Positions 1-64,000 of a DNA stretch of 64,000 nt are shown in pieces. The notes under the pieces are model-generated. The model had not been told where the DNA came from and did not search any database. It saw only the letters and a list, made by a program, of their open reading frames with translations. How positions within the stretch are numbered: the stretch's first letter is position 1; every line of letters begins with the position of its first letter. The position numbers and the translations under genes are program-made. This DNA comes from Paraspadella gotoi (Eukaryota > Animalia > Chaetognatha): assembly GCA_051294375.1 (NCBI GenBank), contig CM119269.1, positions 16,233,010 through 16,297,009 of the forward strand, read 5' to 3'.

Positions 1-697
1 GGTTAAAAAAATATCTATCACTGAAAACCTGATAGGCAAAGTTAAAAAGGTTATCTTAAACCGATTACGTAGGTGATTTTGATTTTTCTTACTTGAAAAT
101 TGAATAGAAATTTATTTGAATAGAAGGAATATTTTTTTTGTTCTTATTTACCAAAGCTTTAATGGTATTGTGCACAAGTTTTTGTGGTCACAGCGCTGGG
201 GCAGTTCAAATTTAGAAGAGATAACGAAGCGGCGAGGGATGGAACTTTACGCTGCAGCTGCAGCGTCTTCCAAAACCTTCACCCAACAGCTGCCCATCTG
301 CGCTAAGCTGGTTTTTAAGCGAGTTTTCATCTAGTAAGATGATCGAACTTATGATTATGTAAATTACATATTTTTCATCTTTACATTATCAAAACGGTTA
401 TTTTATCCGTTAGCATAGGCATTATCTTTATTTGTCTAGGGCTTAAATGTATTTTCATAATTTTAAATATTGCTAATTTTTAAATTTAGAACATAAGTAA
501 TTTTTAAAAAACAATAATTTCTCTAACGTATTAACGTTTTACAACATTTGTATATTGTATGCGATTTTATAAAATTTATAATAATAAAATATACATATAT
601 ATATTTTTTTTAATCGTAAAAATAAAAAATTATTTAAATAATATATATTAAAATGAAGTAAATTTTGAATTAAGGTAAGAAAGCACTGTTGGTTAGA

Positions 698-736
<39 letters not shown>

Positions 737-1075
737 TTTTCACAACTATTTGAGTTTTTGATTTGAGTCCTAAACAAGGATTCGTTTGGATGCAGGTCAG
801 ATTCGACAAAGGGAAAAGTGACCTCAAGCTCGAGAACCCCAGACTCGTGCCCCCTTTTTCTTTCCCGCCCGCGGAGTTCTTTTCTTTTTTCTCTTTCTTT
901 CTTTCTTTTTCCTTTTCACAATTCTTTACCTTTTTTTCTTATTGTCGAAAGGTGTTCCTCCCCCAAATTCTTTCTCCTTCGTGTTTTTCTCGATGGTTCT
1001 CTGAGCAGCTCGAATGCGAACTTGAGTGGAGGCCCATTTCGCCCGATTACAAACGTTTCAAAGACTTTAACCACG

Positions 1076-1128
<53 letters not shown>

Positions 1129-1453
1129 ACACACCCTCCCATCGGAAAAGATTTTCACTAAGATATTACAACAAAAGCTTTGGACGTCTCGTCCAGCGAC
1201 CGTGAACGTTTCGCAGGACTTATGATATCCGACTGACTCGGAGATTTATGCAATTTTAATCTTATATCTATCATTTGATTCAAATCGTCGATTCATGAAA
1301 GAAATTCTGAATTCCGCGACGTGAATGGAGAGAGAGAATGAGAGAGAGAGAGAGAGAGCTGCGGACAAACAATCATCTCAAAGATCTGAGCGATTATGTC
1401 ACAAATCACAACTCATTCACAAATCTGAGCTCGACGCCGCTTATCACGTCTTT

Positions 1454-1519
<66 letters not shown>

Positions 1520-4322
1520 TTATTTTATTTTTAAAATTTTCGTCTACGATTTCGAAAACAGCGTGAGCGAATTGTACGCATTTGGGATTATTTCTTCTTT
1601 TAATTTAACTTTAATTTAACAGGGTTGAAAGAGTATATTTGTAGTTGAAATAAATTAAAATAACTCGGACTTTTAATTCGGTAAAAAGGAAGGAAAACGG
1701 ATTTCAATCATATGATAATTACTACTGGTTACCAGATTTGTTAGAAGTGTGATATCAGGTTTGATGATTAAGATTATTGTGATGATGATAATTACGAAAT
1801 AATTATAAACGGAAAATGATACTGATAAAAATAAGATGGACTCTAAAATATCCGCTCAGCAACTGATTAGAATTTTTCGATTAAATGCTACTTCTTTTAA
1901 AAATATTTGACTTATTATAGCGCTATGAGTATGATGTCTCATATCTGTTCCGAAATCTTTCGAAACTAAATCTTTTCGCTTGTGCGTAATTTTTTTAATA
2001 ACTTTCGTCTCATTTTACTCACGTTTTAAAAGATTGAAATACAAATTTTTTTACTTGTTTTTTCTTCTTTTTTTTGCAGTCTTTTTATTTATATTCTTTT
2101 GTATTATTCGTCATAATTAAATTCTAATAATAATTATGATAATTCTATTGATATTCCACCTTCCAGTAGATATGCTCCGTTGTTAACCCGAATCCTTCAT
2201 TGTCTTCTCATATCTTCCAACTTTTTTTTCTTTTCTTTTTTCTTTTTTTTTTTTTTTTTTTGAATTTCTCCTCTCTTCCTCTTCCTCTTTACTGTGGCTT
2301 CTGATTTCAATTGACGACTCACAAATTTGATATCTTATTATCAGGTGATTCTTTTGTGTCATGCGGACAAAAGGCGCTTCCGGTGGCGCCGCCTATTGAT
2401 CCAAAAAGAGCCTCGATATCGATAATCCGCCATCTTGGATTTGAGGCATCGATAAAATTATAAACTGGGGAAATATTATACCTTTCGGATTTCGTTAAAT
2501 CATATATTCTCTGACAGAATTTTGTAAATAACGAAGATGATGAATTTGAGTGTCGTCGGCACAGATGTTTTCTTCATAAAAGTAATGTTGAAGTCAGTAT
2601 CCTTTACTAACAAACAACTGGCTACGCAAGAAATATAAGATCTCCATCATAAAAACCACCAAAGTCTGTCCAAAGTCAGGGGCAAAATAGCTTATTTATT
2701 AAATGAATGGATAATTTTTATATTGGTTGTATCAATTTCATTACATTGTTTTCTTTAAAGTTAATATCGACTGCGGAAGTTGTACAAGAGCATGACGACA
2801 AATTCGAAAGATGTCAAATACGTTTGATTCCGGATTCGTCGACGCAACGGCGTCTCAATCGAGGCGCCCGTCTTCCGGCGCCGTCGATCCTCCTACCGTA
2901 GCATCACTCTTTCCTTCATTGCTCCGCAACACTACCCCCATCCACCGCCGCGTATCACTCCTTCGCGCACCGCCGCGTGTCACCGCTTTCCACGGCCGCC
3001 TTGGTTGCGCGCGCTCCCCCCGTGCCACGGGGTCGTCCTGTCACGCCTCTCTCCGCCGCGCGTGAATTATGAATCGTGAAAAACATTTTTCATTTGAAAA
3101 AAAAAAGGAAAAAAAAAAGTCCTCTTCCGGTTGGCGGTGTGAAAGCGATAGGGGGGAGCGATTGGGAGAGATGAGGAGTGAAAAGGGGTGGTGGTAATGT
3201 GGTGAAGTAGGGTTGTGAGAGACTGGGTGGAGTGAGGGTTTAAGGAATGTGAGGTGACATGGTTGTAAGTCGTAATAATTTTCTAAGTCACGGAAGTCAA
3301 TGCGCGATGCGTGACAATTAGTAGAATTAAAGTAGAATTAAATATTGCGTCAGAAATAATGAAAGATGTAAAAAATTGATTGCGTTGGAATTTAGTTTAT
3401 TTTAAATCCAGTGATCGAGCAAAAAAAAATATAGCGAAGGGGAGAACCGAAGAAGCGAAGGAGGCGTGTGGGGAATAACCGGTAATATGGGGCGGGGGAG
3501 GATCGGAGGGGGGGGGAAGAGCGATGGGACGAGACAAAGAATGCGACGACCGGAAACGACTGAGATGACTGAGGCAGGGAACGGCGAAGGTAGGTAAGGT
3601 ACGGTAAAGTACGGTAAGGTAAGTATCGCGAAGTTAGTGAAGTGAAAAGTAGAGGAATTAAGGGCGGGGCGAGTAATTATTGGGGTAAGTTAGGGACAAC
3701 AAGAGAAAAGTGAGAGTGCAGTGGGCGTGGCGGGGTAAGTTTTTTTGAAAAAAAAGTCTGCGGCTGAACCGGAAGTAAAAGGAAAAAAAAAAAGAAAGAA
3801 AGAAAGAAAAGAAGCGTCTCTTTCATCTTTTCCGTCGTCGGTTCAAGTTCATGAAACAAGATCACTGCTGACGATGTGATTCAAGGGATCCGCCGAGGAA
3901 GAGTGATGGCTTCTGCGAGGGCGTTGGGTGAGGATGCGGGGGTGGGGGGTGGGGAGGGGTGGTGAGTGGGGTGAGGACCGAGGAGGATGAGGAAGAGGAT
4001 GAGAATTTTTAGATGAAGAATGAAACCGGAAAGTTTCATGCAGAGGGATGGGGATTATATATATATGACTTATATATATATATATGACTTATAAGTATAT
4101 AGAGAGATGTTGATGAAACATTGAGGTTTTGGGTGGTTCGGTGGTTAATGTTGTGGTCGAGTGGTTTGGTGAGGGGGTTTTTGTTGGGAGGGGGAGAAGG
4201 GAGGCGTGGAGTGGGGGTTGTGGAGGACGAGACTCGAGTCGAGAGATCTCCAAGAAGAAAAGTCTGATTCCGATTTTAAAAATTTAAAAGTCGGAATTTT
4301 TGAAGGGAAATCGCGGTCGAGA

Positions 4323-4404
<82 letters not shown>

Positions 4405-7400
4405 AGAGAGAGAGAGCCGAGCCCCATTGTTTCCATCCCGAAATTCGTAATCAGAGAGGAGATGATGTGACTCAAGAAGCGAAAAGGTTTGGGTCGCAGT
4501 TTGAGGCCATCGAGATTTTTCGGGTGAAAGTAGAGAGAGATGGAGTTCACAGCGCTCTCAGAAATCACATATAATTTTTTGGTCGTAGTAGTTCAGTCTT
4601 CACGCTTTACAAAAGTAAAAAATACAATGTTCGTTCAGGATACGGCGATTAGTGAAAGTGGCCAAAAAGATTAGATTTTCTCTCTTCCTAATGTTAATTT
4701 TTGTTTGTAACCTCTTTATTGTTTGTTTCTTTTAATCTTATTATGAGGAAATAACAATTACAAGGCGCTGATTTTTATAAATCTTATTACTAAACACCAA
4801 ACATCATGATCTTAAAAAATCATGGCTCCTTAATATCATTCTTGCTTGTAAAATGACAAATGAAACGATTCATGAAAACGTCTCTTAAACCTTTCCCGGA
4901 CTCCAGCTACTCTCAAGACTCATCGCTCGAGTTGGCAAGTAATAATAACAACAACAGCAAAAACTATTGCTCAAGGAAAACAGAGAAAGAATAACCTCAA
5001 TAAGAAAAGAAAGCGAAAAAAAAAAAATAGTCGTGTGGCCCTCGACTTGTTGCCGCTTTCCAACGTGACTCGTCCTCCGCAGCCGCCGTCCGCCGCGTCC
5101 GCCGCGGCAGCCGCAGCCGCCGCTGTTTGGAATGAAATTGTCATTTTGAACTTGGATGGAAACTGGGACAACGAGGGCTGCCGAGGTTTCCTACCCCCGG
5201 CGGGTTGAGGTTGAAAAGGGAGACGCCGGCGGAGGCAGGTGAAGGAGTTAGAGTGGAGGGTAGGGATGAAAAAAAAAGAGGGGTGGAGGAAAGGGGGGTA
5301 GGAGGGGAAGATAGGAGAGTAAAGAGAAGAAAAGAGATATAGAAAATAAAGACGGAAGAAAAAGTGATTCATCGTGAGAAGAGAAAGGAAGTTGTATTAG
5401 ATAGAAATGCCTGCAGGAACTAAAAAGGAGGGAAAAGTCGAAAGAGAGTCATGGACTTTTTCTGTTCACAGTTTCTCTTATTTTGTTATTAATAGTATTA
5501 TTTGATCATTTTATTCGTTGATTCTATTATTTTTATAAAACAGTTTATCGTTGTACCATTATTTTATAACTGAAATAGATATCCGCTCAAATCGCGTGGG
5601 CAATTAAGAAAAGAATCTATTTCTCAGAAATTTTCTTGATTCGTCTTAATAAAGAATCGGACTTCACAATTAAAAAGATTCACACAACCAACCGTGCTAC
5701 GTTATCGTCTTGTTTCTTTTTTTTTTTTAAAGCTTAACTCCGCGCAACACCTAGCTTTTCTCTCGCTTCCCATTGGACGACGACCCCTCGTGCTCGTCGT
5801 CGATTGGCGGAGAGACTCGACTCCAAAAGCCAATTAGGTGACTCTTCGTCGTCGGCGCTGATTGGCCGGCGAAGTTTTTCCAGGAATGTCGTCGAGGCGA
5901 CGCGTGACATCTGTGTTACGTCCCAGGCGTGAATGAGGGGGAAGATGCCACCTGATCGCACCCGACGAGCCTCGCGGCGCGAAGACGACCTCGAGGCGCC
6001 TGGTTTGTTTTTTTTTTTTTCTTTTTGCGGTGCCTGGAACGCCCCTCGACTCTATTTGACATTTAAATGACCTTCAGAGGTTGGAAACACTTTTTTTTCG
6101 TTCTTGTCAGTTTACTTTAACATAGATCTGATAGAGACAGTGCCGAAGATCAGCTTACTTAACCGACCGCGCGAAACTTAACACAAACGGGGCGACAATA
6201 TCTGGCCTGACTTCTCCGTGCCCACCCGTTTCCACGGCGCCTGATCCTCTAACCTTCGACGATAAGTGTGTCGATGCCAAAAGGGATTTTCTTTGTCGTC
6301 GTTGAGGTGATGAGGTAGCGTTTCTCGCCTAAAAAGTATTCTCAAATTATATTACTAATGAAATCCTTAAAATCACTAATGATAGAGAGTCTTCATTGCG
6401 AATTAGCATTTCCTTTAGTTTAGAAGTAGATTCGCCTGATGAGAGCGCAATTTTCTCGCGGCGCCTCGACGCTAAATTTTTGCGCCAAATTGGGCGCCAA
6501 ATCGTCTAATCGAGGCCGTAAATCGAGCCACTAACTCGCCCAATCTTTTGAAGCAAAATATATAAAGAATGTACATTGTAGAATGTAAAATATAGAAAAA
6601 GAAAAGTCGCGGGGGATGACTTTGTAATTTGTATCTCGATTTCGCCCAATCCTCGGTTTTAAAGTTTTTAAAGTGAAAAGCGTCGAATTAGAAAGAAGAG
6701 TTTTCTTTTTGTAACTTTTCTTCGTTCACGTCTTTTGTCGTCGTCGTCTTCGTCGTCGTTATCGTCGTCGTCGGAAATAAAATAGGGGAGCCATAACTCG
6801 CGGCGAAAAGACTCCGCAGGGATCCTTTTATGGGCTACGAGGTGCCTTCGGAGATAACGCCTCGGACCCGGACCGGTTAGAACCGGCGCGGTCCGCCAAC
6901 GAGCGCCGCACGTAACGCCCGGCCAACGGCGCCCCGCGTTGCGGCGTTGGGGGACGACGCCGGTTTTTTTTTTTAAGGGAGGTCGAGACGACGCCGAGGT
7001 TGAAGGTGAGAAGAGTTTAGACAAAGTGACCCCAGAGCCGGAAATTTTTTTTCTCTATCTTACGAGCGGAGCGGCGTCGGGGCCAGGCTGTTTTAAATTT
7101 TTAAAGATTTATCGTAGGTTTAAGTTTGTTAGAATAAAAAAGATTTACAGATCTTTGAGGATGACCTACTTAGTAATATATAGAATATAATATAGTGACC
7201 GAACTATCAAAGCAGTTCTCGCATCATTTTCTTGGAATGTTTCCCTCAGATCCCTACGAGCAGAAGCGATTGCCTTTTGTTTTAAATTCAATTTTTTGAA
7301 TTGCAACTAGAAATTTAAAAGTGAGCGCCGTTTTAAAACTGCGGAAATTTAAGGAAGTCGATTTAAAAAAAAACAAGTGAACACATTTTTTTTATTTCTC

Positions 7401-8031
7401 AGCCGACTTAGAGAGTCAACCTATAACCTTTAATGATAGCATACATAATTTTGTCACTTTTTATTTAATTTAGCACAATAAACATGTTTTTCTGAATTTT
7501 TCATACTCGCGTTAACACTCCTCAGTCCTCATAAAGATGAATCGATCCTTATGTTTCAAAAAATAAAATTAGAATTAATAAATAGTTAAAATGCAATAAA
7601 TAAATGCAATAAATAAATGCAATATACTCTCAACTTTTATTCTTAAACGTTTCTATCTCCTTACCTTTTCTTTTTTCTTTTCCTTCTTTTTTTTCTTCTC
7701 GTCAGTGTTGTTTCGTGTTTCCGTTCCTCCAATCCTTCTTTCCTCTACACGTTTGGCAGGTGATCGCTTCCACCGCAATTTAGTTTTGAACTTTCAACTC
7801 GAAGGAATGAATTGGAAACCGAAATTGATTTCCTCCTCCTCCTCTTCCTCCTCCGATTCTCACGTCGAACTTTTTTTTTCGATTTTTTTTAATTTTCTTT
7901 TTTTTTCACTTTTTGACTGTAAAATTTTTTTTTCTCACTGACGTACATAACACATAACATGACACATTGTGACTCGATAAGATCCCTATGTTTGAGTTAC
8001 TATGTAGAGAATATTGTGGGAACGTTCAATT

Positions 8032-9702
8032 TAGAGCTCCCAGAAATACCATGCATTTTTGAAAAGTTCCTGATACCTGCAAAGTTTCTTGTGCCAAATT
8101 TAATGGAGAACACGAATATCACAAAAAATTTCCCTGAATGCTCTTGATGGATTTTCCACGCCAGTTTTTGCGTCGTACCACTTCCGGTTTTAAAAAATAA
8201 GGATTTTTGGAAAAAATGAGCTGTTATTCAGCCAGCATACTTAAATTAATCAAAATAAAGTTATTAATAACCTTATTACTATATTTTTGTTGTGGTTTTT
8301 AAAATAAGGTTAAAAAATTAATATTAAGAAAGACTTCAAATTAAAAATTATTAGTTTTTTTTAAGCCAAATCGTCCCTGACCAAATTACTCTACAAATTC
8401 TAATAAGATTGTATAAGAAAGTATGATTTGGTTATATAAATAGAACTCTCTAAGGGATTTTAAAATATTAATCCTTAAGCCAAGATATTGCCTTTAAAGG
8501 TTTGCCAAATGAGACAAAAAGAAAGCAGGCAAATTAGATAAAAGGCGCCCTAGGCCTTTGTGGCTAGCAAGCCTCCCACTCAACCTTAACCCTAAACCTC
8601 TCTCCCAACCAAAACCTTAGTCTAGGCCTTATATTCATTTGCAAGCCTCAAATCTAGTACAAGCTTATAACAAGATTAAGTATTGTGATATTGCAATTTG
8701 GACAGGCTAGAAAAGGACAGGAAAGCTTGGGTTAGGGTTAGGGAAAGTACTGGGGAAGGAAATTAAGAAATTAAAATTTAGCCTTATGATGGCCGGGAAG
8801 CAGGGATGCCTGAGTTGAGGCTCAGAGGTGAACCTCAGGCTGATGTGAGGGTTGGTGGAGAGGCTCTGGAGTGATGAGGCTAGGGTTCTGGCATGAATAT
8901 AATACAGGAGGCCTAGGGTAGGGTTAGGGCTAAGGAAGTGGCTCTCTGCAGATTTCACCAGCCAGGGAAACTGGTGAGGGTTTAGGGTTAAGGTTGAGCA
9001 GGAAGTACATGAGCTTGGGTTAAGGTTAGGGGAAAGGCTGCTCGGGTAAGACAAAAAGCTCACGTTAGGGTTAGGGCTAGGTTAAATATCCAAGCCAGGG
9101 AAACTGATTAAGATTAAGGTTTTGTTTAGGGCCCGGTTTAGGGTAAGGGTTGAGTGAGAGGCTTGCTAGCTGCAAAGGCTAAATTGCCTTCCATCTAATT
9201 CGCTACTATTTTGCCATCACTTGTAATCTTTTTAAAAGCCAATCATCTTAGTTTAAAGATTAAAGATTTAAAATCCTAGACATTTTAATTTTTTTAACCA
9301 GATAGTAAATTTTATTAAAATTAGTAAAGTAGTTTGGTTTCAGGGCCAATTTGGCTTAAAAAGAATTATGAAGTTTTAAACTTGACGCCTTTTTGTAATA
9401 ATATATTTTATAACCTTATTTATAAACTAATATAAAAATGTAATATTAAGGTTATTGGTAACTTTATTTTGATTAATTTAAGTATGCTGGCTGAATAACA
9501 AGCTTATTTATGTTCCAAAAACCCTGAATTTTTTAAAACCGGAAGTGCTTCAAACGCAAAAACTGGCGTGGAAAATCCATAATGAGGCATCCAGGAAAAT
9601 TTTTATTGTGATATTCGTTTTTCTCCAACTAAATTTGGCACAAGAAACTTCGCAGGTATCAGGAAACTTTTCCATAAATGTATGATATTTCTGGGACCTC
9701 TA
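8032..9702. mobile_element. Foldback element with about 570-bp imperfect inverted arms and a TTAGGG-rich centre (Mutator-like or hAT-like, non-autonomous)
   Basis: 8032-8600 is the reverse complement of about 9135-9702 (e.g. TTATTCAGCCAGCATACTTAAATTAATCAAAATAAAGTTA vs TAACTTTATTTTGATTAATTTAAGTATGCTGGCTGAATAA). The ends are TAGAG...CTCTA, with a degenerate flanking direct repeat ACGTTCAAT/ACGTTCAT. Confidence 0.85.
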
Positions 9703-11046
9703 ACGTTCATAAATTTGAGAAAAGATTCGTCAATTCACGAGATGCCCCTTATCCAGTTCCAACTTCAAAGTCACCATGTTAAATACTGGGTGAATGAGAG
9801 CGCGTTAAAGATTAGTTTAGTTTATTGACTCTTAGTTTAGTTTATTGACTCTTCCCATCTCTAATTATGTAATTATTCATTTTTTAGCCACTAAAGTCAC
9901 TAATTCTTATTTAGCCTATTATGTTTCACTTTTCTTGGTACTACATTCTCTTTTTCTTTTTAGCTTTCTTCTCTTTTCCTATCTCCCTCCGTTCGCCTTC
10001 TTCTCTTTCTTTTTCTTTCTGCCCAACCTTGTCCTTCGAAAACAAGCTTATCTCGTCCCTTTCTACTAACCACTCACTCGCCCACCCACTCCTCCCCCTC
10101 AACCACTCCACCCACCCACACCACCCACCACCCACCGCCTCCATTATCGCGCCATCTGGAAAAAGGTGACCGGATTCGTTGAAGATGAAAATAGATGAGG
10201 TAAGCATAAGAGAAGAAAAGGGTTGAGCGAAAGGGAAGGGGGCGGCGGCGTCTGGACAAGGTAAGCGCCGAGAGAAAAGGTAAGGCGAGGGTGCGTGAGA
10301 CGGATGGAAAAGTCGCTGGGATAAATTGATATCGGAATCTTGAGACATGCGTCTTTTCTTTTTTGTGGGGGGAGTGAAGGCGGGGGATGAAATGATGGGG
10401 TGTGAATGTAGTGTGAATAGAGAGGAAGAATGAGAGGATGAGTTGTGTCGTCGATGTGGTGGTGGTCGTCGTCGTCGTCGTCGTTGTCGTCTATAAGTCT
10501 GCGTAGACATTTTCCGCTTCCGTAGTTCAGACTTCGGCGCACCTTTTCTTCTTCGCTTAAATTACTTTTACTCAACTTGAATCGTTGTCCTCACATATTT
10601 TAGTTATTTCTCTGATTTTTTTGAATCAATTTAGAGAAACATGAATTCACTGGAGAAACCGAAACATATACGCCTTGTTAAGTATATAAATGTTACGTAA
10701 TAGTTACGTATTGAAAAAAAAAACTGATTTTCGACGTCGTGGGTTTAAAACTTATCAAGTATGAAAAGCGCAAACAAAACGTGACAAACTAATCTATACC
10801 ATCCCACACTAACTCCCAAGTTACCACGCAACCCCCCCCCCAAAAAAAAAAGTATTTGAAAGTAAACGGAAAGACTTGAATTCGGCGGAAACGGAAGGAA
10901 AAAAAAGTAAAGAAAAAAAAGAAAGTTGGAATGTGGTTTTGATGAATTGGAGGAATCCACTGGAAGAGAAGGTCACTTCAATGGGTTCAACCAATCTTGT
11001 TTCTGGGCAAATTTAAGATTTTTTTTTCTTTCTCTCTCTCTCTGCT

Positions 11047-11116
<70 letters not shown>

Positions 11117-12247
11117 CTCTCTCTCATCTTTTTTTTTCTTTCTGCTTTTTTTTCTTTCTCCCGTCACTCTCTCTTTTCTCCCTTTTTTTTCTCCGTGCCA
11201 CTCGAAATCGGTGATTTCTCACTTCAATCTCTTTCTTAGCTTTCTTTCTTTTTTTCTTACTTTCCTACCTCTGTCTGTCTTTCTTTCTTTCTTTCCCTCA
11301 TTCCCTCTCTCCCCTCCTTCCCTGGTTCCGGAGGTGTTTTAAAAGGGGTCCTAAAACCTTTTTTGTCAGACGAGAAATCCTTTTCTTAAAAAAAGTCACT
11401 GGTTGTGGCGGACATTTTTTTTTTTCGCGTTGTCGGCGGCTAAAATGAGTGATTTTGTCTCAACTATTTTCGACGTGATTTGAAAGCGGGGTCGACGAAG
11501 TCATAGTGAGACAGTGAGACACTCACGCTTCCACCTTCACCACCCCCCCCCGTGCAGCCCTCACTTTCTCACAAATCTCAAAACCCACTTTGCAGCAAGA
11601 TGCTACAAATTATGAACGAGCAACGTTCTTTTCGCAGTCTTACAAAATAGAATAAAAGGCAAACAAACTGTTTGGGGGCCACGACTTTTTTCAAAATCCA
11701 AATGGAGTCACACTATATGTATAGCCTTAATAAAAATTCCGAAGTAGTGAAATTTAAATCTTTTTTTTTTCTTCACGCTCCACCAAATATGACTTTCTTT
11801 CGCACCGTAACCCTCACAATATTTTTTTAAAGAGCATATGGTGGCCTAGTAACTCCTAAGCCCAAGCACTTAAAAATGGATGTACATAGAAGAGTCCTCA
11901 AACGGCTTTAGAGTTTAGAGACAGATGTTCTAAAACCGTCGCTTAAGTTGTGCAAAATTTAATTTTCACCATTAGTTAATTTTCAAAAAATATGGGTCAA
12001 ATTTCGCGGTTACTCACGGACTTTCGACGCTCGCGAGTGACGCACTCAGACGACGCCGAATTCTTCATTGTCGTCGTCGTCGTCGTCGTCGCCTTTGACC
12101 TTACGCCTTTTGTTTTTGCTCATCCACAAATGGCGGCAGATGCGGCGTCAAATTTGGCGCTGCGAACGCGGAATTACGCGATGGGCAGTTGGCACGGCAG
12201 GAACGTTTCCGTGAAAATGAATATTCGATGCTGCAATCCTCCTCAAA

Positions 12248-12300
<53 letters not shown>

Positions 12301-13026
12301 CTCTCTCTCTCGTCTCTCTCCCTCTCGGTTCTCTCTCTCTGCTCTGCTTTCAGTTCCCTTCATGACCCACTTAGTGAGCGACTAATCATACTCTCGTTCT
12401 ACTTTTTTTTATCTCCTTAATTTTTTCCTCCCTAAGCTTAATGAGTTGACCAATGCAAAAAAAGAAAAATAAATGGAGCTTTTAAAATTCTAAAACAAAA
12501 ATAACACGAAAAAACAGCGACCAAAAAGGGAGAGATTTTAAATACAATATGGAGCTATAAGAAGAAAAGTACGTAAAGGTGTACGTCTATGTATTCAAGA
12601 CTGTTTTCCTAAACTACGGAATATATAGATCATGATATAGACTATATTGGTTTATTTCTCACTGTTTACGTCTGTCTTTTCGAGTCGAAGCGGTTTTTTG
12701 CAATTTTTTATGAAATGAACAAAAGATGAATTTTTTTCTTTTTGGTCGTGAGAAAGCTCGTGATTCTGATAAACCGTTCACGGTTTTCGTCGCTTCACAG
12801 TGACCTCATTTTTTTTTAAACATTGAATTTTTTTGCCCAAAGAACAATTTATTATGTATTATTACATCGTGACGATATACAGCAGTTTCAACTGGCGACA
12901 ACATTTCGCCCAGAAGCAACAGAAATATCGGTTAATAAATGTTCAACTTGATTCAATAACTTGAATAGCGAACTAATAAGTGCAATATCTTTAATCCTAG
13001 ATTTCCTCGCCAAAAAATCCAGATAT

Positions 13027-13252
13027 TATGGCAACGGGGAGACATGTGCGATTCCCTGGCGTTCAGGGGTTTGGACGTGCAGTGACCACCCCATGTCACT
13101 GGCGTGTTTATGCCGACACCATCACACTTTAACCAGCGTGACCGTGAGGGAATTGAAGCCGGAACTCAGGGTTGGTGAACGAGCTGTCCAAACCAATGGG
13201 ACGAACTGAGTTTCACCAAACTATACGGGAGGCGAATTTCGGACTCGCCACT
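13027..13252 (-). mobile_element. Structured solo-LTR-like element, family A
   Basis: It is the reverse complement of the 30713 copy over most of its length, with a perfect 4-bp TSD ATAT. Confidence 0.8.
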
Positions 13253-13895
13253 ATATACTAATTTGATGGCCTTAAAGCCGACATCCATTCGCGGCGGTCA
13301 TCGGTGAAGGAGCAAAGCAAATCATTCTTCGGGCTTTTTCTGCTACAATCGTTGCGAGATTGTAAATAAATTTTTTCGATGTCCTACATTGAGCGCTCAT
13401 GAATTTAGAACAGTTGGCTTAGCGAAGAAGTTGCCTATTTTACTTCCCCCTCCTCCCCTTTCCGGAGAGTGCGAGACGAGAGGAGAGAGAGAGAGAGAAG
13501 AGGAAAGAGAGAGAGAGAGAGAGAGTATATTTAAAAGAATCCACATTTAGAAGATGTGATGAAAATCACAGTTAGAATGAATAGAAATGATAGGTTCGCT
13601 GGTAATAAACTTGTAAATGGCGAAATATTGTACAAATGTCGCTGTCTCGTCCTTTTTCTCCATAATTCCCGATTTCAACTTCTTTTTTCTTTCTCCATCT
13701 TCTTCTCTTTTTTTTTAAAGAGAATATTTCTATGTCTTTTCTTACTTTTTCTTTCACTTTGTTTTTCCCTCCTCTCTCACCATTTCACAACTCATATTTC
13801 TCACATCTATTCCAAATTACAACCATTTTTAGTTGTCACTTCACATTCTATCGCTTCAAGTCATTTCTTAGAAATATAAGACCTAAAGTTCCGTC

Positions 13896-15388
13896 TAGGG
13901 TTCCGTTAACCGTTAATTTTTAAGGACTTCGCTTAACCGTTAAAAACTAACGTTTTTAACGGTTTAACCGTTAAAATCGGTTAATTTTATAATTTAACTT
14001 AAATTAAAAATATTAATATTTGAAACTAACTAAAGTATTTAATGGTATTTTCTCCTTAACTCCGGCTACTGAATAGTCTTTATCTTTTATTTCAGATAGA
14101 TGAGGTACACATTATAGTTGATAAATGAGAAAATTGATTTGAAAAAACAGCATTATAATAAATTTTTTTTGCCTCATAGCATAATAAAAATATGAAAAAA
14201 GACAAATGAAAGAAAAAGCACAATGTAATTTTAATTCTGTATATTTTCTTTTCTCTTTCTCTCTTTTCTTTCTTTCTTTCGTTTTTGCTTTTCCTTTTTC
14301 TATTTCTCTTCCTCATTATTTTTATAGTTGTTAGTTTCTTGAAAGCATGTTTTCTGTTGTTAGTCTTTCATAACCATGACCATAAATATAAATATAATTT
14401 AAATATTGTATTAAAGACTTTCTTTTCGTTACGTTTATAGTTAAGTGAAAGCAAAGTTTATTTGTTTACAAACAACAGGTTTTTTATTTTTAAAAAAAGG
14501 ACATGTTTCGACTCTCACGCGCTGATGTAGACTCGGAAAAACTAGAGTCGAAACATGTCCGTTTTTTGGAATAAAAACCGGTTGTTTGTAAACAAATAAA
14601 AACTTTGTTTTCTCTTAATTATGAATATCAATTTATTAATTGAATTTTTAAATGATCGATTGATCAAAAGAGTTATTAATTAATAATATTTTTTTTAAAA
14701 TTTTATTAAAGTAAAGTATATCATCATTGAAGGATAGTTTTAGTTAGCCTTAATGTCTTTTCAAAGATTCATTCCTTCTATTGTTCATTTTTTAAATGTT
14801 TTCTAATATTTTTTTATATTAGTTTTTTTAAAAATTTTTTCATTCATTCGGCTTTATTATATTTACTTCTTTTGTTCATTTTAAAAATTGAAAGAAAAAG
14901 CTAAAAAAGTAAAAGAAGAAAGATTATTTATTTTTTTATTAGCAAAATAGAATATTATTGCATGTAAAAATTTGATTTGCAAAAAATATATGCAGATGCA
15001 TATTATATTTCAAAATATTCTTTGATGTAAATGCTTAATTAGCTGAAAGGAAAAACGAAAACAATTGGGATAAAGTAAGTAAAAAAAATACCGGAAGGGC
15101 AGAAAAAAAATGATAATAGATTAAAATGAAAAAGATTAAAGGGTTGAAAATAACAAAGAAAAATAAGGGGAAAATGTAGAACAGAGAGAGGGGGAAAAAT
15201 ATAGTGAGAAAGGGAGAGGAGAAATAAGGAAAAAAATTTTTTTTCTTAAAAAATCAAAGTTTTAATAACAAAAATTATACTTGAAATTTAACCGAATTTA
15301 ACCGTTAAAATAAATATATTAACGGTTAAGTTAAAATTATTTTTAACCGTTAATAACCGTTAACTGTTTAACGGTTATCGGAACACTA
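13896..15388. mobile_element. Non-autonomous hAT-type DNA transposon (MITE)
   Basis: TIRs are TAGGGTTCCGTTAACCGTTAA and TTAACGGTTATCGGAACACTA, with a perfect 8-bp TSD GTTCCGTC (13888-13895, 15389-15396). Subterminal TTAACCG/CGGTTAA motifs repeat at both ends and the interior is AT-rich and non-coding. Confidence 0.9.
14434..14624 (+). mobile_element. Inverted-repeat remnant containing a second, mutated minimal hammerhead (14519-14563); Penelope-like pLTR fragment
   Basis: The sequence CG-CTGATGTA-GACTC-loop-GAGTC-GAAAC-ATGTC-CGTT is followed by AATAAA. 14434-14515 is an imperfect reverse complement of 14544-14624. Confidence 0.75.
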
Positions 15389-15525
15389 GTTCCGTCTTTC
15401 TAAATTTTCTCTATTCATTCATTTTTTCACAACCCAAAATACTACCTTTAAAAGTTAAAAAAATATATTTACCTTATTATCCAAATCAAAATTCCGATTT
15501 CTCCTATCTTTCTTTGATCCCGATA

Positions 15526-15626
<101 letters not shown>

Positions 15627-16468
15627 TTCCTTTCCTCATCATCTGTAATCGTTTTCCCCCTTTTATCTCTTATCACGACAATCACCTCCCATCACGTCTC
15701 CCCGTCCCCCATCTGTCTCCCACATCTCTCCGTCATGTATCCCCGTCCCCATTTCGCAACCCCATCTGTCTCCCACATCTCTCCCCCTCCTCTTCCCCCC
15801 ATCCCCCGCCACCCCTCTCTTTCGTCGTTTCCTCCCTCTCGTCTTTTTGTAGCGTTTTATTCACAAGAAAATCCTCCTCGTGACTTTCACACTGTGAAGG
15901 TCGATGATCTGTTTTCACGGTTGTACGTCGAGGGCGCGGCGAAAGGGCGCGAAGGAAGGGCGGGCCGGAAGGGCAGGGCGGAAGGGCAGGGTTGAATGGC
16001 ATGGCGGAAGAGCGCAGAGTAAGACGAGAAGGAGCGGGAATAATGGAGGTTAAGGCAATAAAGATCTCCTGAGGGAAGGGCACAAATTTTAAACTCTATA
16101 TATTTTAAAATATAATCTGAAAAACTCTGCATTTCTTACGCCATCGTTGTCACACATACCCATGTTTATTGCCAATGTTTTACGCTTTTAGCTCTTGGAG
16201 TAATTAGAAAAGGGACTATTTATAATCATTTTTGTTGTAGAGAAGAAAAAAAAGAGAAAATTCCGAAATAAAGAGCAACTTCGAGCGAGTTGAAGCGGAG
16301 ACAGAGTCAGAGCTAAAAGAAGATGGAGAGAGTGAGAAATGGTCACGTGACTCGCCGCTGAAGGGTTAAGGGTTCGCGCGGGTCAAAGGTCAGACTCTTT
16401 CAAGGTCAAAGATGACGTCACAGAATGGACCATCGCAGAAAAATTCCAAAAAAGCGGCTGCTGTATGC

Positions 16469-16587
<119 letters not shown>

Positions 16588-17340
16588 CACACAAACACAC
16601 ACTCGTGCTTGACTGTGAATGCCTCTGGAACGTTTTTTTCATTCAAATTTGTGTAAACTAAATTGTGTAAGTGATTAACTTTATTCCCTTTTCTCATTCC
16701 TTTTCTTAACAATCGCTTTCTTGACAATCTCCTTAACATTTAGTTATCGTGAAAACATTTTTTCTCAGCGGCATAATCGCAGTAATAGACAACGTACATA
16801 AACAGACAGACGTCCAAATACACGGAGAAACAGATTAAGACACAAAGACAGAAGAAACAAAACAAAAAATACGAGGGAATAAAAAGAGAAGGAGAAAAAA
16901 CGGACGTATACGAATCCGGGAGAAAAGAGGAGGGACGCCGTCGTCGGAGAGGACAACGGGGTCTCGGGTTAAACGCGGGATGAGCGATCCGAGTTTTTAT
17001 GGTGCCATCGCCGTCGTCCGAGTCATTAGGCGCCGGGAGGAGGAGGAAGAGGAGGAGGAGTAGTATTGGGAAGGAGAAGACAAGAGAGAGAAAGTGGAGG
17101 AAGGAGAAAAGTGTGGGCAAAAAAAAAAAGGGGGGGGAGAGAGGAAAATCTCGTATCGCGAAGGTCGCGACTCCACGAGGCCACAACTTTGGAACCGGAA
17201 ATGCCAGCGGCGCCGCGTCTCCCTTCTGGGAAAAGGTTACGCCGCCGCCTGGTTGTGGTTTTTTTTTTATCTCTCTCTTTTTTCGAGGGATCTGTCCCTC
17301 CCTCGCTTCCCTACCCCCGGCCTCCCCGGTTCTGATCCCT

Positions 17341-17515
17341 CGCCCTTTTCCTTACTCTTTTCCTTTCTCTTACTCTTCCTCACCCTTTTCTTTACTCTTT
17401 TCTTTTCTCTTACTCTTCCTCACCCTTTTCTTTACTCTTTTCTTTTCTCTTACTCTTCCTCACCCTTTTTCCTACTCTTTTCCTTTCTCTTACTCTTCCT
17501 CGCCCTTTTCCTTAC
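17341..17515. repeat. 40-bp pyrimidine-rich minisatellite x4.3
   Basis: C(A/G)CCCTTTT recurs at 17341, 17381, 17421, 17461 and 17501. Confidence 0.9.
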
Positions 17516-18111
17516 CCTTCAGCCTCCGCTTTCCCCCCCAAAAACTTTTTTCCCCATAGTTCTTTTTTTTTTTCTTTCTCTAGATTTTTTTTCCCTATTG
17601 AGAGATGGATGATATCAAAGGGAAAGTTTCGAGAGTTCCTTCGGCGAAGCTTTTTTTTTTTTACTTCTTTTTTAATGGAGTCGTTTCGATATATACTAGG
17701 GGGCGCTTTAAAAATATTTTTAATTTCGTTTGAATATATATAAATGCTTTTCTTTATAATAAAGGGAAATAAGTTTAGGACTTCATTGGTAACAGAAATG
17801 AAAGAATTATTCATTTCCATATTACAAAAATATATTGTTCGAATTTTCGCGTTCAAGTAAAACAATCTTTCTTTTCTTTTGGCAAAATACACGCGCGTAC
17901 GTACCTTAAAATAAAAGATTGCTGAGGAAAACTTATACATCAAGTTAGTCATAAATATTACAATGTAACAAGACAATTTAGAAGGATTGTTATTTTTTGG
18001 CGATCACGACTAGAACTTGGACTCAGGTCATTCCGCTTGCTCGTTACTGAGTGCATGAGGCGTACAATCTTTGTGAGGCCGAAAAGGACTCCCTCTTGTT
18101 TTTCCCATCAG

Positions 18112-18173
<62 letters not shown>

Positions 18174-18773
18174 AGAGTCCCTCCCTCAGTGGACATAAAG
18201 CGCCAGCAGCTTCTCACCCTTTCTTCTCCCTTTGGAAAAGGGAAATCTCATATTTCTTCAACACTCGCCTTCTCTTTCTTTTTTCTTCTTTCTTTCTTTC
18301 TTTCTTTCTTCTTTTCTTTCCTTCTCTTTCTTTCTTTCTTTCTTTCTTTCTCTTTCTTTCTTTCTACTTTTAATTTTCTTTCTATCTTTTCTTTCTTTCT
18401 TTCTTTCCAGTTTTTTTTTACTTTCTTCAACTCATTCTCATCTCCAAGGATTCCGATCTCCCCAACCTCTTCTCTATTTTACCCTCTCCCCTCTGACCCC
18501 CTTGGTCCCCCCCACCCGACATACCCTACCGCCCCTACTTCTCGCTCAGTCGCTTCAGAGACGCCATAGTAATGACCAAGAGGCTAATTCGCTGAGGAGC
18601 TGTTGGCTCTCTGGCCTAATGAGGGCGAATATTGAAAAACACACACGAGGCCTAAAATACGAGACTAGCTAGAGAGAAAAGAAGAAGAAAGAGAGAGAAA
18701 GAAGGAAAAAGAAAGAAAGAAAAACAGGAGTAAGAGAGAGAGAGAGAGAGAGAGAAGAGGAGAGAGAGGAGAA

Positions 18774-18816
<43 letters not shown>

Positions 18817-19953
18817 TATTCACCCCTTATTTCTTTTGATTGTGGTTAATTATTCCTTTTATATCCTCGACGCAAGGGCCTTTTGTTTCAATTTTTCCGC
18901 ACGTTTCCTTGTCTTTTGTTCGTTCGGGCTTTCGTCCGCAGCAGCGCTGATGGCGAGAGATTCTCACCGGAGGGTCGGAGATTAAGGTTGACCCAAAACG
19001 TGGGAACGTCTTGCCTTTCTATACGAAAATTTATATTTAAAATATTATCTGAATTCTCTAGCTTTCTACAACATTGGTTTCTTTCTAAAATTATTCATTT
19101 TTTTGTCTTTTTATTTAAAGAACGATAATTTTAATAATGATGAACAGCTTTATCTTTTACCTTTCCAACTCTCTCGTGCTTCTTTTCTTTCCTGAACCTG
19201 ATTTCTCATTTCGTTTTTTTAAGCGCCTTTCTTTATTCAGGCGCCTTCCTGATCTTCTCATTACTTAGAAACTGAGTACAATAAAACAACAACAGTAAAA
19301 AAAAAAACATATAGACAAAAGCAACAACAGCAACAAAAACACAACTGTGACGACGACGACGACGACGACGACGTCGCTGATTCTGAAAACGCGAGTTTTG
19401 CTTCGATTCCAATAAATCGCGATAACTTGCGATGACCTCCTGCTGACCTTTCAGCTCCTCTCTTCTTACTCTTCCTGCTCCTCTTATTTTTTTTGAGTGG
19501 CTCCTATAATTTTAGTCTCTTACTTAACCCACTATTTTATTGTTGTTTTTTTTTAATTATTTTTCTTAGTTATTTTCCGTTAAACACTCTTGCCGTTTTT
19601 CGTTGAAAGCTTCTTCTGTTCTTACACTCATATCACAAACAAATATTTTATTTTTCATTTCCTACCACTGTTGTTGTCCGTCTCGACACCTCACCTCACT
19701 GTATTTGACTCTTACATACGAAACTATTTCGTACGTCGTACGTCGTTCGTTTTGTTTACGTTTTTACCATTCGTCCATCAATTTCTATCGGCTACCAGTC
19801 CACTAGCTTCAGGTCTATCCGCTTGGGACATGTCCGCTTTCAGCCTGTCCGCTGCCGGTCTCGCCGATTCCGGCAAATCCGCCACGTTCTGTCCGTCGGA
19901 CTCACGATCTGGGTTTTCCTCTCTTTCCCTCCTTCTATCCCCCCGCCCCCTCT

Positions 19954-20763
19954 NNNNNNNNNNNNNNNNNNNNNNNNNNNNNNNNNNNNNNNNNNNNNNN
20001 NNNNNNNNNNNNNNNNNNNNNNNNNNNNNNNNNNNNNNNNNNNNNNNNNNNNNNNNNNNNNNNNNNNNNNNNNNNNNNNNNNNNNNNNNNNNNNNNNNNN
20101 NNNNNNNNNNNNNNNNNNNNNNNNNNNNNNNNNNNNNNNNNNNNNNNNNNNNNNNNNNNNNNNNNNNNNNNNNNNNNNNNNNNNNNNNNNNNNNNNNNNN
20201 NNNNNNNNNNNNNNNNNNNNNNNNNNNNNNNNNNNNNNNNNNNNNNNNNNNNNNNTTATATTTTTTGTTCGCGATTCGCGCCGTTCTTCGTCATCATCGT
20301 CGTCGTTGTTGTTGTTGTTGCGTCGTTTCTTCTAAGGTCAGGGCGAACACACGAGGGCGTCGCTGAAAATTCTCGCCTGAAAAAAAAAAAAGATTAACTT
20401 TTCTTTCTCATTCTTTCATTTAAAAATCAGTTCGGTTGTTTTTTTTCATTTAGTTTTATTTAAATTGCATTTAATTTTGATGTATTTTTGTAATTATTTA
20501 ATTGATTTCCCACATCAAACTGGATAATGAACTTTGAATAGACGTAATCAGCCGATCAATTTGAATTTTAAAAGGAAGAGATTTCCGACAAAGTCAAAGT
20601 CAGGATCTTAGTCTGGAATCGATCTGGGGCAACGACAAGAAGATTTTATCCGTTAATTTTAACTTTTAGTATATTCTGAAGTGATTGAAATTCATCATCA
20701 CGACTGTAAACAAAATGATGACGTAAAATTTAACGTTCTCACCTAGAAGTTGGCTCCAGTGAT

Positions 20764-20813
<50 letters not shown>

Positions 20814-21391
20814 AAGCTCTCGCAGTTTCTTTGGCGAGAATGAGGAAAGGACAAAGGGTCTGGTCCGACGGTTCAAAAGGTTAACCAGCGGGCGTCCGGG
20901 TCAATGAGGTCAGACGCATATGGCCCTTTTGGATTCCATTCCGGTGGCATTCCATAGTTTGACCTCTGGGCCGCCGGGCGCGGCCCGGGGGGTGGTGGTT
21001 GAGGGGAGGGGAAATGAGGGAACCTGGGAAATCCGCCTCCTTCTTCTCATCTTTTTTTAACCATTTTTTTTTCTTCTTTCATTTTTTTCCACTTTTTTGC
21101 TGTTTTGAACTATTGATTTTTTTACATTACTTTTTCTTTAGATTTTATTATATTCATTATTTGATAGACGGTATCATTTTTATTTTTGTCGAATGACATC
21201 GATTCTTTGTAATTTAAACTTTAATATGTCACTAAGGACGACTTTAAATGACATTGAAAAACATGATTGTGTCTCAACTCTCAAGCAAACAGACTGTATC
21301 ACTTTCAAGTAACTCCCTGTATCATTTCTCCGGTTAGATTTCTCTTTGACTCTTGACCCAGAATATCGATTTTTTTTCTGACTACAAGACG

Positions 21392-21424
<33 letters not shown>

Positions 21425-22949
21425 CATTACGATAAGGACGACGATTCTAAAAACAATCTCGACGAATAAGAAGACGACGACTGTGAAAACTATGATTTCT
21501 TTGTCAGTTAACAACACCGTATGAGAAAAGGAAAGAGAGAAAGNNNNNNNNNNNNNNNNNNNNNNNNNNNNNNNNNNNNNNNNNNNNNNNNNNNNNNNNN
21601 NNNNNNNNNNNNNNNNNNNNNNNNNNNNNNNNNNNNNNNNNNNNNNNNNNNNNNNNNNNNNNNNNNNNNNNNNNNNNNNNNNNNNNNNNNNNNNNNNNNN
21701 NNNNNNNNNNNNNNNNNNNNNNNNNNNNNNNNNNNNNNNNNNNNNNNNNNNNNNNNNNNNNNNNNNNNNNNNNNNNNNNNNNNNNNNNNNNNNNNNNNNN
21801 NNNNNNNNNNNNNNNNNNNNNNNNNNNNNNNNNNNNNNNNNNNNNNNNNNNNNNNNNNNNNNNNNNNNNNNNNNNNNNNNNNNNNNNNNNNNNNNNNNNN
21901 NNTCGACTCGAGAGAGAAAGAATGAATCACAAATCACAATAGTGATTATTCGGTAAGGCTTTCAACGTGAAAACTGGAAATACTAATTTAATTTAAGTTA
22001 CTTCTTTCAAAGCCNNNNNNNNNNNNNNNNNNNNNNNNNNNNNNNNNNNNNNNNNNNNNNNNNNNNNNNNNNNNNNNNNNNNNNNNNNNNNNNNNNNNNN
22101 NNNNNNNNNNNNNNNNNNNNNNNNNNNNNNNNNNNNNNNNNAGAAAAATTGATAGTAACAATGAAATAAGTAATTAGGTAAGAGATTAAGATTTTATGAA
22201 AATCCACATTAAAACCGTGAAATATGTTATTAACACATTGTCAAGATTCACTTTGAACCCACTTAATCCCAACACATCTAACCTGACATTTCCTTCTTCT
22301 GTCTCCCTCTCCCACTCCCTCTCTTCCCTCCCACTTCCGCCCGAGTTTCGTGTCCAGCTGTCGATCCGCAAAGTAAATCAGTGANNNNNNNNNNNNNNNN
22401 NNNNNNNNNNNNNNNNNNNNNNNNNNNNNNNNNNNNNNNNNNNNNNNNNNNNNNNNNNNNNNNNNNNNNNNNNNNNNNNNNNNNNNNNNNNNNNNNNNNN
22501 NNNNNNNNNNNNNNNNNNNNNNNNNNNNNNNNNNNNNNNNNNNNNNNNNNNNNNNNNNNNNNNNNNNNNNNNNNNNNNNNNNNNNNNNNNNNNNAGAGAG
22601 AGAGACGTATCTTTTCCCTTCTTGTTTCTCGACTTTGCGACGACCGAGTCAGCTAAGACTCTCGAATTACGTCGTCCCATTGGGGATGCAGGGTCTCGGA
22701 TTTCCTCGGAGCTTGCGTCATCGTCGTCTCCATTGTCGTTGTCGTCGTCATCGNNNNNNNNNNNNNNNNNNNNNNNNNNNNNNNNNNNNNNNNNNNNNNN
22801 NNNNNNNNNNNNNNNNNNNNNNNNNNNNNNNNNNNNNNNNNNNNNNNNNNNNNNNNNNNNNNNNNNNNNNNNNNNNNNNNNNNNNNNNNNNNNNNNNNNN
22901 NNNNNNNNNNNNNNNNNNNNNNNNNNNNNNNNNNNNNNNNNNNNNNNNN
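19954..22949. other. Region with five assembly gaps (N runs)
   Basis: N runs are at about 19954-20256, 21544-21902, 22015-22141, 22385-22594 and 22754-22949, mostly abutting simple repeats. Confidence 0.99.
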
Positions 22950-24278
22950 TCGTTGTCGTCGTCATCGTCGTCTCCATCGTCGTTGTCGTGGTCATCGTCG
23001 TCGTTGTCGTCGTCATTGTCGACATTGTCGTCTAAACTGTCGTCGTTGGTTCATACGTCATCGTGATCGCCGTCAGCGTCCATTGCGCAACTTTAAATTG
23101 TAAAAGTTGTCGGCCATTGCTTTTTAGACTTAACTCAGACAGCTGATCAACATCAAGCGGAGTTTAAGCTTTATTTTGCAACTTAGCTATTTTGCAACGT
23201 CGCTTATCTGTCGCGAAAAATATATGTAACTCGTTAGTCATGTACAATGGTGTCGGAAAGTTTTCTCCTCTCACCATCGTCGCTCAGGAGGAAACAACAA
23301 CAACAACGACGCCGTATTCGCAAGGGAATTTGGCTGGCGCCGGGTTCAGTATTTCCTCGATCGTAAGACGCCCGTCGTTCAGTCCGGCGGGAGGTCAATT
23401 TGCACGACCCGTCCGCGCACGACCAATTTGCGAGACCGGTCCGTCGGGCGGCGCTAAAACTGCGAGCGATGCGGGTTTTTTTTTAGTCTTACTTTATCAC
23501 GGGGCGCGCTCGACTGACCGATTGACCACGACGGCGCATGCGCGATAAATGGGAGGTGACTAATGAGATACCTCGTTTCTTGACTTACGCGTTTGTGGAG
23601 TTTCCTTGGTTTTTTTAATTCTTTTATGTATTGTAGTTGTTTTTTTTTTACCTTAAAGCTTAAAGCTTGAACAATGAACGTATGAGAGACTCCGGCCGGT
23701 CACTCTAAATTTACTTCTCACATTTAAGGTCATAAAAAGTAAAGATTATAGTTTAATTAGTAAAAGCGGGTTGTGTTTACTGTTTAGTACCTTAGAAACA
23801 GAGCGACGAGTGAATGTATTCGCCCAAGCTTGCCGAGAAAAATTTTTTTTTCAATCTAAGTGAGCGTCTGACCAAGAGAATTCGAGAAACCGAAGAAAAA
23901 AGATAAATTGAAAGAGAATGAATCAAATAAAATCCCGTGTGAACTTTCCCATCCTTCTTCCGTCCGCGTTTTGTTTTAAAATCGGAGAAGATCGTCAACA
24001 TTTGACCGACAAGAAAATCAATGTTTGTCCAACATTTAGTTCGACATTGAGCCAACACTAAAGTCAACAATTGGGTCGGAATCTTGGTCGTTCGCGGGTC
24101 CGAAGCGCGGGGAGGGGGTTGGCGGCGGGGGTGGGTGGTGAAGGTGGTCAGGGATGGTAAAGGGTGGAGATGAGGAGGAAGGGGTTCTGGTATGAGAAAG
24201 AGATGACCACTCTCGATGAGGGAAGAGACAAAGATATTGCGTAAGAGCTGATGTTACTTGATTGAACCGGATTAACGC

Positions 24279-24363
<85 letters not shown>

Positions 24364-24509
24364 CTCCATCTTTTCATTGGAGAGGGGGTGAGAGAAAAGG
24401 CGATAAAAACGAACGAGGGTCACAATCTCCCGCCGGTTACGTTTCAAACGGTTTGACCACAAGAGGCGAGGTTGACGAATCTCTTCGCCTGAATTATCTT
24501 ATCTTCTCT

Positions 24510-24660
24510 GCATTTGATTGGTCGAGTGCTTGCCCGTGATTGGTTGAATCCTCGCTCATCCTTCACGACGTGAATGGTTGGACGCTTTCGAGCGCCTCCA
24601 TCGGTGATTGGTCGAATCCACACTAAGCCTCAACTTGGCTCGGATTGGCCTTTCCCGCCC
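24510..24660. promoter_or_regulatory. Cluster of reverse CCAAT boxes next to a CpG-rich island; candidate promoter
   Basis: GATTGG occurs four times (about 24516, 24538, 24606, 24643), followed by GC-rich 24660-24860. No transcript was identified. Confidence 0.35.
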
Positions 24661-24857
24661 GTCGGAGCGAAAAGGGTCTCTTGCGGTCACAATCGAGGGT
24701 CGAGGGCCGCGTAACGCCCGACGATCCGAGCGTCACGGCGCCGCGGGGACCGTAACCCGTAACCCGCGTCCCGGTCTGGAGTCTCGGCAAGCGGAACGCC
24801 ATAACAACCGTGAAACGTTATGAGGCGGAGAGGGGTTCTTCCCGGTCAAGAGTTGAG

Positions 24858-24895
<38 letters not shown>

Positions 24896-25369
24896 GTGTG
24901 TTAAAATGAAACTCGACGTTGATATTAATAAAAATAGTTATGTTTCCTGTCTTTTTATTTTCAAGTTTATTTTCGCAGAGGAATCACAGGGTATTCTAAA
25001 TGGAATCTTGAATGGAATCGCTGTGTTCGTCGCTTACCCGAATCCGTGACACGGTGACACATCAATTTGAGGCCGATGAAAAACTGATCAGAAGCAAATG
25101 AGGTAGACGTCCACAGCGAAACGGAAAAAAAGGCTGAGGAAAAATTGTAGGGGAAAATGGGATGATGTTGGGGAAAGAGAAGTGGGGAAAGTGGAGAAAG
25201 AAAAGGGGAAAGGTGGGGAATGAAAAGGAGTAGGGTGGGGAAAGGAAAGGGGGGAAGGTGGGGAAAGTTGGGGAAAAGAAAAAAGGGGGAGAAGGAATGA
25301 AGGATTCAAGGTGGGCTGCTTCAATCTTCCGGCTGTCAGAGCGAAAATGAGAGAGAGATTTGGATCGCG

Positions 25370-25411
<42 letters not shown>

Positions 25412-28131
25412 AGTCTAAAGAACTTGTTTGCCAAGCGAGAGGCGATCACTGGATTGGAAACGAATAAAAAGTAATGGATCAAAATATGTTTTGTATTTTT
25501 AAAATCATTGCAGGCAACAAGTCAATTAAAAACACCTGATGAGGGCGATAAAAAATAATCACAGATGCGCCAATATGAAAATTATAAAGTAATGGAAACA
25601 ATTTTACAGTACAGTATGAGATACGTACGTACCATGATAAAAAAAAATACGACTCCTCGACGTTCGTTTAAAACACGACTTTTGTTTAAAATAATTTCAA
25701 AAATTTCGTTATGGTTAAATGTATCTTCTATCTTCATTTGGACGTCAGAAATTACCAAAAAAATTCGCTTTTAAATTAAATATGGCCAGATTTTCTTTAA
25801 ATATTTTTTTTTGCTTTGGAATATATAACAATTTAATACTATTATAGCGTTTAGCGTTTTGATATCTAGTATTTTCAACGAAATACGTAAGCGAAGCTAA
25901 CAGACGATAATGATTTCAAAAATGTCGACGAGGATGATAATAATCATTTATAACACTAATCCCTACATATAATATAATAATTACATATTTTAATGGCTAA
26001 GAGTGAGGCAATCAAAAAGTTCCGATCTCGTCTGAGTCGTTTGAGTCACGTGACATTTTCACTCTGACACACTTCTTGAAGATTCGCTCTCGGTAAGGTG
26101 TGAAGATTGAAGTGTGAGGAGTGAAATATTTTGAAGCCGAGTCGTTTTTTTCGCCGCATTGTGAGTCTCGCCTGCTTAAAGTAAAAATCTTGCAAAATCA
26201 AATATATGTTGTTTGGATTTTTTTAGATGCTAATTTAATTTTCCCAATCCGATAAGATATATAGAATTTACAACCACTATTCAATGAATAGTATTCATTC
26301 AATACTTACGTATCTTATATTCAAAATACATATATACTGCGTACGACATACTTGAATTCACATTTTATTTCCATTATTATAATTAGTTTTTGTTTTTTTT
26401 TAAGTAAATTTACTTTTTTTTCATCCTGGTTAAAAACCGGACTAAAACGCGACATGTCGAATTGCGAGTTCGAAAACGGGAATCGAACGCGCGACCTTCA
26501 CAATCGGCCGTACAAGGAATCGGCGACGAGAGCGGCGAAGACGATGGCGACGGCGACGACGCCGACTTCCATCGCGGCGATAATAACTGGAAGGAATCGT
26601 TTTATAATATTATATTACATTGTATTGTATTGTATTGTATTGCATTGTATTCAAAAGAGGAGTATTGTATTTTCTTTTGTTTTGTTGTTGTTTCATTGCG
26701 TAAACAAAATAGGTTAAATTTCTCATTCAAAATTGTTTTTTCAAGGTCTCTATAAATCTCATATATGAATTCTCAGTAAAATACTTAAATTATTTTTTAC
26801 CTTCCAGCTTTTTTAATTTTAATTTTAATTTTATCAATAAATTCATTTTGTGATTTTTAATTTAAATTACCTTCCAGTCCCATTTTATGAGTGAGATTCT
26901 ATCGTCAGTTTTCACAGTTGAGCCTCGATGACTTTTCTACGCACAGCATATTTTCGGGCGTGAGTCTTTCGGCGTTGTTGTCAAATTTTGCCCCAATCGT
27001 CGGAAGAGTTCACAGGCTCAACTCCAAATCAACTCGCCCTTTATATTTTAATCGTGACAACATAAAAAAAAAGAGTTTAATGCCGGAGTAGTTTACGTAA
27101 TCATTTTTTTTTCTCTCGAAACTCGAGAGTGCGAAAAAAAAAAGTTCAAGGTTTTCAAAATTCAAGGTTTAGTTTTATTTTTTTTAAAGATAAGTAAATT
27201 TAAGTTGGGAGGTCGTGAGTAAGAAATCGCCAGCGAAGCTACGATCTTTAAGGCGTTGGGTGTTTTCGAAGAGACAGAAAGGTTGTGGGATCGTGGCGGC
27301 TGATGGAGGAATTTGTAAAAAAGAAAAGAGTTTCTCAAATCGAAAACTCTGGAAAAAGACTTTCGAGATTACAGCTGAAAGGGTCTGAAGATAGAAACAT
27401 GACAGAGAAAAAAGTTAGAAACAGGGAACTAGGTCCCCAAAGAGCTTCGTATATTTAATTTTTTTTGTTAAACCCGGAATTAATGACTCAACTCTTGCGG
27501 TTTTTCGACCCGGAATCATCGCGTATCCCGCGAAGACAAATTTCGATACATTGACAACAATAACAACGGAAAGGAAAAAAAAAACTTTGCCTCCCCCCCC
27601 CTTGGTTTCTCTCACGTATAACTTGTGGTTTTTGTGTTGTTTTTTTTTTTTTGGTTGTTGTTGTTTTATTTGCTTCGTTTTCTGCTTTTCCTTTGTGTTC
27701 TTTGACCCTCTCTTCCTCGAAGACTTTTATTGATTACTCAGACTTTGGCTACGTGAGTAAAAGGACAGAAAAAAACAGTGGAGTGTTTTTTTTTTTCTGA
27801 GGTCGGTCGGTCATTTGAAATTATGTTATTATTTTTATTTATTTTTTAAAAATTGTTTTCAAGAATGAGATGAAAAAATAGATGTTTAAAAAAAAAACAA
27901 TTTGCGACTTTTCGTGCCTTACGAAGAATTTGCACTGAAAATCTCATTTTTTATAGGATATTCAACGATTATACAATTAAGTAGCAGGGAACCAACGATT
28001 AGTCACTAATTAATAAACAAGATTGCACTAATTCGATTTGGACTTTCTTTTACCGAAAACGAACGTCGCCAAAAAAGGATTGAAAACACGAATTCGTCAT
28101 AAATAAATTTGGCAGTAACAAAATAAGCACT

Positions 28132-28387
28132 TATGGCAACAGCCGGGTTGCCTGTGATGCCCATTGGGATGGGGCATCTCACTGTTGGCTTTGGGGGCTT
28201 CCGACCCTCAGTGACGCCTCCAGTCACTGCGCGGTTACCCTAGGACGGTCTCGCTTTGCCAACGCAGAGGGAAGTCGTTAGGACTGTGGATGGAACACTA
28301 CGCCTGGGATGGTGTGTTCCCCCTCTGAGCCAAATGGATTTGGCTGACTGATGGTGGACGTGAGCGGTTTGTGAATATACCGCCACA
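28132..28387 (-). mobile_element. Structured solo-LTR-like element, family B
   Basis: On the minus strand it reads TGTGGCG...GTTGCCATA, with a perfect 4-bp TSD CACT and multiple hairpins. It is homologous to 43850-44091. Confidence 0.8.
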
Positions 28388-28635
28388 CACTAAAGATTTC
28401 ACATCGTTTTCATTATTTTAAAAAGAATCTTATTTGATGCAAGAGGTCTTTTTAGTTTATTTTTACGTTTATTTAATTTTGTTCGGTATTAGATTCTTCT
28501 CGATAATGTAGGCTTTGCATTAAATTCAACTGCCACGCCCTTCTCGATGCCCAGAAACCGGAATTAAGCGTAGGCAACGGCGAGAAAGGAAAAAAAGTAT
28601 AAATTTAAGCGGAGCTAATTTGCATCACTTACGAA

Positions 28636-28808
28636 GGAAGAAATGGAAGGGATGAAGGGAAGAAATTAAGGGATGAAGGGAAGAAATTAAGGGATGAAGG
28701 GAAGAAATTAAGGGATGAAGGGAAGAAATGAAGGGATGAAGTGAAGAAATGGAAGAGATGAAGGGAAGAAATGAAGGGATGATGGGAAGAAATGAAGGGA
28801 TGAAGGGA
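28636..28808. repeat. 21-bp purine-rich minisatellite
   Basis: GGGAAGAAAT(T/G)AAGGGATGAA repeats about 8 times. Confidence 0.9.
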
Positions 28809-28985
28809 ATAAAAAAAAGGAATAAAGAAAGAATAAGATGAAATGAAAATAGTAGGAAAGATAAAAAATATTTGTTTAAAACAAGTTTTACGGCAAATCT
28901 TCACAAAATGGCACGGGATACGAAATGAATTATAAAAGTATTTTTTTTAATCTTTTAAACGGTTTGACGGTTTTTAGTTATAAAA

Positions 28986-29486
28986 GGTATGGCAGACATT
29001 TTTATCAGCCAACTGCCTGTACGCATGTACGGGTATCACGGTACCAGCACAGTCAGATTTTCGAAATTACAATCCATCAGAATGTAGTGATGTAATATCA
29101 CTACCCGTTGAATACGACGTCGTACTCGCGCACTGGGCTTACGCTTCGTCTTCCAATCGTCCCGGGCTCTAACCCTGGTCAGAACAATTCTTTCAAAAAT
29201 AGAGGCCATTTAAACCACTGTGCACACTAAGTGTGGGAGCTATCCGCACTGACAGGGATGCATGGCGACCCTCTCTCCTCTGGGTCACTTCAAGAACCAA
29301 TTTTAGGCATCGAGAATATCGAATATCGTGGCAACGCCTTCACTCTCGATACCGAACTTCGACCCGCAACCCAATGCTGGAGGAAGAGCGAAATTGATCA
29401 TTACCCATCAAGCGTTTGTGGCTTCGCTACCCATTGGGAGCGGGACGGGTCGGGACGGGACGTCCAACCCACATATGAAGGGGGAC
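28986..29486 (+). mobile_element. Possible truncated TRIM: LTR-like unit, PBS-like site, short internal region and purine tract
   Basis: It starts GTATGGCAGA...TCAGCCA (hairpin) and has a degenerate tRNA-Gly(TCC)-like 3' half, TCGTCTTCCAA..CCCGGGCTCTAACCCTGG, at about 29146-29180. CA|TGGCGACC is at 29263 and GAAGGGGGA at about 29477. No second LTR or TSD was found. Confidence 0.4.
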
Positions 29487-30404
29487 AACGATCAGATTCG
29501 ACAGATTCCACACTTTAAAAAGTTAGTCAATTTTACCGCCTGTGGAACTGAAATAATCTTTTTTTTCCTGATGCATCGTAATAGTGATATCTTTTTTTCG
29601 GGTGTAGATGTTAACGAAACTTCGTAATTATTGTCGTCGTGAACTTTCCGATCATCAGATAAGCAAACAACTATGTACCTTGTATATACAAATATGTAGA
29701 ATCGTGAAATAATAAAAATTTTCAAATTAAAAACCAGCCAGCCATGAACAAAAAAAAATCGAAACGATAGATTGGAAAAGGTTTAAACCAGAATGGAAAG
29801 CAAGGAACGGATAATTTAATTGTTTCTCAAGAAGTGTGTCACAATTTTGTTCGACAAAGAGGCGTAACGATAAGAAATCTCAAAAACCGTTACAATTTTG
29901 GGACAAAAAGGTTCGATCTCTCTCGTCCAAAAGTCGTCTCGTCGGTTCGAAGTTTTTTCGGTCGCGAGTCCGATCGAAAGTCCCTTAAGGTTGTCAGGTT
30001 CAGTTGTTAAAAACAATAGTAATCACAAAGGGTATTTATTTTATTGAAGATTTATTGACATCTAAAAACTTAAAGGAGAACCAGGCGTGCTGCAAAGATT
30101 AGTAATCATTGAATACGGCTGCGTTAGTTTTTAGTTTTTGCCTTAATTTGAGTGAGGGCGTCAGAAATGCTAACATTACAAAAATAAAGTTTAAAGGACA
30201 AGAAAAAAGGGAAAGATCATTGGTGAGCCCGACTTCCGAACACAACAGAAACACAACACTTTCAGGTGACATGCCTCAACCTGGCGATGCACTTTCCGCC
30301 AACAACACATCAGGCGACATGCCTCAACTTGGTGACGAACTTTCCACCAACAACAACAATTCACGGAAGAGACGCAAAAGACTTCTCCCTACGGGAGGGG
30401 GGGA

Positions 30405-30615
30405 TGTATGGTGGACTAAAATCCACCAACCGTTCATCAGCGGCCATTGATGCCAGAGGCAAGTCATTCGCCTCCCAACCCAAAGGTCCGGGGTTCTAGC
30501 CCGGTGGTCGCCTAGCAGTTAAGAGGGACGGGGCGCTTAACCCGCCTGTAACACGGTGTTACAGCCTGATCCAAAGCTCAGGGACTGCAAATATTGAACG
30601 GTTCTGTCACTAACA
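30405..30615 (+). mobile_element. Short LTR (TGT...ACA) containing a 73-nt tRNA-like module and preceded by a polypurine tract
   Basis: PPT GGGAGGGGGGGA (30393-30404) abuts TGTATGG. There is a 5' hairpin TGGTGGA/TCCACCA and an enclosing stem AACCGTTCA/TGAACGGTT, and the unit ends GTCACTAACA. A second copy starts at about 63962. Confidence 0.7.
30440..30512 (+). other. tRNA-Gly(CCC)-like pseudo-tRNA inside the LTR
   Basis: It has a 7-bp acceptor GCGGCCA/TGGTCGC, a D-loop AGAGG, a loop CT-CCC-AA with a broken anticodon stem, and a T arm CCGGG-GTTCTAG-CCCGG, over 73 nt. Confidence 0.7.
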
Positions 30616-30712
30616 CATAACAATAATTACTGTCTCTTCAAACTTAAAAAATGTTGTTTGGTGAAAATTGAATAAAGAAATATTTGATTGTTCTGATAAA
30701 AAGCATATATAG

Positions 30713-30936
30713 TGTGGCGAATCCTAAATTCGCCCCCCTATTGCTTGGTGAAACTCAGCTCGTCCCATTGGCTTGGACAGCTCAGTACTCGTTCACCAAC
30801 CGTGAGTTCCGAGTTCAATTCCTTCACGGTCATGCTGGTTAAAGTGTGATGGTGTCGGCAGGTCCAAAGCCCTGAGCGCCAGCTGTCGGGAGATGCCTCA
30901 CACCCCAGGCATCTCTCATGTCCCTTCGTTGCCATA
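30713..30936 (+). mobile_element. Structured solo-LTR-like element, family A
   Basis: Ends are TGTGGCG...GTTGCCATA with flanks ATAG/ATAA. A B-box-like GAGTTCAATTCC lies at 30811-30822. It is homologous to 13027-13252. Confidence 0.75.
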
Positions 30937-31080
30937 ATAACTGTAATTTAACTGAAAATGGTTTATGTTTTGTAAAAGTACTTTACGAATGTTAAACAGT
31001 TCAATCAAAAACATATCTACAGTGTTCATGCATTAACTATACACTAATATACAAAAGAAATTAACACTGGTGCTTTAAGA

Positions 31081-31972
31081 ATGTCCGACGACATTGAGGT
31101 TTGCCTCCACATCATTTGGAGATGTCTGACGCCACCTCCGCCGCCGATCAGTTTTCCCCCCCAAACATCCCGCTGCTTCAAGCTTGCCCCTCCGCCTCGG
31201 CCTCGAGAGGTTCCGGCCTCTTCCAGGTGCGCCCCCACATCCTCGAAGGAGTTTTCCGCGCGCTGAGGAGGAGGAAGAGGAAGAGGAAACCGACGACTCC
31301 GGTGCAAATGATGACGAGATAGGGGACTTCCACTAGAGATGAAGAAAGGGATAAAGAAAATAATAATAACAATAATAATATTAGTAAAAAAAATAAAAAT
31401 ATTAGCATTGATAATGAGAACGGCGCCATTAGCCTAGCTTAGTCGTTACTCGCCTCGATTTCGCCAAGAGGCTCCTTCCTCGACTCACGTGATTCTTAAC
31501 CTCACTCGACTCACGTTATTCTTAACCTCACTCGACTCACGTGATTCTTAACCTCACTCGACTCACGTGATTCTTAACCTCACTCGACTCACGTGATTCT
31601 TGGACGCGAAGGATGAGATTCTCGATTTCCGGATCCTCCAGCAGCTGCAGCATCGATTCTTCATCAACCAGTCCCGCGAGGGCTGCGCCGCCGACGATCC
31701 CCGAATTCCTCCCGACACTCCCCTCGTGGTGGAAGAAGCCGACGCCGCCGCCGACACCGCTGAGAATGAAGGAGGCGGTGGACCAAACGAAGACGCCGAC
31801 TTCTTCGCCAACGCCCGCCGCGTCCGGAGCGGCGTCGGCTGCATCGTCGGCGATCGTCTCTGCGATCGAAATGAAAAAGACGACGGCAGCGACGAAGGCG
31901 GACGGAATGTTTGCGACTGAAGACGAACGAATAATAATAATAATAATTCCAAAATCAACTAACGATGAGTAA
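31081..31972 (+). CDS. Possible Pro/Ser/Ala-rich coding exons, unknown product
   Basis: Two GC-rich blocks (31081-31320 and 31600-31930) are open in several frames within AT-rich surroundings. No motif was recognised. Confidence 0.25.
31479..31601. repeat. 26-bp tandem repeat x4.7 carrying TCACGTGA
   Basis: The unit CTCGACTCACGTGATTCTTAACCTCA occurs at 31479, 31505, 31531 and 31557, with a partial copy at 31583. Confidence 0.95.
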
Positions 31973-32929
31973 ATCGAAAAATAAAGCAGATACGCAGATG
32001 ACTAAAAGAATAGATATTGATAAAAATTGATGACAAATGACAATTCACCTGATCCAAACATCTTCTTCGCTTAAGACCCGAGTTGACAACAGAATTTGCA
32101 GCGAGAAACAAAAATATTTGCAATTTGGGAGAAAACTCGATTGAAAACACCAATCGATAAATTTTTTTTACGCTATAAGCAACATTCAAAGAAAAGGATT
32201 GACAAAATGGTCGCGTGATTCGTTATAAGAAACTCATTGATAAGAAAAAGGCCAACAACTCCGACTAATCAAAGAGAGAAAAAAAGACTTGTACTTTAGC
32301 ATTTGACTTGTAAGCGATTAAAGGGACCGACTCTTTTTTCACGTGAATGAAAAAAAAGTTTTGTTTTGACTTTTTCAGATTAGGATCTAAGGAAGTTAAG
32401 GCTACCGACTTAGATTCGAGGCCGTTGTCTTGACTTTCCTCCTGGAGAAATTTCCAATGGTCCGTGATACCTTTAACTATAAATTAAAATTAAAAACATG
32501 TTAGACTATTTGACGAATTTGATTTATTAATTCTATTAATTTATTAATGTAATAATCCTTTCTTTTTTCGTTGTTGGTGTATTAGTAGAGAAAGTTTTAG
32601 CATTTTACAACGAAACAAAAATAAATTCGTTGTAAAATATTAAAACTTTGCTTTCTCTACTTCTACTAATTTATTAATTAATTAAACAAATACTAATCTC
32701 CCTCTTTCGCTCTCTCCTTATTTTCTTTCTTTCCCTCTTCCACTAAGCTCCCTGAGCTCAGGTGAATCGCCAGCCCTCCCCCCTTCCCCCTTCCACGTGT
32801 CCCCCCCTTTCCCCCCGCTTCATCCCCGGTCGTTGTCGTCGTTGGATTCCAATTCGGCCACCGAACTGAGAAACGCATTCATTGAATTTCTCCATGTTTT
32901 CGCTCTAAACACGGGCGTCTCTGTGTGAA

Positions 32930-33029
<100 letters not shown>

Positions 33030-34784
33030 ATATTTTGACCTTTTGTTTTCTTCTATATTCTTCAGTGTTCACCCTGAGAAATCGACCTCCTTTGATTCGC
33101 CAAATCAAAATCCATCGGAATTTCACGACAAAAGAAAAAGAAACCACACACAAAAAAAACCACACAAAAAAAACCACACAAACTGAAAGGGATGTTGGCT
33201 GAAATGGAATGAGACGTTGGTGTTACTTGCGTTTGATTGGAATGGCGAAAGTCGAAACGATAACTGTAATATTAGATTAAGATTAATAATGTTAATATGA
33301 ACGTTGATAAGGGATGGATGGATGGATGGAATGTCAGACGATCCAAATAAAAATTACCAAGAAAAAACATTATCAAAGAATTGTAATGCCCATTGACGAA
33401 TCCTGATTGGTCAAGACGGAACCGTAATCGACCAATTAGTTTGCAGAATCATTGGATCTGTCAAACTTACCCTTACATGGTGGAATGAGAGGTAGAACAA
33501 CTAATTCCTATTTTCTGCTTTGTGAAATTGTCCGAAGTCAAATTTCAAGGTGTGCACTGGACAGTGGACACCACACAAAAAAATATATGAACAGAGTGAA
33601 TGAATTTGTAATAAATGCGATTAGATGAGAACCGAAAACTTTCTTCACTTTTCATTCTGTTGCTTCGCATCGATAATCCGAGAGGCGAACACTAAAGGCA
33701 GGAAAAAAATTGTCGAATTTGTTAGAAATGGTTAAAAGCCTCGATTCCTTTTTCCCAATTTTGTCAAGGGTCTTAAAAATAAAGTTAGAAAAACAACAGG
33801 GTTAACAGAAAAGAAAAAAAGAAGAAAGAAAGATGGATGGGAAAAAGCGAGAGACATGATTTTCTTCAACAAAAAACTGTTTTTGCTTATGCTTATAAGG
33901 GAATATGACTATGAGTCCCTTAGATGATACACTTCAAACTTAATGATGTTACAGAAGATCAAAACATATAATAAATAATCAAAATGATTTAATCACAAGC
34001 AATCACACCATTTTAAAATTCTCCGCCTGCAACCCGTTTTATTTCTCAACGTGCAACGTCTCATTTTCCCCGCGACAACCAACTCCCTCTCTTCAATTAT
34101 CTCTCACGCAACCCTGCGCGGACCTCCTCGCGCGTAACCCCGTCCTCGATCTGCGACGAATTCCAAATTCGAATCAAGAATCGAGAAAAAAAAAAAAGAT
34201 TTGAGAGAAAACAAATGTTTGCTTTTCTCTATTGATTTCCATCCCATCTTTTTTTTTCCTTTTTACCCTTGCGAGACTCAGCCGTCCCCATTAGACTTAC
34301 CACCGCGCACCCTACCATTTCCTTAACACGCCCCGTCGCCCTGCAACTCTCCCCCCACCCACGAGATTTAACCCTGTCCTTTCTCACCAACTTAACCGGT
34401 CCATGAATGGTTAAAGAAGACTAAACCCTCCCTTTCATTTCGGGCGAAGGTTTAAAATCGAATTGAAACCTTCCTTTTGATTTGCCTGAAGGAATGAATA
34501 GGATTACATCGTCGCATGAATTTTATCATAGATTATTTATTTTTACAATAAAATAGTGTCTGAACTCTCGGGATGATCCAACTCTGGGGGGGGGGGAAAA
34601 CAGATGAACATCTGAAAAAATAAGGAAGAAAAGAAAGAGAAGAAGGCGGAAAAAGGATTAAAAAATGTAGAAAGGAAAAAAGAAAGAATGAGGCGGGAAG
34701 TTAAATAGGTTTGATTTTTTTTTTCTTTTCTTTCTCGTTTTTTTTTTTTTTTTTTTTGCTCAAATTTCTTTCCCGGGAAATTCG

Positions 34785-34903
34785 ACGCGAGATGCGCCGA
34801 CGTCGGAGGAGCGTCGCCGACGCAGCGGCCTGCCGACGGGCCGCCGCCGACGAAAGAAGCCGCCGTCGCCGGTACTCTCGGGGTTAACGCGTTTTTTCGC
34901 ATC

Positions 34904-34935
<32 letters not shown>

Positions 34936-34944
34936 CTCTCTCCT

Positions 34945-34978
<34 letters not shown>

Positions 34979-35184
34979 TCTCTTCTCTCTCTCTCTCCCA
35001 CTCACTCTCTCTCTCTCACTCTCTCTCTCTCTGTATTTTTTATTCAGATTCAAAGTCTAAAAATGCGAAAACACGTGAGCGACGACGACGGGGTCATCGC
35101 CAGGGGTCAGCGGAAGCGGAGAGCGGAAGCCGGCGGTGGAAGCGGAGATTCGATGTGACGGATTTTTATTCGATTTCCCGGATG

Positions 35185-35233
<49 letters not shown>

Positions 35234-35235
35234 AG

Positions 35236-35287
<52 letters not shown>

Positions 35288-37149
35288 GAGAGAGAGAGAG
35301 AGAGAGAGAAGGAGAGAGACGGAGAGAGAGAGAGAGGAGAGGAGAGAGAGGGAGAGAGAGAGGATAGAGGGAGAGAGAGAGGGATAGAGGGAGGAGAGTG
35401 GAAGGAAGAAGGGGAAGGGAGAGAGAGTAGAGGGGTGTGAAGAGATGAAGACGGGAGAGAGAGAAGGGGGGGAGATTAGTTTGAGAGACAAGAGAAGGCG
35501 TGTGAAATGAAAAAATGTAGTAAATAAACAGAATGGAAGGTGAAATAGGGAACTTGAAATGTGGTTAAATAGAATGGTAGAACATATGATCCACTGGGTC
35601 CATAATAACACCTCGTCGGTGCACAGGGGAAGACCTAAAAGTTTATTTGGACTTTTTTTTTTCTTTTGATCTTTTGATCTTTTGATCTTTTTTCTTTTGA
35701 TCTTTTCTTAATCGTCATCATTTCTCGTCCATGTCACACAATGTACTGATTTATTTCGTTGTCCTCGTCTTCTATGTTGTCTTTGCTCTCTTTGTCCCCG
35801 TCGCTTTGGTAGTTGTCTTCATTCATACAGTAACTGCATCATCGTCTTCATCATCGTCGTGATATTTGTCTTCTTCACAAAAATAGATAGTGTTATGGGG
35901 TCGACGCAGCGGCCGTCATTGTTGTTTATGCTGTTTTAATGATGTTACAGTATTCCTCATTTCCCAGGTCCACGACTTTTACAGGAAAATTGATGCTAGA
36001 AAATAAGCTTGGTTTAAAAGTTTAAAAAACAAAAAACTTTCCGACACCCTTCCACCTCCGAATTACCCCCTCAACACCCCTCTCTGTCCCAAACTTGTCC
36101 CCGTTCGCCTTTTCTTGTTTTTCGCCTCCACAATCGAGACGGACGAATCCTCGGTCGCATTGGATTGACCGACAAGGGCGACCCCTGGGCGGCCGCGCGA
36201 CCCGGGCGTCGAAGCGGGGCGACCCCGACGGACTGGCAAGGCGTGACCCCACCCGTCGCGAGCGAAGGTCGACCCGATGGGCACGCTTTTTCGTGACCTC
36301 TATCCGTCCGATCCGTACGTCTGCGTAGCGCGCGGTGAGTCGAAGCCCGGGCGAAACCGGCGGCCTGTCCTGCCGAAAAGTCTGGACTTTGCTTCTTCTC
36401 TCTCTCTCTCTCTCTCCCTTCCATCTCTCTCTCTCTCTCCTTCTCTCTCTTCGTCTCTCTCCTCTCTCTCTCTCCTTACTCTCTCTTTCTCTCTCTTTTT
36501 TCTCAAACTCCTCTCTTTTTTTTTTTTTCAAAAGTTGGAAAAAAAATTATAGTAATAAAAATTAACAGCCTATTTATTTTAAGAAAAAAAAATTTTACAT
36601 CCAGAGTCAGAGAAAAAGAATTTCACATTAGTATTTTCCCATTTTTTGTGCTTTTTCACTAGAAAGTGATAGCAGCATATGATTGTTCCGTTTCTAGAAG
36701 ATTAATAATATTAATTAAGTGTTTAAAAGGTNNNNNNNNNNNNNNNNNNNNNNNNNAAAACCAAAAAAGAGAAGATGCCGAAGCTGAAGCGGTCGCGCGC
36801 AGACCGCTCGACGCCCGCAGGACGAAGAACCGCGCTCCGCCTAGCTCCGGGTTGACGCGTTGTCGCTGCCGTGCTCTCTCGTCTTTCTACTGCTCTCTCG
36901 TGCTCGGTTCTCTGCTTCTCCTCATCTCTCTGCTCTCTCCGTCTCGTCTCTGCCATGCACCACTTCGTGCACTCGCACGTCCGTCTGCTGCGTCGTGTAT
37001 TTTGTTATTCAGATTCAAAAAGTCTAAATGCGAAGAGACACGTGGCGGACGACGGAGGGGTCTCGCCAGGGGGTCAGCGGCAAGGGAGAGACGCGGAAGC
37101 CGCGTGAAGGCGGAGATTCGATGTGACGGGATTTTGATTCGATTTCCCG

Positions 37150-37196
<47 letters not shown>

Positions 37197-37202
37197 AGAG
37201 AG

Positions 37203-37250
<48 letters not shown>

Positions 37251-37270
37251 GAGGAGAGAGAGAGAGAGAG

Positions 37271-37315
<45 letters not shown>

Positions 37316-38349
37316 TGGATAGAGGAGAGAGAGAGGAGAGGGATAGAGGAGGAGAGTGGAAGGAAGAAGGGGAAAGGGAGAGAGAGTAGAGGGGTGTGAA
37401 GAGATGAAGAGGAGAGAGAGAGGGGGGGAGATAGTGAGAGAGAAGAGAAGGCGTGTGAAATGAAAAAATGTAGTAAATAACAGAAAATGAAGGTGAATAG
37501 GGAACTTGAAATGTGGTTAAATAGAATGGTAGAGACATATGATCCACGTGGTCCATAATAACACCTCGCTCGGTGCACAGGGGAAGAACCTAAAGTTTAT
37601 TTGGACTTTTTTTTTCTTTCTTTTGATCTTTGATCTTTTGATCTTTTTTCTTATTGATGCTTCTTCTGTAATCGTCATCATTTCTCGTCCATGTCACACA
37701 ATGTACTGATTATTTCGTTGTCCTCGTCTTCTATGTTGTCTTTGCTCTCTTTGTCCCCGTCGCTTTGGTATTTGTTCTTCATTCATACAGTAACTGCATC
37801 ATCGTCTTCAATCATCGTCGTGATATTGTGTCTTCTTCACAAAAATAGGTAGTGTTTTGGGGTCGACGGCAGCGCCGCTCATGTTGTTTTATGCTGTTTT
37901 AATGATGTTCAGTATTCCTCATTTCCCAGGTCCACGACTTTTACAGGAAATTGATGCTAGAAAATAAGCTTGGTTTATAAAGTATTTAAAAACAAAAACT
38001 TTCCGACATCCCTTCCACCTCCGAATACCCCTCAACACCCCTCTCTGTCCCAAACTTGTCCCCGTTCGCCTTTTCTTGTTGTTTTTCGCCTCCACAATCG
38101 AGACGGACGAATCCTCGGTCGCATGGATTGACCGACAAGGGCGCCCCGGGACGGCGGGCGCGACCGGGTCGGCGGGACTTGGGATGTGGCGGGTGCGACC
38201 CGCGGCGGGACCAGGCTGGGCGCGGCCACGCCGTCGCGACAGGTGCGACGATGGGCAGGCTTTTTCGTGACCTCTATCCTGCCGTTGCGCGCGCGTGAGC
38301 GAAGCCCGGCGAAACCGGCGGCCTGTCCTGCCGAAAGTCTGCTTGTTGG

Positions 38350-38390
<41 letters not shown>

Positions 38391-38415
38391 CTCTCCTCTC
38401 TCATCTCTTCTCTTA

Positions 38416-38446
<31 letters not shown>

Positions 38447-38682
38447 TTTCTCTCTCTTAACTCCTCTCTCTTTTTTTTTTTCAAAGTTGGAAAAAAATTA
38501 TAGTGTATAAAAATTAACAGCCTATATTAAGAAAAAAAATATTTTCATCCAGAGTCAGAGAAAGTTAGAATTCACATTAACTATTTGTCCCAATTTTTTT
38601 GTGCTTTTGGCACTAGAAGTGATACGCGAGCGATATGATGTTCCGTTTTAAGAGATTAATAATATTAAAATAAGTGTAAAGG
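34785..38682. repeat. About 1.9-kb direct duplication across a 25-N gap, probably an assembly artefact
   Basis: 34785-36731 recurs at 36757-38682. The second copy differs mostly by scattered 1-nt indels. Confidence 0.85.
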
Positions 38683-38767
38683 GAATAAACATGTTTCACA
38701 GAATGGTGAAAAAAGCCTATGTATAAGTGATACTATAAGTATATGTACTATGTTATTGTATAGCTAA

Positions 38768-39437
38768 GGCGTAGTGAAAGTGTAGCAGCTCGAAAGATTT
38801 AAAAAGTCAATTATGAACAACATACCATCAGTGGAACATTAGTTTGTAAAAAAAACTTAATTTTAATGTTTGTTACTAATTTTCGCAGTAGGCTACTAAT
38901 TATATTATTTAGTATATAGGTACTATCCTTATAGAAATCGGAAACAATTTTCAAAATAGGCCTTTTCTTAATGTTTGATTGCAGATATTGAATTCCTCGG
39001 TCAAAAGTTAATAAAAGAAAACTATAAACATCATTTTTTAAAAATTACTTTCATTTAAGTGGTTAAAAAACTTAAAATAAACTATATTTAAATATATAAA
39101 GAACTTATTTTTCAAGCTTACAAAATTAGCTTTTCTAATTTTTGACGCGCACTTAAATGAAGGAATTTTTCAAAAGAATTTATGATTTCGTTTTTATCAA
39201 CTTTTTGTGACGGAATCCCAATCTGCAAAAATATCTTTATAGACAAAAACTGTGTTTGAAATTTAGTAACATTAACTTGGTTTAGTAGGCTAGTATAAAT
39301 ACGGGCCTACTGGGCGTAAATGAAAAAATTGATTATAAGTTTTTTAATTACATAAATGTTCATTAGTATAATGTTGTTTCATGTCCTCACGTTTTTGAAT
39401 TTAATTAAAGTTAATTTACGCAAATTGTTACTACGCC
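38768..39437 (+). mobile_element. MITE with GGCGTAGT termini and TTAA-like flanks (Kolobok-like), copy 1
   Basis: Ends are CTAA|GGCGTAGT...ACTACGCC|TTAT, with long imperfect internal inverted symmetry. It is homologous to 47544-48050 in the opposite orientation. Confidence 0.8.
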
Positions 39438-40430
39438 TTATTGTATACTGACTGCATGTATTACGACACACGATGAGACGCAGAAGCACACAGCTACCAA
39501 TATATTAATAATATCTTTAATCAATTAGTTGTTGAATTTTAGTATCAATCAATCTTGGTTCAATTATGTTCTTTCGTTCGCGCTGCTACTCTCTACAACC
39601 TAGCTGGGGTCTCGCGTCTATCCGACCAACCCTACACGCAAACTAGAACCGAAAACGAGAACACAAGCAAAATTACATCGACTATCTAACTGACTGTCAA
39701 TATTGTTTAATGAACCAACCCGAAATCACAACACACATTTTTTTCCCTTCGAAACTGTGAAACTAAGCACCCGCCTCTTTATCCAACCCCTCCTCATCTC
39801 CACCGGCACCCGACCACCACCAATGCCAATCCCTCTCAGCTCCATCAACTAGATTGAATGTCTTCTGGTGGACCTATCTTCAACCTTATTCATTAATTCT
39901 CTCGCCGTCGACGTCGTCGTCCTAAACGCCTGCGCCTTTGATTGGCCGGTATGGCTTCGTCGCATCGACGATTTCATGGTCGACACAGCGTCGGGGGCGA
40001 GAGGAAAACACTTTAACGGCTTCCGCAATCGGAGATGAAACGGGTTTGAGAGTACGACCGCAGTGACGTGACGCAGAGGGGCGAAGAGGGTTTTCGATGG
40101 CCGTTGAAGGACTATTTTTTAGGGTTTCTTTCTGGTTCCATAGTGAGTGGCGTGAAGAGGGAAGACAAGTGGAGAATTGAGGAGGGAGATGGGGAGCGGG
40201 AAGGCGAGAGAGAGGGAGAGAGAGAGGGAGTCGACGGTATAACCCTTGTGGACTTCGGTGGGTTGTCTGCCCCTTCATTCCAGTTGAGCTCAGAAAGTTT
40301 CTTTTTATTTTTCGTGGAAAGAAGAGTATTTGATTTGGTCACGAAGTTAGACGTCGCGAGGGACGAATTGGTGAGGGAATAACAGGCGGGGACTAGAGGG
40401 CGGAGTGATTAAGCAGGACGGGAATACGGC

Positions 40431-40464
<34 letters not shown>

Positions 40465-41738
40465 GAGACGAGAGAGAAGAGAGAGAGAGAGAGAGAAGAG
40501 AGAGAGACGAGAGAACACGAAAGTAGACAAGGAAGTAGAAAAAGATAATAGAGAAAAAGGTAGATCGAGCAAGCGGTAGATCCAAAGGAAGAGAGAAAGA
40601 GTAAGAAGTACATAGCCAGAGAGCAAAGAAAGGTAGAGCCAGAGAGGTAGAGCGAAGAGAGGAAGAGCGAGAGAGGTAAAGTGAAGAAAGGAAGAGTAAG
40701 TGAGGTAGAGCGAAGAAAGGAAGAGCGAGAGAGGTAGAGCGAATAAAGGAAGAGCGCGAGAGGAAGAAAGCAAGTTAGAGAGACATTGACGACGAGTTTC
40801 GCTTTTTCCGTCAAACGATCGAAGCCTCGTCGTTCGAGATAAAAATAAAATAACAAATCGTTTTTGTCTCAATTTTCGTTTCGCGTCATTTTTTCCCGTC
40901 GGCGTCACTGATCTCGTCTCTCGACGTCATCCTTCTTCCGGATCCACGATCGCGTCACGTGACGATGTCGCCGCCGCTGCCGCCGCCGACCCGAAACCGT
41001 AAATCTTCCCGGGGAAACACCCTCCAACCGGTCGCCACCCACGACGCGGCCGATTTAGAGAGGGTGTATTATTTATTTATTATTTATTATTATGTATTAA
41101 ACTAGTTAGAAAGTCCCATGCTAAAAACATAAGCCCGACAATTGGTACACTTCTTGGAGAATGTCGTTTTGTTAGCGTTCGTAGCCGAAAATTTAGCAAA
41201 AACCCTGCAACCAACATTGGCGCTTTTTTCGCTTCTATGAATCCAAACTTCAAACAGCCCTCGTGAGTCGTGACATCCCCTTACCAAGGCTCACTCCATA
41301 AACATTCCCTTTACAACCGTCGAGAGGTCGAATACGACGCCGCGCTGTGGATTCTCCCGAGGGTTTGGCTGAGGATAACTCACCTTCGACGAAGATTAAC
41401 TTGCCTCTTTTTTTTACGGAAGTCGTTGCGTAGTATTTTGGGTCTCGTGCGTGACGGGTCTCTGTCATGATATTCTCCTTAGGGTTCGCATAAAGGTGAT
41501 GGCGTAGAAATCGAGCTGTTGCTTTTTCCTGATTTTTTCCTCTCATACATTCAGGAAAAACTAAAAAATATTTCCAATACTGGTGTTGATTTACAAATTA
41601 GAAACAAATGCTAGGACAAACTTCCTTACTTTTATTTCGAAGGCCTATCAGACCTTTTAACTTTTTTTATTTTTTTTTATATTATTTTTTTTATTTTTTT
41701 AATGTTTAACAGTATCATAAATACATTCATCGGAACAC

Positions 41739-43330
41739 AAGGCAAGAGAAGAAAAAACACCAGAGGTAAGAAAACAAGAGAAGAAATTAAATACAATTTC
41801 CCTTATTGAGTTTTCATTCTATTTCTGACAAGAAACGGGAGAGAAAGGCAGTAAAGGCTTGACGGAAAACCACGAAGAAGAAGGTACATGTCTAATTGTC
41901 TATGCTTGTTGGTGATGTTGTTTTAATAGATAAATTATGATTAAAACCACTGGTCATTCTATTCAAAAAAAAGGTATATAGTTTTTACCTAGATGGAGAG
42001 AGCCAACTCGGCTGCAAGTACAAACAGTTCTTAATTGTATATTGTTTTAATTTTATCACTTCCTTCCTCAAATGACCTGATCATTTTAACCCCGTTTCCC
42101 TCCTTCGACTCTAAGCCAATCGAGGCAGTGGGAGAAAACTCTTTTTCCCGGCCAACTCCTCGGAAAACTACTGCCCAAGAAGGAGGAAAAGAAGCCGCCT
42201 TGTCCTCTTTGTCCCATAATCGAAAGCTATCCAACCGCAATCTTGCTGCCCCATGCTGTCGCTCCTTGCCCGCTCCTTGTCCTTCCCCTTGTCCTCCCCA
42301 CCCTCCCCTCTTGTTTCAGCAAAGTGTCCGCCACCTTGTCCTCCGCATGTATCCTCCCGCACAATGTCCTCCGCCATGTCCTGCCCCTTGCCCCACACCA
42401 TGTCCCTACTCCTTGCATAACCCATGTCCTCCTCCTTGTCCTTCTCCTTGTCCCTCCTCCTGTCCGCTCCCCTTGCCCGCCTCCTTTTCCGCGTCCCTTG
42501 CCACCGCCTGTGTCCACCTAAGTGCCCCACGTTGCCCTCCCCAAGCTCCTCCATGTCCAGCGCCACCAGCCAAGCAACGTGGCTATAATCTCTTTCTGAC
42601 GCCTCCTTGTCCCGTCGCCTTGCGACGAATGCGGCAACAACAGCAGTAAGAACGTCACCAACAACAACGCTACCGGCTGCTGCAGCGAGGGAACGAACAA
42701 CGCCAAGTCTGGTCGCTGTATGACGACTCAGTTGGCGAATAACATGACGGGCGGATGCTGCAACGGCCCCGACTGCTCGACGAGGGCAAAACAGATCCAT
42801 GTGGTTGAAGTAGGTGAGGAAATGGACAAGTCCGACCAAGTTCGTCCAAGTCCGACCAAGTTCGACCAGAAGAACACAAACGCCAACTGTAACGACGACG
42901 ACGACGACGTTACTAACAAAACTTCGAACTCGGCGAACTTCTATGAAAAAGCGGAGAGCGGGAAAGAAGAGAGCCGCGGCAGTAGCGCTGAAATCGACGA
43001 AAACGCTGCCGACAATGAGAATGCCCACAACTCGAATGAGGAAAACGAAAGGTAATTTGATTTACTGTTTTGAAATCGAGGATTGATTGATTGATTTTTT
43101 GGGGGTCACAAATCAATAGAATGATTTGTGGCAGTAACCACAGATTTTTGGTTTTCTGATTGATTCAATTTCCCAGGTCAAACTCCTCAAACAATGACGA
43201 CGGTGAAGAGTAAGCTTGGATCACATCCTTTACCTCCGCCTCCACCTAAGACGGCGCTGACTCTACCTCCGACGGCGCCGACTCCGCTTCCGAGGACGCC
43301 GCCTACACCTCGAACGGCGCCGATCCGCAT
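41739..43330 (+). pseudogene. Degenerate tandem paralog of the CPPP-repeat gene (exons 1-4 plus an exon-6-like piece)
   Basis: The exon order matches. Exon 1-like sequence ends at 41765 with ATG replaced by AAG. Exon 2 (41833-41883) ETGEKGSKGLTENHEEE aligns with EKGKSGSKVMSDNQGDE, IEAVGENS aligns with MDAIGQDS, and there is a frameshifted CPPP array at 42250-42640. NNAKSG.CMTT.L..NMTGGCCNGP.CSTRA is shared. The exon near 43177 reads SNSSNNDDG then stops. It could be partly a low-quality consensus rather than a true pseudogene. Confidence 0.7.
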
Positions 43331-43849
43331 CTGACTTTTCCTTCGACGGCGTTACGCTTCCCGCTCTAATTAATTGTCTGATTGATTGTCGATTCGAAGG
43401 GATTTAACAGTATTTAAAAAACGTTTCCGATCTATATTTATATACTCTTTCTTTCAATATTAGTTGTTAGAAATTAATAAAAAAAACATCCCGATGTAAA
43501 TCTCCAGCTCGAGGCCTTTTACATCAAACGCTCTTCACTCTTAAAGTAAAACTTTTAGAAACATCCCCGTTCCACTCGTCAGTAGGTTGCGATGACGGCG
43601 CACATTTGATTCTTGCGAGTTGCTGCCATTCTTAAACATCACTAATTAAAATTAAAAAACGAGTTTTTTTGTTCATCATTGACGGACTTACTTTTTTTCT
43701 TCTCCTGATCTTTATTAACTCGTCTAGAACATATTCCCATTAATATTTTTCTTTTTTTTTATATATATTTTTTTACACGATCATGGTCCAAAGTCAACTT
43801 TTCTAAAATTTTATATTGATTGTATTTTTTTTTCTTTTTTTTTTAATTA

Positions 43850-44091
43850 CATGGCAACAGCCGGGTTGCCTGTGATGCCCATTTGGATGTTGGCTTTGGG
43901 GGTTTCCGACCCTCAGTGACGCCTCCTGTCACTGGCGCGGTTACCATAGGACGGTCTCGCATTGCCAACGCGGAGGGAAGTCGATATGACTGTCACAGTC
44001 ATAACGTCACTGTGGAACGCAACGCCGGGGATGGTCCGTTCCCCCTCTGAAATCGATGGCTGACGTGAGGCGCTGTGAATATATCGCCACA
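43850..44091 (-). mobile_element. Structured solo-LTR-like element, family B
   Basis: It is highly similar to 28132-28387 and has a perfect 4-bp TSD ATTA. Confidence 0.8.
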
Positions 44092-45056
44092 ATTACACCA
44101 TTTGTTATAAAATAGATTTCATTTTCATTTTCCCCTTTTTTTTTTCACCAAACCTCATTTTCACCTCACCTCCTATTCCCTCAAAATTTTCCCATTTGGC
44201 CTTTTTCACCCGCGACTAATCACCGAATCACCGAAGACACGAAATTCCATTTTCTTTCGACTTTGAACTTTTCCCCCGATTCGATCAGCGACGCCGTCCG
44301 TCTGGCGCCGACGGCCTCCCGGATGTAACTCGCGATGCCGAAGATCGCGGGGATGTAATCGGCGAATCTCCGAGTGTAAATATGAGTCGAGGATTTGGGC
44401 GCGTTTCTCCCAATTTCCCGGCTCAATAATTTATTCATGGGCGCGCGAAGCGGGAAGGGATCGGTGACGGACAGGGAGCGGACCTCAAGGAGCGGACGTG
44501 AGATGCTCCGGAGCGACTCTCACAGACATCGAGGAGTAGACTTGAAGGAAGAAATGGCTCGTCAACGGAGAATTCACTATTTCGCAGTTTCTTTGTTTGT
44601 GCCAACGAATGATCAGTCATCATTCCAAAATAGGCAATATAAATCGCGAAATTAAATAATCGAACGTAAACAAACAGGCGCATGTTTAAGCTTGCTAGGC
44701 GTGTCTTTACAAGAAATATTATCATGAAAAATATATTTTATTGTTCGTAAATTGTTTTGAATTCTTATAAAGAAGAGGAATCGTAAGCCAAGGGGCGAAT
44801 AAAATCTCCGATGTACGCATCAATGAAAAAGTAAAAACTCATCCAATAAGGAACATTTCGATACCAAATAAACAAACGTTAGGTAACATCTTTACTTTCC
44901 TCCCAAAGGCCGATTCGACCTTATACCCCATTTTTTTTCCTTCATCTTGTTTTTTTACTTTTTTTTACTTTTTTTATTTTTTTTATTTTTTTAAGTTTTT
45001 TTTTTTAATTTCGTTTTCGACTGATTCGTATTTTCTTCGGTGGCCATCGGAGCGAA

Positions 45057-49303
<4,247 letters not shown>

Positions 49304-49512
49304 AGCCGACGAGGAGAATAACAACAACAACGACGATGACAACAACAACGGCATTTCGTTCCATGTCCAATTTTTTAATCCGTCTTAGAAATTGTTCTTT
49401 TCTTCCGAAAAATACATTTCTTTTGTAGTGAAAAAAAGTTTTCGTTTGACTTTTTTTTAATTTTTAGCTTTTAGAATTATATTTTTAAATTTTTTTTTTT
49501 TTTGAAACGTGA

Positions 49513-52446
49513 TGTGGCTTCGAAGTTGGCGAGGTCAAGACGAGGAGGACAACTGCTGCCGCCGACCGGGTGAGAATCACTGTGGACGGAAGAATGTTGA
49601 GTGGAGATCAGCTCGGTTTGGTGGGATCGGCTATTCGCGTTATGATTGCACTAATCATAATTCACCGGAGAATAAAGCTTACATTATTTAGGAGATATTA
49701 ACCAAAACGTCGGATGTTGGCGCCGAAAACCAAACCTGATTTCCTCCGATTTTTGGATTAGTCTATTAGATCTATTAGTTCTATTAGATTTAATCATTAT
49801 ACAATCGAGATTTTTTTCTCTCATCCTCGCAGGAGGAGAAGAATGCGAAGAGGAAGACAAATCCCTTAGCGGAAAATGCTACGCGAGCCAATGTGGAGGC
49901 CAGTGAAGATAATTATCTAACAATGTAGTTAATAAATCAATGAATCAATCAATCAATCAGGCAGCGGCGAATGGCAGAAAGGCGACTGTCGGGATCGACC
50001 TGGCGGCGCCGACGCGAATTGGGGCGATAATTGGGAGACGACGCCGGAAGAAAGCAGAGACAAGCGCCCAGATGCGCGCTCCAGTAACGCGTCGCCACCG
50101 GAATGGATGGTGCCACCAAAATATGCAGCGCCGAAAGAAGCGCCACCAATTTCGTCAAAAGCGCAGACTGGTCACCAGACGACGCCGCGTCGTGCGGAGC
50201 CGAAATTCGCCGACTTTGGACCAAACGTAAGTGGGTCTAACGTAAGAGAAGAAGAACCAACAACGCCGGAGCCATTGGCGCCGAAACGAGACACGAATCG
50301 ACGCCCAAAACCGGCGTCAACTGACCCCCACAGATGCCACGAGGTCGACAATCAGGCAGGCGGCGTCGTCGTCTCCAAAAAGGGTGATGGCTGCTGGCGT
50401 GGGGCGTGGATTGCGTTGTGGGAGTTGGAAGGAAGAAGGATATGAATCAAATATTCTATTCTAATCTATTCTATTCTATTCTATTCTATTACTATTTTAT
50501 TTATTCTATTCTATTCAAATCTATTCTATTATACACTATTTTATTCTATTCTATTCTATTCTATTCTATTCTATTCTATTTTATTCTATTCTATTACTAT
50601 GAAAATTTGCAAATTACTTGTTTCACTATTTTCTATTTTTATATTTTATGAAGGATTTAGTATTTAATCTTATTATTTAATCAAATATATATTGCTTTCT
50701 TTCTTAAAAATGTTTTATTTATCTAATAATTCAATTTGGGAAGGGGAAGTCAGTGTTGTCTTCTGGAAATAGAGGGAGCATCTATACAACACAAGGTTAG
50801 ATTACTATCTGTCCTAGTTTTCTAATAGATATTACACATCATTTCTGTTAGAAAGTCATTAATGAAAAATCATAATATCTAAGAGGCTGAACAGAAAGGG
50901 GTGGGAATGGATAATTTTTTGAGGGGTGATCAAAGTTATATATGATTTTTTTTACTAATAAGGATAAGACTACCATGTAGAATTGTATGTTCTGATAGGG
51001 ATACATACCGGGGAAAGGTCTATAGGGGCACCTTTATGTCATGAATATAATTTTAAAATTATATTTTTTCTTTATTCTACTTTTTAAATTATTTCTTTTT
51101 TGAATATTTTTTATTTTTTATTTTTATACAATGGGAAGGTCATCAGTTGGGAACCTATACCCTTCATGGATTTTTATTTTATTTAAATCTATTTCGCTCA
51201 AATCAATTTGAATAAATACTTCTAGCTAAAAGTTATCATTTTATTTGTTATTATTTTTTTAATACTTATCTTCTATTATTAAATAATTAATATTATTTTT
51301 TTCTTCCGCAACAGAACGAATCGAATTTGAAAAGATGATCTCGTCTTTGTTGGAGGCGGAGCGGCGAAGGGCAGACTCCGTCTTTTCTCCGATCGGGAAG
51401 AAGAGCGGCGAAGGCGAACGCGGTGGAGGCGGACGCGGAAGCGACGGAGCCGGACGCGGCAAAGGCGTCGGACGCGGCGGAGTCGGAGGCGGCGCTAGAA
51501 AACTATTCGAAAGGCGAAAGGGACAGACGAAGTTCGCCCTTCAGTTCGCAGGAGGCGGAGGGTTTAATCTGGGACCGTCGATGGGCGGTTGGAGGTTTGA
51601 CGAAATTGACGACGAGGTGAGGCGCTGGGGTTTGAAGGTGGTGATGGGGTTGGACAAGGTCGTTTCATGTGATTGAGAAAGTTGCTGGAGAGAAAAGAAT
51701 TTTAAGTTTGACCGTTTAGTCAAGAAAATTGTTCATGTTCAGTTTCCTTGGCTTGCGGAGTGATTTTCGAATATTTCCTGAGTATCTTGTTCATATTCTA
51801 ATAGTTTATTATTATTTATTTTATTAATGCTTACAAGCTGTCTGTCTATATTCATCTTTTCACTGAAGATTCCTCCCCGAGAAACGTGTCTAAAATAATG
51901 AGAAAATTTAGTAAGAACACGAATGGTTCCATTACATGCTGAGCTCGGCCAATGAGGGTCTCTCGGCTTCAGTCCTGCAAAGGAGGAAAGTTTAACCACA
52001 GAATCTCGATTCGAACAGAAATGCCCGGACATGGGAGAGGAGGGGACGCGCTCCGTCGAGACGCAAACTGACGAGAAGGGGATTAAAGGAAAGAAGATGA
52101 ATAAGGTTAAGGGAGGGAGGAAAGGGGAGGAAGGGAAAGAGGGGAAGAAGGGGTGGAATAAATTAAAATAAAAGGGAGAGAAGCAAAGAGAGGGATGAAG
52201 AAGAAGAGAAGAGAAAGGAAGAGGAAAGAAAAAGTAATAAGAAAAATAAGAAACAAGTAAGAGAAGTAATGAGAAAGAAAAACGATGATAAAAGAAAAAG
52301 AATAGAAAAAGAAAGTGAAAGGAGAGGAAAGCTTCATGGGTTAAAAGATAGCTGGGCCATAAGGGGCAAAGGAATGAGAGATAGAATTCATGAAATAATT
52401 ATTGCGAGATAGAACCATAATAGGTCGAGAGTCGAAAGGAAAAAAA

Positions 52447-52534
<88 letters not shown>

Positions 52535-52867
52535 AAAAGAGAGAGGGAAAGAAAAAAAAGAAAGAACTACCATTGCCCCTTTAGCAGCCTAAACAACAAC
52601 AACAACATCAACTTTACAACTCGATCACCAAAAATCACCAAAAATCACCGAAAATCTCACCAAGAAAAGTATCCCCACCGGTTTACTTTACAAGCTCGTC
52701 GACGAGTCGGTGGACATCGTCGTCTCCGCGACGCCGGGATTCGTCGTCGACAAACTAAACGGCATCCTTCCGGCGACGCGCGCCGACGCCGTCGTCAGAG
52801 ACAAAAAGAAACGGCGCTCCGTCTCTTTCTTCACGACGTTCTTGGATCGATTCTACATCGAAAAAGG
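49513..52867 (+). CDS. Possible further multi-exon gene of unknown, low-complexity product
   Basis: GC-rich blocks are bounded by plausible splice sites at about 49513-49568, 49833-49890, 49961-50385, 51314-51616 and 52585-52867. No domain was recognised and phases are not fully resolved. Confidence 0.3.
50452..50597. repeat. (TTCTA)n microsatellite
   Basis: Imperfect pentanucleotide array seen directly. Confidence 0.9.
52447..52536. repeat. (AAAG)n microsatellite
   Basis: Perfect tetranucleotide array seen directly. Confidence 0.95.
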
Positions 52868-53512
52868 TTTATGAGCGTTCGGGGGGATGTTCACTGTTCC
52901 GATGGCTCGAAATGGGGGAAGGCGATCGAGAAGATGGTTAAGGCGAAGGCGCACAACCGCTATGTCGTTGACGATAATTAACACAACGATGAGTAAACTA
53001 TTTAATGTATTGTTTTCACTCATGAGTCGTAATATTGAAATGAATACAACAACTACAATGGCGATGGCAACTACGAGTCCAACTTAATTTATAATCGTAT
53101 CAAATCCGTTTCTGTTATCACCGATTTTTGTCATCTTTTCCGTTTTAATCCTCATAGAATTAAAAATTTTGGCAATAATAACAAATAATGACAAAAAAAG
53201 GAAGGAAATTGTGATTCTTCACTCGGTGATGTTTGGCTCGGTGATCATTTACGTGATTAGTGTCATCTTGTAATTTTAGCCGAGAGGCCTTTTTGAGTTG
53301 GACTTTCAACGTCGCTGCCGCCGCCGCCGCTCCGCCGCCACCGCCGCCACCGCCGCCACCGTCGCCGCTGTCCTGTTCGGTTTTAGTTTTTTTCAGTTTT
53401 TAATTTATTTTTATTTTTTTCTTGAAACCCGCTCGAGAAAGGGAAGGAGAAAAAAAATGTATATCGTATCTGTCTATGCTCTCTTTATTTCTTTTTCTCT
53501 ATTGTTTTCCCG

Positions 53513-53601
<89 letters not shown>

Positions 53602-56600
53602 CTTTTGTTTTCCCCGCCGCCTCTCATCGCTGATTGTTTTTTTGGTTGTACCTCTTTTACCGATCGTGATTTTGGTCACCCAGGTGTGAATGAAAAGAGA
53701 GATCGAAGATTAGAGAAAAAAAAGTTAAAACAATGGAACTTTTTTCGTTTTTTTTCTGTTGTTGCCGACGGCGGCGACGACGGACTTAAAACAATAAAAA
53801 AAAAGTTTGACAAAGTTTGAAAAAAATAAAGTTTTATTTCATTTTTTTTCATTCCATTTTTTTGTAACGTTGTGAGAGAATAGAATTTCTCCTATGCCTA
53901 TGGATACGAGATTGGGGTCGGAAAGGACGCGACGTTATTCCTTAGTTTCGGCTGGACTCTCGAAACCTCTTTGTGAGGTTTAACTCCACAGATAAAACAG
54001 ATAATATATGTTTAACTCTCGGGTATTAAACATTTATCATTATCAAGCCGCCGCAGCGAATGTTTTCAACTCCCCGAAGGAAACACTTGTTCTTCGGGTA
54101 TCAAAATGTCACGATCATAGTTGATTTGCGGTTTTCTTTTAATCAGATCTAATTTGTCTCGTGTGCTTTCTTGCTCAAATCAATTTGTAGATTAACGGCG
54201 GATTAAAGGACTTTTCATTCAGATTTGAAAAACAATCAGGCTTTGTTTCTTTGCTGGAATAAATTACCAGCAGTGAAAACCAAACTCAACCTTTGACTTT
54301 ACGTTTTATTTCAGCGTTGCATCAAAGTTAACAGTTTAATGACATAAAATAAAAGGCTCCCTTTTAGCGCATTGATTTCTAAAAAGATTAGTTTTTTTTT
54401 TTCTTCCTTTTGTTCTAAACAGACCGCTCGAGTGTCTTTTTTATTACGATCCTTAGCAAAGAGAATTAGATATAAGGTTAACCTAAAAAGTCTGGCTTCC
54501 TCCCATTTTCCTCCACCCAGAAAATATTACCCTCTTCGCCGCTTTCATTATTGCCACATCCAACTGCCCTCTGGCACAGCGCTGATAGGCGAAGCCAAAG
54601 CAGCGCTGACCTTCCCTATACAGTATGCTAACCGCAAGTAGAAGCCATTGCGAGCGGGGTCGACCCCATTAACATTAAAAATTCCCATATTATTAATTCT
54701 TTGCCCCGACTCAGGCCAGTGTATGGAGGCGAAGGGAAGCGGGGGCAGCAACCGCGCGCCAGCGATGGCACGGAGGGCATCCGTCGTTCGCGAACGTCCG
54801 CCATCCAACCGTCGCAATTCCAGCGGAGAGAAGGAGAAGCAAATGGTGGCATTAAACTCTAGAGGAAATGGCGGCCATGACCGGCCAGAGTCTTAGTATT
54901 GTGCTGGGTGGCAAGCATGCTGCACCGTTATTGCGCAGAGGGCAACGCAGTCACCCGGCTCTGCAGCGCTGGCTGCTCAAAATGTTGTCTCGTTGCCTCT
55001 CCGTGGCAGCTCCACTCTCATGGTGTCAAGCCTATGAACTGTTTGCTATGCAAAGGTTAGAAATAATGTAAAAGGAAGGAAATAGCTTCGCACGGATGAA
55101 TGGTTGTGGCAGCTTTCAGAAATAGTTTTCTGCCCAAAGAGCAGGCGCAGCGCTGAAGTGATGTCAAAAAGAAGGGTTATCAAAAAAATATAAGGCCAAA
55201 GGCCAAAATGTCTTTGGAAAACATGATTGAAACAATGGCTCAGTGCTGAGTAATAAAAAGAAAATTTTTCCCTCGCTAAATTATAATAAGAGTTTTATTT
55301 CACTTGACTATAACCTGCATTAATTTCAGGTTTTTGTTTCTCCTAAAGTGACAAATTCCAGTCACATCAGATTTTCTCTAGCAAAAAAAAAACCATTTCA
55401 ATATGTTTCAAGGAATCAGCAATGGGTTCAAGTGTTTGTTAGTAAATACGGTCAATGCGTTCTGTCCACAAAATAGGAAATTCAAACAAAGCCTTGCCTC
55501 TCAACTGACTGAACTTTCTGTCAGCCACGCTTCATCAATATCCTAACCACATTTTAGATGACTCATCTTGCTTCTGGCGCCGCTGCCAAAGATCACGCTT
55601 TATATTACCCCTTGGTGCAGCGGGCAGCGCTGCGGCCATTGGAGGGTGGAGAGCAAGTGGAACTCAAGACCTCGGGTGCAGAGGAGCGCTAACCTCGTGA
55701 TCCATCAGGAGAAAGAGAGAAACGCATATCACAAGAGAAAGAGAGTGAGTGTGTGTGTGTGCCAATGGATTTGTGACCGCATAAGAGTGGGGGAAAGAAC
55801 TATAATGAAGAACCGGGTGCCAAGACCCTTTGACAAAGGCCGTATGTGTATTGACCAAAAGGGTCGCGAGAGGAAGTATTGAAACTAACTAGTGTCAAAG
55901 GTATTGACCGAATAAAAACTGCCGGGTCTTGTTGCTCCTAAGGGAGACATTGAGTTCAAAGAGTGAAAGAGAGAGAGAGAGGGGAAATTTCCCAGTATAA
56001 ATATAAGTATCTATAATGCTCATTTATCTATTCAACCGGTACACACAATGGACCCCGAAATATATTTTCTCGGTGAGGTAACGAGCCAATACAGTTCAAA
56101 CAAAAGCACAAAGAAAGCCATTCTGGACATAAATTATGTTGAATGATTGGCAAGAGCGTAGAGCGGATGGCAGCACTGGGGTCAAAGTTCCCAACCGCCT
56201 CAGTGAAGAGGCTGTGACTCACATTGATGGCAGTCAGCGCTGAGGAGCGCTCAATGTCCGCTGGGGCAGATTTTCCATCGTCTTAGATCAGGCCATGGTT
56301 CTTGTGTTTCAGCGCTGCGTTTTTCTTCTGGCAACAACGCTGCCCACGAAGAAAGGATGCTCGGCGTTCGACGACAAAGTGACGTCCGAGGAAGCGTTAG
56401 CCACGACGATGATGCCCAAGACGACGTCAATGACGGGCAACTATTGCAAGTGCAACAAGCGCTGAAACTGCCAGAACCAAGGCGGTCACATTTTTACGTG
56501 CTTTTGTTTCAGCGCTGCATTGGTTGCGGTTTTTTTTTCAGAAGGCGTATGTATCAAGAGAGGCTGGACAATTGTTTTAAAAGGCGACCATATATTTTTT

Positions 56601-57991
56601 TTTTGTTTTTTGAAAATGAAATTAGTTCTCACCAATAGTTTTTTATGTCCTCACTTCTTTTCAGAATTGAAAAAAGAATTTGCATACCATATTCTTTATC
56701 AGTTTGTTGCTGATAGCTCTTTGTCAGTCATATTATTGTTTCAAGGGACACCAAAAGGAAAAAAAAACTGTCTTCCTTTGTGGAGTCTAAAGATTTTAGA
56801 GGTAAAAAACTAAATGGGAGCAATCCATCATCCAACAGCTGATTAGTGAAAAAAGATAAGTGCCGTCATTGAAACAAAAGGCGCTGAGAGGCAAAAAACT
56901 CCAAGTGAAAGGCGACTTGTTTTTTTGTGTGTCTGTGCTCGATCTCTCTCTCTCTCGGTCTCTCTGTCTCTGACTCTTTCTTTCTTTCTCCCTCATTCTC
57001 TATCTGCTCTAATTTTATGCTAAAATTAAAAAAAAAAGGATTATGTTCGAAATGATTCATTTCTATTTGTTTCGTTTCTCTCTCTCTATCTTTTCTTTCT
57101 AGAGTTGAACTCGTTCTATGAAAAAAAAATGAAAACTTTTTTAATCGAAATCGAAGGATTAAAAAAAAATTAAACAAAACAACAACAACGACGACAAAAT
57201 AAAAAAGTCCGTCGACTGACGGCACAATTTTTTTAATAATTCTTTTTATTCAATAAAAGTTTTTCGACGCCGATCTTGACAAAAGACGCCGATTTCTCGA
57301 TCGACGCCGTTGTGAAGCTCGGCGACGAAGAAAAGCGGCGCCGCCGACGGAGAGACGAGCGCCGTCGAAGAGCGCCGCGCGCGTGGAGGAAAGGGGAAGA
57401 GGGAAGAGACGAGGAAGAATATTTTAGGAAGAAAAGACGCCGGGCGATAATCATCGCGAAGGGAAGCGAGTGTAAAAAAAAATAATCATTTTATCGGCGC
57501 GAAATTTTGTGATAGATTTATTGAGTAAAGAAAGGAAAAGAACAATCTAGGTCGTGTTATTAATGTTATTGAATAAAAGTTTTTATATATATATATTTTT
57601 TTTTCCCTCAGTTCATTTCCATGTTTTTATATAAACTATGCAATAAATATATGAATAAAAAAATCCCTCTAAAACTATAAAATACGAATCTAAATATATT
57701 CATTTTCATTTTTTATTTCTTTATTTTTTATAATTTCATCTGAATCTCATCTGTTCTTTTGTAAAGTATTGATTTAAAGTAATGAATTTCCTAAAAAACT
57801 AAAGGAATGAAAATAACTATCGAGGTCTTTCAAAAATTTATCATGCATGGTGTAGGCCAGACAAGTCTTCTCGAAGCTGAATATAAACAATGTCGGAAAA
57901 AAATACGACAAAAAAAATTAATAACATCTCAATTATAATTATTATCCCTTTGTGTTATTTCCTTTCTTTCGTTGCGTAGTGATTAGTAGAT

Positions 57992-58036
57992 AACGCTGAT
58001 GAAGACTCGCAGATCAAGAGTCGAAACATGTACGTT
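57992..58036 (+). ncRNA. Minimal type I hammerhead ribozyme (Penelope-like-element type)
   Basis: Stem I is AACG/CGTT, the core is CTGATGA(+A) at 57996-58003, stem II is GACTC/GAGTC, followed by GAAA, a palindromic stem III ACATGT and cleavage triplet GTA (58030-58032). AATAAA lies at 58045. Confidence 0.85.
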
Positions 58037-58945
58037 TCATTTGAAATAAAATCGTTGTCGAATTAAAATTCAAACTCTACTAATTATTACCCATTAAAGT
58101 TAAACTACCTTTGATAAACTTTTCTCGTTAATTAGGTAAACTCTCGCTTATGAACTACCGCTTCGCCGTTTTAAGGTGAAAAATAAGGCAAGTCTCATTA
58201 ATCCGAACCGTGCATTTTTATCGAAATTTCATATGTGGGAACTGGGAAATCGGAGGTCATACAAACTCAGGCTGAGAGTGAAAAGCTTAACTGGTTTATC
58301 TTTTGTTTATTATATCTTTACGCCGTGACTCTACTGAGCTCCAGAATAGATTTTAAAAACAAAAGGCAATTGATTTCCCATTTAATTTTAACTATTTCCA
58401 TACTGACCATAACATGAGAAACAACATTTAAGGAGGATTTATCATAATGTAAAACAAAACATTCCAAAGTAATTTAAAACCGTAGTGTTAAAAAAAAAAA
58501 TTTGTCTAAAACGCATAATATTGTTTATGAAAAAAATACATTAAATTAAGAACTGAGCGTGAGCAACGCCCTCATTAGCTAAGGTTTATTTAATTAAATT
58601 CATTATTATGTCAGGCCAATAAGCTAAAAACAATTCCAAGAATCTTGATCAAAAAGTAAGTAAATTTCGCTCTCGTTTTTTTTCCCCAATAATTTTTCAT
58701 GCAAATTAAACATTCTAAGCTACTTTTTGTTTTTATAACATAACTGTTGACCATTAGCAGACTTTACAAGTCAAAATCTCAGCGGTCGTGCCACAAAGAG
58801 TAATTAGAGAAAAGTAATGTAAACATTTGAGAGACACAAATATTTAAAAAAACGTTTCCATTATACTTCGCATATGAATTTCGAATATTATGTTGCTTTC
58901 GAAAATTTGACTAAAAGCAGTAAACGGTCCCCATTAACCACCTGT

Positions 58946-62875
<3,930 letters not shown>

Positions 62876-63961
62876 GGCAGCTTTTTATCAGCCTTCGAAA
62901 AGTGCGCTGAGAGGTTCGAAAGGGTAAGGAAAAAAAAATATTAGTTTAGATTAGTTTAGTCGAAAAAAAAATCCAGGGGAGACTGAAAAAGAGAATTTTG
63001 AGTTTCTCTGCAGTACTTTTATGGTTTTGACTATATTAATTTATATAAACATAAGAAGGTAATTATAAGCAAAGAGATGATCCAGCTTAACAAAACGGAA
63101 AATTTTTTTAAAACAAATTATTTCAAATAAAGATTAACTCTGATACATAATCATTATCATTATTACCTCTGATTTAAATGAAAACCATATTGTTACCTCG
63201 ATCTAATTTTTGCCATAAATTTTGTTTCAAATGGATTAAAAAAAAATGTTTTCCCCCGTTTCCAACCGCCGTTTTTTCTCTCTTTGTATACTTTTAAACG
63301 AGGATAAATTAAGCTCCAGAGCGAAAAAGTTTTAAAGAATTAAACCGTGGTTTTGGTATCTGTACTTTTATTAAGTATCTTCTACATTCAATTTAGAAAT
63401 AAGTACAAAGAAAGCAGTTCGATAAAGTTTTTTTTCCGGTTCTAAATGAAAGGACAACATGAGGGAATTTGGAAACTAAACTAGTATCTATTACGTAATC
63501 AATTGCCGCGTTTGAATGTATTATTATTATTAATATTATAATATTATTATAATTAATTTGTTAGGACCCGCCGGTCCGTCCTCCTCCTAAAACGCCCCCG
63601 AGAATATTCGAAGAATATTTGAGGAAACTCCTCCACCCCGGCGAGATGCTTCGGTAGTCCAGAGATTCTTCAAAGGCATGATTTGGTGGCTTGAGCAGAT
63701 CGACGATTAAATAGTCTCTCTTTATTTCATGAAAAGTTTAAAAAGGGTACCTTAATAAAATAATCAAAGCATATAGATATTCAAACAGTACAATAAAGAA
63801 TAATTATTAAAATTATTATTTAAACACACAAAAGAATTACAAAAATCAGTTTAAACTCAAAAACCAATTGATAATCCTTTTGACGAAGTAAAGTTCGAAC
63901 TCAGATATCACGATTCGCGAGTCTTTGGATCTAACAGATTGATTGATTTATTATTATTCCA

Positions 63962-64000
63962 GGTATGGTGACTAAAATCCACCAACCGTTCATCAGCGGC
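63962..64000 (+). mobile_element. Start of a second copy of the tRNA-bearing LTR, truncated by the window edge
   Basis: GTATGGTGACTAAAATCCACCAACCGTTCATCAGCGGC is nearly identical to 30406-30444. No PPT lies upstream, so it is a 5' or solo LTR. Confidence 0.8.

Follow-up and report, generated by a model that had tools for sequence, protein, structure and literature searches.

Twister ribozymes are widespread, and few of them have been assigned a function. A function described in print is that in non-LTR elements of Schistosoma (PMC8501958). Here, a family of short LTR elements with a twister-type fold inside the LTR was analyzed, starting from the LTR at 30407-30640 of a 64-kb stretch of animal genomic DNA (the window). 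This focal family is best filed with the Helenus TRIMs (proposed TRIMp3; Kojima 2024, PMC10886601), which are likewise short non-coding LTR elements with a primer-binding site (PBS) as well as a polypurine tract (PPT). The likeness extends to an LTR segment resembling a tRNA, though improbable as a working one, to a Gypsy-type primer site, and to an excess of solo LTRs (PMC10886601). Helenus elements measure 311-1263 bp, a range that includes the inferred 655 bp of the focal family, and the TA...CA ends of the latter are also displayed by Helenus-1_MeDo, -3_MeDo, and -3_TheEle (PMC10886601). The difference lies behind the tRNA segment, where the focal LTR has a twister-type fold. The accessible part of PMC10886601 contains no mention of twisters and refers to retrozymes solely as a group apart. 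Two motifs of the focal family gave 0 matches in the Helenus data file of that paper.

Two Helenus elements of Synergus gall wasps, Helenus-2_SyJa and Helenus-2_SyUm, agree with the focal family in 13 of the 14 letters of a tRNA-Trp primer site and, in a reading by eye, in having a tRNA-like segment followed by a ribozyme inside the LTR. The ribozyme differs, being type III hammerhead-like (CTGATGA...GAAAC, three helices, by eye), a point that passes unremarked in the accessible part of PMC10886601. The internal parts differ as well, at about 480 bp, and no sequence likeness was noted.

Plant LTR retrozymes (Cervera 2016, PMC4918200) resemble the predicted design of the focal family in the ribozyme in each LTR, the PBS, the PPT, the non-coding interior, and the Gypsy helper. 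They also have 4-bp duplications and a cut-to-cut RNA without an R region that is circularized (PMC4918200). In contrast to the focal family, they possess type III hammerheads, a tRNA-Met primer, LTRs that are about 350 bp long, and circles that measure 600-1000 nt; their circles have been demonstrated, whereas the circle of the focal family is a prediction (PMC4918200). A tRNA-type promoter is not described for them in the accessible part of PMC7761336. LTR retrozymes have been described mainly from plants, with hammerheads, and a 2026 preprint also places them primarily in plants (10.64898/2026.07.22.740005). The focal family may work like an LTR retrozyme, with a twister-like motif in the place of the hammerhead by which retrozymes are recognized.

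Among animals, metazoan non-LTR retrozymes are similar in being small repeats with a self-cleaving ribozyme, some of which need dimers, and Schistosoma SINEs also pair a promoter with a hammerhead ribozyme (PMC7229834, PMC6765202, 10.64898/2026.07.22.740005). Both differ from the focal family in their type I hammerheads and tandem arrays, in lacking LTR, PBS, and PPT, and in being tied to Penelope-like or LINE helpers. In the open-access literature, the field of our search, no twister inside an LTR element was found.

Materials and Methods

Copies of the focal family were examined in the window and in contigs of the same organism taken from six public runs (X1, X2, X5, X6, X7, and X9). AG microsatellites are plentiful in the window, and a spliced CYP4-type P450 gene is located on its minus strand at about 58.9-62.9 kb. 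The closest relatives of this P450 are four proteins with 57-62% identity, whereas identity to those from named animals is around 50% or less. The LTR ends were located by loose ends, i.e., positions at which contigs leave the LTR, with counts taken from the 24 of 752 rows listed. Summed contig depth, which for the LTR is about 10^4 times that of the flank, is not equivalent to copy number. Twister criteria were taken from a review (PMC5408937). A covariance model (R3) was trained on F2b, F3a, and F3b of the sister families only and was run with filters off and rough calibration, while a sequence-only model (R2) was run with default filters. The descriptor for the twister fold is post hoc, having been written after the motifs had been seen. 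In wider searches, no exact occurrence of a 20-mer from the focal LTR was found in collections of metagenomes or of viral and prokaryote genomes, and a distant BLAST against phages returned no match.

Results

Ends of the LTR and Anatomy of the Element

Loose ends and depth in the six runs place the 3' LTR at 30407..30640 on the plus strand, a repeat of 234 bp with TA...CA ends. Contigs leaving before 30407/30406/30405 numbered, among the rows listed, 156/44/12 in X2, 98/25/11 in X7, and 88/26/7 in X5. This series has the pattern of chance extension of a true start, and therefore the LTR is taken to start at 30407. On the other side, contigs leaving behind 30640/30641 numbered 163/93, 102/59, 82/40, and 29/33 among the rows listed, the last pair coming from X9. 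The original prediction had been an LTR of 211 bp at 30405-30615 with TGT...ACA termini; these boundaries are replaced by the loose ends, none of which fell at 30615 among the 24 of 752 rows listed. The 211-nt stretch does fold better than its shuffles (z -2.75, 1/200). A second LTR of the family had been announced at 63962 with a different flank. The copy exists, the flank is indeed different, and 38 of 39 letters are alike, with the start shifted to 63964 (63964..64000, plus strand, start only, cut by the window end). Its BLAST match to the focal LTR also begins at 30406-30407.

The other parts of the focal copy, all on the plus strand, are arranged upstream of this LTR. The PPT, recognized in the sequence at 30393..30404 as predicted, ends 2 nt before the LTR start, and the loose-end series leaves the 2-nt spacer TG (30405-30406) outside the LTR. 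The PPT-ended internal part extends over 30220..30406 according to summed contig depth. Its 187 bp are non-coding, neither of the two overlapping reading frames examined having a Pfam match, and include a direct repeat, diverged and some 50 bp long (30262-30310 / 30312-30360). A tRNA-Trp-like primer-binding site at 30221..30233 is assigned by likeness to tRNA-Trp-primed elements. Here, 13 of the 14 letters at 30220-30233 are those at the start of Helenus-2_SyJa-I and Gypsy-32-I_NVi; the primer sites of Helenus-2_SyJa and Gypsy-32_NVi were assigned to tRNA-Trp-CCA (Fig. S2, PMC10886601). The PBS begins one base after the LTR end. In front of it, the letters TCA at 30217..30219 are identical to the LTR's final 3 nt, either a remnant of the missing 5' LTR or a chance match, and BLAST within the window revealed no upstream LTR before 30217.

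The missing joint is found in other copies. Contigs that pass from 30637 to 30217, at a spacing of 421, numbered 10/8/5/0 in X2/X1/X6/X9 and thus occurred in three of four runs. The loose ends in front of 30217 have the sequence of the LTR 3' end in X1, X6, and X9. For X9, the row of this joint is absent, yet the loose ends display that junction. The PPT-to-LTR joint is present in the window. Both joints of an order of LTR, PBS, internal part, PPT, and LTR are thus seen, though no single contig among those listed spans a whole LTR-internal-LTR element. The family is accordingly taken to be of the LTR-PBS-internal-PPT-LTR kind; with the 187-bp internal part between two LTRs, its members would measure 655 bp. 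The focal copy is a TRIM of the Helenus kind that has lost its 5' LTR, not a SINE, and the TRIM identity of the element is close to certain. In this respect, the prediction of a Helenus-like LTR retroelement with a tRNA-derived segment, unlike a SINE, agrees well with the sharp ends, the LTR-to-PBS and PPT-to-LTR joints, and the lack of a tail. That prediction had missed three features, namely the primer site, the internal sequence, and the fold of twister type. No helper element was recognized among the 48 ORFs of the window.

Two complementary stretches involve the LTR. An 8-nt sequence at 30366..30373 (plus strand) is complementary to the LTR 3' end (30632-30639) and forms in the circular fold; the complement reaches 9 nt in most copies, in which the match is extended at 30365. 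This predicted pairing may join both ends of the internal domain and bring the PBS and PPT together. The predicted 9-bp clasp helix was recovered in full on the plus strand, where 30428-30436 and 30595-30603 enclose the tRNA-like segment and the twister fold (30428..30603) with 9/9 Watson-Crick pairs and a pair probability of 0.81-1.0 for 8 of the 9. Regarding the target site, the left flank consensus ends in ATAT in 4/6 runs and the right reads A-TAT in 5/6, with an agreement of 0.41-0.47, which hints at a 4-bp ATAT-like target site of the focal family. Among the 15 of 72 joints listed, none displayed a target duplication of this family from nested insertions.

Abundance and State of the Copies

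The summed contig depth in X2 rises from 93 in the left flank to 0.17-0.66 million at 30217-30405 and 1.2-2.4 million in the LTR. As a safe floor, X2 alone contains more than 200 distinct flanks at each LTR end among the rows listed. The depth of the LTR exceeds that of the internal part by a factor of about 4 to 11, and the ratio of about 9 in X9, a run guessed to be RNA, is inside this DNA range. The focal LTR deviates from most copies at five positions (30450, 30455, 30573, 30589, and 30590), two of which are located in the A box and one in twister pseudoknot T1, indicating that the focal copy has decayed. With its 5' LTR missing and its A-box and T1 positions altered, it is probably dead. 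Its one-LTR shape, beginning at the PBS, fits one lap around a circle as well as it fits a second strand transfer that failed or a deletion that occurred afterwards.

The tRNA-Like Segment

A degenerate tRNA-like segment occupies 30440..30512 of the plus strand. It is bounded by a 7-bp acceptor stem (30440-30446/30505-30511), inside which an A-box-like motif (30448-30459) is followed after 44 nt by a B-box-like motif (GGTTC, 30492-30502). A search of the Helenus data file returned the sequence CGCCTCCCA 7 times; every occurrence lies in an LTR of a fish Helenus element, right in front of the B box. The order of the A and B boxes within the acceptor stem and the sharing of CGCCTCCCA with fish Helenus point to a tRNA origin. 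The segment likely contains a Pol III promoter, judging from these motifs.

The likeness to a tRNA as such is modest. Of the acceptor and T arms that had been described as intact, the former holds, while the latter is a 5-bp hairpin with TTC one base outside the tRNA register. The D stem has a pair probability of about 0.02, and the anticodon stem, rightly called broken, forms 1 of 5 pairs. On its own, the 73-nt fold is not above chance (z -0.74, 46/200 shuffles), and the pattern of an acceptor stem plus T arm arises in 107 of 200 shuffled windows. ARAGORN found 0 tRNA genes, and Rfam contained no tRNA match for the segment at E<=10. As the cloverleaf fails to form, a functional tRNA or a tRNA mimic was rejected, and the mimicry originally proposed is unlikely. 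No run of four T occurs on the plus strand of the unit. The same applies to 60% of the shuffles (not significant), and selection against Pol III terminators was dropped as evidence because the absence of such runs is common in shuffles.

The Twister-Type Fold

Behind the tRNA-like segment, a 74-nt permuted (P5-type) twister-like fold was located at 30515..30588 of the plus strand by the R3 model, the descriptor, and the pair list. Its order, P5-P2-GA-T1...UAA-P2-GC-P3-P4-L4, is that of the type-P5 twister (Rfam RF02684, clan CL00120; PMC5408937), with which it also shares two pseudoknots, the U^A site, and the layout of the Rfam consensus. Helix P5 is formed by 30515-20/30583-88 and P2 by 30525-26/30541-42, followed by the putative catalytic residues G30527 and A30528. 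Pseudoknot T1 pairs 30529-31 with 30571-73, and T2 pairs 30544-45 with 30576-77. A palindrome at 30532-37 stands immediately before the predicted cut 30538^30539 (U^A), and P3 (30546-53/30557-64) and P4 (30565-69/30578-82) complete the fold.

The R3 match (30514-30589, 28.3 bits, E 2.4e-7) is the best of 20 non-training matches, the next unrelated match having an E of 0.031. The sequence-only model did not find the fold at 30515-30588. The post hoc descriptor selected 4 window sites, all of them in LTRs of the three families discussed here, and 0 sites in 40 shuffled windows. The core is retained, comprising G30527, A30528, U30538-A30539-A30540, and the L4 pattern U-NNN-AAGC. Both pairs of T2 are formed, as are 2 of the 3 in T1 of the focal copy; the mismatch at 30573 is absent from most copies, which have 3/3, the pair being kept by 87-97% of the depth. 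Furthermore, X2 has 13 sites polymorphic at >=6%, of which the 74-nt fold contains 2; these lie at the tip of P3, one of them in its outermost pair. This low polymorphism corresponds to a P of about 0.008 with a post hoc cut-off.

Departures from the type-P5 twister are concentrated in P1, P2, and P4. P1 is replaced by the 6-nt palindrome, whose self-duplex is worth -8.3 kcal/mol; P1 is dispensable for cleavage in other twisters (PMC5408937). P2 has 3 nt on its 5' strand, with 2 Watson-Crick pairs plus A-C, and no indel at >=2% was found in this region among the copies. A twister P2 comprises four base pairs, and an altered length may disrupt the active site (PMC5408937). P4 has 5 pairs, and its closing pair is A30569-U30578, still paired although altered on both sides with respect to the G-C that is 'essentially invariant' in twisters (PMC5408937). 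Rfam returned neither a twister match in the focal LTR at E<=10 nor a hammerhead match in the scans of that LTR. In monomer folding, a rival hairpin reaches -28.9 kcal/mol versus -21.2 kcal/mol for the pseudoknot-free twister skeleton; it buries T1 and P2, and the probability of P2 in the monomer is 0. The circular fold of the unit has a z of -1.8 (60 shuffles). In view of these departures from the consensus, the negative Rfam result, and the rival hairpin, we speak of a twister-type fold rather than of a proven member of the class. Its derivation from a twister is nevertheless very probable, and active cleavage in the focal family is considered somewhat probable.

Sister LTR Families

The same fold recurs in two further LTR families of the window, F2 and F3. 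On the plus strand, an F2 solo LTR at 30713..30936 (R3 E 0.0014) has about 30 nt deleted from the twister fold and is flanked by ATAG/ATAA. On the minus strand, the F2 solo LTR at 13027..13252 contains a full-length but decayed fold within a 4-bp duplication ATAT, and two F3 solo LTRs with the fold are bordered by the duplications AGTG (28132..28387) and TAAT (43850..44091). The 4-bp duplications are therefore exact in three of the four copies, with 3 of 4 letters in the fourth. In a 101-nt Rfam scan of F3a (28132..28387), the sole match was twister-P1 with 14 bits and E 1.3, far below the gathering score.

F2 and F3 share the fold with the focal family, whereas the longest plus-strand BLAST match between them and that family is 11 nt. 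Across F2b, F3a, and F3b, 5 of 26 pairs have changed on both sides, 2 of them in T1, which was reached in 2 of 500 shuffles and concerns two lineages. In each family, the P1 stretch is self-complementary with a different sequence, amounting to 6/6, 8/8, and 8/8 pairs, and to 6/8 in the decayed F3b. P2 has 4/4 pairs in F2 and 3/4 in F3, and the closing pair of P4 is G-C in both. A 16-mer of the F2 loop was also encountered at 3 viral loci, one of which has a weak Twister-P5 match (E 0.29).

Discussion

Observed features of this system are the positions of the LTR ends, the joints of the LTR with the PBS and with the PPT, the abundance of copies, and the recurrence of the fold across three families of LTRs. 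As an account of them, we lean, if only slightly, towards a miniature LTR element with a tRNA promoter and a twister-type fold, intact copies of which would move as a 421-nt RNA circle by means of a Gypsy helper. Pol III would initiate within the 5' LTR, at its tRNA-like segment, and read through. Once the second LTR was transcribed, the 6-nt palindromes of both LTRs would pair and the halves of the ribozymes would be swapped, so that each active site would be composed of the catalytic G from one LTR and the U^A bond from the other. Both ribozymes would then cut at U^A (30538^30539), yielding a cut-to-cut RNA of 421 nt. Such an RNA is without a terminal repeat, which makes the usual first strand transfer impossible. 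Its ends, clasped by P5 and the 9-bp clasp, could be ligated by a host RtcB-type ligase. The reverse transcriptase of the Gypsy helper, primed by tRNA-Trp, would subsequently round the circle and rebuild two LTRs, and the integrase of the helper would insert the copy with a 4-bp duplication.

Precedents exist for parts of this scheme. Copying from a circle has been proposed for LTR elements without an R region in plant retrozymes (PMC4918200), and dimer-dependent hammerheads together with RtcB ligation are known from animal retrozymes (PMC7229834). We consider the circle route about as likely as not. A more demanding version, which is entertained only tentatively and appears rather doubtful, is that LTR twisters without P1 cut solely as a domain-swapped pair, that the clasped 421-nt RNA is ligated, that the circle refolds to an off-state hairpin, and that such elements form a recurrent animal class. 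Regarding the first of these points, the dispensability of P1 elsewhere means that pairing of two copies may be unnecessary. Regarding the last, three families in 64 kb and a putative hammerhead counterpart in the gall-wasp Helenus-2 elements would make ribozyme-bearing Pol III TRIMs recurrent and overlooked in animals.

The rival hairpin of the monomer can be interpreted in two directions: it could block re-cutting of the monomer circle, or it could mean that the ribozyme is dead. The latter leads to an ordinary Helenus-type TRIM with a dead twister relic, whose linear Pol III RNA has a terminal repeat and undergoes standard strand transfers, the fold being an ancestral leftover or a mere structural scaffold. 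Besides the hairpin, the short P2, the A-U in place of a near-invariant G-C, and the absent Rfam twister match are as expected from such a relic, and by eye most Helenus families in the accessible part of the PMC10886601 supplement are without such a motif. The preserved G-A, U-A-A, T1, T2, and L4 pattern, with compensated changes between families, argues in the opposite direction. Moreover, common variants spare the core, and the palindrome recurs in three different sequences. A dead relic is regarded as unlikely.

Cutting could also occur with no circle. An active twister may form the end of a linear RNA that is itself copied as template, the cut in the 3' LTR (or in trans) substituting for a Pol III terminator or trimming read-through. 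The unit is without a four-T terminator, twisters lacking P1 still cut (PMC5408937), and Perere-3 RNAs of S. mansoni are processed at their 5' ends by twister variants (PMC8501958), all of which would be in keeping with a role in end formation. The same ribozyme in the 5' LTR, however, would be expected to cut likewise, taking away the terminal repeat required for strand transfer, and the palindrome would favor a paired double cut. We consider a linear template of this kind to be quite improbable. An ordinary tRNA-derived SINE that happens to lie behind a purine tract has almost no likelihood left and is largely refuted: its A/B-box-like head followed by a structured body, and the many copies that lack the internal part, to judge from an LTR depth some 4 to 11 times that of the interior, are countered by fixed ends at 30407 and 30640 in the place of a start at the tRNA head and a repeat tail, the sharp 5' end being 33 nt before that head and the sharp 3' end lying at CA without a tail, by the LTR end joined to a primer site, and by the 4-bp duplications of the sister families.

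Conclusions

The tRNA-in-LTR part of this element is, taken alone, already known from Helenus. If the fold cuts, the family would allow two questions to be tested in a natural system, that of an obligate-dimer twister and that of a working P2 with a 3-nt strand. The prediction in this case would be a circular RNA, some 421 nt long, abundant and without a poly(A) tail, that escapes standard RNA-seq and Rfam alike. The class of ribozyme would prove interchangeable in elements of this type, the missing promoter being supplied in the form of Pol III, and the circle route that combines LTRs with a ribozyme would extend to animals.

Sister LTR Families in the Window

Two further LTR families, F2 and F3, are represented in the window by four solo LTRs, each carrying a twister-type fold as in the main LTR. 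The F2 copies are located at 30713-30936 on the forward strand and at 13027-13252 on the reverse strand, while both F3 copies, at 28132-28387 and 43850-44091, lie on the reverse strand. All four display TG...TA termini and are flanked by 4-bp duplications, which are exact for three copies and agree at 3 of 4 letters for the fourth. A B-box-like motif is present in the F2 LTR and an A-box-like motif in the F3 LTR. Within the 64-kb window, six LTR copies of such design can be observed.

Details of the Main Element

In the main LTR, both partners of the pair 30432/30599, located in the 9-bp clasp helix, are variable, at 7.6% and 3.6% in contig set X2 and at 1.0-1.8% in the other three runs. Both changes are CpG-type, and they would be compensatory only if linked on the same copies. 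The polypurine tract and the pyrimidine run just upstream are predicted to form an 8-bp hairpin (30385-30403). One contig in each of X2, X1, and X6, assembled from public runs of the same organism, joins the main LTR end directly to the F2 LTR start, skipping 71 nt (30641-30713), which represents either an allelic form of the window locus or a separate site where two such insertions lie side by side.

Other Repeats and Genes

An inverted repeat pair of 600 bp with 79% identity (8031-8623/9111-9703) is possibly a non-autonomous DNA transposon, and a 1.8-kb tandem duplication with 86% identity, separated by a 25-N gap (34927-36722/36874-38677), may be an assembly artefact. A spliced CYP4-type cytochrome P450 gene occupies 58900-62900 on the reverse strand, its nearest relatives being transcript-sized records with 57-62% identity; the second main-family LTR copy begins approximately 1.1 kb upstream. 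Two related Gly/Gln-rich low-complexity reading frames with GGGQ repeats (45600-46460 and 42170-42800, reverse strand), both apparently frameshifted, gave zero Pfam matches.

Related Motifs outside the Window

The 4.5-kb IMG/VR contig L003, retrieved by a 16-mer search, displayed a weak Twister-P5 match at 151-202 on the reverse strand (18.8 bits, E 0.29), probably arising by chance from the 16-mer used in retrieval. Regarding published Helenus elements, PMC10886601 makes no mention of a hammerhead in the consensus LTRs of the gall-wasp families Helenus-2_SyJa and Helenus-2_SyUm. By-eye reading of Helenus-2_SyJa-LTR and Helenus-2_SyUm-LTR, from its data file, suggests a type III hammerhead after the tRNA-like segment.
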